41,194 nt of DNA from a virus (Duplodnaviria > Caudoviricetes): IMG/VR virus record IMGVR_UViG_3300036784_000035, positions 1 to 41,194 of that record; one strand, 5' to 3'. Position numbers and translations under genes: made by a program. Of the stretch, positions 1 to 41,194 are shown piece by piece. Within the stretch, counting starts at the first letter, position 1. Every line of letters starts with the position of its first letter. The notes below the pieces were generated by a model. The model made no database searches and had not been told where the DNA came from. It saw only the letters and a program-made list of their open reading frames with translations.

Positions 1-228
1 CGGCGCCGACGCGTGCAGCAGGCATGGAAGCTGTTCGAGGACGCTGAGCCGGACATCTCCACCGAGCGGTTGATGGCGATGGTCGCCGACGCCACCGGCG
101 AGGATTACGGCGACGTCGCCTCCCTGATCGCCGATGGAGAACACGATGTCGCATGAAGTTATCGCGTCTCTGCGCGTGCCACTGCCGGATGCGCCGGAGG
201 ATATGGCGCGGATGCTTGGCGTAGTAGC
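1..228. repeat. Left copy of terminal direct repeat (circularisation overlap)
   Basis: 1-228 matches 40955-41194 except for one SNP and a 12-nt-longer in-frame variant segment in the right copy. Confidence 0.93.
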
Positions 229-388
229 CAGCGCATGGGCCGAGTTGATCGGCAAGGTCGGCGACAGTGGCCGCCAGACGCCGGACACAACATTTTCAGT
301 CAATGAGACCCGCGCAAAGCGAGCGCCGCGTGGGCCGCGCATCTCGCGTAGGCCGCTCCTGGTGCCACCGCCGGGGGAAGCCGCGTGA
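146..388 (+). CDS. Hypothetical early protein
   Basis: ATG at 146 preceded by GGAGA; stop overlaps the next start (GTGA). Confidence 0.7.
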   Translation: MSHEVIASLRVPLPDAPEDMARMLGVVASAWAELIGKVGDSGRQTPDTTFSVNETRAKRAPRGPRISRRPLLVPPPGEAA

Positions 389-690
389 GCGACCAGTTGC
401 CGCCGGCCGATCAGCTGGCAGAGGTGCGCCAGCAGTTGCGCTCGCTCACCGAGCAAGAGGCGGCGTTGAAGGCGTTGGTCATCAACGATCCATCCGCGAG
501 GACTGGCAACCAGTTTTGCGTGGACGTGGTGGAGGTCGCCAGCAACCGCACCGACATCAAGGAACTCCGCGCCTGCCATCCGGACATCGTGGAGCAGTTC
601 ACATTCAAGGTGAAGACTACGCGAGTTGAACTGCGCGGACTGACAGATGCCGGCGAGATCGTGCGTATCAAGAGAGGACAGCAGTCATGA
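385..690 (+). CDS. Hypothetical coiled-coil protein upstream of erf
   Basis: Translationally coupled on both sides; N-terminal heptad pattern. Confidence 0.75.
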   Translation: MSDQLPPADQLAEVRQQLRSLTEQEAALKALVINDPSARTGNQFCVDVVEVASNRTDIKELRACHPDIVEQFTFKVKTTRVELRGLTDAGEIVRIKRGQQS

Positions 691-1625
691 GCGACGTGAT
701 CGAACGGCCGAACGCGATGCAGAGTTTCATCGAGCGCGCCAGCCGCGACGACTCGTTTAATCTCGACAAGTTCCGTGAGTTGTTGGTGATGCAGCGCGAG
801 GAGAACCAGCTGCGCGCACGCCACGAGTTCAACGCAGCAATGGCGGCGGTGCAGTCCGAGTTGCAGACCATCGTCCGCGACCGGGAGAACACGCACACCC
901 GATCGCGCTATGCCACGCTGCAGACGATCGATGCTGCCGCCCGGCCGGTCTACACGCGCCACGGGTTCAGCGTTCGCTTCGGCACTGCGGCTGCGCCGTG
1001 GGAGGGATGGGTTCGGGTAACCTGTGAACTCGCCCACGTGGGAGGATATAGCGAACAGCACCACCTCGATGGCCCGCTCGATGCGGCTGGCTCTCAGGGT
1101 AAGTCCAACAAGACCGCGATCCAGGCAATAGGTTCTACCATCAGCTACTTGCGCCGATACCTTCTGTTGCTGGTGCTAAACCTGGTCACGGTTGACGACG
1201 ATGACGACGACGGCGAGGCGAGCCGGCGGCAGCCCACCAACCGCCGCGAGGAGATCAACCACGATGTGCCGATGCGCGCTGCCGCCACCTCGATGCCGCG
1301 CGCCGAGCGTGTCGTCGATCCCACGGTCTACGATGCACCAGCGAAGCCCACAGCGGAGCGCACCGACGAGGCTTGGCGCCTCTGGCTGACCAAGTTGCGG
1401 GACGCCTGCGCGGTCCTCTATCACCGCCAGGAGGTGGTGGAGGTTGGCGAGCGCGCCAGTGTTGGGGACGCCATGGCCACTGGACCAGAGTGGGTGCGGC
1501 GTGAGATCAGCGGCATTCTTGCTGAAAACTACAAGCGCTTTAGCGAGGAGCCGGAGGCCGACCTGTCCGACGAGGCGCTGGGCGACGTAGAGATAGCCGG
1601 CGCAGAGAAATTAGCGGCCGGGTAA
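687..1625 (+). CDS. erf: ERF-family single-strand annealing recombinase
   Basis: FNAAMAAVQSEL..N....SRYA.L..I...RP...HG and GSTISYLRRYLL...L....DDD motifs typical of ERF. Confidence 0.9.
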   Translation: MSDVIERPNAMQSFIERASRDDSFNLDKFRELLVMQREENQLRARHEFNAAMAAVQSELQTIVRDRENTHTRSRYATLQTIDAAARPVYTRHGFSVRFGTAAAPWEGWVRVTCELAHVGGYSEQHHLDGPLDAAGSQGKSNKTAIQAIGSTISYLRRYLLLLVLNLVTVDDDDDDGEASRRQPTNRREEINHDVPMRAAATSMPRAERVVDPTVYDAPAKPTAERTDEAWRLWLTKLRDACAVLYHRQEVVEVGERASVGDAMATGPEWVRREISGILAENYKRFSEEPEADLSDEALGDVEIAGAEKLAAG

Positions 1626-1630
1626 GCACA

Positions 1631-2170
1631 ATGTCTGTCAGACCGCTGCCGGACGCAACCTATGTGAGGGCGTGCCTGGATTATGATCCGATGACCGGCG
1701 AATTGTTTTGGCGCACCCGCCCGGTTGAGCACTTTTCAGATATGTCCTACCGCAACAGGTGGAACACGAGGTACGCTGGTAAGGTGGCTGGATTCAAACA
1801 TCACAGAGGCTACCATCTAGTCTTGATCGGTGCTGTCAAGTTCATGGCGCATCGCGTTGCATGGTTAATGGAGCGCGGCGAGCCGGTTCCAAACGAAATA
1901 GACCACATCGACGGGGATCGATCCAACAACCGTATCAGCAATTTACGAGCCGCAACACGCTCAGAGAATCTGTCCAACATGAGAGCAAAAAACAGCAACT
2001 GCCAGACCAAGGGAGTGTGGTTCGACGCCTCTCGCGGTAAGTTCCAAGCCCATATCACCCACCGGTATAAATCTTACAAGCTTGGGCGGTTCGACACGTT
2101 AGAGGAGGCTGTTGCCGCTCGCAGGGAGGCCGCCGAACGGTTGCACGGGGAGTTCGCCAGGCATGGCTGA
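1631..2170 (+). CDS. HNH endonuclease with AP2 DNA-binding domain
   Basis: AHRVAW..IDHIDGDRSNNRISNLR (HNH) plus KGV.F...GKF.A.I...LGRF...EEA..AR..A..LHGEFA (AP2); lower GC. Confidence 0.93.
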   Translation: MSVRPLPDATYVRACLDYDPMTGELFWRTRPVEHFSDMSYRNRWNTRYAGKVAGFKHHRGYHLVLIGAVKFMAHRVAWLMERGEPVPNEIDHIDGDRSNNRISNLRAATRSENLSNMRAKNSNCQTKGVWFDASRGKFQAHITHRYKSYKLGRFDTLEEAVAARREAAERLHGEFARHG

Positions 2171-2396
2171 ACGCATGACGACGCATGAGGCGTGGCTACA
2201 GGAGGTGCTGCACCAGGGCGCTGCGCTCGCGGCGGATATGCTGGCGATCTGGCTGGCCAGCCATCCCGCCGACCTCCACGAGGAGCTTATGCGCAAACAC
2301 ATCGCGGCGGTGCGCGCGCTGCTCGCGGAATTACAGACGCACAAAGACGCGCAAGCCGCGCAGACCTTCAGAGGAGAGTTCGCTAATGGCGGATAG
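2163..2396 (+). CDS. Hypothetical protein
   Basis: GGGGAG SD; overlaps neighbouring genes. Confidence 0.6.
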   Translation: MAERMTTHEAWLQEVLHQGAALAADMLAIWLASHPADLHEELMRKHIAAVRALLAELQTHKDAQAAQTFRGEFANGG

Positions 2397-2655
2397 CTAT
2401 CTCGTATTCAGTGTCGAACATGGCTCTTGGTGGGGACCGGAGCGGTGCGGCTATGTCACCAGCATCGGCGCGGCAGGTCGCTACAGCGAGGCCGAAGCGC
2501 TGGACATCTGCACGAATGCGATCCCAGGCACGTCGCGCCGGCTTGGCGCGTTGCCGGAACTGCCGGTATCGGAGACGCATGTGACGTGGCTGCATCAACG
2601 GTTCCGGGGCAGCCTCCCGAACATACCTCCGGAGCCGTGGGAGCCAACCGTTTGA
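2386..2655 (+). CDS. Hypothetical phage protein (YLVFSVEHGSWW..GY...AGRYSEAEA)
   Basis: GAGGAG SD before ATG 2386; stop lies inside array-A repeat. Confidence 0.75.
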   Translation: MADSYLVFSVEHGSWWGPERCGYVTSIGAAGRYSEAEALDICTNAIPGTSRRLGALPELPVSETHVTWLHQRFRGSLPNIPPEPWEPTV

Positions 2656-2666
2656 AGGAGTGGCCG

Positions 2667-2852
2667 ATGTCCGATGACTACAACCAGGCGGTCTTCGACT
2701 TCATCGTGGCCCTGCGCGGCGGGCTGCCGGAACAGTGCGACTTCTGCGGGAAGCCCTACACCGAGGGGCGCTATCCGGTTCCAGAGGAAGCCGGCGAGTG
2801 GGCGTGCAGCGAATGCCTGGCGCGCTGGAATACAAAATCACAGGGTGCGTGA
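2667..2852 (+). CDS. Small Zn-finger-like protein (CDFC...CSEC)
   Basis: AAGGAG SD in repeat; two CxxC pairs. Confidence 0.7.
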   Translation: MSDDYNQAVFDFIVALRGGLPEQCDFCGKPYTEGRYPVPEEAGEWACSECLARWNTKSQGA

Positions 2853-2877
2853 AAACGACCGTTTGGAGATGAGGCCG

Positions 2878-3117
2878 ATGAGTCTGAACTGTGACCACGA
2901 CAAGCCGATGTGCCCGTGGCGAACCTGGGCCGTCGCGGAGTTGTCGCGGCTGAGCACGCTGGAAGCGGAGATTTTCGCGGTGCAGTTGCCGGCGTGGTCC
3001 TTCCAGCCAGACCGGGATGCGGCGCCTGGGCTCTACCTGGCATGCGAGACCCACGAGCAGCGGCGCGCAATCATGCGACTGCTGGGCGCCGAGCAGGAGC
3101 AGGTCGAGACCGTTTGA
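2878..3117 (+). CDS. Hypothetical protein
   Basis: Starts in one repeat copy and ends (TV-stop) in the next. Confidence 0.65.
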   Translation: MSLNCDHDKPMCPWRTWAVAELSRLSTLEAEIFAVQLPAWSFQPDRDAAPGLYLACETHEQRRAIMRLLGAEQEQVETV

Positions 3118-3128
3118 AGGAGTAGCCG

Positions 3129-3317
3129 ATGCCTGACGACGACGCTCTTCGTCACAAGCTGATCGCTGACCTGTTCGATCTGCCCATTTGGTATTGCGGC
3201 ACAGAGCGTCGAGTGAGCCCGTGCTGGGAGTCGATCACGGTAGAGGAACGCGACCTGATCGCAGAGGCGCTGAAACAGTGGAAGCCTGGCCGCAATTTAC
3301 AATCAGACAAAGGCTGA
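3129..3317 (+). CDS. Hypothetical protein
   Basis: AAGGAG SD in repeat; MPDDD start. Confidence 0.7.
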   Translation: MPDDDALRHKLIADLFDLPIWYCGTERRVSPCWESITVEERDLIAEALKQWKPGRNLQSDKG

Positions 3318-3374
3318 CGAAACGTTCGGTTCCAGGAGTGCGGGAGTCTGTATGTGCTAACTAACGGGGCACCG

Positions 3375-3566
3375 ATGCGGTTCGCCTATGCCGACCCACC
3401 CTATCTCGGGTGCGGCTCGCTCTATGCGAAGTATCACCCCGACGCGCTGATCTGGGACGACCCGGAGACGCACCGGAAGCTGATCCAGCGGCTGGTGGAC
3501 GAATATCCCGATGGCTGGGCGCTGTCGGCCAGCAACCTTGACCTGCAGCGTGGGGTTCGGGTATGA
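3375..3566 (+). pseudogene. Truncated amino-DNA methyltransferase (N-terminal DPPY fragment)
   Basis: MRFAYADPPY...EYPDGWALS matches a common small phage MTase start; reading frame ends after 63 aa in a promoter/hairpin segment. Confidence 0.65.
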
Positions 3567-3657
3567 ACCCGGAGTCAAGAATACCCACTACCCCCGCGCC
3601 GGTCTCCAAAGGCGCGGGATTGAGACCAACCCCCGCCCCAAGCGGGGGTTTTTCTTT
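3538..3657 (+). ncRNA. Candidate promoter-sRNA-terminator unit
   Basis: TTGACC-N18-TATGAA; stem CCCGCGCC/GGCGCGGG with loop GGTCTC complementary to downstream GAGACC; terminator follows. Confidence 0.4.
3628..3657 (+). terminator. Intrinsic terminator
   Basis: AACCCCCGC-CCCAA-GCGGGGGTT followed by TTTCTTT. Confidence 0.85.
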
Positions 3658-3736
3658 GCCATGATCCGCACGCGTGACGGTCGATGACCTGTTCAGTTGC
3701 GCGTCTGCAAACGTCGTTTGGGGAGTAGGCCGAAGT

Positions 3737-3907
3737 ATGACCGACACCACCATCTGGATCGTCGTGCTGCTATGGGCGGGCGGCAAGATCGAACCGGTCA
3801 AGGCGTTCACCGATGAGCGGGCGGCTCGTCACGCGGCGTCGCTGTTGATCGGCAACGTGGCAAATGTCGCGCTGTGGTCGGTTGAATTGCAGCAGGGGAT
3901 CGAGTGA
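3737..3907 (+). CDS. Hypothetical protein
   Basis: GGGGAG SD in a degenerate repeat copy; coupled to the next gene. Confidence 0.65.
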   Translation: MTDTTIWIVVLLWAGGKIEPVKAFTDERAARHAASLLIGNVANVALWSVELQQGIE

Positions 3908-4029
3908 GGAACCATCCGGCCTTGGCTGGTGCCGCGACAGCCTTCGGCATCATTCTGGCCGGCCTGGCCATCGCGCCGATCTTGATGCGGGTGCTCATAT
4001 GGTGGTGGAAAATCTGGTTGCCGGTCTGA
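3904..4029 (+). CDS. 41-aa hydrophobic membrane peptide (not in ORF track)
   Basis: GTGA overlap; MRNHPALAGAATAFGIILAGLAIAPILMRVLIWWWKIWLPV. Confidence 0.65.
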   Translation: MRNHPALAGAATAFGIILAGLAIAPILMRVLIWWWKIWLPV

Positions 4030-4045
4030 CGTGAAGGAGTGGCCG

Positions 4046-4228
4046 ATGCCTGACGACCACCACTACCCCGACCGCTATCCGCCGGGCGCGCACTGGGCCT
4101 TGGATGCTGCCTGGGAGATCCTCGACACCATCAAGCCGGGTGTCATTCCCGACGACGTCCGCGCATTCCTCGCCGGCCAGATCGCGGGGCGCCTCATGAG
4201 AGAACGCGGGGGAGTGGCCGATGCCTGA
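4046..4228 (+). CDS. Hypothetical protein
   Basis: AAGGAG SD in repeat; MPDD start. Confidence 0.7.
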   Translation: MPDDHHYPDRYPPGAHWALDAAWEILDTIKPGVIPDDVRAFLAGQIAGRLMRERGGVADA

Positions 4229-4433
4229 CTACCGGAGATATCGACGCACGCAGATCGCGGAGATGAAGCCGTGGGCTGCTGGCGAGGACATGCGGGAGGT
4301 GTCCGTATCCAAGCCCGACCAGGAGGCGGGCTCGCCCAGGTCCGGCGACATGATAGCCCGCAACCCGGCGAACCACGCTGACCGCTGGCTGGTCTCGGCG
4401 GCGTATTTCGCGGCCAACTTTGAGCCGGCCTGA
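4221..4433 (+). CDS. Small conserved phage protein (GDMIARNP..H.D.WLV...YF..NFE; PGDYG-like)
   Basis: Repeat-embedded SD/ATG; recognisable C-terminal motif. Confidence 0.75.
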   Translation: MPDYRRYRRTQIAEMKPWAAGEDMREVSVSKPDQEAGSPRSGDMIARNPANHADRWLVSAAYFAANFEPA

Positions 4434-4460
4434 TGTCCGATAATGGACCTTGCCGGACGT
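4433..4460. other. Candidate dif-like / tyrosine-recombinase site (possible attP)
   Basis: ATGTCCGATAA-TGGACC-TTGCCGGACGT: 11-6-11 imperfect palindrome (8/11) at the early/late convergence point. Confidence 0.4.
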
Positions 4461-4480
4461 AATCCGCACCAACAGAAAGG

Positions 4481-4507
4481 GCGCCCGAAAGCGCCCTGAT
4501 TTGCTTA
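4481..4507 (-). terminator. Intrinsic terminator at end of late/lysis transcript (possibly bidirectional)
   Basis: Minus strand AGGGCGC-TTTCGG-GCGCCCT followed by TTCTGTT. Confidence 0.75.
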
Positions 4508-4549
4508 CCACGCCTTAGGGGTTCGTGCCACAATTCGCTGAAAGCCGCT

Positions 4550-4741
4550 CTATTGCTTAAGGCAGCCAGCGATGATCTGGGCGAGGAGGCGCTCGCGGCT
4601 GGAGTTCTGCACCCAGTCGATCGCGAGGAACGCCACGTTCAACAGCATCAGGATGATGAGCGCAGGCGGCAGCGAGCCGAGCGCTTTTTCGCCGAGCGAG
4701 GTGATGCTGGCCACGACGCCCTTGTGTTCCTCGTCCGTCAT
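4550..4741 (-). CDS. Single-TM membrane protein, putative holin/lysis accessory
   Basis: ALIILMLLNVAFLAI hydrophobic segment; ATGA-coupled directly downstream of the amidase. Confidence 0.6.
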   Translation of the reverse strand: MTDEEHKGVVASITSLGEKALGSLPPALIILMLLNVAFLAIDWVQNSSRERLLAQIIAGCLKQ

Positions 4742-5109
4742 GTCTCGACCGTCCAGTATCTGCTCGCGTCGTCGGCAGCAGGCCCAACGCCACGCCTGTC
4801 GAGGATGACGCGCTCGGCGACTGGATGCCACGACCACTGATCGAGCACTCTCAGCGATCCCTGCGCCGTCTCGCTGAGGAAGATGCAGGCGTGGCTACGT
4901 CCTGTGACATCGTTCTCGTAGCGGCCATCGCTGCTGAACGTCGCTATGGCGGCCCCAGACGGCACGTTGCCGCCCAGCACGCGCTCGCCACGCCGCCAGG
5001 TCGGGGTCGCCCCCAGCCCAGCGGCATGTTTGACCAAGGAGACGCAGTGCTGCGACTCCCCTACGTATTTCCCGAGATGCTGCTCGGGATTGTCGGCGAC
5101 GTGCGGCAA
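4738..5109 (-). CDS. Peptidoglycan amidase/endopeptidase of BPSL0067 (Tae2-like, NlpC/P60 Cys-His) family; probable endolysin
   Basis: CVSLVK..W.RG..V...G.AIATF...GRY....SHA.IFL......V.DQW pattern. Confidence 0.8.
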   Translation of the reverse strand: MPHVADNPEQHLGKYVGESQHCVSLVKHAAGLGATPTWRRGERVLGGNVPSGAAIATFSSDGRYENDVTGRSHACIFLSETAQGSLRVLDQWSWHPVAERVILDRRGVGPAADDASRYWTVET

Positions 5110-5110
5110 G

Positions 5111-5518
5111 TTACTTCGGCTGTGCGGTCAGCGGCGGCGCGACCGTGACGGGTCCGATGCCCGGATAATTCACCACGATGTATGGCGGCGGTTCGATCGG
5201 CTGCACCGGCCATCCGCCACTACCAGCCGGAGGAGGCACCGGGGTCGTCGGGTCACCCGCGTTCGGCGGCGACGGCGGCGTCAGGCTTGGCGGCACGTTC
5301 GGCGGATAGATCGGGCCGCCGCCAACGACGGGCGGGATCGGGTGCTCGGGATGCCCAGGATACCACGGCGGCAGCGGTGCGCCCCCACCGGGCGGCATCG
5401 GACCACCGCCGACGCCGATCCCGGTCAGGGAAGCGTCGCCGATCAGCACGACCTGCTGCGTGGTGCGGTTGAGTTTGTCGTAAAGCACGCCCGAGATGGT
5501 CACTTCAGCGGCTGCCAT
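5111..5518 (-). CDS. Pro/Gly-rich protein (HPEHPIPP) at head of lysis module
   Basis: GGAG SD; short beta-rich N-terminus followed by a long Pro-rich tail. Confidence 0.75.
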   Translation of the reverse strand: MAAAEVTISGVLYDKLNRTTQQVVLIGDASLTGIGVGGGPMPPGGGAPLPPWYPGHPEHPIPPVVGGGPIYPPNVPPSLTPPSPPNAGDPTTPVPPPAGSGGWPVQPIEPPPYIVVNYPGIGPVTVAPPLTAQPK

Positions 5519-5654
5519 GAGTCAGTCTCCATTGGGTTGTGTGTGTGCCATCGATTTGGCTCGGGGATTGTATCGCCGCGCGATGGCGTCGCGGCGGGTG
5601 GTTCTGTGACGATTGTGCTGGACTCTCACGGGGTGGTGGTGCACATCCGCACCT

Positions 5655-5789
5655 ATGGAAAGCCCACGAATGAGTGTGACTTTTACCGCCGTGCAGCTGG
5701 CGTGGCTGAAGCGCGAGGCCAAGCGCCTTGGCGTGACGATTGGCGATCTGCTGCGCAGGATCGTCGATGAGTTCCGGGACACGAAGTGA
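5655..5789 (+). CDS. Ribbon-helix-helix (CopG/Arc/Mnt-like) regulator, 44 aa (not in ORF track)
   Basis: MESPRMSVTFTAVQLAWLKREAKRLGVTIGDLLRRIVDEFRDTK: beta strand, helix, G, helix; inverted repeat GGTGC-N6-GCACC just upstream. Confidence 0.8.
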   Translation: MESPRMSVTFTAVQLAWLKREAKRLGVTIGDLLRRIVDEFRDTK

Positions 5790-5796
5790 CTGAAGC

Positions 5797-5858
5797 GGGC
5801 CGGGCGGTGCGTCAACACCGTAGACCGGCCCTGACCCCAACCGAGAGAGGAAGTCTCG
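5797..5858 (+). promoter_or_regulatory. Leader hairpins between RHH gene and lipoprotein gene
   Basis: GGGCCGG-G-CGGTG-cgtcaa-CACCG-taga-CCGGCCC, and CGAGA-gaggaag-TCTCG enclosing the SD. Confidence 0.5.
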
Positions 5859-5861
5859 ATC

Positions 5862-6185
5862 ATGGCTACCAAGACACTAGCAGCCGCATTGGCTGCAACA
5901 CTACTGGTGACTGGCTGCACGATGCCCAACTTCGTCCCGGCACACGATCAGAGCATTGAGGAAGCCGCTGGGGCTCGCCTCGAATGCACGGCGATCTCCG
6001 AGGGCATGACGCCCCCGGTACAGGGCGGCTTTATTGCTGCCAGCGGTCGGCCGGCGTTCGTTGGCGCTGCGATGGGCGGTTACGCGATCGGCCTCGCCAT
6101 CGCCGCGGCAGTCCAGCAGCAGCACAAGGTCGATGCATATTCGGATTGTATGCTCGCTCACGGGTTCAGAAAGGCTGCGTCATGA
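5862..6185 (+). CDS. Lipoprotein with glycine-zipper-like segment (moron; candidate superinfection exclusion)
   Basis: Signal peptide with LVTG/C lipobox; GAAMGGYAIG; C-terminal CML.HG. Confidence 0.8.
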   Translation: MATKTLAAALAATLLVTGCTMPNFVPAHDQSIEEAAGARLECTAISEGMTPPVQGGFIAASGRPAFVGAAMGGYAIGLAIAAAVQQQHKVDAYSDCMLAHGFRKAAS

Positions 6186-6493
6186 GCGATATGAGCGGCG
6201 CCGTCCTATCTGCGATTGCACAGTTGGGTTCTGATCTGCGCGGCGAGATCGAAAAGAGCCGGGCCGAGACAGCGCGTCTGATCGAGGGCATCCAAACGTC
6301 GCTTGACGCGATCCGCGACGACATCACGGTGCTGGGCGGAACGGGCGATCGTGATCGCCGGAAGGGCGAGAACACCCGCGATGAAGTGCGCGATTTGGCG
6401 AACGGCGTTGCTGATCTCCAGCGCGTGATGCTCAAACACGGCACGCGCCTTGATGCGCTGGAGCGGCGTGGCGCGATCGATAAGGAGGGGTGA
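6182..6493 (+). CDS. Coiled-coil hypothetical protein
   Basis: ATGA coupling; heptad repeats. Confidence 0.7.
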   Translation: MSDMSGAVLSAIAQLGSDLRGEIEKSRAETARLIEGIQTSLDAIRDDITVLGGTGDRDRRKGENTRDEVRDLANGVADLQRVMLKHGTRLDALERRGAIDKEG

Positions 6494-6795
6494 CGGTGGA
6501 CGACCGCGAACTGTTGGCCAACATCCTAAATCTTTACGGGCCACCGCTGCCCATTGATCCAACGAAGGACTCGACGAAGGGTTATTTCAGGCCGGATGGC
6601 TACTATGTGCCACCGTCAGCTACCGACACGCCTTGCCAGGTACCGGCGCGCCTGCTGCGACCGCTGCCGCCGCCACACATTCCGGCAATCAACTGGCGGG
6701 AGGCATTGGATATGCTAAGGCTCTTTCGTCTGTTCGCCCTGACGACGGTCATTATCGTCGTGCTTGGCTACCTGGTCAGCTACCTGACCAGCTAA
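6490..6795 (+). CDS. Small C-terminally anchored membrane protein, convergent with ejection gene (sieA-position; carries a motif copied from the ejection protein)
   Basis: AAGGAGG SD; C-terminal TM helix; DSTKGYFRPDGYYVPPSA motif. Confidence 0.75.
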   Translation: MTVDDRELLANILNLYGPPLPIDPTKDSTKGYFRPDGYYVPPSATDTPCQVPARLLRPLPPPHIPAINWREALDMLRLFRLFALTTVIIVVLGYLVSYLTS

Positions 6796-9700
6796 GGCGG
6801 ATTGAGTGCGCTGGGGGGCCGCGTCGGATTGAGCGCGTTGAGTTGCGGCGGCGTCGAGAGCAGTCGCTGTTTCGCCACAGCCTCAGCCTGCGCCGCCCTC
6901 GTCATGCGACCTTGGCGCCTTACCTGTTGCACAAGCGGACGCGCGACCTGGTAGGCCCCCACCGCTCCCTCAGCCAGCGGCAGCCCGAGATGTGCCGCCA
7001 CTGCATGAGCGCCCACCATAGCGCCCGTGTGCAGAATGTTTCCCAGCGCCCCACCGCCTTTCTCCGCTGCCCGGCTCAATAGCTGCACTGTCGGCGATCC
7101 TGGCACCGCCGCCTGATCGTGCAGCAGCTTGCGCGCAGCCAACTCGTTGCGGGTGTTAATGACGTTCTGGATCTGATCATCAGTCAACGACTGCGCTAGG
7201 TTGAACTTGGTATCGCCCAGGCCCTTGTGGATGTCCTCCAGCATCTGATTGACCCTGGGCAACTGAAGCATCCCATCACTGCCGGTGAGTTTCTTGCTGC
7301 CTCCCTGGTAGCGCTGTAGGAAGCGCTGCTGATTAATCGGCTGCGAGAAGTCGCTATAGGCTTGCCGGTATGCCCGAAACTTCGGCGCCCCCGATTGGAT
7401 GGTATTCCTCACCTGGTCTTGCAGGTCACGCAGCACGAACTGCGCCACCTGTGCATCGCTGCCTTCACGGTCGAGCGGCCGGGCCGCCTTGTTCAGCAAA
7501 TCGCTGATGTGCTGGTCAACCCCGTAGAGCTTGGATGGCATCGTTTCCAGATTGCCCTGGCTGTCATAGAGCTTCGCCTTCACGTTGTTGAGGGTGCGTT
7601 CTACCGCGTCGCGCTTGCCTTCCGCGCTGTCGAGCACGTTGTTGATCTTAGTCTCGATCGGCTGGGCATTGACCGGCCGCTCGCCATCGAAGGCACCGAA
7701 CTGATCGGGCGCCACATTCCGCCGATCTTTCCGCAACTGGTCGAGGGTAATCTCGTCGCCCGCATCGGCGCGAAGATTGTCCACCATCCCGCTGTTGCGC
7801 GCAGTATCGTGCGCATCGTATGCCGCTTTGTAAGCGGGGTCGGTGTTGTATGCATATTTATGGGTTAGTGAAGCGTCAGTATCGAAGTCGCGCTGTGCCA
7901 TGACGCGCGGCGGGATGTTGTCGACGTACGTGCTGTCATCCCGCAGGCTCGTGCCGGCCCGATCCTTGGCGCTCTCGTTGATCGCGACGCGAAGATTGCG
8001 GGCGCGCTCCACGTTGGTCTGTGCCGGAATGTCCCCTGGCGCTGTCGCCGCCGCACCGGCTGCCTGTGGCCGCGGGGCCTCGTCCGCCGACATCTCCGGC
8101 CCGGCTGCAGCTTCAGCAGCAGCGCTTGGTGCTGCGGCCGTCCGCGCCTGCCTCTGTGCCGCGTAGTAATTCTGCGCGAACTGATCGAAGTCGGCGCGCG
8201 TCGCGATGCTGCCGCTGTCCATTGCCTGCTTCGCAGCGACCAGCACAGGAGATGGCTTGCCGAATTCAGTCGTGTCACCTTTCTGAAGTTTGTCCCACCA
8301 CATCTGCCGCAGGTTGTCGCCGATGGCTTGGGCCGCACCGCCGAGATTCTGTAGCCCCGTCGTGCCGTCTTGCGACGGTGCGCCTCTGGCTTCTCTGGCC
8401 TGCCTGATCGTCTCGGCTGACGACCGCAACCGTGCCTCCAGATCAGCCTGCGCCGCGGCTTCCCGCGCTGCCTGATCGGGATTGAGCGCGCTCGCGGCGG
8501 GGCTTGGTGTGGGTCGATCGGCAGCCGCCGCCGCGTCAGAACGCTTGATGGCGCCCGTGAGGTCTTCGACCGTGATTGGCTGCGCCAGCTTCGTGCGGGC
8601 GGCCTGTGCTGTCGGCGGGTCCAGCGGATGGAACTCGCCGCCCCCGGTGGGGAACGCCTCGGGCAGCGCGGCGACGTCGCGACCCAACTGCGGGTTGATC
8701 TGACCGACCGCCGAGCTGACCGCCTCCTGTCCGCCACGGAAGATCGCACCGCCTAGTTGAGCAAGCGGGTTGACGATGTAGCGCCCAAGCGGGACGCCAC
8801 CCGGCGCCCACTCGTCGACGCCTGGTATGCGCGAACCTTCAAAGCCTTCGCGCGCCGCATCGAGGATGTTCGTGCTGCCGGGCGTCGGCCGCGGCATGAT
8901 CGGCAGAATCTTCTCGGGATCGAATTGTGCCGCCTGCTCCTTCGTCGGCATGGCCTGCGGCGGCACGTAGTTTCCATCCGGCCCGAAATAGCCCTGCGTC
9001 GGATCGGGGGGCGGCGCTGCCGCTGCCGTAGCTGGCGGTACCACGCTCTTTGGTGCCGGCGGCAGCATGGACAACGGGCTGTCAGATTGCGGCCCCGCCG
9101 CTGCCGGCGCGCTGCCTTGCGGCGATGCCGAAGTCACGGCAGGAGCGGGCGGAAGCAGCTTCAGGGGATCGTCGTCTGCCGTGGGCTTTGCGGACGCTGT
9201 GGGCATCGGTGGGGCCGTTGCTGCTGGAGGAGCGGAAGATGCGGCGGGCGACACCACGGACCCCCGGAGCGTCTTGTAGCCGGCGCCCGTGGGGTGGACG
9301 CCATCAGGCCCCATCTGATCGGTAGGGAGTGGCTGGAACCTAATGCCGTACTTCCCGGCCAGCGCTTGCAGCGCGTCGTTGGTGCCTGGGTTCTTGGTCT
9401 CGATCCCCGGCCCGACACCGAGCAACGTCACATTGCCGGCGCCGCCTTGCTTCAGGTTTTGCAACTGGCCTTCGACGTTGGTCATGTCGCCGGGAGCATT
9501 GGACGCGCCGGAGGACAACACCACGTCGCGGCCCTGATAGGCGTTGTTGCGCACACCAGCGCCGATTACCGAGCGAATCGCCCCCGGATTGGCCCCGACC
9601 ACGCCGGAACCGCCAAGCCCACCAGGGGACGCGAGGCTGTCGCCAATGATAAGCGGCGGCTGCGATGGAGGCTGTGCTGGAGGCGAGGGCGAAGCATCGG

Positions 9701-10100
9701 TCGCCGTGCCGGTGTCCGCCTTGGCGAAACGCTGGTAATTCGCCGTCACGCCAGGGACGTAGTTCTGGCTTTCCCGTCCATAGGAACCACGCCAGCCAGG
9801 GCCGCCGTGATAGTAGAGCAGCGCCTTTTCCGGCGAACCCTCGGCGTCCAGCGCCGTATTCAGATACTTCGCAGCGCCATAGATCGATTGCACCGGGTCA
9901 TTTAGATCGGTCATCCCGAGCGTCTGGCCAGTGCCCGGCATAATCTGCATCAGGCCGCGCGCGCCCGCTGGACTAACCGCACGCGGATTACCGCCGCTCT
10001 CCTGTGCTGCGACCGCCTTTAGCAGCGTCGGGTCAACGTTCCACTCGGTCCCGGCAGCCTGAAAGATCGGATCATACTGCGAGAGGTCGGCGTCAGCCAC
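6792..10100 (-). CDS. Large DNA-ejection protein (P22 gp16 position) with N-terminal lytic transglycosylase and SGNH hydrolase domains
   Basis: AVAAQESGG.P.AVSPAGARGLMQIMP (SLT); GDS/G/N/DGVH (SGNH); likely GTG start at 10100 overlapping the upstream stop. Confidence 0.85.
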   Translation of the reverse strand: MADADLSQYDPIFQAAGTEWNVDPTLLKAVAAQESGGNPRAVSPAGARGLMQIMPGTGQTLGMTDLNDPVQSIYGAAKYLNTALDAEGSPEKALLYYHGGPGWRGSYGRESQNYVPGVTANYQRFAKADTGTATDASPSPPAQPPSQPPLIIGDSLASPGGLGGSGVVGANPGAIRSVIGAGVRNNAYQGRDVVLSSGASNAPGDMTNVEGQLQNLKQGGAGNVTLLGVGPGIETKNPGTNDALQALAGKYGIRFQPLPTDQMGPDGVHPTGAGYKTLRGSVVSPAASSAPPAATAPPMPTASAKPTADDDPLKLLPPAPAVTSASPQGSAPAAAGPQSDSPLSMLPPAPKSVVPPATAAAAPPPDPTQGYFGPDGNYVPPQAMPTKEQAAQFDPEKILPIMPRPTPGSTNILDAAREGFEGSRIPGVDEWAPGGVPLGRYIVNPLAQLGGAIFRGGQEAVSSAVGQINPQLGRDVAALPEAFPTGGGEFHPLDPPTAQAARTKLAQPITVEDLTGAIKRSDAAAAADRPTPSPAASALNPDQAAREAAAQADLEARLRSSAETIRQAREARGAPSQDGTTGLQNLGGAAQAIGDNLRQMWWDKLQKGDTTEFGKPSPVLVAAKQAMDSGSIATRADFDQFAQNYYAAQRQARTAAAPSAAAEAAAGPEMSADEAPRPQAAGAAATAPGDIPAQTNVERARNLRVAINESAKDRAGTSLRDDSTYVDNIPPRVMAQRDFDTDASLTHKYAYNTDPAYKAAYDAHDTARNSGMVDNLRADAGDEITLDQLRKDRRNVAPDQFGAFDGERPVNAQPIETKINNVLDSAEGKRDAVERTLNNVKAKLYDSQGNLETMPSKLYGVDQHISDLLNKAARPLDREGSDAQVAQFVLRDLQDQVRNTIQSGAPKFRAYRQAYSDFSQPINQQRFLQRYQGGSKKLTGSDGMLQLPRVNQMLEDIHKGLGDTKFNLAQSLTDDQIQNVINTRNELAARKLLHDQAAVPGSPTVQLLSRAAEKGGGALGNILHTGAMVGAHAVAAHLGLPLAEGAVGAYQVARPLVQQVRRQGRMTRAAQAEAVAKQRLLSTPPQLNALNPTRPPSALNPP

Positions 10101-11820
10101 CGAAGACCTGCTTGATTGCGCTGCCGACTTGCTTCTTTGCCTCGCTGTCGAGTGAGTTCCAGTAAGAAGTTCGCTGTTCATCCGTCATGCGAGCGAGTTG
10201 GAAGGCCCGAGGATCAAGCCCGGCGATACTGGTCTGGAAACCCTGGTAGTCGGACTTCGACGGCCAGGCACGGGCCGCAGCGGCACGAGCCCGCAGGTAA
10301 TCCGCGTTGCCCTGCAGCGAGCGGATGATGAAGTCGGCACCTTCCGGCGACAGGCTGGAATGCGGGTTCGCGGCTTGGTTGACACCCATCCGATAGTCGC
10401 TGTTCGCGCCCTGCGTCTGCGCCAGCTGTGCGGCTACCTTGTCGAAGCTTTCCTGTGCAGCTACCTCGTCCGGCTTGATGCCAAAGCGGGCCGCTAGTTG
10501 TGGCGCCCAGGACACCGCTGCGCGTTTCCAGTCCAATGTCTTGCCGGCGCCGCTGCCGCTCTGGAACCGGCCCAGGTCGGATAGCATGGTGCCGAGTTGG
10601 GACAGCTGCCCTTGCGCCGCAGTATCGCTGTCGCTCTCTGCCTGGAACCGCGGCCCGGCCTCTTTCATGGCCTCTGCTTCGCCGGGCGAGGCCGTTGCTC
10701 CTACTGGCCGTGCAGCGGTGGCCACCGGAGCGACAGCGGGCCTGGGTGGCGGCGTAGGAACCGGCGTAGTGGCAGCAGGGGGCGGCGCCTGGGCAGGAGC
10801 GGGCGACGCAAACGCCCCACCACCGAAAGGACTGGCCGGCGTGACTGCGGGAGGAAGCGTTGTAATGGCGGGAGGCGTAGTGGTCGCTGGCGGCGTAGTT
10901 GTCGGCGGTGTCGTGACGACAGGCGGTGGCTTGTTCGGATTTTGTAGCGCTGGCGGTAGCCGCCCGCTGCCAAGCGGCCCCCCCTGCGCCGGCTGCCCGG
11001 AGGGGGTGAGTTTGGCTGGATCGACGCCGTGCGCGGTCAGATATTCCTGCCGCGTCATCGGTATAGTTCCGCCATAATTCGGATTAGTCTGGCCGTTCGG
11101 CAGCGTCTTGTTGAGGTCGGGAACCTGCACCGTCTCGTTCAGCCACTCTGGCGTCGGCCCCACCGGCACGGCTGTCCCTGACGTAGTGATGCCGCCGCCC
11201 TTCCTCGCCGGCAACTGGGTGCCACCGACGATTCCGGTGCCCTGATTGATGTTAACACGATCGCCGGACTGACTGCTGATCTGTGCGCCTGCATCGAGCG
11301 CGCGCTGCTGATGCTGGCTCGCCCATACCTTGATGCCGGCAGGATCTTGCGGAATGTTCTGCACCTCGCGCTGAAACTGCGCCGCCGTCATGCCGCCGCC
11401 CAGCAGCACCGAATGCATCGCGGTGATCGCGTCGGCCTGCGTCGGATTGTCCATATCCAGCAGCGCGCCCGCCGCGTGATTCACCAACCCGATCGTCTTG
11501 ACGTTCTGGTTCAGCTGGTCGGAACTGATGTTCTGCACATTCGCAAGGCCAGAGCCAGCCGCCAGCGCCGCTCCTGGCCCCGCTTGGTTCAGCAGCGCGC
11601 GATAGCGGTTAGCATCGAACTCGCCGGTATCCGGATTGATCGCGCCTTGGTACGCCTGCCCGGAGAGTTGGTTGGCCTGCTGCTGGCGGATCGCCCAGAT
11701 GTTGCCAGCCGCCTGAGCCGCCGCTCCGTAGTCCGCGACCGGATTGACTACGCTGGGATGCGCGAGCGCGTTCAGCACATTGCCGCGGCCCACCTCAGAC
11801 TGATATGCGCCTAACGACAT
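10093..11820 (-). CDS. DNA-ejection (internal virion) protein, gp20 position
   Basis: Q/A/G-rich helical protein with Pro/Thr linker; synteny. Confidence 0.7.
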   Translation of the reverse strand: MSLGAYQSEVGRGNVLNALAHPSVVNPVADYGAAAQAAGNIWAIRQQQANQLSGQAYQGAINPDTGEFDANRYRALLNQAGPGAALAAGSGLANVQNISSDQLNQNVKTIGLVNHAAGALLDMDNPTQADAITAMHSVLLGGGMTAAQFQREVQNIPQDPAGIKVWASQHQQRALDAGAQISSQSGDRVNINQGTGIVGGTQLPARKGGGITTSGTAVPVGPTPEWLNETVQVPDLNKTLPNGQTNPNYGGTIPMTRQEYLTAHGVDPAKLTPSGQPAQGGPLGSGRLPPALQNPNKPPPVVTTPPTTTPPATTTPPAITTLPPAVTPASPFGGGAFASPAPAQAPPPAATTPVPTPPPRPAVAPVATAARPVGATASPGEAEAMKEAGPRFQAESDSDTAAQGQLSQLGTMLSDLGRFQSGSGAGKTLDWKRAAVSWAPQLAARFGIKPDEVAAQESFDKVAAQLAQTQGANSDYRMGVNQAANPHSSLSPEGADFIIRSLQGNADYLRARAAAARAWPSKSDYQGFQTSIAGLDPRAFQLARMTDEQRTSYWNSLDSEAKKQVGSAIKQVFGG

Positions 11821-11838
11821 GGTGCACGTGCTCCAAGG

Positions 11839-12771
11839 TTATTGGTTCGGCCCGTAAGTCCCAGGGGGCAGTTGTGAGAATGCGCCTTGCTGATAGGCGG
11901 CATTGTTGAAGCCACCCATCTGCGAGCCTCCAAACGTGTTCTGGTTCCCCAGCAGCCCCTGCAGCGCGTTGTAGGACAGATAGCTGTTGACGCCCGACGT
12001 GGCCGCGTTGCCTACGCCCGCGGTGCCCGCCGCCTGCGCCTGCCCCGCCTGCGTCAGATAGTTTCCCGCCTGCCCGGCGCCCGTCGCGAGGCTGGTGCCG
12101 ATCTGCCCGCTGGCCGCGCTCCCGGCCTGTCCGGCCCCCGCAGAGGCGTTCTCGCCCAGGTTCGCGATATTGGCGAACTGGCTGTACTGCTGCTGCTGCG
12201 CCTGCTGCGCGGTGCTGGCCAGATTGATCTGTCCCGCGCTCTGGTTCATCACGTCCTGCCACGCGGTCTGCGCATTGTTGAACTGGTTCTGATAATTGCT
12301 ATCCGCGAGGCCCGTGGCGAAAGTCGCCGCGCCTTTGAGTGACGCTCCCGATACCCCGAGTCCGCGCGCTGCTGCAGCCACCTGTGTCGCTTTCAGTCCC
12401 TGCGCCAGCTGGAACTGATAGCCGGGCGTATTCTGGAGATCGGCCTCGGTCATCACCGAGGGCGGCGTCATGCCGGCCGCCTGCTGCTGGTAGGCACCCG
12501 CCTGGGCGAGATATGGGCTGGCAGCTGATGGCGCGGCTGCGATGTTCTGCAGCGGGTTGAGTGCATTCCACCCGGCTTGTATGTCCGGTCCGAGCCGCCC
12601 GACCGTCTGGTTGTAGATCTGCTGCTCGTTGGCAATGCCGGCATACGTCGCCTGCAGCGACTGCCCCGCCGCGCTCTTGGCGGCCGACGACGACTTGCCG
12701 GAGCCGAGCAGGCTGGAGCCGGCGCCGAGCGCGGCGCTTCCGGCAATCGCGCCCCCGATGAGTGCAGGCAT
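11839..12771 (-). CDS. DNA-ejection/pilot protein, gp7 position
   Basis: N-terminal GGAIAGSAALGAG glycine zipper; PGYQFQL.QG...AAARG..SGA motif. Confidence 0.8.
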   Translation of the reverse strand: MPALIGGAIAGSAALGAGSSLLGSGKSSSAAKSAAGQSLQATYAGIANEQQIYNQTVGRLGPDIQAGWNALNPLQNIAAAPSAASPYLAQAGAYQQQAAGMTPPSVMTEADLQNTPGYQFQLAQGLKATQVAAAARGLGVSGASLKGAATFATGLADSNYQNQFNNAQTAWQDVMNQSAGQINLASTAQQAQQQQYSQFANIANLGENASAGAGQAGSAASGQIGTSLATGAGQAGNYLTQAGQAQAAGTAGVGNAATSGVNSYLSYNALQGLLGNQNTFGGSQMGGFNNAAYQQGAFSQLPPGTYGPNQ

Positions 12772-12773
12772 GT

Positions 12774-13811
12774 CTACAACTCCAAAACGAAGCGTTGTCC
12801 GGTCTCACGGGCGCCGAGCCGGCGATACAGCGAGCCCACCCGCGACCCGTCGAGGTTCAGCATCATCACCCGGTTGACCCCCTTGGTGCGCAGATCCTCG
12901 ATCGATGCGTGCTGCAGCTTGCGGCCAAGCCCAGGCCACGACGGATCAGCGAAGAACCACGCCTGCTCGGCCTCGATCTGCCCGGCCGCGTGGAACGCCT
13001 CGCCGAGCGCGGACACGAGGTAGCCGAACATCCGGCCGTTGCTGCGCGCGGTCATGATGTGCAGGCCGCCGCCGTCCTCCAGCCGCCGCAACAGCGGCAT
13101 GTTCATCAGCTGCGGCCAGACTTCCGGCGCCTCGCCGAGCGCCACGCATTCATCGCCCGCCGGGCCGCCGAGGTCGGGCATCACCTGCGCCAGCGTCTCC
13201 TGCTGGAACGTGATGCCCTCGAGCACGATCGGCCGCCGAAACTGCCGCAGCATCTCGTGCCGCGCGATCAGGCGCAGCCTTTCCAGTTGCGGCGCATGGG
13301 CTAGATAGTAGTTCCGCGCCATCGTCAGACTGACCTGCATGTTGATCGGCGCCATCGCCTGCCACCAGCCGCTATCGTGCCGATACGGCAGGCAGTGCTC
13401 GAACAGCCGCGCGCACCCTTCCTCCGTCCCGAGTTCCGCGAACGTGGTGCACAGCACGCCCGGCCGACGATGCGCGAACTGCTGGAGTTTTGCGTCGATC
13501 GCCCCGAGGTGCTTCGCCATCGTCACCGGATCGAACTGCAACCCGCCGCGCCACAGCGACGCCATCACCTCATCGAGCGGCCGGCGGATGATCGCTGCCG
13601 TCACGCCCTCGGGAATTAGCCTCCAGAAGGGCGCTGCGGCGGTCTCCACCGTGCCGGTGAACGGCTGCGCCAGCCACGAGCGCACGTCGTCCAGCGACCG
13701 GCAGTGCCTCAGCTCATCGTGGCCGCACTGCCATCCGCCATATGCCAGGAAGCGCGCAAGCCACGCGGTGCGGCATCGCGGAAGGGCCAGGATGACGAAC
13801 GGCGGCGCCAC
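12774..13811 (-). CDS. Sulfotransferase-like N-domain fused to GNAT acetyltransferase-like C-domain
   Basis: FVILALPRCRTAWLARFL resembles the 5'-PSB loop; FFADPSWPGLGRKL...LYRRLG is GNAT-like. Confidence 0.65.
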   Translation of the reverse strand: MAPPFVILALPRCRTAWLARFLAYGGWQCGHDELRHCRSLDDVRSWLAQPFTGTVETAAAPFWRLIPEGVTAAIIRRPLDEVMASLWRGGLQFDPVTMAKHLGAIDAKLQQFAHRRPGVLCTTFAELGTEEGCARLFEHCLPYRHDSGWWQAMAPINMQVSLTMARNYYLAHAPQLERLRLIARHEMLRQFRRPIVLEGITFQQETLAQVMPDLGGPAGDECVALGEAPEVWPQLMNMPLLRRLEDGGGLHIMTARSNGRMFGYLVSALGEAFHAAGQIEAEQAWFFADPSWPGLGRKLQHASIEDLRTKGVNRVMMLNLDGSRVGSLYRRLGARETGQRFVLEL

Positions 13812-13814
13812 ACG

Positions 13815-14909
13815 CTACAGGTCCGCATCGAGGGTTATGGCGGCGGTCGCGTAGGCGCCACCGGCTGCCGACACGACCATTTGCAGCTGTACATTGAACT
13901 GGCTGACGGCAAACGCCGTAAGGCTTGTAGCATTGCTACCCGTCACGCTGGATAGCGTCGGGACGGGCTGCCCACGCATCTGCACAGGATAAGAATACAT
14001 CGCGAAGACCGATCCGGCTGCCAGACCGTAACCGCCAACGAGTATGTTCGGGTTGGTAATCGCCAGATAGAACCGCTGGCAATTGGCGATGTCTATCCAT
14101 GGGTCCGGCTTCTCCAGCGGCGTTGCCACGCTGCCGACCTCCAGCTGAACGCCCCAGATTTGGATCGTGCCGGACTGCACCCCGATATTACCCGCCGTTG
14201 CGTTGTTGGTCGCACCGGAGGAATAGAAAAACGCGAGGCCGGTATAATCATCATCGTTGTTGCCGAGGGTTTTGCCGCTGGCGCTGGGAAGCGTGAGCGT
14301 GACACTGTAGCGTGTCCAGGTTGTGCCCAGCGTCACCGCCTGACCGACAGCCGCCGCCCATACACCGGCAGATGGCGATCCCCCCGTTCCAAAGAACTGC
14401 GAAAGGTTAATGCCGAGCTTCAGGCTGCTGCTACTGGCAAACGCCCAGAAGCTGATCGTGACCGTCTTGTTGGATAACCGCCTGACCGCCTCGATCTTCT
14501 GCATGATATAACTTTGGGCGGTCGCGCCTGCGTTCCCGGTGAAGGCATTACTCAGGAAAAGCAACGCAGCCTCATCGCCGATCTGCGCACGCTGGGCATC
14601 ACTGGAGGCGACGACGGTGAAACTTGTCGTGTCGAGAACTGCCTCGATCTGCCAGCGATCAGCCGTATATGCGCCGCTCGCTGTCCAGGGACCGTTCCCC
14701 CGCTGCGCCACATTGAACAGCCCATTATGCAGCAGGTTGCGGCCGACGTTGCCGTATGCTCCTGACGCGAGCGCGGTGTTGGCGAAGGCGGCGACCTCGC
14801 TCATCGTGGCGTGGTATGCATTCGTGTCGCCGGAGCGCGCCAGCGGGAGCATGTCCGACGACAGCAGCGTGCCGGCATCCGTCGCGGCGCTGATCTTCAC
14901 ATTCGGCAT
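13815..14909 (-). CDS. Tail fibre / carbohydrate-binding tail protein
   Basis: RNLLHNG.F.VAQRG, YTADRW, VTISFW, GVQLEVGSVATP.E, CQRFY motifs common in phage tail proteins. Confidence 0.8.
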   Translation of the reverse strand: MPNVKISAATDAGTLLSSDMLPLARSGDTNAYHATMSEVAAFANTALASGAYGNVGRNLLHNGLFNVAQRGNGPWTASGAYTADRWQIEAVLDTTSFTVVASSDAQRAQIGDEAALLFLSNAFTGNAGATAQSYIMQKIEAVRRLSNKTVTISFWAFASSSSLKLGINLSQFFGTGGSPSAGVWAAAVGQAVTLGTTWTRYSVTLTLPSASGKTLGNNDDDYTGLAFFYSSGATNNATAGNIGVQSGTIQIWGVQLEVGSVATPLEKPDPWIDIANCQRFYLAITNPNILVGGYGLAAGSVFAMYSYPVQMRGQPVPTLSSVTGSNATSLTAFAVSQFNVQLQMVVSAAGGAYATAAITLDADL

Positions 14910-14912
14910 CGG

Positions 14913-15248
14913 CTATCCCCAGACCAGGATGTTGTCCGCTGTGGTCGGTATCGCGCCCAGGTTGACCAGCGCCTGCGCGGCCGTGGTGGCACCCGTGCCG
15001 CCGTGCGGGATCGTCACGGGGATGGTGAGCGTGATGGTCACCGTGCCGCTCACGCCGCCCCCAGCGAGGCCCGCTCCGGCCGTCACGCCGGTGATGGTGC
15101 CGGTGCCGACAGCGCCGCCAACCGGGCCTCCTGTGCGCTCCCAGATACGCCTGAAGAAAGCGAGCCACTCCAGCCGCAGCTCTCCGGTATCGGTCCATAC
15201 GACCGGGGACGAAGGCAGAAACGCATTGAGGTTAGGACTGCCGCTCAT
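14913..15248 (-). CDS. Small tail-associated protein
   Basis: EWL.FF segment and HGGTGATTA..A..NLG motif; synteny after gp10-like gene. Confidence 0.7.
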   Translation of the reverse strand: MSGSPNLNAFLPSSPVVWTDTGELRLEWLAFFRRIWERTGGPVGGAVGTGTITGVTAGAGLAGGGVSGTVTITLTIPVTIPHGGTGATTAAQALVNLGAIPTTADNILVWG

Positions 15249-17407
15249 GACAGCGCCGGCTGTGCATCAAACCAGGCACCCTGCAGGGCCGTGCGCACCG
15301 GCGAGGTCCAGGTAAGCCGCCATACGCGGTCCCTGGCATACCCCAACCTCTGCCACTGCGCCTGCGTCAGATACTCGCCAGCGCCGCCCATGCTCTGGCC
15401 TACCGGGTTGCCGAACGTGTGCCCGCGATCGTCCGACCAGTCGAGATACAGCAGCCATGGCGACGGCGCCGTGGCGGCCACGATGTTGTCGATGCCCAGA
15501 CTATCGGTCGGCACCTCGTCCCACTCCCAGGAAAAGCCACTGCTGTCCTCCAGCACCCACGTGCCGCTCGCATCCTCGGTGCCCATCACCCCGGTCGGAA
15601 TGGAATTGAGCCCGAACATGATCCGGCCTGGCGCGTTCCAACCGCTGTCGGTGATCGCGATTGCCGCAACCGGCTGACCCTGCCATTGGCCGCCAGGCGT
15701 CAGATACGACCCATCGCCCGACCTCTGCACACTGAGCGAGATGGCATTTCCCTGCGCGGTCAGCGCGCAATCGAACCAGCCATCCGGCGACGGAGGCCCG
15801 ACCGGCACCAGCGTGCCATTCAGCTGCGCATACCAGGCACCGTTGTAGATCTGGATGCCGGCCCAGTAGCCGCCGCTACCAGCCCCTGGCGCCCGCGCGG
15901 CTACCATCGCCGAGCTGCCGTCGTCCGCCGTTGGTTCCGGCAGCACGCGAAACGCAATGCTATAATCCGCGATCGACGGAAACGGCCCGGTCGAGGCGTA
16001 GGTGGTGCTGCCGTTGAGCGCAATCACCGCGCCATCGCTCAGCACCGCGCCGACGCCGCCGATCATCGACCACGTTGCATTGATCTCGCCGGGCGAAGGG
16101 GAATACTGCTCGACCGGCGTGCCATCCGGCCCGTTGAACAGGCACGAGATCAGCGCTTGCGGCTGCGACGGTGCCGGGCCGTCCATGCCGGTCTCGAAGT
16201 CGGCGGCGAACTGGCGATGAAACACGCGCTTGCCGTTGTTCAGCACATGCGGCCATGACCGCTGCCGCTTGATCGGCGCACCGTTGTCGGTCTGAGCGCG
16301 ATGGTCGATCTGATAGATGTTGCCGTTCTGCCAGTCGCCGGCGATCACCACCCCGGTCGGTGCGGTCTGCCACAGCGGATAGGCGCAGTTGCATCGGGAG
16401 CGATGCTCGTTGCCTGACCCGTCGACCCACAGCCATTCGTGCCAGAGGCCGGTGGAGATGTCGTAGCACCAGGTATGGTCCGCTGTCGGGAAGGTCAGCA
16501 CGTAGACCGCGTGGCCGCCCAGCAGATAGATGAAGCCGATGGCGTCACTCACCGTGCTGTAGTTGGTCCAGGTCTCCTCCAGCGCGTAGGTCGATACCCG
16601 CTTGGTCTGGTAGCCGGCGCCCTGCATCAGCAGCGGTCCGCCCTGGCGGTCCAGCGTCAGCCAGAACACCGTATTGTCGTAGACGGCCACGCTGTATTTC
16701 GCGATGCAGCCGTGATCGACGAAGGTCGCCGGGATTTCCTGGAACGGGAATTGCGTCGGGTCTCCGATGTTGGCCCAGATTTCCGTGGTGCGTTCGCCGA
16801 TCAGCCAGATCTCGCGCTTGGCCACCGCGAGCGTCACCAGGTCGTCGGGGTAGCTGCTCTTGTTGGCGAAGTATAGCGGGTCGAATGTCACCGCGAGCGA
16901 GTCGCTGGAATAGAACTGCGGCGTGCCTGGCTTATTGAACAGCAGATAGGTGTCCAGGTAGTCGACCCGGTCGGCGCCGACGAACATGCCGGTGGGATCG
17001 CTGATCGCGGAGAACGCATTGGAGGCCAGATCGACCTCCCAGCCGCCCGTGGTGCCGTCGACGATCACCAGCGTCTCGCTGTTGTCCTGCATGCTCACCG
17101 GCGTCGTCAGTCCTGCCGTGATGCTGCCGAGCAGCGTGGCCGCGAGCGGTGTAAAGCTGGTGACGTGGTAGACGCCAGCGCCGGCGACCACAAAGATGGC
17201 GTCGTTGGTGGCCTGGCGAATGCCTCGGATCGGGCCTTGCGGCATGGTGGCGAGCAGCGTCAGGCCCGGTGTGGGATAGTGAGCGAACTGCGACGGCTCG
17301 CCCTGCTGCTCCGGCATCGGCTCGGGATACAGGTTGAGCGAGCGCTGCGCCGATGCGATGACGCTGCGCGCCTGGTAGGCTCCCCCGGTGAGCGCGAGGC
17401 GCGGCAC
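15245..17407 (-). CDS. P22 gp10-like tail hub / DNA stabilisation protein with internal insertion
   Basis: NLYPE..YPTPGL start, GCIAKYS, TWCYD..TGLWHE, WSDD.G.TF...G..GEY..W.RLG..RDRV end. Confidence 0.85.
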   Translation of the reverse strand: MPRLALTGGAYQARSVIASAQRSLNLYPEPMPEQQGEPSQFAHYPTPGLTLLATMPQGPIRGIRQATNDAIFVVAGAGVYHVTSFTPLAATLLGSITAGLTTPVSMQDNSETLVIVDGTTGGWEVDLASNAFSAISDPTGMFVGADRVDYLDTYLLFNKPGTPQFYSSDSLAVTFDPLYFANKSSYPDDLVTLAVAKREIWLIGERTTEIWANIGDPTQFPFQEIPATFVDHGCIAKYSVAVYDNTVFWLTLDRQGGPLLMQGAGYQTKRVSTYALEETWTNYSTVSDAIGFIYLLGGHAVYVLTFPTADHTWCYDISTGLWHEWLWVDGSGNEHRSRCNCAYPLWQTAPTGVVIAGDWQNGNIYQIDHRAQTDNGAPIKRQRSWPHVLNNGKRVFHRQFAADFETGMDGPAPSQPQALISCLFNGPDGTPVEQYSPSPGEINATWSMIGGVGAVLSDGAVIALNGSTTYASTGPFPSIADYSIAFRVLPEPTADDGSSAMVAARAPGAGSGGYWAGIQIYNGAWYAQLNGTLVPVGPPSPDGWFDCALTAQGNAISLSVQRSGDGSYLTPGGQWQGQPVAAIAITDSGWNAPGRIMFGLNSIPTGVMGTEDASGTWVLEDSSGFSWEWDEVPTDSLGIDNIVAATAPSPWLLYLDWSDDRGHTFGNPVGQSMGGAGEYLTQAQWQRLGYARDRVWRLTWTSPVRTALQGAWFDAQPALS

Positions 17408-17410
17408 GAC

Positions 17411-17590
17411 CTATGGCTCGCCCTGCGCTATGTGCTGCAGAGCGTCCGCTCCGTTGCCAGGACGCATCTCGGAGCGCGCCATGGCTTCGAGTGCCTGGCA
17501 TACCTGCACCATCGCCATGGCCTCGCCGCCCTTGATGTCCACCCGCTGGAGGAACAGAAGCGCAGCACGGATGAGATCTGGCGACATCAT
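17411..17590 (-). CDS. Small hypothetical protein (FLQRVDIKGGEA)
   Basis: Coupled start; L.RV..KG.EA motif is often seen near phage tail genes. Confidence 0.65.
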   Translation of the reverse strand: MMSPDLIRAALLFLQRVDIKGGEAMAMVQVCQALEAMARSEMRPGNGADALQHIAQGEP

Positions 17591-17694
17591 TGCGGGTTTG
17601 CCTGCGTGCCGCTGAACATCATGCCTGCCTGTGTTGCCATGGATCACCTCATGCTGAGGTTGCGGATTTCGGGGAACGGCGGCAGCCTGGGCGG

Positions 17695-18348
17695 ATGACC
17701 GACACAGTGTTCGACCGGACGATGCGCGCGATCCACGGCACCAACGTATATGCCGGGTTTGTCCCGGTCATGCCGCTGGATTTGCAAGGTTGGAACCAAC
17801 AGCACCAGACACTGCGGGCCGCCGCGGACACCGCAACCATCATCATTGATGTCGGAACCTGGAAGGGCGCTTCCACGATTGGGCTCGCGCAGCGAATGCA
17901 GACTCGCGGCGTGGACGGTTGCGTAATCGGGGTGGACACTTTTCTCGGCAGTCCAGAGCACGTGCTGCAAGGCAGCCGTCATGCCGGCTTGGTGCCGAAC
18001 AGCCACGGCAGACTGATGCTGTATGAGCAATTCCTGACCAACGTGGTGCGTTCCGGGGTGCAGCATCTGGTGGTGCCGTTGCCGCAGACCAGCGACAACG
18101 CGGCCGCTATTCTGGCAACACTCCGCATCAAGGCTGACGCGATCCACGTCGACGCCGCGCACGACTACGACTCCGTGCTGCGCGACGCCCGCGCCTATTG
18201 GCGGCTGCTGGCGCCGGGAGGCACCATGATCGGTGACGATTATCATCCGTCGTGGCCCGGCGTGATGAAGGGCGCCGATGAGTTCGCGGCCGAGGTTGGG
18301 TTGCCGCTCGAAAATATCCCGCCGAAGTGGATCATTCGCAAACGTTGA
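17695..18348 (+). CDS. Class I SAM-dependent methyltransferase (Methyltransf_24-like), antisense moron
   Basis: IDVGTWKGAS, VDTFLGS, IHVDAAHDY, L.PGG.MIGDDY motifs. Confidence 0.88.
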   Translation: MTDTVFDRTMRAIHGTNVYAGFVPVMPLDLQGWNQQHQTLRAAADTATIIIDVGTWKGASTIGLAQRMQTRGVDGCVIGVDTFLGSPEHVLQGSRHAGLVPNSHGRLMLYEQFLTNVVRSGVQHLVVPLPQTSDNAAAILATLRIKADAIHVDAAHDYDSVLRDARAYWRLLAPGGTMIGDDYHPSWPGVMKGADEFAAEVGLPLENIPPKWIIRKR

Positions 18349-18355
18349 TCCTCCA

Positions 18356-20479
18356 CTAGTGCAGATACTCAACGACGAAGTATCGGCAGGCCACTGAGCC
18401 GGCTACCGGGTTGGTGTTGTTCACCCCGGTGACGGTGATCGTAATCGCCGCGGTGTCGGTAACAGTGGCGAGTCCGCTCGTGACGGTGATCGCTGAATTA
18501 TTGGTCAGCCCCTTGCTGTTGGTCGTCTGTGTATTGGAGCCGGTTTTAAGAATGTCATAGGTGATCTCCCACGATGTCGCGGAGGCTGAAGTCCCGTTGG
18601 ACGCCTGCGATGCCGAAGGCCCGAAGCGCACGCGCGCAACTTTACTATCCGTCGAGCCGGCGAACGTGCCGCCAGCGGTTATGCGGATACGGTCGCCAAC
18701 ATTGGCCAAGGCACCAGCCGGCAGCGTGTAGGACTGCAATGTATCCTCAGTGGTGTCGGCCCCATTGCCGACCAAGGTGCCTGTCGCATACAGCGTGCGG
18801 CTGATCATCGGCCCGGACAGCGTCCCGCCCACCGTGGTCGGGCCGCCGCTCGGTTGCAACGCCAAGGTGGTCGCGGTCGTGTTCCAGGATAGGTTCAGCG
18901 TGCAGCCGGAACCATTCCCGCCGCGACCACTCCAAACGGTTGTCGCAACCGGGTTGGCCGGTGGCGTCGGGACTGGATAATATGGGCGCCTCGCGACGCT
19001 GTTTCCGTCCGCGAATACCGTGACCGCCGTGACGGCGCCACCACTAACAGTGGTAGCCTGATAGATACCGCCCCAGCCATCAAACAGCAGATCATTCACC
19101 GTGTAGCCGGAACCACCTGCCGCAACGGTGGGTGTCCCAGTCCCCACGAGGCCCTTGCAATCCAGGGCCAGCCCGGAGGGCGATGGAGTGGCGTAGCCGG
19201 TGCCGATCTGCACTGCGCCGAGGCCATCCACGGCAAAGCCGTTGGATGTGAGGAAGCCGGCGCGCGCGGTCGTGTTGAACGCAGGGAAGCCAACCTGGAG
19301 CATATCCACGCCGAACCGCGCACTGGACGGCTTGGTCGAGTAGTTGTTGCCGATGCGTCCCTGTAAAACGGCGCCCTGCGCGGTATCCAATGGCCATTGC
19401 GCTCCCGGCGAGCCTATCATCAGGGCTGCCTTGCGGCCGGCCGTGACGCCGATCTGGTCGCCGACATAAACCGCGTTGTCATCCAGCGTCGCCTGGGTGC
19501 CGTGCCCATTGAGATGAACCAGCAGCAGGGAGTTTTCGTTGAGGGTGCTCGCGCCCACGTTCGTGCAGGTGTCAATCTCCATGCCGGCGTTGCCGGTGAA
19601 ATAGGTGCATCCGGTGCTTGTTCCGCTGTCGTAACTCAGAACCGACGTGACGCCGACTGCGGTCTGTGCGCCCTGCGGCGTGCCGGATGTGCCGCCAACA
19701 TTGGTTTCACCCCACGTGGTGAACTGGGCCGCCTGATTTATTCCGGAATATGTATAGCTGCCGCCCTGTCTGGCGCCGATGCTCGTCTGCGCAACATTCA
19801 GAGTGATGCGGTTGCCGGTGGCGCTGTTGGCGTTGGGGGCTATGTTCTGGACGATAGAGACCATCTGCCCAGCCTGCGCACTGCTGGCCGTCACCTTGTC
19901 GCTGACCGTCATATTAACGAGCCCGACTGGCGTGCTTGGAGAGCCGCCGACGAAGCCGCTCATCTGCAACCAGCCGATTGTGTTCGTGTTACTGAGCAGC
20001 GTGTTGTTGCCGGTCATCCTGAGATTGGTGGCAGATGCCTGGTTCGTCAGTCCCAGCGTGCCGCCCACGGTCGCGTTGTTGGTGACCGCCAGCCCGGTGC
20101 CGGCGGCGGAAAATGTGGTGGCGCCCGCGACGGTGCCTCCCGTCGCCAGCGGCAGGAACACGCCGGTCGTGTGGGTATCGACGTAGTTCCTGGTCGCCGC
20201 CTGCGCTGCCGCGGTCGGGTCGCCGGAGAGCACCAGCGGGCCGCCCATGGTGCTTCCGGCCAGAGCCACGTAACTCGCTGGCTGCCACGCGGCGCCATCC
20301 CACACCGAGATCGTGCCGGTGGCCGAGTTATACCAGACCAGGCCTGGCGTTGGCGCTCCCGGCGGCGTCGCACTGACTGCGGCGCCACTGCTCTGCGCTA
20401 CCGCTGCATTGAGCGCCGCCGCGGTCAGCACCTCGCCGTGATTCCACGGATAGACCGCAACGCCATTCGCATCGAGCAT
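18356..20479 (-). CDS. Tail fibre/spike (receptor-binding protein)
   Basis: Gly/Thr-rich beta-structured protein; W.NS..G....WDG..W, M.G.L.LSGDP...QAAT.NYVD motifs; TAATG coupling. Confidence 0.8.
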   Translation of the reverse strand: MLDANGVAVYPWNHGEVLTAAALNAAVAQSSGAAVSATPPGAPTPGLVWYNSATGTISVWDGAAWQPASYVALAGSTMGGPLVLSGDPTAAAQAATRNYVDTHTTGVFLPLATGGTVAGATTFSAAGTGLAVTNNATVGGTLGLTNQASATNLRMTGNNTLLSNTNTIGWLQMSGFVGGSPSTPVGLVNMTVSDKVTASSAQAGQMVSIVQNIAPNANSATGNRITLNVAQTSIGARQGGSYTYSGINQAAQFTTWGETNVGGTSGTPQGAQTAVGVTSVLSYDSGTSTGCTYFTGNAGMEIDTCTNVGASTLNENSLLLVHLNGHGTQATLDDNAVYVGDQIGVTAGRKAALMIGSPGAQWPLDTAQGAVLQGRIGNNYSTKPSSARFGVDMLQVGFPAFNTTARAGFLTSNGFAVDGLGAVQIGTGYATPSPSGLALDCKGLVGTGTPTVAAGGSGYTVNDLLFDGWGGIYQATTVSGGAVTAVTVFADGNSVARRPYYPVPTPPANPVATTVWSGRGGNGSGCTLNLSWNTTATTLALQPSGGPTTVGGTLSGPMISRTLYATGTLVGNGADTTEDTLQSYTLPAGALANVGDRIRITAGGTFAGSTDSKVARVRFGPSASQASNGTSASATSWEITYDILKTGSNTQTTNSKGLTNNSAITVTSGLATVTDTAAITITVTGVNNTNPVAGSVACRYFVVEYLH

Positions 20480-21243
20480 TACAAAACCGCCCCTTGATCG
20501 AGGATGAACGCCCGTCCCAACCCGCTGCCGACCAGCGAGAAGCCATCGCCGCGGTTGCGCAGCGGTGCCGGGATCGCGAGTTGCGGGATCTGCGCGTTGG
20601 CCTGCCGCAGCGTGTTCATCGCCACCGCCGCCGCAGCCACATGGTCCGGTCTGGCTTGCAACCCGTATGCCATCTGCATCCGCACGCACATCGTCCAGAT
20701 GAGGGCGTCGATGTATTCATCCGGCAGGTTCAGCGGATCAGCCACCGACACGTAGGTCGGCAGCGGCACCTTCACGACCAGAAACAGGCCGTACATGTTG
20801 GCCGGCGGCACCGGCCAGAAATACACCTGCCCGGTCGGATAGCCGCTCTCGTAGTAGACCGCCGCCGGCATCGTCTCCAAGGTCTTGACGCTGATGCTGA
20901 CGTAATCCTCGCGCGAGTCGAACACCTCGACCGGGATGTCCACGAGGTTCGGCGGCGTGCCCTGGATGATGCGGATGAACGCGCGGCTGATCCGATCCGG
21001 GCGTCCGTTCACGTTGAAGTCGCAGCCCGGTCCGATGCTGTAGGACAGCGCGCCGGTCGAGGCGGCGACATCCACCGTCTGCTCGACGAACACGAGCCAG
21101 CGTTTCTTCTGCCACTGCGCGATCAGCGCGCGCAGCAGGTTGAGGCCGGTATTCAGGTCGTCGGGGGCGGCGTTCTGGCCCTGCCCTAGAATCCCCGACG
21201 CCTTGAGCACCATGATCAGCAGATCGTAGACGGTGACGATCAC
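20479..21243 (-). CDS. Head-tail adaptor (P22 gp4-like)
   Basis: T..DL..LK..GILG.GQ...D...GL..L..L...W; LP.EY..AL; synteny. Confidence 0.8.
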   Translation of the reverse strand: MIVTVYDLLIMVLKASGILGQGQNAAPDDLNTGLNLLRALIAQWQKKRWLVFVEQTVDVAASTGALSYSIGPGCDFNVNGRPDRISRAFIRIIQGTPPNLVDIPVEVFDSREDYVSISVKTLETMPAAVYYESGYPTGQVYFWPVPPANMYGLFLVVKVPLPTYVSVADPLNLPDEYIDALIWTMCVRMQMAYGLQARPDHVAAAAVAMNTLRQANAQIPQLAIPAPLRNRGDGFSLVGSGLGRAFILDQGAVL

Positions 21244-21647
21244 GCCGAGGCCACCGTGAACCACGCACCGGCCAACGGCGACATGAACACGTCGGACTTG
21301 CCTGCCGCGAGCGCGACGCCGGTAGCTGCGGCGACGCCGTTGATGGTGTCGGACCCGGCGGTGTTGGCGAAGATCTGCGCGCTCGCTGCGCCGGCATTGC
21401 TAACCCACATCAGTTGCCCGCCGACCGCCGGCGGCAGCATGCAACTATCGTTCGCCGTCGCGCATACAGCGATCAGGTTGATGGCGGAGGTCAGCGGTGT
21501 GCCGAGGGCTCGTGTGCCCCCGGCGTGTGCTGTAAGCGATGCGGACGAGAAGCCGTTGCCGGATGCCATCAGCGACAGGTCGTGCATGCCGGTGCCGACG
21601 TTGAAGCTGATGGTGCGCCCGGTTGGGTAGCTGACATTCGTTGCCAT
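21240..21647 (-). CDS. Virion structural (decoration-like) protein
   Basis: AAGGAG SD; small beta-rich protein after the coat gene. Confidence 0.65.
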   Translation of the reverse strand: MATNVSYPTGRTISFNVGTGMHDLSLMASGNGFSSASLTAHAGGTRALGTPLTSAINLIAVCATANDSCMLPPAVGGQLMWVSNAGAASAQIFANTAGSDTINGVAAATGVALAAGKSDVFMSPLAGAWFTVASA

Positions 21648-21658
21648 GGTGCTGCTCC

Positions 21659-22246
21659 TTATTCGATGTGCGCCCAACTGCGACGCTTGCGGATGTCGGT
21701 GATTGTGGCTTTCGACACGCCGTATCGCTTGGCGAGGTCGACACCGCGCTCGGTGCTGGTGCGGATGGTGCGGACGATTTCCTCGGTCAGCTTTGCGTCC
21801 CAGAAGTCAACGCCCCTAGGCGGGTTTGCTCCCGCGCGAGACCGCCCCTTCGCGATCATGTCGGCGTTGTTGTCGGCGCGGGTGCCGATGAACAGGTGGG
21901 ACAGCCTCACACAACCAGCGTTGTCGCAATGATGGAGCACTGAGATGCCTTCGGGGATGCTGCCATGCTCCAGGAGCCAAGCGACGCGGTGCGCCAATTG
22001 TATGCGAGTGCCGTCGTTGATGACGCCATAACCGCGGGCATTTCGAGCAGCATTCCACTCCCAGCAATCAGGGCCGACTGTGGTGTAGAGCGTCATTCGC
22101 TCACGCAGGGATAAGCCGTGATGGCGATCCCGCTTCCCGAGCGGATCGCCGTGACGCAGCCACTTGATGTGGTGGCGATTACAAAATCCCGAGGTGCGGA
22201 CCGGACTCTCGCACCCCGGGACGGAACAGGTCTCTTGTTTGTCCAT
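21659..22246 (-). CDS. HNH homing endonuclease
   Basis: CSVPGC..C..H, CWEW...GYG..AHRVAW...VLHHCDN..CV...HL..GT..DN.. plus HTH tail. Confidence 0.92.
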   Translation of the reverse strand: MDKQETCSVPGCESPVRTSGFCNRHHIKWLRHGDPLGKRDRHHGLSLRERMTLYTTVGPDCWEWNAARNARGYGVINDGTRIQLAHRVAWLLEHGSIPEGISVLHHCDNAGCVRLSHLFIGTRADNNADMIAKGRSRAGANPPRGVDFWDAKLTEEIVRTIRTSTERGVDLAKRYGVSKATITDIRKRRSWAHIE

Positions 22247-22294
22247 ACATGACGGTATGACACTTCCGGATTAAACAAACAATGGCGACCAGCT

Positions 22295-23485
22295 CTAATT
22301 AGCAATCAATCTGACGGCGAGTTGTGGGCGAATACAGGCCGCTCCCCACAAAATGTCTAAGCGGCAGGGTAAGACATCGTTATTGATATCATACTGACGG
22401 ACTACACGTATAGATAGGCCGTCTTTCTGTGCTCTCGCGGCCATATCGACGCCACCCGGCATGACTAAATCTGCGGTTGCGAAAGTCGCAAAATCGGGAT
22501 GATACGCAATAGATTGCCCGGACGCGGTGCTTGCGCCCATCAGGAAGGTGATGGCTGCGCCTGCGCCGGGACTTGCGTTGACGTTCTGATAGGCGCCCGT
22601 GGTGGTGATCGCCGGACTGATACTCCAGGTGCCGGCGCCTGCCGTTGCCGGTGCGGTCAGCACAAAGTCCTGCAGCTGGTTGGTGACGACCTTGCTCTCG
22701 GGATGGACGCGGAACACGCCGGCAATCGTAAATACGTCGCCCACGTTGCCAGTGCCGGTGCCAGTGGTGACCGCCAACGACGATCCGGTCTGACTGCCAG
22801 CGCCCACCAGGTAGCCGGCCTGGGCACCGCGCACGTAGGTGTTGAGGTGGGTATTCTCGGCCCACTCGAAGCCAGCGCTGAGGCCCATCACGCCATCGAC
22901 GTATTGCCGGGCGATCTGCGTTGACTGCTGGAACAACCCTTTGAGGGTGTCGACCATGTCGACGTTGTCCTGGGTGTTGATCCTGAGTTGCCACTGCCGA
23001 TCCTGCGGCGTCAGGTTGTCGAGCAGCATCTTCCGGGCGATCAGCACGTTGCGGAACGACTGTGCCGCGCCATGGCCGTCCACCATGTTGTAGACTGCTG
23101 GCACTACCTGGCCGAGGAAAGCGGCCTCGACGTTGGCTGCCAGCACCGCGCACGCAGGTTCCAGATAGCGCGCGGCGAAGTCATCGATATTCAGCGTGAG
23201 TTCCTGCGAGCTGAACGAGAAGTCGACGTGGTTCTGGGTGGTGAGCGTGAGCGTGGTGTTGGTTTCCACGGTGTTCTGAATGGCCAGCGTTGGCCCGCTG
23301 CTGACGGTGAACTGCACCGGGTTGCGGATGCGCAGGTTGTTGCCGATCTTGGCCCCTGCCTGGGCGAATGAGTCATCGTATTGACGATTCACCGACCCGA
23401 TTACGTTAAGACGTTGGTGGAGGATCACGAGCGCTTTGGCGGTGATCATGTTGATGTTGAGCAGCGTGTTGGTTGCGACAGCCAT
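22295..23485 (-). CDS. Major capsid protein (P22 coat family)
   Basis: GAKIG..LRIR.P, F...ELTL.IDDF..RYLEPA, GDVFTIAGV..VHP, R.D.L.G motifs. Confidence 0.92.
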   Translation of the reverse strand: MAVATNTLLNINMITAKALVILHQRLNVIGSVNRQYDDSFAQAGAKIGNNLRIRNPVQFTVSSGPTLAIQNTVETNTTLTLTTQNHVDFSFSSQELTLNIDDFAARYLEPACAVLAANVEAAFLGQVVPAVYNMVDGHGAAQSFRNVLIARKMLLDNLTPQDRQWQLRINTQDNVDMVDTLKGLFQQSTQIARQYVDGVMGLSAGFEWAENTHLNTYVRGAQAGYLVGAGSQTGSSLAVTTGTGTGNVGDVFTIAGVFRVHPESKVVTNQLQDFVLTAPATAGAGTWSISPAITTTGAYQNVNASPGAGAAITFLMGASTASGQSIAYHPDFATFATADLVMPGGVDMAARAQKDGLSIRVVRQYDINNDVLPCRLDILWGAACIRPQLAVRLIAN

Positions 23486-23740
23486 CGAGGCTTACTCCAT
23501 GACGGAGTGCCATCGACTTCTCGTGTCAGCAGGCGTGGTGTCTCTTGATCAGTTCCGAACGGCGCAGCGGGAGGAAGTGCCGCGCCGCCCGGGTGCTGAT
23601 CAAGAAGTCTCTAGGCACGTTGTTGTGCAGGGACGATTACCGGACGTTTTAAGCCTCCGGAGCGGGCTAGCGCAGTTGGTTAACGTGTGCCTGCGATCCA
23701 CGAGCGCGGTTGTTTAGCGTGTTCCGCGATCCACGATCAG
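23486..23740 (-). ncRNA. Structured RNA leader upstream of coat gene
   Basis: Tandem 33/34-nt repeats with a compensatory stem change; 14-bp, 10-bp and 7-bp helices; hairpin over the SD. Confidence 0.6.
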
Positions 23741-23754
23741 ACCTAAGTCGGGGT

Positions 23755-23988
23755 TCAGGTCTTGATGGGTGTGAACGAGCGCGGCCCCGAATTGCCGCCG
23801 CCCTTGAGCACGGAGTCAGACTTCGACCGGCTGGGCGGCATACTGCCTGACGATCCGGTACCTGCGGGCGCCTTGTAGACGCCAGTGCTGCCGAGGCGGG
23901 AGCGGAAGGCTGCCTCGTGCGCTGCGGTCGCGCGTGCAGTGCCGGACGTGGTGCCGACATCGCCGCAGGGCGGTGCTTTGCCTGCCAT
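23755..23988 (-). CDS. Small basic low-complexity protein
   Basis: AGGAG SD. Confidence 0.6.
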   Translation of the reverse strand: MAGKAPPCGDVGTTSGTARATAAHEAAFRSRLGSTGVYKAPAGTGSSGSMPPSRSKSDSVLKGGGNSGPRSFTPIKT

Positions 23989-23990
23989 TG

Positions 23991-24110
23991 CTACTTCTCC
24001 TTGCCTTTGGGTGGTTTCGGTTTCGGCACCGCGATCATGCGGGCTGCGGGGCGACCGGACGGCGCGCGCACGGTCGCTGTGACAACGGGCTTGACCTTCG
24101 GCTTGGCCAT
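23991..24110 (-). CDS. 39-aa Lys/Pro-rich basic peptide
   Basis: MAKPKVKPVV...PKPKPPKGKEK; TGATG coupling to scaffold. Confidence 0.55.
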   Translation of the reverse strand: MAKPKVKPVVTATVRAPSGRPAARMIAVPKPKPPKGKEK

Positions 24111-24832
24111 CAGCGCTTCATCCTCTGATCCATGGCCTGCTTCGCGTAGAACTCGACCAACTGATCGGTGGTCGCCTGCTGCTCGACGAACTGCGGGCTG
24201 GCACGCCCCTGGATCGGCTTCGGTGGCGCGGGGGCACGCGATTGGTTGCGCGTTGGCCTCGCTGCCATCTTCTCGGCGAACTGCCCCAGCGCGATGGCCC
24301 GCGCCCGCTCGCCCCGCAGCGATGCGATGTGCTCCAGATCCTCCGGCGCGTCGCGCAGTGCCGCCGCCACGCGGTGACCGTCGGGGATCTCCACGAGCAG
24401 CGCGGCAATCTGTGCATCGGCACCCATCGCCTGGAGGTCGCTGCAACGCTGCTGCCAGTCGGGATAGGCGTCACGACCGGCGGCGTGGAAGGTGCCGATG
24501 CGCTCCTGGGTGCGCTGTGCGTCGGCGAGCCGCCCCGCCTCAGCCTGGATTGCCTGCTGGATCACCGGGTCGGGCTGTTGCTGCGGCTGGCCGCCGGTGC
24601 GGACGTGCTGCTCCAGCGCAGCAAGCCGTGCCGCCATCTCGTCGCGATCACGCGCGGCCTGGGTGGCCTGGCTGCGCAGGTAGCCAATGCGCTTCTCGAA
24701 CCGGGTCTGCTGTTCCTGCTCGCGCTCGGTCGGCTGCGCGCCATGATCCTCTGGGGCAGGCGTTTCCGGGGCGTCAGGAGGCGCTGTGGTGGCCTCCGGC
24801 TCCGGCGCCGTGGTTTGCTCGGTCTCGCTCAT
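24110..24832 (-). CDS. Scaffolding protein
   Basis: Acidic N-terminus, RFEKRI coiled coil, G..AYPDW, S.AP.PP.PI.G tail; between portal and coat. Confidence 0.8.
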   Translation of the reverse strand: MSETEQTTAPEPEATTAPPDAPETPAPEDHGAQPTEREQEQQTRFEKRIGYLRSQATQAARDRDEMAARLAALEQHVRTGGQPQQQPDPVIQQAIQAEAGRLADAQRTQERIGTFHAAGRDAYPDWQQRCSDLQAMGADAQIAALLVEIPDGHRVAAALRDAPEDLEHIASLRGERARAIALGQFAEKMAARPTRNQSRAPAPPKPIQGRASPQFVEQQATTDQLVEFYAKQAMDQRMKR

Positions 24833-24835
24833 GGC

Positions 24836-25351
24836 CTAGTACCCCATGCCTCCAGCGCCCTGCGCATCGCCGCCTGGACCACCGCCGGCGCTTGTCTGCC
24901 GGCCGAACGGACTCTGCGGGGTGCCGATCATACTGGCGGCCATCTGCGGGTTGATCTGCTGCAACAGCATGAACGCGCCGGGGTCCATCGGCCCATTACC
25001 CAGCGAGCCGTACCCTGTGCCGGTCAGCGCCTGTGCGTAGGCGTCCAGCGTGCTCTGGGCTGCAGCGTTCGGTGATGCGAATGCCTGCTGGGGCGCTGTT
25101 CCCTGCTGCTGTGGCGTGACTGCGTTCGGCGCCGCCTGCTGCGACGCGGGCATTCCCCAGGCGGTGGTCATCCACGAGGGCCAGCCGCTGGAACCCTGAG
25201 AACTGGACGTCGATGGCATGCCGCCGAGCGGATTGGACGTTGTCGGTGCCGACGCCGACAGCGCGTTCCACGGCATGCCGCCCCACGGCAACGCGGCCTG
25301 TTGGTCGTTCCACGCCGTGCTACTGAACGATGGGGAGGTCGATCCGCTCAT
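24836..25351 (-). CDS. Low-complexity S/G/Q/P-rich protein
   Basis: Tightly packed in operon (TAGGCCATG junctions). Confidence 0.65.
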   Translation of the reverse strand: MSGSTSPSFSSTAWNDQQAALPWGGMPWNALSASAPTTSNPLGGMPSTSSSQGSSGWPSWMTTAWGMPASQQAAPNAVTPQQQGTAPQQAFASPNAAAQSTLDAYAQALTGTGYGSLGNGPMDPGAFMLLQQINPQMAASMIGTPQSPFGRQTSAGGGPGGDAQGAGGMGY

Positions 25352-25354
25352 GGC

Positions 25355-25561
25355 CTAGCCGTGCGCGGCGTAGGTGGGCGCTGGGTGCGCGGCCGGTGCA
25401 ACGCCTGGGCTGGCGGCCGGTGCGGCCTTGGGCTGGTTCAGTTTCGCCTTATCGACGTAGACCACGCCATCGCCCACCACGGTCGTCGGGTGCAGCGGCG
25501 GCGGGTTGGTGTCGGTGATGTTCGGGAGGATACCGGGCGGCAGCGGTTCGCGGTCGGGCAT
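25355..25561 (-). CDS. Hypothetical protein
   Basis: AGGAG SD; operon packing. Confidence 0.65.
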   Translation of the reverse strand: MPDREPLPPGILPNITDTNPPPLHPTTVVGDGVVYVDKAKLNQPKAAPAASPGVAPAAHPAPTYAAHG

Positions 25562-25571
25562 GGTGGGTCTC

Positions 25572-25805
25572 CTATCGCGGGGTGTTGGACTCTGCCGGGG
25601 TGACGGTGAACGGCGCCTCGGGCTCCGGCGGGGGTTCTAGCGTGCCCATGGTGACGGCGCTGGTGGCCTGCAACTGGATGATGCGGGAGCGCAGCCGCAC
25701 CACCTCGGCGTGCATGCGCACCAGACAGCGATGGCGCTCGTCCCAGTCCTCCTGGGTTGCCTCGCGCATCTCCTCGAGGTCCACGTCGTAAAACCGGATG
25801 GTCAT
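25572..25805 (-). CDS. Hypothetical protein
   Basis: ATGA coupling to portal. Confidence 0.6.
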   Translation of the reverse strand: MTIRFYDVDLEEMREATQEDWDERHRCLVRMHAEVVRLRSRIIQLQATSAVTMGTLEPPPEPEAPFTVTPAESNTPR

Positions 25806-27991
25806 TGCTGCGGCGCCTGTCCGTTGCCGCCGTCCACCGGCTCTGGCGGCTGCGCTGCCTGCACATTCCCCTGCAGCGCCTGCTCCATCATCCCGTGGTG
25901 CGCGATCGCCGGAACCATGTCCGTGTGCAGCATCTCCGCCACCATCTTCCGCACGATCACCTGCAGCGACAGCGGGTCAATCGAACCAACCGCCTTGAGC
26001 CTGTCCGTCTCGGCCTTGTATTCGTCGATTACCAACTCGCTTTGCTTCTCGTCGCCCTTCTCCTTGAGCCGCACATTCTCGGCCTTCAGCCCGGCAATCT
26101 CCGCGTCCGCCTGCTGCAACAGCTTCTGCGCCTGCTGCTGCATCTGTTGCCCAGCCTGTTGCAACTGCATCACCTGCGGATCAGGCCCCGGCTTGTATTG
26201 CGGCGGCAATCCGCGCTTCAGCCGCTCGGCCAGTTCGTCAGCGCCCGGAAAATCCTGGTACTGCGCCCAGAAGTCGCCCACCACGGCGAACGCCTGCGGG
26301 TTGTTGCTCAGGATCTGGGTGAAAGCGTTGGCCGCCTCCTGCCGCTGCGTGCCGAATGACGGCCCCACGTCGGCCTCCACGTCATACCGTCCCACGTTCG
26401 GATTAAAGATCACCCGCGGGTCCGGCATGTTGTCCTGCTCTTTGTCCTGATCGGCCTGGTCCGGCCCGATCGGCTGCGGCCCTTGCGGGGTCAACCGCAC
26501 CCGCTGGTGTGCTGCCGGCGCGCCGGGCGTCAGGATGATCTCGCTGTCGCTGCCGTCCTCGGCAAGAATGCGCATCACGCGCGTGGTGTCATACACTTTC
26601 GGGATCAGATCGATAAGAATGCGCCCGATCTGGCGGATCGCCTTCGCCTGGTTGTCGATGTAGTGATAGGTCGCCGTGTCGCCCTGGCGCTGCCGCTGCT
26701 GAATGGCGACGCCGCTGCGCTCGTTGCTCGGCATGCCCAGCTCGGCCTGATACTGCCCGGTCACGTCGAGCAAATCCTGCCGCGCGATCATCATGCCCTG
26801 GACGTATGCCTGTGCCATCTCGGGCGCTGGCGCGCGCTGCGGCGCCGGAACCTCCTGGCCGTTGTCGTCCTTGGCGTTGTACGGCAGCCATGCGTGGTTC
26901 TTGACGTTGGCGGTGTTCCAGTAGTTCTCGAATCCCTCAAACGCCTGCATCGGACCGATGAACGGCGTCTTACCCTGTAGCGCGACCTGCTCCACCGCCG
27001 CCGATGCCCAGTAGTTGTAGATACGCTGGGCGTCGATCTGCGAGCGTGTGTGCCCCTTGCGGTCGAGCACGCCGTCGATCACCGTCTCCTCGCCGATGAA
27101 GGGCACGACCGGAATGTGCTTGCCGGCCCAGTCGCCGCGCTCGGTGATTTCGTCGCCCTCGATGCGGAACCATTCGACGCTGGCCTCGGACGTGTCCCGT
27201 GATTGTGCGATCTGCGATTGCATCATCTCGGTCTGGGCGTCGTCCATCTCGCTGGCACGCAGCACGCGGCCATCGTGCAGCAGGTGCAGCTTGTCGGTGG
27301 TCTCCTCGCGCCGCCAGTAATGCGCAATCCGCACATGGTCGCGCGTCACCCAGTCGTTCTGCCGCGGGCTGTCCAATGCGGCCGGCGGTGGTGCGGCGTT
27401 CTTGCCGTGCTCGGCCTCCCACTGCTCGCGCGGGATGTCCTCGAAGATGAAGGCATACCACATGTCCGACTTGTCCCAGAGCTTCGCGTCCGGGTCCATG
27501 TAGACCGTCTCGGGATCTTGCACGCGGCGGATGTAGATCTCCTGCTCGAACGAGCCTTCGTCCACGTAATCGGTGTCTACGGTCACGTAACCGATGCCGC
27601 TTTCGACCTGGTGGAACGTGGCTGTGGTGTAGGCATCGATCGCTTTGCTCTGATACTCGATGCGGCGGATGATGCCCTCGAACACCTGCGCCGCCTCGTA
27701 GCTGGCGCTGCCGCCGGTCGGCGTGACCTTCACCGACGTCTTGTTCTGCCGCGCGTCGTTGACGATCTGCAGATTGTGCTGGCGCACCTTGTTGTGCGTG
27801 AGGCTGGGCCGATCGCCTCTCGCATTCCGCACCTCGTCCATCCACTGCCAGCCGTTGTAGACGTCGCCGTTGGCGAACTTGCGGTCGAGACGGGCACGAT
27901 GGCGTGCGGTGCTTTCCCACGTCACGCAGATCTCGAAGCGCTTGCGCGCCTCGCGCATGATCTCGGCATCACCACGTTGCGGACGGGGCAT
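25802..27991 (-). CDS. Portal protein (P22-like)
   Basis: D.KFA.G..QW, RP.LT.N.., IP.VP..G, SG.AI..RQ.QG...Y.DN, G.YDV...GPSF.T.RQE. Confidence 0.93.
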   Translation of the reverse strand: MPRPQRGDAEIMREARKRFEICVTWESTARHRARLDRKFANGDVYNGWQWMDEVRNARGDRPSLTHNKVRQHNLQIVNDARQNKTSVKVTPTGGSASYEAAQVFEGIIRRIEYQSKAIDAYTTATFHQVESGIGYVTVDTDYVDEGSFEQEIYIRRVQDPETVYMDPDAKLWDKSDMWYAFIFEDIPREQWEAEHGKNAAPPPAALDSPRQNDWVTRDHVRIAHYWRREETTDKLHLLHDGRVLRASEMDDAQTEMMQSQIAQSRDTSEASVEWFRIEGDEITERGDWAGKHIPVVPFIGEETVIDGVLDRKGHTRSQIDAQRIYNYWASAAVEQVALQGKTPFIGPMQAFEGFENYWNTANVKNHAWLPYNAKDDNGQEVPAPQRAPAPEMAQAYVQGMMIARQDLLDVTGQYQAELGMPSNERSGVAIQQRQRQGDTATYHYIDNQAKAIRQIGRILIDLIPKVYDTTRVMRILAEDGSDSEIILTPGAPAAHQRVRLTPQGPQPIGPDQADQDKEQDNMPDPRVIFNPNVGRYDVEADVGPSFGTQRQEAANAFTQILSNNPQAFAVVGDFWAQYQDFPGADELAERLKRGLPPQYKPGPDPQVMQLQQAGQQMQQQAQKLLQQADAEIAGLKAENVRLKEKGDEKQSELVIDEYKAETDRLKAVGSIDPLSLQVIVRKMVAEMLHTDMVPAIAHHGMMEQALQGNVQAAQPPEPVDGGNGQAPQQ

Positions 27992-27997
27992 CGGCGT

Positions 27998-28141
27998 TCA
28001 GTCCAGGCTTTCCCGCGTGTTGGCGATCAGTTGCCGCGCCAGTTGCTGCGCCTTCGCCATGCGCAGCCGCTCCGGTATCAGCCGCAGCGCGAGGGACAGG
28101 TGGTAGAGCGTCATGGTGATGGCGTCGTCCTGGTCAGCCAT
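27998..28141 (-). CDS. Small hypothetical protein
   Basis: GAGGA SD before ATG 28141. Confidence 0.5.
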   Translation of the reverse strand: MADQDDAITMTLYHLSLALRLIPERLRMAKAQQLARQLIANTRESLD

Positions 28142-28206
28142 GTGGCCGTCCTCGTTCGCCGCATGGACGCGCTTGGCAGCCGCCCGTCCCTCGCTGTGGG
28201 TTGGGA

Positions 28207-28407
28207 TCATGACAGTGGGTGTGGCCCCCAGAGCGGATGGCCGACGAGCGGCAGCAGGTAGGACAACATCACCAACAGCAGGATCAGCAGCAGCACCAGT
28301 TGCGCGATCTGCGCGAACGGCGGCGGCAGCGGGATCAATGTGATGATGTAATAGATGATCCCGAACACGATCAGGATCACCAGCAGCGAGATGAGCAGCG
28401 AGATCAT
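28207..28407 (-). CDS. Two-TM membrane protein (holin-like)
   Basis: Two hydrophobic helices separated by IPLPPPF. Confidence 0.75.
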   Translation of the reverse strand: MISLLISLLVILIVFGIIYYIITLIPLPPPFAQIAQLVLLLILLLVMLSYLLPLVGHPLWGPHPLS

Positions 28408-28826
28408 GACACGACCACCCCGTTGGACGGTGGCGCGGTGCCAGGGCCGGCCGCGTTGGTCGCGGTGACGGTGCAGGTCGCGGTCTTTCCCACATCGCCA
28501 GCAACACGGGTGTAATCCGGCGAGTCGGTACCCTTGTTGGCGCCGTCAATCTTCCACTGATAGGCGTACGAGGTTGGCACTTCGGTCCAGTTGCCCATCG
28601 TGCAATGCAGCGCGGTGCCCTCTTGGCTGACGTATGGCACATCGGTGTTGATGGGCGCGATCGGATTGCGTGTCCGCTCGAAGTAACCAACACCGTCGTC
28701 AACCGCGATCAGCCGCCAGCCATCGGATGCGCGCTCGTACATCCACGCTTGCAGCGCCGCATCGTTCGGCATCAGCGTGCCGCCGAAGCGCTGCACCAGG
28801 TATTCCGTGACAGTTGAGCCGCTCAT
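28404..28826 (-). CDS. Protein with C-terminal Ig-like domain
   Basis: P.NT..P...G..L.C..G.W..PTSYAYQW...D.G..TCTVTATNAAG. Confidence 0.75.
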   Translation of the reverse strand: MSGSTVTEYLVQRFGGTLMPNDAALQAWMYERASDGWRLIAVDDGVGYFERTRNPIAPINTDVPYVSQEGTALHCTMGNWTEVPTSYAYQWKIDGANKGTDSPDYTRVAGDVGKTATCTVTATNAAGPGTAPPSNGVVVS

Positions 28827-30187
28827 GCCACCATCCAGTTCGTGCTGACCATCGCGCCGTTGCCCACCGTGGTCTCGTATTGGCTGCCCCACTGCGGCTC
28901 GGCGATCGGGCGCCGATCGTCCCGCACGCCAAGCGCCATGTAGCGCATGCTGTCCGCGCCGTGGCTCGCGAAGTCATGCACTGGCGTCGAGCGCCAGGTC
29001 TGCGCGTTCTCGTTCCACTCACGGCGGTAATTGCGCAGCGCCCGAATGCCGATCGCGCACCGCTCGGCGTCGAACCACGCTTTGGGCAGGATCATGCGCA
29101 CCGCGTTGATGCCATCGGCGACGTTGTGCCGGGTCACGATGCGCGTCGGCTTGAGCCCGAGGCCGTGCATCGTCTCGGTGCGGCTGCGCCCGCTGCCTAA
29201 CTCGGTCGCCTCGGCGTCATGCGGCAGTAGGTGGCGCTCGTAGTTGTATGGTTTCGCCTGCAACTGTCGCACGTAGTAGTCGAGCGCTTCGCCGTTGCTT
29301 TCGATGTAGTCGATGAAGCGCCACTGCCCGCCGCGGCTGACCTGGGCAAACCAGATCGCAGTGCTGTCGGCAATGCCGAGATCCCATGATGTCCACACCT
29401 TGAGGATGGGATCGTGCGGCACCATGCCGATGCGCCCCTCGGCCTCCGCGTCGTTCATCAGCCGGCCGTAATAGCTGCCGCTGTTCGGCGCCTCGAACGA
29501 GCACAGCAACTCCTGGGCGAACTCCTCCTCGGACATCTCCTGGCGCAGCCGCGTGATCGCTTCGTCGCTCAGCGTGTGCGTCTTGGTGTGGTCGAGCAGA
29601 TAGCTGCTGTAGCCGGGCGTCGTGCGGGCGCGATCGTATGCCGCCTGCAAGAGCCCGCGGCCTTTGGGCGTGCCTGACCTGACGAGAGTACCGTCCCTGT
29701 CGGCCAACATGGGTTCAACGACCAGGGGAACCATCGAGGGTGGGGTATCATCGTACTCGTCCATAATGACGAGGTCGGAATATCCTCCGCGCCAACTGTC
29801 CTGATTGTCTGCGCCGCCACACTGAAAGACCGACCCGTTCGGAAAAGCCACCGACATATTTGATTTGCGAACTTCAGCGCCAGGGATGTGCCGCACCGCC
29901 TCGATCAACTGGTCCCATAATCCGGTGCGCACCCACATGACGTTGTAAGGCAGAATGTCGACGACACGCGGCATGGGCTTCTTCTCGGTCAGGCAACGCC
30001 TGATCCCCATCCACATCAAGGCGGTGGACTTGCCCGCACGCCTGTGCACCACGGCCACAATACGCTTAGCTTGGTCGGCCAACAGAGGCCGCTGCCAAAC
30101 GCGAGGCGCGAACGGCAGCGTCACTTGCTGACGCGGCTGTTCCTCCGTGATATGTTCCGGCGATGAGACGTTTTGAAGCGTTAGCAT
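28823..30187 (-). CDS. terL: Terminase large subunit (start uncertain: 30187, 30229 or further downstream)
   Basis: Walker A HRRAGKS, Walker B LVIMDE, GTPKG, nuclease WDLG..DSTAIW, PHDA, SHGADS.RY. Confidence 0.93.
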   Translation of the reverse strand: MLTLQNVSSPEHITEEQPRQQVTLPFAPRVWQRPLLADQAKRIVAVVHRRAGKSTALMWMGIRRCLTEKKPMPRVVDILPYNVMWVRTGLWDQLIEAVRHIPGAEVRKSNMSVAFPNGSVFQCGGADNQDSWRGGYSDLVIMDEYDDTPPSMVPLVVEPMLADRDGTLVRSGTPKGRGLLQAAYDRARTTPGYSSYLLDHTKTHTLSDEAITRLRQEMSEEEFAQELLCSFEAPNSGSYYGRLMNDAEAEGRIGMVPHDPILKVWTSWDLGIADSTAIWFAQVSRGGQWRFIDYIESNGEALDYYVRQLQAKPYNYERHLLPHDAEATELGSGRSRTETMHGLGLKPTRIVTRHNVADGINAVRMILPKAWFDAERCAIGIRALRNYRREWNENAQTWRSTPVHDFASHGADSMRYMALGVRDDRRPIAEPQWGSQYETTVGNGAMVSTNWMVA

Positions 30188-30771
30188 CTGGTCAACGGTT
30201 CTATGATGAGAGCCGATGGGCGTGTCCAATGGGACATCAGCCGATCCTACGTTACGCGATCACTGGCAAGTGCGTGGCCTGCACCAAAACCGAAGGCGAG
30301 CGGTACAAGTCCCAACGCAAGGCGTATGCAGCAAAGAACTCCAAGACGGTAGTCGCCAGAGTGCGTTCATGGCGTAAGGCAAATCCGGATAAGGAAGCAA
30401 CGCTACGCGCTGAGTACCGCGAGAGGCATCGAGACGAACTCCGCGCCAGAAACGTGCTTTACCGACAAGCCAATCCAACCGATCCACTATTGCGCCGCGT
30501 CAGGGAAGCGCGTCGGCGCGCCAGAAAGATGAACGGCGGCGGCTCATACACGAAGGACGATGTCACCGACATGCTACGGACCCAGAAAGGCCGATGCGTC
30601 TACTGCCAACGAAACATCTCCAAACAATATGCGGTGGATCATATCGTGCCTGTGCGGCTTGGCGGCTCCAGCAACCGGACCAACCTTCGACTGCTATGTC
30701 GCTCGTGTAATTCCAGCAAAGGCGGGAAACATCCGATCGACTTCGCACGGTCCCGAGGCCTTCTGGTCTAA
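30163..30771 (+). CDS. HNH endonuclease inserted antisense between terS and terL
   Basis: C..GH...C..C N-terminus; QKGRCVYC...VDHIVP...GGS....NL.LLC..CN.SK; lower GC. Confidence 0.9.
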   Translation: MRRFEALASGQRFYDESRWACPMGHQPILRYAITGKCVACTKTEGERYKSQRKAYAAKNSKTVVARVRSWRKANPDKEATLRAEYRERHRDELRARNVLYRQANPTDPLLRRVREARRRARKMNGGGSYTKDDVTDMLRTQKGRCVYCQRNISKQYAVDHIVPVRLGGSSNRTNLRLLCRSCNSSKGGKHPIDFARSRGLLV

Positions 30772-31085
30772 CATTCCTCGAACGATACATCGAACACGAG
30801 TTGCGGCGCCGGCTCTTTGGCTTCCACCACCTGGGTTACCGGCACGGGCTCAGCCCAGCGGAAATCCACGACGAGCGCTCCACCGTCAGCACCAGCGAGT
30901 TGCAGCGGCAGCACCTTGCCGACAAGACCGAGAAAGGCGGTGGGGTTCTCCTCGGCCTGACGCGCAAGGTATTCACGGCCCCCGACATCACTAAGCGCAC
31001 CCAGGATCATCTCCTTGATGGAGCCGGTGAAGCGGTTGGGCACGCCGGCGCGGCGACCGCTGCGATTAAGGTGCTCTGCTGACAA
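30768..31085 (-). CDS. terS: Terminase small subunit
   Basis: GR..G.PN..T..IKE.I..AL..GG..YL..QA.ENP.AFL.L.GKVLP; position. Confidence 0.75.
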   Translation of the reverse strand: MSAEHLNRSGRRAGVPNRFTGSIKEMILGALSDVGGREYLARQAEENPTAFLGLVGKVLPLQLAGADGGALVVDFRWAEPVPVTQVVEAKEPAPQLVFDVSFEEC

Positions 31086-31103
31086 ATTCTGTCACTCTGT
31101 CAG

Positions 31104-31688
31104 TTAGTCTCGTGCTGTGAGCCACGCCACGGGCGCCTGGACCTGTCTCAGCGCGCCGAACAGCATGACCGACACATGCGCTGTGTCGCGGCGGACGGAG
31201 AGCACGACGGCTGGGTGACCGACGAATGGGCCTGCTGCGAGGGCTACGGCGTCGCCAGGCGCCCATTGGGCGGTTTCGCGGGGCGGCGATGCTGCGGCCA
31301 GGGCCAATGCGGCTTCTACGGCCTCCACAGCCCCGGCACGGGCATACTGCATCCGGTTGGCACATTGGAGCACGGAATGGACGCCTGGTGTCTCGCGAAT
31401 TGGGCGCCAGAGGTCTGGATTGTCGTGCTGGATGAACAGGTAGCGCGGGAAGAGCGGGATCTGGATGGTGTGGCGCAGGGAACGGAGGACGCGATCGCGG
31501 CGGGTGACGGTGGCGAGCGGGAGGAAGGTGCGATAGCCGGCGCGGGTGAGGTTGTCGTTGGCCCAGCGCTCTGCGCCTGGATGGGTGTAGCAGACGCCCC
31601 AATTGCCGCAGCACGGCGCGTCGTTCCGAGCGTGGAACGCGTCCGGTTGTGTGGGACATAACGCTGGGTTGTGGCTGGCGTCAAGCAT
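31104..31688 (-). CDS. NusG/RfaH-family antiterminator (late regulator)
   Basis: W....T.P..E, PLFPRYLFI, I..TPGV, KOW GD.V...GPF.G, V.V.LFG. Confidence 0.9.
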   Translation of the reverse strand: MLDASHNPALCPTQPDAFHARNDAPCCGNWGVCYTHPGAERWANDNLTRAGYRTFLPLATVTRRDRVLRSLRHTIQIPLFPRYLFIQHDNPDLWRPIRETPGVHSVLQCANRMQYARAGAVEAVEAALALAAASPPRETAQWAPGDAVALAAGPFVGHPAVVLSVRRDTAHVSVMLFGALRQVQAPVAWLTARD

Positions 31689-31905
31689 CGAGGCGGGGCT
31701 TTGCGGCCAACGTCATCAACGCGCCGGAGACGGATGCGATGAGCGAGATCTGGTCGGCCTGGGGCAACGATGCGCCGATGTTGAGCGCCTGGGCGAGGAG
31801 CACGGCGGATTGTTCGTAGGCGGTGCAGCCGCTCAACGCGAGCAGCTGGTCGATGCCGTGGCTGAGGGCGTCGCAGCGAACGGGATCGAGCGGGAGCGGT
31901 GTCAT
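31681..31905 (-). CDS. Hypothetical protein
   Basis: ATGA-coupled start in a degenerate array-B repeat. Confidence 0.65.
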   Translation of the reverse strand: MTPLPLDPVRCDALSHGIDQLLALSGCTAYEQSAVLLAQALNIGASLPQADQISLIASVSGALMTLAAKPRLDA

Positions 31906-32087
31906 GCGGCGGGCTCCGGATCGAGCGGTTTGCATATCGGCGGATGGGTTTCGCGCGCCTGGTCGATGCGGGTGAGCAGGACGTGCAGGGCGCGGGCGCA
32001 GAGGTCGAGGTCTTCGGTGTAGCCGTCGTCGTCGAGCACGGTGGCGATCCAGTTGGCCAGGAGGGTGACTGGATCCGCGGTGATCAT
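31902..32087 (-). CDS. Hypothetical protein
   Basis: Begins and ends in array-B repeats. Confidence 0.7.
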   Translation of the reverse strand: MITADPVTLLANWIATVLDDDGYTEDLDLCARALHVLLTRIDQARETHPPICKPLDPEPAA

Positions 32088-32281
32088 GCGGCGCTCCGGT
32101 CGTCTGGATCGGGCGTGGTGACGAACGACAGCCTTCGCCAGTCGGCGCGGCATTTGGGGTCTGGGCAGCGCAGGTCTTGCCAGGATGCGATGACGACGCG
32201 GACGGGTGCATCGGTGACGGTCTCGGCGGCCCAGCGATGGCCGCAGTTCCGGCAGAGCACTGGCATGCTGGCGATGCGCAT
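32084..32281 (-). CDS. Small Zn-ribbon-like protein (CRNC...CPDPKC)
   Basis: Bounded by repeats; Cys pairs. Confidence 0.7.
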   Translation of the reverse strand: MRIASMPVLCRNCGHRWAAETVTDAPVRVVIASWQDLRCPDPKCRADWRRLSFVTTPDPDDRSAA

Positions 32282-32472
32282 TAGGCGGCGCTCCGGTCGT
32301 CGGGTGTGATGAGCGGGACGCCGAGACGAGCGCGGACGGCGGGTTCGTCTTCCGGCAGGACGTTCTCGGCGATCCAGGTGCAGGTGGCGCAGCGCTGCCA
32401 GGCGGGCTTGACGGGCTGGAACGCGCTGACGTGGGCGCCGCAGTCGTCGCACTGGAACTCGGTGAGCTTCAT
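32281..32472 (-). CDS. Small Zn-ribbon-like protein (CDDC...CATC)
   Basis: Bounded by repeats; two CxxC. Confidence 0.7.
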   Translation of the reverse strand: MKLTEFQCDDCGAHVSAFQPVKPAWQRCATCTWIAENVLPEDEPAVRARLGVPLITPDDRSAA

Positions 32473-32496
32473 GCGGCGCTCCGGTCGTCGTTGGCG

Positions 32497-32646
32497 GTGC
32501 GCCACATGCGCCACAAAGCGCGCCACATTCGGCTAAGCAGTCGGCTGTGCTGCGCCACAAACTCGGCCTTTAGGCCGATTGCGGCGCAACGCCGAGCAAC
32601 GCCGGCTCCGGTGCGCCACAAATGCGCCATAACGTGCGCCACAAAG
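32497..32646. repeat. Iteron-like GCGCCA(C/T)A repeats; probable replication origin
   Basis: Seven same-orientation copies in ~150 bp directly downstream of the helicase gene. Confidence 0.7.
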
Positions 32647-33894
32647 TTAGACATCACGAGTACCAGGGCGCTTGAGGGGATCGACGCAAAGGCCGGTGCG
32701 TTCCTTGCGTTGCGATTTGTCAACGTACGTCTCCCTGAAAAGAACGCCGGATTTGAGCCACGCGGCGAGCATGTTGGCGGCCTGCTTGTCGGTGAGATGA
32801 AACAGCTCGACCAGGATATGCCCGGCCCAGCGGGTAGCGGGATGCCGCCGGCTGTCGGTGTAGCGGGCGCCACCGGGCAGTCCGGCATCGATGCGGTCCA
32901 GCGCGAGGTTAAGTTCGGGATCGCTGGTCTGTTGCCAAACGCTTGGCGGCTCCCATGCGGCGATGGCAGCCACGTTGTCACCGTTGGGATAGCCTGGGGC
33001 GCCATTGCCGAGTGATACTTGCTGCAACCTGAACCACTTAGCGCCGTTGGCGGGAGCCATGTTGCGCTTCACGTCGTCGAGCCGCACGTATTGGAACCGA
33101 TCATCGATCGGGATACCGAAGCCCTCAGCCTCAGGGACGGTCATGGTGGTGAGCAGCAGGCCAACACGGGCCGAGTCCGTCAGCGCCTTGGCACCACGAG
33201 CGGCATCGATGCTGGTGGCGTCTCCCTTGCGGACATGGTGGACGAGGAGCACGGCGCAGCCGGTGGCGCGGGCGACGCGACGCCAGGCGGCCGCGGCCTT
33301 GACCATGTGCGGGTTGCTGTTCTCCTCCAGAGAATGGCTTTCGGCGAAGGGATCGCACACGACGAGGCCGATGTTGTTTTCCTGGATCTGATCGATGAGG
33401 GCCTGCTCATCTGGGTAGGCGACGGTGAAGCCGTCGGTGTCCAGGGACGCCAGCTTGAGGCCGCGGGCTTCGCCATCGTGCAGGAACAGCCGGCCTTCGA
33501 GCTCGTGGCGCCCGATCCGGTGATGGATCATCAACGCGGCGACGCGCCGGTCCAGCTCCTCCATCGGGTCTTCGAGGTTGAAGATTGCGCCGTTAACCTG
33601 TGAAAACACATGATTACCGAGCAGCTTCCGGTAGGCCACGAGTTCCATCACGATGGCCATGGCGAGCGCGCTCTTGCCGGTGCCGCCAGGGGACACCAGC
33701 ACCGAGACATAGCCGCGGATGAGGTGCGAGCCGTACAGCCACTGGCGCGGCGGGATAGATCGCGGATCGGGCAGGCTGGCCGGATACAGCTTGAGCGGCG
33801 GCAGGCTGGCGTCGTGATCGAGCGAGCCCACGACCTTGAGCTTGGGCCGGAAGCCGCCCTTCTCATAGGCGGTGAAGGTGGGATCATCCGACAT
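32647..33894 (-). CDS. RepA-like AAA_25 (SF4) replicative helicase with C-terminal extension
   Basis: Walker A SPGGTGKS, NLED, VVCDPF, LLVHHVRKG, ARGA.AL.D.AR, K.N. Confidence 0.9.
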   Translation of the reverse strand: MSDDPTFTAYEKGGFRPKLKVVGSLDHDASLPPLKLYPASLPDPRSIPPRQWLYGSHLIRGYVSVLVSPGGTGKSALAMAIVMELVAYRKLLGNHVFSQVNGAIFNLEDPMEELDRRVAALMIHHRIGRHELEGRLFLHDGEARGLKLASLDTDGFTVAYPDEQALIDQIQENNIGLVVCDPFAESHSLEENSNPHMVKAAAAWRRVARATGCAVLLVHHVRKGDATSIDAARGAKALTDSARVGLLLTTMTVPEAEGFGIPIDDRFQYVRLDDVKRNMAPANGAKWFRLQQVSLGNGAPGYPNGDNVAAIAAWEPPSVWQQTSDPELNLALDRIDAGLPGGARYTDSRRHPATRWAGHILVELFHLTDKQAANMLAAWLKSGVLFRETYVDKSQRKERTGLCVDPLKRPGTRDV

Positions 33895-34303
33895 GGCGGC
33901 GTCCCCCAGGTGCTGGTGGGAGCGCCCAATACACCTCGGTCCTGACGATCTCCGTTACTTCGTCCTCGGACAGAGGAAACCCCGCTGCGCCATTGACGCC
34001 GTGGGCTTCCGCCAGCAGGGCGTTGCGCGGTGTGTGGGCGGCGATCATGGGCTTTACCAGGCGCTCGATGCGCCACGCGGCGAGCTCGCGCGCCACCTCC
34101 TGGCGGCGCACCTCCTGGCGCAGCAGGAAGCGCTTGAGCCGCACCACGTCGGGCGCCTTGAGGCCGTCCAGGGCGCCGGAGCGCTCCTGGGCGAGTGTGT
34201 CGCAGATGATGGCGGCATCGGCCTGGACGAGCGGCATTTCGCCGCGGGCGACCGGGCGGCCCATCTCACGGGCGATGCCGTAGATGTTGCGTGGCGCTGT
34301 CAT
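33884..34303 (-). CDS. Primase C-terminal (PriCT-like) helical protein
   Basis: N....PLSEDEV..IV motif typical of PriCT; immediately upstream of helicase. Confidence 0.55.
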   Translation of the reverse strand: MTAPRNIYGIAREMGRPVARGEMPLVQADAAIICDTLAQERSGALDGLKAPDVVRLKRFLLRQEVRRQEVARELAAWRIERLVKPMIAAHTPRNALLAEAHGVNGAAGFPLSEDEVTEIVRTEVYWALPPAPGGRRHVG

Positions 34304-34344
34304 GAGACGCCACGGGGTACGTGCGAGCATAGGCACAGCTCCGC

Positions 34345-34463
34345 TTGACGCGGGCGGCCGGCTCTGTAAAAACGGTGCTGCACAGCATCCGTCTCACATG
34401 CCAGCCACCAGCTGGTTAACCCATTACAGATGCCGCTCGGTTCCCGCCGGGCGGCATTTCTGT
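34345..34463 (+). ncRNA. Candidate antisense (counter-transcribed) small RNA upstream of replication genes
   Basis: TTGACG-N16-TAAAAA, then ~85 nt ending in ATGCCGCTCGG/CCGGGCGGCAT hairpin plus TTCT. Confidence 0.45.
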
Positions 34464-34496
34464 GTCTATACGAGAGTCGGGCGCGCCGGAAGGGCA

Positions 34497-34670
34497 TCAT
34501 TCCGCGGCCCTCGCGTTATGCCGGAACACCGCCGCGATGCGCCGCTCGACGCTCGGCACGCGCCCGCCGGGGTTCCGCACCACGAACGCCTGGTAAGCGC
34601 CGGCGCCGTAGTCCCGCCACAGCGACCGCGCCATGGCATGCAGGATGCAGTCGCGCCGCCGGCTGGTCAT
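34497..34670 (-). CDS. Hypothetical protein
   Basis: GGAGG SD; ATGA coupling. Confidence 0.55.
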   Translation of the reverse strand: MTSRRRDCILHAMARSLWRDYGAGAYQAFVVRNPGGRVPSVERRIAAVFRHNARAAE

Positions 34671-35092
34671 GCTGCGCGCCTCCTGGCTTTGTAAGCAAGG
34701 GAGTTCGCGCGCCAGCACGCGCGGCAAAACCGCCGCCCGGTCGGGCCGACGTGCAGATTGTCGCCAGTGAACGGATGTCCCTTCGCGCAATGCGTCTTGG
34801 CCGCATTGATCGCGCTGAAACTGATGCCGCGCAGCGCGTTGGTTCTCGGAGTTACCACCTCTAAGTGGTCTGGATTTACACAACTTGGCACGCGGCAAAG
34901 ATGGTCGATGATCAAGCCGGCGGGGATTTCCCCTTTGAACGCCTCATATGAAGCCCTGTAGGCACTGCGCCATCCTCGTTTGTGCCCGAACCTTCCGTAA
35001 CCCTGCCGGTCGACATGGCTCATCCACAACCAGCAACCGCTGTTCGGTTCTGGCATCGAGTTCGCGACCACGAAGGAGGCCATCGCATCCAT
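34667..35092 (-). CDS. HNH endonuclease
   Basis: PEPNSGCWLW..GYG..IDHLCR..SCVNPDHL.. and KTHC.KGH...R.CRAC. Confidence 0.92.
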   Translation of the reverse strand: MDAMASFVVANSMPEPNSGCWLWMSHVDRQGYGRFGHKRGWRSAYRASYEAFKGEIPAGLIIDHLCRVPSCVNPDHLEVVTPRTNALRGISFSAINAAKTHCAKGHPFTGDNLHVGPTGRRFCRACWRANSLAYKARRRAA

Positions 35093-35844
35093 TATTCCGC
35101 GGCCTCCGCGATCTGTGCCGCGCCCCAGGCCAGCAGCGGCGCGTCGTCCACCACGCGGGCAGCCACTGGCGCGCGCTGCACGAACAGATCCGGCTGTCGC
35201 TGCGCCTCCTCGATGCGCCGACACGCGATGTCGAAGTAGCGGGGTTCAATCTCCACCCCGACGAACCGGCGCCCGAGCCGCGCGCAGGCAACGCCCGTCG
35301 TGCCGCTGCCCATGAACGGGTCCAGCACCGTCTGCCAGTCGTCCGAGAAGCAGTCCACGACGTGCATCATCTGATCGAGCGGACGAGGACATGGATGGCC
35401 CTTCGGCCGCGTCCTCATGTCCGACGTGATGGCCAGGTGGAAGTCGCGGCGCTTACCCCGTTGCTTCGGCTTGCCGATCGGCCAGAACAACGCGAAGTCG
35501 CAGGACCAAAGCGGGCCGATACCAGGCAGGATTTGCGTGAAGTTCTTGGCGCATGCCATGACGCGCCATTGCCGAGCGAGCAACGATTGCCACTCATGGG
35601 CGCGCGGCGCGCCCATGAAAACTACCATCCAGCCGTCCGAAACAAGCGCCTCCGCTGCCGGCACGAACTCTTTGATCAGCGCCTCATAGGCAGCAGGATC
35701 ATCATCGTGGCTGGCATACTCGCTGAACCGAATGCCGTATGGCGGATCGGTCACCACTGCATCAATGCCCGAGAGCGTCGGCAGCACCTCGCGGCAGTCG
35801 GCCAGGTACAACGTCGCGTCGCCGATGTGTTCGGTGCGGATCAT
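35092..35844 (-). CDS. Beta-class N4-C/N6-A DNA methyltransferase
   Basis: VVTDPPYG ... HPCPRP ... VLDPFMGSGTTG. Confidence 0.92.
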   Translation of the reverse strand: MIRTEHIGDATLYLADCREVLPTLSGIDAVVTDPPYGIRFSEYASHDDDPAAYEALIKEFVPAAEALVSDGWMVVFMGAPRAHEWQSLLARQWRVMACAKNFTQILPGIGPLWSCDFALFWPIGKPKQRGKRRDFHLAITSDMRTRPKGHPCPRPLDQMMHVVDCFSDDWQTVLDPFMGSGTTGVACARLGRRFVGVEIEPRYFDIACRRIEEAQRQPDLFVQRAPVAARVVDDAPLLAWGAAQIAEAAE

Positions 35845-35869
35845 GGCGCGCGCTCGCTGAACCACAGCG

Positions 35870-36097
35870 TCATGGCAGCGACCGCCCATGGCGCTGCACG
35901 TCCAACATCTCCACCGCCTCGACGAACGTGAGGTCGAGCGTCGCCATCAGCCGCGAGATGTCGTCGTGCTCCATCTCCCGGAGCGCGTCGTCGATCTCGG
36001 CGGACGCGGCCTGGTAGCACTCAGCGCAGTGCAGCCAGTCGCCTGTCCGATCCGCAGGAGCCTCGCCGCAGCGGATGCACATATCGCCTGGGGTCAT
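35870..36097 (-). CDS. Small Zn-finger protein
   Basis: CIRC...CAEC; ATGA coupling. Confidence 0.65.
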   Translation of the reverse strand: MTPGDMCIRCGEAPADRTGDWLHCAECYQAASAEIDDALREMEHDDISRLMATLDLTFVEAVEMLDVQRHGRSLP

Positions 36098-36624
36098 GCC
36101 AGCAAGATCCCAGTCTCGCGGGCACAGTTGCCCCACGTCAGGTCAAGAACCCTGCGGCCATTGGCTTGCTGCGTGACAACCCAGCGCTGGAAATGCGCCG
36201 CCTTCTTTGCCTTGCGGCTGTTCCACAAGCTCGCCCGGCGCAGATTGTCCGAACTGCGGGCCAACTCATCGAGCACGAACGACAGCGGGGCCTTGTCCTC
36301 CTCGATGATGTTGCCGACCGCATCCTTGATCAGTCGCGTCGGGGCGTAGCCGTAGACCTCACCACCAAGGTCCAGTCGAAGTTGAGTCGGCTTGTCGTCG
36401 TCTTCGTCGTCTTCGCCCGGCTGTTTGGTCAGGCATTCTATGATGTGCGCTGCCTTTTGATTGGCCATTGCGTCCGGGTCCATCTTGTCCCGCACGATTT
36501 TCGCTAATGCCGCCCGCACCTGATCTTCCACCAGGGACTGATCGGCGTTGCGCTTCAGCCCTTTCTTTGCTTGCTCGTAAAGGCCCTGGTAATGCTCACG
36601 CAGACGGTTCGAGAGTGATGCCAC
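36094..36624 (-). CDS. Hypothetical protein
   Basis: AAGGA SD, GTG start; operon packing. Confidence 0.7.
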   Translation of the reverse strand: MASLSNRLREHYQGLYEQAKKGLKRNADQSLVEDQVRAALAKIVRDKMDPDAMANQKAAHIIECLTKQPGEDDEDDDKPTQLRLDLGGEVYGYAPTRLIKDAVGNIIEEDKAPLSFVLDELARSSDNLRRASLWNSRKAKKAAHFQRWVVTQQANGRRVLDLTWGNCARETGILLA

Positions 36625-36626
36625 TG

Positions 36627-37466
36627 TTAGCCGTCCTTTCTTGCGAGTTTCATGACACGAAGGTTATGGATGGCGCCGACCAGCGCATCGATGTCCTTGT
36701 CGGTCAGCGCGGCTAGGGGATCGGCGTCGACACGCTCTACGTCAACCATCGCCAGGTCAGCATCGGTCAGCAGGTCAGCGGTCTGGATCACCGTCAGGTG
36801 CATCGCCAGGTTGGCGAAGCGCGCAGCGCTGGTGCGGCCTGCGTCGAGGCATTGATGGACACGTTGCTTACGCTCGCGCAGTTCAGCCATCCCGGCTTCT
36901 AGTGTCAGGCGCCCATCTGAAACCAGCGCCGCCACGTCGGACGCGTGCGCGCGTAATTCCGAGAGTTGAGCCTCACGAGAACTGCTGATCTGCTCAGCGT
37001 CTTTCACTTGCGCCACCGCTTGATCGAAATGCCGGTGACCGTCGCGCACCTGATGGGCCAACTCGATTGAGTGGCGGACGATGGCGCGGGCCTGCGAGAT
37101 GAGAGCGGTGGAAACCTTGTTAGAAACTGACAAGGCAGTCGCCGAGCCAGCGGTACGTTTCCCAGGGGATGTCTCAGGGTATAGCAACGCCAGCGCCATG
37201 GCCTGCTGTCCCTTGCTAAGATTGCGCCGAGCGATGTTTGTCGAGACGATGAACGCCGCCACATCATGCCCGTTCAGCGGCGCAAACGTGGGTTCCACAC
37301 CAGCGATCTCGCACGCCCGCAGCCGATTTCGACCGTCGACCAGCGTACCATCCTCGTCGACGATAATCGGATGTATCTGCCCGTTCTCCTTGATGTCGGC
37401 GGCGAGGTCGGCAAGCTCGTCATCCGTCATCATCGGGAAGGCTTCTGCGAGCGGATGTATGTTCAT
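36627..37466 (-). CDS. ParB/Srx N-terminal domain protein
   Basis: HPLA..FP.M...E..LA.DI..NG...PI.....LVDGRNRL.AC; N..RRNL..GQ.AM. Confidence 0.85.
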   Translation of the reverse strand: MNIHPLAEAFPMMTDDELADLAADIKENGQIHPIIVDEDGTLVDGRNRLRACEIAGVEPTFAPLNGHDVAAFIVSTNIARRNLSKGQQAMALALLYPETSPGKRTAGSATALSVSNKVSTALISQARAIVRHSIELAHQVRDGHRHFDQAVAQVKDAEQISSSREAQLSELRAHASDVAALVSDGRLTLEAGMAELRERKQRVHQCLDAGRTSAARFANLAMHLTVIQTADLLTDADLAMVDVERVDADPLAALTDKDIDALVGAIHNLRVMKLARKDG

Positions 37467-37879
37467 GCCGCCACCTTGATCCGGTGTCTACGCGGGATCT
37501 GCCATTCGTCCAATGCCCGTAGAACTTCATCCGAATCACAGGCCACTGCGATACGGCATCCCGACAGCAGCAACGTTGCGGCCATGCTCCGTTGCGGATC
37601 GGACAAACTGCCATCGCGGCTCTTGAGTTCAATCCAGTAGGCCCTGGCGGCATAAAGAAAGATCACATCCGGGACACCGGCACAGATACCGCGACCGACG
37701 CGGATGCCTGGGATGGCATCGTGGCTGTTTGATTGATCCAGGCTGAACCAGACGACGCCGTGCTCGGAGACTTTGCCGGCCGGCCCAACCTCCATCGTCA
37801 GCACCTTGTTCATGGTGCGCTGCTCGGCATGCTCGGACACCACCGGCGCGATCAGCGCGTATTGCCGCCGCGCACTCAC
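37463..37879 (-). CDS. VRR-NUC domain nuclease
   Basis: G..AGVPD......IELK...G.LS..Q PD-(D/E)xK motif. Confidence 0.85.
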   Translation of the reverse strand: MSARRQYALIAPVVSEHAEQRTMNKVLTMEVGPAGKVSEHGVVWFSLDQSNSHDAIPGIRVGRGICAGVPDVIFLYAARAYWIELKSRDGSLSDPQRSMAATLLLSGCRIAVACDSDEVLRALDEWQIPRRHRIKVAA

Positions 37880-38370
37880 GCAGCAGCCTCTGCGAACATA
37901 TCAAGCTGCGCGAACGCATTCGCCCGGTACACCTCGACCGGATCAGGCAACGCAGCACTTGGATCAATGCTGCCATCCGGCTCCAACACGAAGCATGCGA
38001 TATGCCGCCCCGTGCCCGCGCCAGGCAGGCCGTCCTCAGTCGCGCACCACTTCACGTCGCGCAGATTGCGAACCGTGGCGCCGGCCTCGAGCAGCAGCAG
38101 AACCCATTTGTCGACCGGGAACACGAACACCACGCGCTTGCCCTTGGCGTGCTCGCGGAGTGCCTTGCGCACCCAGGCGGTCGGGCCCTTGAACGGCGGG
38201 TTGACGTAGTTCGACCGGCCCCACTCACAGCGCAGCCCATCGAAGCCGGGCGGTCGCGGCCAGGGACACGGGTCGAAGTCGAACGTGAACTCGCTCTGCG
38301 GTGCGCGCATCGTGGCGGGCGGCGTGAGCCAGTAGTGCCTGCCGTCCGCAGAATTGCCTTCGTACGGCAT
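37876..38370 (-). CDS. Phage Dam-family N6-adenine DNA methyltransferase
   Basis: W.TP, F.FDPC, DGL..EW, YVNPPF, WVRKA..E. Confidence 0.85.
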   Translation of the reverse strand: MPYEGNSADGRHYWLTPPATMRAPQSEFTFDFDPCPWPRPPGFDGLRCEWGRSNYVNPPFKGPTAWVRKALREHAKGKRVVFVFPVDKWVLLLLEAGATVRNLRDVKWCATEDGLPGAGTGRHIACFVLEPDGSIDPSAALPDPVEVYRANAFAQLDMFAEAAA

Positions 38371-38861
38371 TACCACCGCACCCCATGCTCAGCGGCGCCA
38401 GCGTGCGGCCGGCGCACCCATGCCACCGCCTTGTGCTCGGCGCACCATGGGCCGCCGTCGACCGTCGGAGCATCGCACCAGCGCCAGTCCGGGCGCTCGC
38501 CGCGGGGCCATTGGCAGCGCCGGAACAACGGCGTGGGCACCGCCAGCCTCTCGGGCCTGACCGGCAGCCGGTCCGGCTTCTCGCCCCACGGGTCCGCCTC
38601 CTTGCGGCGCTTCCGCTGATACTCCGCGGTGCGGCCATAGCGCACGTCCGCCTTGAGCGCTGCCCGCTCGGCGACACCGTTCGGCGGCTTCGGATGCGCC
38701 GGCCAGTGCTGCCTGCGCGCCTTGCCAATGATGGCGTCGGGCGTGCAGCCGTGGCCGATCGCCGCGGCGATGTCGCGACACGACACGCCCTCGTCCCATA
38801 GCCGGCGCGCGCGCTCAAGGCGGCCTCCGCGCATCCACGCAGGGATCGGCTGGTCGCTCAT
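38370..38861 (-). CDS. gcrA: GcrA-like cell-cycle transcription regulator
   Basis: LW.EG.S..IA...G.T..AIIGK..R HTH and CQWP.G....WC.......PWCAEH C-domain. Confidence 0.88.
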   Translation of the reverse strand: MSDQPIPAWMRGGRLERARRLWDEGVSCRDIAAAIGHGCTPDAIIGKARRQHWPAHPKPPNGVAERAALKADVRYGRTAEYQRKRRKEADPWGEKPDRLPVRPERLAVPTPLFRRCQWPRGERPDWRWCDAPTVDGGPWCAEHKAVAWVRRPHAGAAEHGVRW

Positions 38862-38863
38862 TT

Positions 38864-38914
38864 GAGTCCGACTCGCATCGAGTCTTGCGCCGTGGGATTC
38901 GGGCCAGTAGACTC
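38864..38914. promoter_or_regulatory. Cluster of five GANTC (CcrM) sites upstream of gcrA
   Basis: GAGTC 38864, GACTC 38870, GAGTC 38880, GATTC 38896, GACTC 38910. Confidence 0.6.
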
Positions 38915-39037
38915 GCGGACCATGGCGACGCTTCTCCCCTGCCGCGCCCCCGGACGCGGTTCTGACGCGTTACGGCAACCGGCTTGTCATCTGGAATTGC
39001 GGAATACTGGCAGTGATGGCGCGCGCGGACATCGGCG

Positions 39038-39247
39038 CTACGCGGCTTCTGCTGGTTCGTTGGCGGGATACAGGTCGGGCCTGAGATCGCGCGGCGACAC
39101 ACCAAGGATGGCAGCGGCCTGCACGACACGCTCGCGAGGCACGCGCTCCCACTGCGACACCGCAGCCGTGGAGATGCCCAGGCCCTCGGCTAGCCGCTTC
39201 GTCGCCCCTCGGAGCTGCATGAGGCGGTCAAGGCATTGATCACGCAT
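39038..39247 (-). CDS. cro: Cro-like (YdaS-type) HTH regulator
   Basis: LA..LGIS..AVSQW..VP..R.......GV....LRPDLY; divergent from cI. Confidence 0.88.
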   Translation of the reverse strand: MRDQCLDRLMQLRGATKRLAEGLGISTAAVSQWERVPRERVVQAAAILGVSPRDLRPDLYPANEPAEAA

Positions 39248-39254
39248 CCCGCAC

Positions 39255-39271
39255 GCTTAGTAGCATTAAGC
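39255..39271. promoter_or_regulatory. Operator (GCTTAG-N5-CTAAGC type) between cro and cI
   Basis: GCTTAG-TAGCA-TTAAGC; related half-sites at 39290-39317. Confidence 0.65.
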
Positions 39272-39340
39272 GGGGAGTGCAAGCCTGTTGCTAAGCATTT
39301 GCTTACTGCTGATAACCCGCAGAAGGCCCAATGTGCGGAT

Positions 39341-39721
39341 GTGAACATAGCCGACAAAATTCGGGCAGCACGTACAAAGGCTGGCCTGACGCAACGCGCC
39401 CTCGCCGCCCTTCTTGGCGTCGATAAAAGTGCTGTCGCTCAGTGGGAAGGCGGCGGCGGTGGTGTAGGCATCAAAACGGCAAATCTTGTGGAATTAGCTA
39501 GAGTTCTCGGCATAAAGCCGTCTCAATTACTTGGAGAGGCGACGCCGGCGGATCGGCTAATTCTTGAGGACGGCGACGAGATTACCCTCGTCACCCTCTA
39601 CCGCAAATTACCGAAACGACTCCGGGACATTCATCGGCAGATGCTGTTCGTCCAGACCGACCCCGGCCAACACTCGGAGCTCGCTGGCCACCCTACGGAT
39701 CGTCACGAGGTCGTCGCCTGA
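39341..39721 (+). CDS. CI-like XRE-family repressor (no S24 peptidase domain)
   Basis: IRAAR..AGLTQ.ALA.LLGV..SAVAQWE HTH; E..L..LYR.L C-terminal helix. Confidence 0.88.
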   Translation: MNIADKIRAARTKAGLTQRALAALLGVDKSAVAQWEGGGGGVGIKTANLVELARVLGIKPSQLLGEATPADRLILEDGDEITLVTLYRKLPKRLRDIHRQMLFVQTDPGQHSELAGHPTDRHEVVA

Positions 39722-39739
39722 CGGACCGCTAAGCGCGAC

Positions 39740-39791
39740 GCTTAACTCCGCTAATCTTTCTGCTGGACTCCTGCGCTTAGTTCGGCTAAGC
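39740..39791 (+). promoter_or_regulatory. Operators overlapping putative early promoter
   Basis: GCTTAA-CTCCG-CTAATC (39740) and perfect GCTTAG-TTCGG-CTAAGC (39775); TGGACT-N17-TAAGCA. Confidence 0.65.
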
Positions 39792-40148
39792 ATCCCTTCG
39801 TCATCTGACGAAGGGCCTACCCAACAATGTTCGAGACATTCCACGAGGGCTGCCGAGAAGGCTTCGCGCGCAGCGCTATCGGCAAAGGCGATACTGACGG
39901 CACGATCAGCCACGGCAACCCCTCCCCCTGTTTGGATCACGGCGCTGCCGGTGTCCCGTCTGAGGGGGCCGGTCCAGCCCGAGAGGGAATTGTGTCACCA
40001 CAATTACCGCTGGCAAGCGGAATCTCGGTACACAACCATCACCGTGTCATCACGGCAGACCACGCAACCGCGTTAACTGCGCGCAAATCCACGACCGAGG
40101 CCACGCTGATCGGCCGCGTTCCCCCTGTTACGAAGTGTATCGGAGAAA

Positions 40149-40337
40149 ATGAACATGCCTCGCCGCCCCCGGCCGGTGACGTACCGGGAGGCGCTGAGCG
40201 CCCTTCAGGACGCACATCTGACAATCACCAGTATTCTCAGCACGGTGCGGCGCCTTCAGGATGCGCGGGAGCAACTGCGGTTGCTCTCGGGTCGGCTGGA
40301 GCGGTTGCTGACGCGGGACAATGGCCGCGGCGATTGA
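40149..40337 (+). CDS. Hypothetical early protein
   Basis: GGAGA SD; helical. Confidence 0.65.
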   Translation: MNMPRRPRPVTYREALSALQDAHLTITSILSTVRRLQDAREQLRLLSGRLERLLTRDNGRGD

Positions 40338-40540
40338 GCGCCGACAGCGTCGCCATCAACCCGGCGCTGGCCGCCGAGGGCGCCGCGATCGCCGCCGACA
40401 TGGGACGCAAGGCGCAGCTGCAGTTCTGGGAAGACCTGATCGCCGACGCCCTGTTCGAGCACGAGACGGGCATCGTCAGCCACCGCCGCCAGGCCGAAGC
40501 CGTGCTCGCCAGCCTGCTGCAGCACGGGGCAATCCGGTGA
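40334..40540 (+). CDS. Hypothetical early protein
   Basis: TTGA coupling; 3' part of the 237-aa track ORF. Confidence 0.6.
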   Translation: MSADSVAINPALAAEGAAIAADMGRKAQLQFWEDLIADALFEHETGIVSHRRQAEAVLASLLQHGAIR

Positions 40541-40752
40541 CACCGTTCAGCGTCGCCGAAGCCCGCGCGATCCAGCGCGACGCCGAGTTGGCCGAGGCCA
40601 TCGCCGACTGGCGCCATAGCCACGGTGAGGAGCACGTCCGCGACCGCCGCTACGCCCTGGCACTGATCGCCGCCGAGCGGGCCCGTAGCGCCTTGCGCCG
40701 CGCGGAGGTGCAGGCCGCAATCAGACGCAACCACAGGAGTTTGGCAGCATGA
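40537..40752 (+). CDS. Hypothetical early protein
   Basis: GTGA coupling. Confidence 0.6.
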   Translation: MTPFSVAEARAIQRDAELAEAIADWRHSHGEEHVRDRRYALALIAAERARSALRRAEVQAAIRRNHRSLAA

Positions 40753-40934
40753 TTTCCGAATACACCGAGGCCACCGACCGCGCGCGTTGCTCCGTGCTCG
40801 CCCGCGAGATGCTGAGCAAGCAGCTGCTGGAAGCGCTGAAGGCTGCCCTGGCCGGCGCGCCGCACTGGCGTTTCGAGGCACAGCAGTTGCTGCGGCAGAT
40901 CGATGCTGGCGAGCCGCCGGAGCACCTGGGATGA
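40749..40934 (+). CDS. Hypothetical early protein
   Basis: AGGAG SD; ATGA coupling. Confidence 0.65.
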   Translation: MISEYTEATDRARCSVLAREMLSKQLLEALKAALAGAPHWRFEAQQLLRQIDAGEPPEHLG

Positions 40935-41122
40935 GCCGGCGGTCGTGGGCAGCACGGCGCCGACGCGTGCAGCAGGCATGGAAGCTGTTCGAGGACGCTG
41001 AGCCGGACATCTCCACCGAGCGGTTGATGGCGATGGTCGCCGACGCCACCGGCGAGGATTACGGCGACGTCCCCTCCCTGATCGCCGACCTGCATCAACG
41101 GAGAACCAACGATGTCGCATGA
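40931..41122 (+). CDS. Hypothetical early protein (spans terminal repeat)
   Basis: ATGA coupling; both repeat alleles keep the frame. Confidence 0.65.
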   Translation: MSRRSWAARRRRVQQAWKLFEDAEPDISTERLMAMVADATGEDYGDVPSLIADLHQRRTNDVA

Positions 41123-41194
41123 AGTTATCGCGTCTCTGCGCGTGCCACTGCCGGATGCGCCGGAGGATATGGCGCGGATGCTTGGCGTAGTAGC
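40955..41194. repeat. Right copy of terminal direct repeat
   Basis: Matches 1-228. Confidence 0.93.

What the first reader, a model, noticed from the sequence alone, without database searches (positions are those of the whole stretch)
6568..9005. Membrane protein carries a copy of an 18-aa motif from the phage's own DNA-ejection protein: decoy-type superinfection exclusion?
Seen: 6568-6621 (+) encodes DSTKGYFRPDGYYVPPSA and 8952-9005 (-) encodes DPTQGYFGPDGNYVPPQA, with 13/18 identity. Several conserved residues use different codons (GAC/GAT, GGT/GGC, GGC/GGA, TAT/TAC, CCA/CCG, GCT/GCC), which points to selection on the peptide rather than a recent DNA duplication. In the ejection protein the motif sits in an otherwise disordered Pro/Ala linker, as a short linear binding motif would. 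The small protein has a C-terminal TM anchor and lies convergent to the ejection gene at the sieA position. Inference: the resident phage displays a membrane-tethered mimic that blocks the host receptor or poisons assembly of the incoming ejection channel, and the pair would co-evolve as a specificity lock.
Basis: partly seen in the sequence, partly recalled or inferred. Interest (0 to 1): 0.82.

Follow-up and report, generated by a model that had tools for sequence, protein, structure and literature searches.

The report
Phage membrane protein copies ejection hairpin
A small gene for a predicted membrane protein in an uncultured phage, sitting where phage P22 keeps its entry-blocking gene, carries an 18-residue copy of a predicted hairpin from the neighbouring DNA-injection protein and is likely a decoy that would hamper related phages, but this is untested and relatives show no phage-by-phage lock.

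Summary
Observation confirmed: 13/18 residues, 41/54 bases; best 18-mer score 74 against a maximum of 60 in 1000 shuffles. Synonymous sites between the copies are near saturation (7/13 identical codons, 5.8 expected), so the peptide was kept, not the DNA. The 99-aa tail-anchored gene is real (RBS and start kept in relatives). It occupies the sieA-like slot, which holds a convergent membrane gene in 31/34 related loci (controls 21/378). The motif is a predicted beta-hairpin in a disordered linker of the gp16-like protein and occurs in 5/58 ejection proteins. The 'specificity lock' is not supported: a foreign ejection protein matches as well (95 vs 91), only 1/42 slot proteins has the motif, and own-partner ranks are at chance in a fresh set of 16. 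The genome has no integrase, and the copy is predicted to face the cytoplasm. Best reading: a SieA-position exclusion protein using a captured ejection-protein hairpin as a family-wide decoy (0.35); partner unknown, complex prediction not run. The scan noted this kind of mimicry in at least eight other genomes; my five literature searches found no paper on it.

The parts
6482..6488 (+). Shine-Dalgarno AAGGAGG of the small gene
   Evidence: sequence; kept in relatives X2-X4 although upstream DNA differs in X2 and X3 (loose ends)
6496..6795 (+). 99-aa tail-anchored membrane protein in the sieA-like slot
   Evidence: (cluster of 4 including the window's own); no family hit in PHROGs, Pfam, NCBIfam, PADLOC; no remote homologue
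6556..6579 (+). 12-nt tandem duplication (DPTK/DSTK) at the start of the copy
   Evidence: sequence
6568..6621 (+). copy of the ejection-protein hairpin motif (residues 25-42); core G29-S41 unchanged in relatives
   Evidence: strands at 30-31 and 37-38 in the model, pLDDT about 55
6721..6786 (+). predicted C-terminal transmembrane helix, Arg75 and Arg78 before it, no charge after it (N-in predicted)
   Evidence: positive-inside rule (established knowledge)
6792..10100 (-). gp16-like DNA-ejection protein, 1102 aa (longest ORF 1129 aa from 10181)
   Evidence: position after gp7-like and gp20-like genes, phrog_342 hit; fold matches to phage proteins with lytic domains, none significant in PDB
8952..9005 (-). 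hairpin motif in the ejection-protein linker (residues 393-410 of the 1129-aa ORF)
   Evidence: same motif in 5 of 58 ejection proteins
9051..9083 (-). second tandem 'docking' peptide DSPLSMLPPAP (not clearly copied in the small protein)
9141..9173 (-). first tandem 'docking' peptide DDPLKLLPPAP; its type tracks the type of the gp20-like tail across loci, by eye
9765..10064 (-). SLT lytic transglycosylase domain of the ejection protein
   Evidence: PF01464 E 3.6e-23
10093..11820 (-). gp20-like ejection protein, 575 aa (candidate partner, untested)
   Evidence: position between gp7-like and gp16-like genes; alignment A6
11839..12771 (-). gp7-like DNA ejection protein
   Evidence: phrog_598 E 6.7e-17
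5670..6493 (+). rest of the reverse-oriented cassette: RHH-like gene (5670-5789), predicted lipoprotein (5862-6185), coiled-coil protein (6182-6493)
   Evidence: labels from sequence features, no significant family hits

Best explanation
The 99-aa gene sits in the sieA-like slot, encodes a predicted inner-membrane protein and carries an old copy of a predicted hairpin of the gp16-like ejection protein; it is likely an exclusion protein that would use this copy as a family-wide decoy, competing with ejection proteins of related phages for the hairpin's unknown partner. Shown: the copy, its excess over chance, the saturated synonymous sites, the conserved slot. Inferred: descent from an ejection gene, purifying selection, expression apart from the late operon (reverse cassette with an RHH-like gene), N-in topology. 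Untested: exclusion, binding, the partner. With the copy facing the cytoplasm, the step hit would be on the cytoplasmic face of the ejection channel or during loading of ejection proteins into new virions, not at a periplasmic receptor. With no integrase, it would act in infected rather than lysogenic cells.
For: 13/18 match, score 74 vs null max 60 of 1000. 7 of 13 identical codons vs 5.8 expected from codon usage; 4 of 5 residue changes are single-base, including the non-conservative R/G, Y/N and S/P. G29-S41 unchanged in 3 of 3 runs and in P0001 and P0007, while residues 42-71 change at 8 positions; K28Q in X3 equals the ejection residue (one contig, depth 2). Motif in 5 of 58 ejection proteins, and another hairpin-like DEYG motif in 12 of 58; ordered island in the model. 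Slot holds a convergent TM gene in 31 of 34 loci vs 21 of 378 control positions and in 16 of 19 fresh loci. P22 SieA lies in this slot, is an inner-membrane protein, and escape maps to gp16 and gp20 (PMC10883804). Other slot proteins with ejection-like pieces: L063 copies its own GYTD repeat (0 of 150 shuffles, rank 1 of 24; 1 of 14 tested); L059 and L001 match their own C-terminus best (rank 1 of 36, L001 tied).
Against: Most slot proteins carry no ejection-like piece: 0 of 16 fresh ones exceed own z 2.0, so mimicry is not needed for the slot's job. Motif in only 1 of 42 slot proteins; no remote homologue to show co-variation. The resemblance of N-terminally anchored slot proteins to ejection C-termini (8 of 9 at z>=1.6; controls 3 of 52) did not repeat in 3 of 3 fresh single-pass proteins (z -0.3, 1.0, -0.6). 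In the relatives the whole N-half is quiet, synonymous sites too (2 synonymous sites in codons 1-41), so invariance is not specific to the motif. The pattern is a generic hairpin: 19 of 22 viral matches lie in unrelated proteins. In the ejection protein the hairpin lies next to the SLT domain, probably periplasmic after ejection, on the other side from the predicted copy. No integrase (0 of 4 relatives searched).
Confidence: 0.35

Rival explanations
1. SieA-like exclusion through the membrane helix, with the hairpin as raw material from the gene's origin that is kept only as a folded spacer, not as a decoy.
For: The commonest slot family (multi-TM, also unannotated in Acetobacter phage phiAX1) has no ejection-like piece; the TM helix is nearly invariant; the alignment to the ejection linker runs on loosely for 57 columns (37%), as expected if a whole chunk was captured.
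Against: Only the hairpin kept 72% identity while synonymous sites saturated; flanks decayed.
Confidence: 0.22
2. A self-directed accessory: the protein engages the same host or phage partner as the native hairpin for the phage's own benefit, for example closing or clearing its own ejection channel after entry, with any exclusion a by-product.
For: No integrase in the genome or in 4 of 4 relatives searched, so expression would be in infected cells; own ejection protein ranks first by z; N-in topology fits a step after entry.
Against: Four other phages have the hairpin in the ejection protein, and the three with a readable slot gene have no copy, so it is not required; the slot's hypervariability is more typical of defence genes (own knowledge).
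Confidence: 0.2
3. Independent origin: both proteins use a common G-x-F-x-P-D-G-x-Y-V-P hairpin in Pro-rich surroundings, and the likeness has no functional link.
For: The pattern occurs in unrelated viral proteins (19 of 22 matches); codon identity is no higher than chance given the residues.
Against: Only 22 stretches in 2.9 million viral contigs match the core, yet two lie in adjacent genes here; the match extends to D-x-T before and PP-x-A after the core; 4 of 5 differences are single-base.
Confidence: 0.12
4. The two copies are inverted DNA repeats for an inversion that swaps the ends of the two genes in frame, or for an RNA hairpin in a read-through transcript.
For: They are an inverted repeat, in frame in both genes.
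Against: 76% identity with synonymous sites saturated; no recombinase found; no strand-changing joint among those listed, and single contigs of run X1 span each copy (contigs drop rare variants).
Confidence: 0.04

Closest known systems
Phage P22 SieA (Leavitt et al. 2024, PMC10883804; read: abstract, sections 7, 13, 14 part 1, passages)
   Same: Gene directly after the gp16-like gene in a P22-like morphogenesis cluster; membrane protein without signal sequence; candidate target the ejection proteins.
   Different: SieA has 162-164 aa, three TM helices and an FxRYPxEAxxFNK motif and is expressed from a prophage; this protein has 99 aa, one C-terminal TM, no such motif, and its genome has no integrase. 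The parts of the paper that I read report no copy of an ejection-protein peptide in SieA; SieA types 24% alike exclude the same phages, which also argues against a lock.
Tab (PMC10884400) and Tai (PMC11364771), prophage defences that block virion tail assembly (abstracts only)
   Same: Small phage-encoded defence aimed at a structural step of related phages, acting in the cytoplasm, as an N-in copy would.
   Different: They block tail assembly and come with counter-defence genes; no sequence link to this protein was tested or found, and the abstracts do not mention mimicry.
HK97 gp15, TP-J34 Ltp, Tuc2009 Sie2009 (as described in PMC10883804); T4 Imm (recalled)
   Same: Small membrane proteins that block DNA entry, with escape in the conduit proteins; T4 Imm acts in a lytic phage (recalled).
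   Different: Long-tailed or contractile phages; no sequence similarity found.

Membership tests
SieA (P22 types A-C) | gene position directly after the gp16 homologue in a P22-like cluster | tested here: met
   slot conserved
SieA (P22 types A-C) | sequence similarity, FxRYPxEAxxFNK motif | tested here: not met
   motif absent from the sequence; no family hit; no homologue beyond own cluster
SieA (P22 types A-C) | three or four TM helices, 160-200 aa | tested here: not met
   one TM, 99 aa
SieA (P22 types A-C) | expressed from an integrated prophage | tested here: inconclusive
   no integrase, resolvase or recombinase domain; HTH repressor-like and ParB-like genes present; expression not testable
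SieA (P22 types A-C) | blocks DNA injection; escape in gp16/gp20 | not testable with these tools
   needs host and phage
   95 foreign vs 91 own; ranks near chance in 25 and 16 other slot proteins; no diverged homologue of this gene exists in the searches to show co-variation
   the tandem LLPPAP peptide tracks the tail type by eye; the hairpin is in 1 of 6 LLPPAP-type proteins; LLPPAP-like bits in the small protein p=0.21
P22 gp16-like ejection protein (large ORF) | last of three ejection genes after the tail genes, with a muralytic domain | tested here: met
   no sequence or fold link to P22 gp16 itself was shown

The most novel reading that the evidence does not exclude
Phages of this group build exclusion proteins by capturing short pieces of their own ejection genes (linker hairpin here, N-terminal repeat in L063, C-terminal helix in L059 and L001) and hanging them on a membrane anchor. 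The copies act as dominant-negative decoys against kin, and each copy marks a binding step of the ejection machine that is not yet known.
Probability: 0.3. Interest if true: 0.8.

Novelty: new variant of a known kind. Interest (0 to 1): 0.5.

Why it matters
How SieA-type proteins block DNA entry is open: the P22 study says it is hard to see how the contact is kept across such diverse ejection proteins. A membrane protein that displays a copied ejection-protein peptide gives a concrete, mutable handle of 13 residues, and the copy points to a functional motif in a linker that looks like filler. If the decoy works, self-peptide mimicry would be a mechanism of phage exclusion that my searches did not find in print. 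This case alone is a single gene cluster of an uncultured phage without co-variation, so it adds an instance and a correction (no lock, internal hairpin, no integrase) rather than proof.

Tried and rejected
Homologues of the small protein: only its own cluster; Atlas hits all under 0.9. Kinship with the C-anchored slot proteins of L063 and L067: not significant (E 0.15 and 2.7), so the label 'family III' in my scripts is by architecture only. A second copied piece (LLPPAP-like): p=0.21, rejected. General own-partner matching: 7 of 25 in the top 4 of 39 (threshold chosen afterwards) but mean rank 17.9 vs 20, and 27.0 vs 29.5 in the fresh set, rejected. C-terminal mimicry by N-anchored slot proteins: seen in the first set (family assigned by eye, members related), not repeated in 3 fresh ones; left open. 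Inversion: rejected. Genome collection with the ejection alignment: nothing. PDB fold search: no match at E<=0.001. Promoter scan: no sigma-70-like site on the + strand of 5300-7200. Expression: no RNA holder listed. Complex of the small protein (1-66) with the gp20-like C-terminal domain: not run, the queue was full, so no verdict. Rows left out: 9 loci that were false hits or duplicates; L002, L077 and L010; the window's own pair fell below the repeat threshold and was tested; of 39 loci, 10 were duplicates and 10 had no complete ejection gene.

Full report
Setting. The window is a whole 41.2-kb phage genome with a terminal repeat. It has a P22-like morphogenesis cluster on the minus strand: terminase, portal, scaffold, coat, head closure, tail fibre, then a gp7-like ejection gene (phrog_598), a 575-aa gp20-like gene (by position) and a 1102-aa gp16-like gene with an SLT domain. 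A GcrA gene, the nearest cultured relative Acetobacter phage phiAX1 and an Acetobacteraceae bin among five genome loci point to an alphaproteobacterial host. The runs that hold the DNA are soil metagenomes. No tyrosine integrase, resolvase or serine recombinase domain was found in this genome, nor a tyrosine integrase in 4 of 4 relatives searched (one more was not held).

The observation. The best ungapped 18-mer score is 74; 1000 window shuffles gave mean 32 and maximum 60. It is the strongest non-terminal DNA repeat in the genome and one of 7 ORF pairs at E<=0.01 among 362 ORFs, the others being the terminal repeat, HNH and HTH paralogues and two weak pairs. Identical codons number 7 of 13, against 5.8 expected from codon usage alone, so synonymous sites are close to saturation, while 4 of the 5 residue changes are single-base steps. 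I read this as an old DNA copy kept by selection on the peptide (inference).

The small gene. It starts at GTG 6496, 7 nt behind AAGGAGG; relatives in three runs keep the site, one with ATG, and show no indels in the parts covered. Codons G29-S41 are unchanged in 3 of 3 runs and in P0001 and P0007; residues 42-71 change at 8 positions. The caveat is that codons 1-41 show only 2 synonymous sites and one replacement (K28Q, to the ejection residue, in one contig of depth 2), so the quiet is not specific to the motif. One TM helix closes the protein, with two arginines before it and no charge after it, and the first 43 residues hold no hydrophobic window above 0.4: N-in is predicted, which puts the copy in the cytoplasm. 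The model shows an N-terminal helix, a low-confidence hairpin at the motif and the TM helix. There is no homologue outside a cluster of four and no family hit.

The motif in ejection proteins. In the model of the ejection protein it is a two-stranded hairpin with pLDDT about 76 between stretches under 50. It occurs in 5 of 58 related ejection proteins, and a DEYG-type hairpin-like motif in 12 of 58 (alignment), so the linker often carries such an element. It is also a generic pattern: of 22 viral matches to the DNA pattern, 3 are ejection proteins, 13 belong to one unrelated 115-aa family and 6 to other proteins. It is not the type-specific peptide. The tandem peptides near the front of each ejection protein (LLPPAP here) sort, by eye, with the type of the gp20-like tail (lead from earlier notes), whereas the hairpin occurs with four tail types and in 1 of 6 LLPPAP proteins. 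LLPPAP-like stretches in the small protein are not significant (p=0.21).

The slot. A reverse-strand ORF with a TM helix ends at or near the ejection gene's stop in 31 of 34 loci, against 21 of 378 control positions, and in 16 of 19 fresh loci; phiAX1 has an unannotated one, followed by Arc-type repressors. P22 keeps sieA between genes 16 and 9 (PMC10883804, section 13). The slot proteins fall into several unrelated groups (grouped by eye).

Test of the lock. In 26 slot proteins against 39 ejection proteins only the window's stands out (own z 8.9, score 91), and the foreign P0003 does as well (z 8.6, score 95); the other 25 average rank 17.9 against 20 expected, with 7 in the top 4 (mean computed by hand from its table). 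In 16 fresh slot proteins none exceeds own z 2.0 and the mean rank is 27.0 of 58 against 29.5. The hairpin is in 1 of 42 slot proteins. Targeted tests found scattered cases: L063 copies its own GYTD repeat (1 of 14 tested; 0 of 150 shuffles); nine N-anchored proteins resemble pooled ejection C-termini (8 of 9 at z>=1.6, against 1 of 15 other slot proteins and 3 of 52 control ORFs), with the own partner ranked 1, 15, 4, 4, 1, 31, 16, 25, 23 of 36; three fresh single-pass proteins did not repeat this. So capture of ejection pieces seems to recur in a minority of slot genes, without a general lock.

Mechanism. Most likely (0.35): an exclusion protein, expressed from the reverse cassette 5670-6795 apart from the late genes (inferred from orientation), whose hairpin competes for the partner of the native hairpin in phages that share it. 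Rivals: exclusion by the TM helix alone (0.22), a self-directed accessory (0.2), convergence (0.12), inversion or RNA pairing (0.04; no listed joint changes strand and X1 contigs span both copies). The complex prediction with the gp20-like domain could not be run, so the partner is open.

Literature and novelty. It works like SieA by position and membrane location but fails membership on size, topology and sequence (PMC10883804: abstract, sections 7, 13, 14 part 1 and passages read; supplements not seen). Five searches (listings only, apart from the three papers named) showed no paper on exclusion by a copied ejection-protein peptide; the library lacks most subscription journals. The scan's own notes list the same kind in at least eight other genomes, some with reported co-variation; these are unchecked and not counted as evidence. 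Verdict: real feature, new variant of a known kind, interest 0.5.

Noticed in passing
L001-L121 (ejection gene pairs); window 9051-9173 and 10093-10300: The tandem peptide near the front of the gp16-like protein sorts with the type of the gp20-like C-terminal tail in at least six groups (LLPPAP, KxQxxxEL, DDLxKR, GPWExY, DAEVFG, IQAQL), suggesting a docking pair (by eye; more types).
   Followed up: partly
L063:2138-2470 (-): C-anchored slot protein carries GYTDEQM, matching its own ejection protein's repeat GYTDAEL, with 12 identical bases.
   Followed up: partly
L059:4876-5127 (-), L001:8904-9074 (-), L003:7184-7489 (-): N-anchored slot proteins resemble ejection-protein C-termini: KQHLLSQKLPATP vs own KQRLLSQGGPANP; RMHEMLY vs own RMREMLY; RGMQMLYP identical to the foreign L042.
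   Followed up: partly
L082, reverse strand between about 9900 and 10200 (phiAX1, LC644973): Unannotated multi-TM ORF of about 90 aa of the commonest slot group, directly after the ejection gene of a cultured phage: a testable SieA-position candidate.
   Followed up: no
window 8931-8998, run X2 record 11: A joint that goes back 68 bases may mean a tandem second copy of the hairpin region in a relative's ejection gene; not resolved.
   Followed up: no
window 9260-9660 (-): The ejection protein has a second, SGNH/GDSL-like domain after the SLT (GDS motif; Pfam Lipase_GDSL only E 0.053), shared with L001; relatives swap in other wall-degrading domains or none.
   Followed up: no
window 2647-2684, 3109-3143, 4032-4063, 4211-4233: Four related 23-35 nt direct repeats at the starts of small early genes.
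   Followed up: no
whole window; G001-G004: P22-like genomes with a repressor-like HTH pair here but no integrase found; lifestyle unclear.
   Followed up: partly
L001:9082-9360 (-), L004:7744-7980 (-): Small secreted proteins made of short repeats (IGQFTYGSDG-like, RQMGST-like) in the same reverse cassettes.
   Followed up: no
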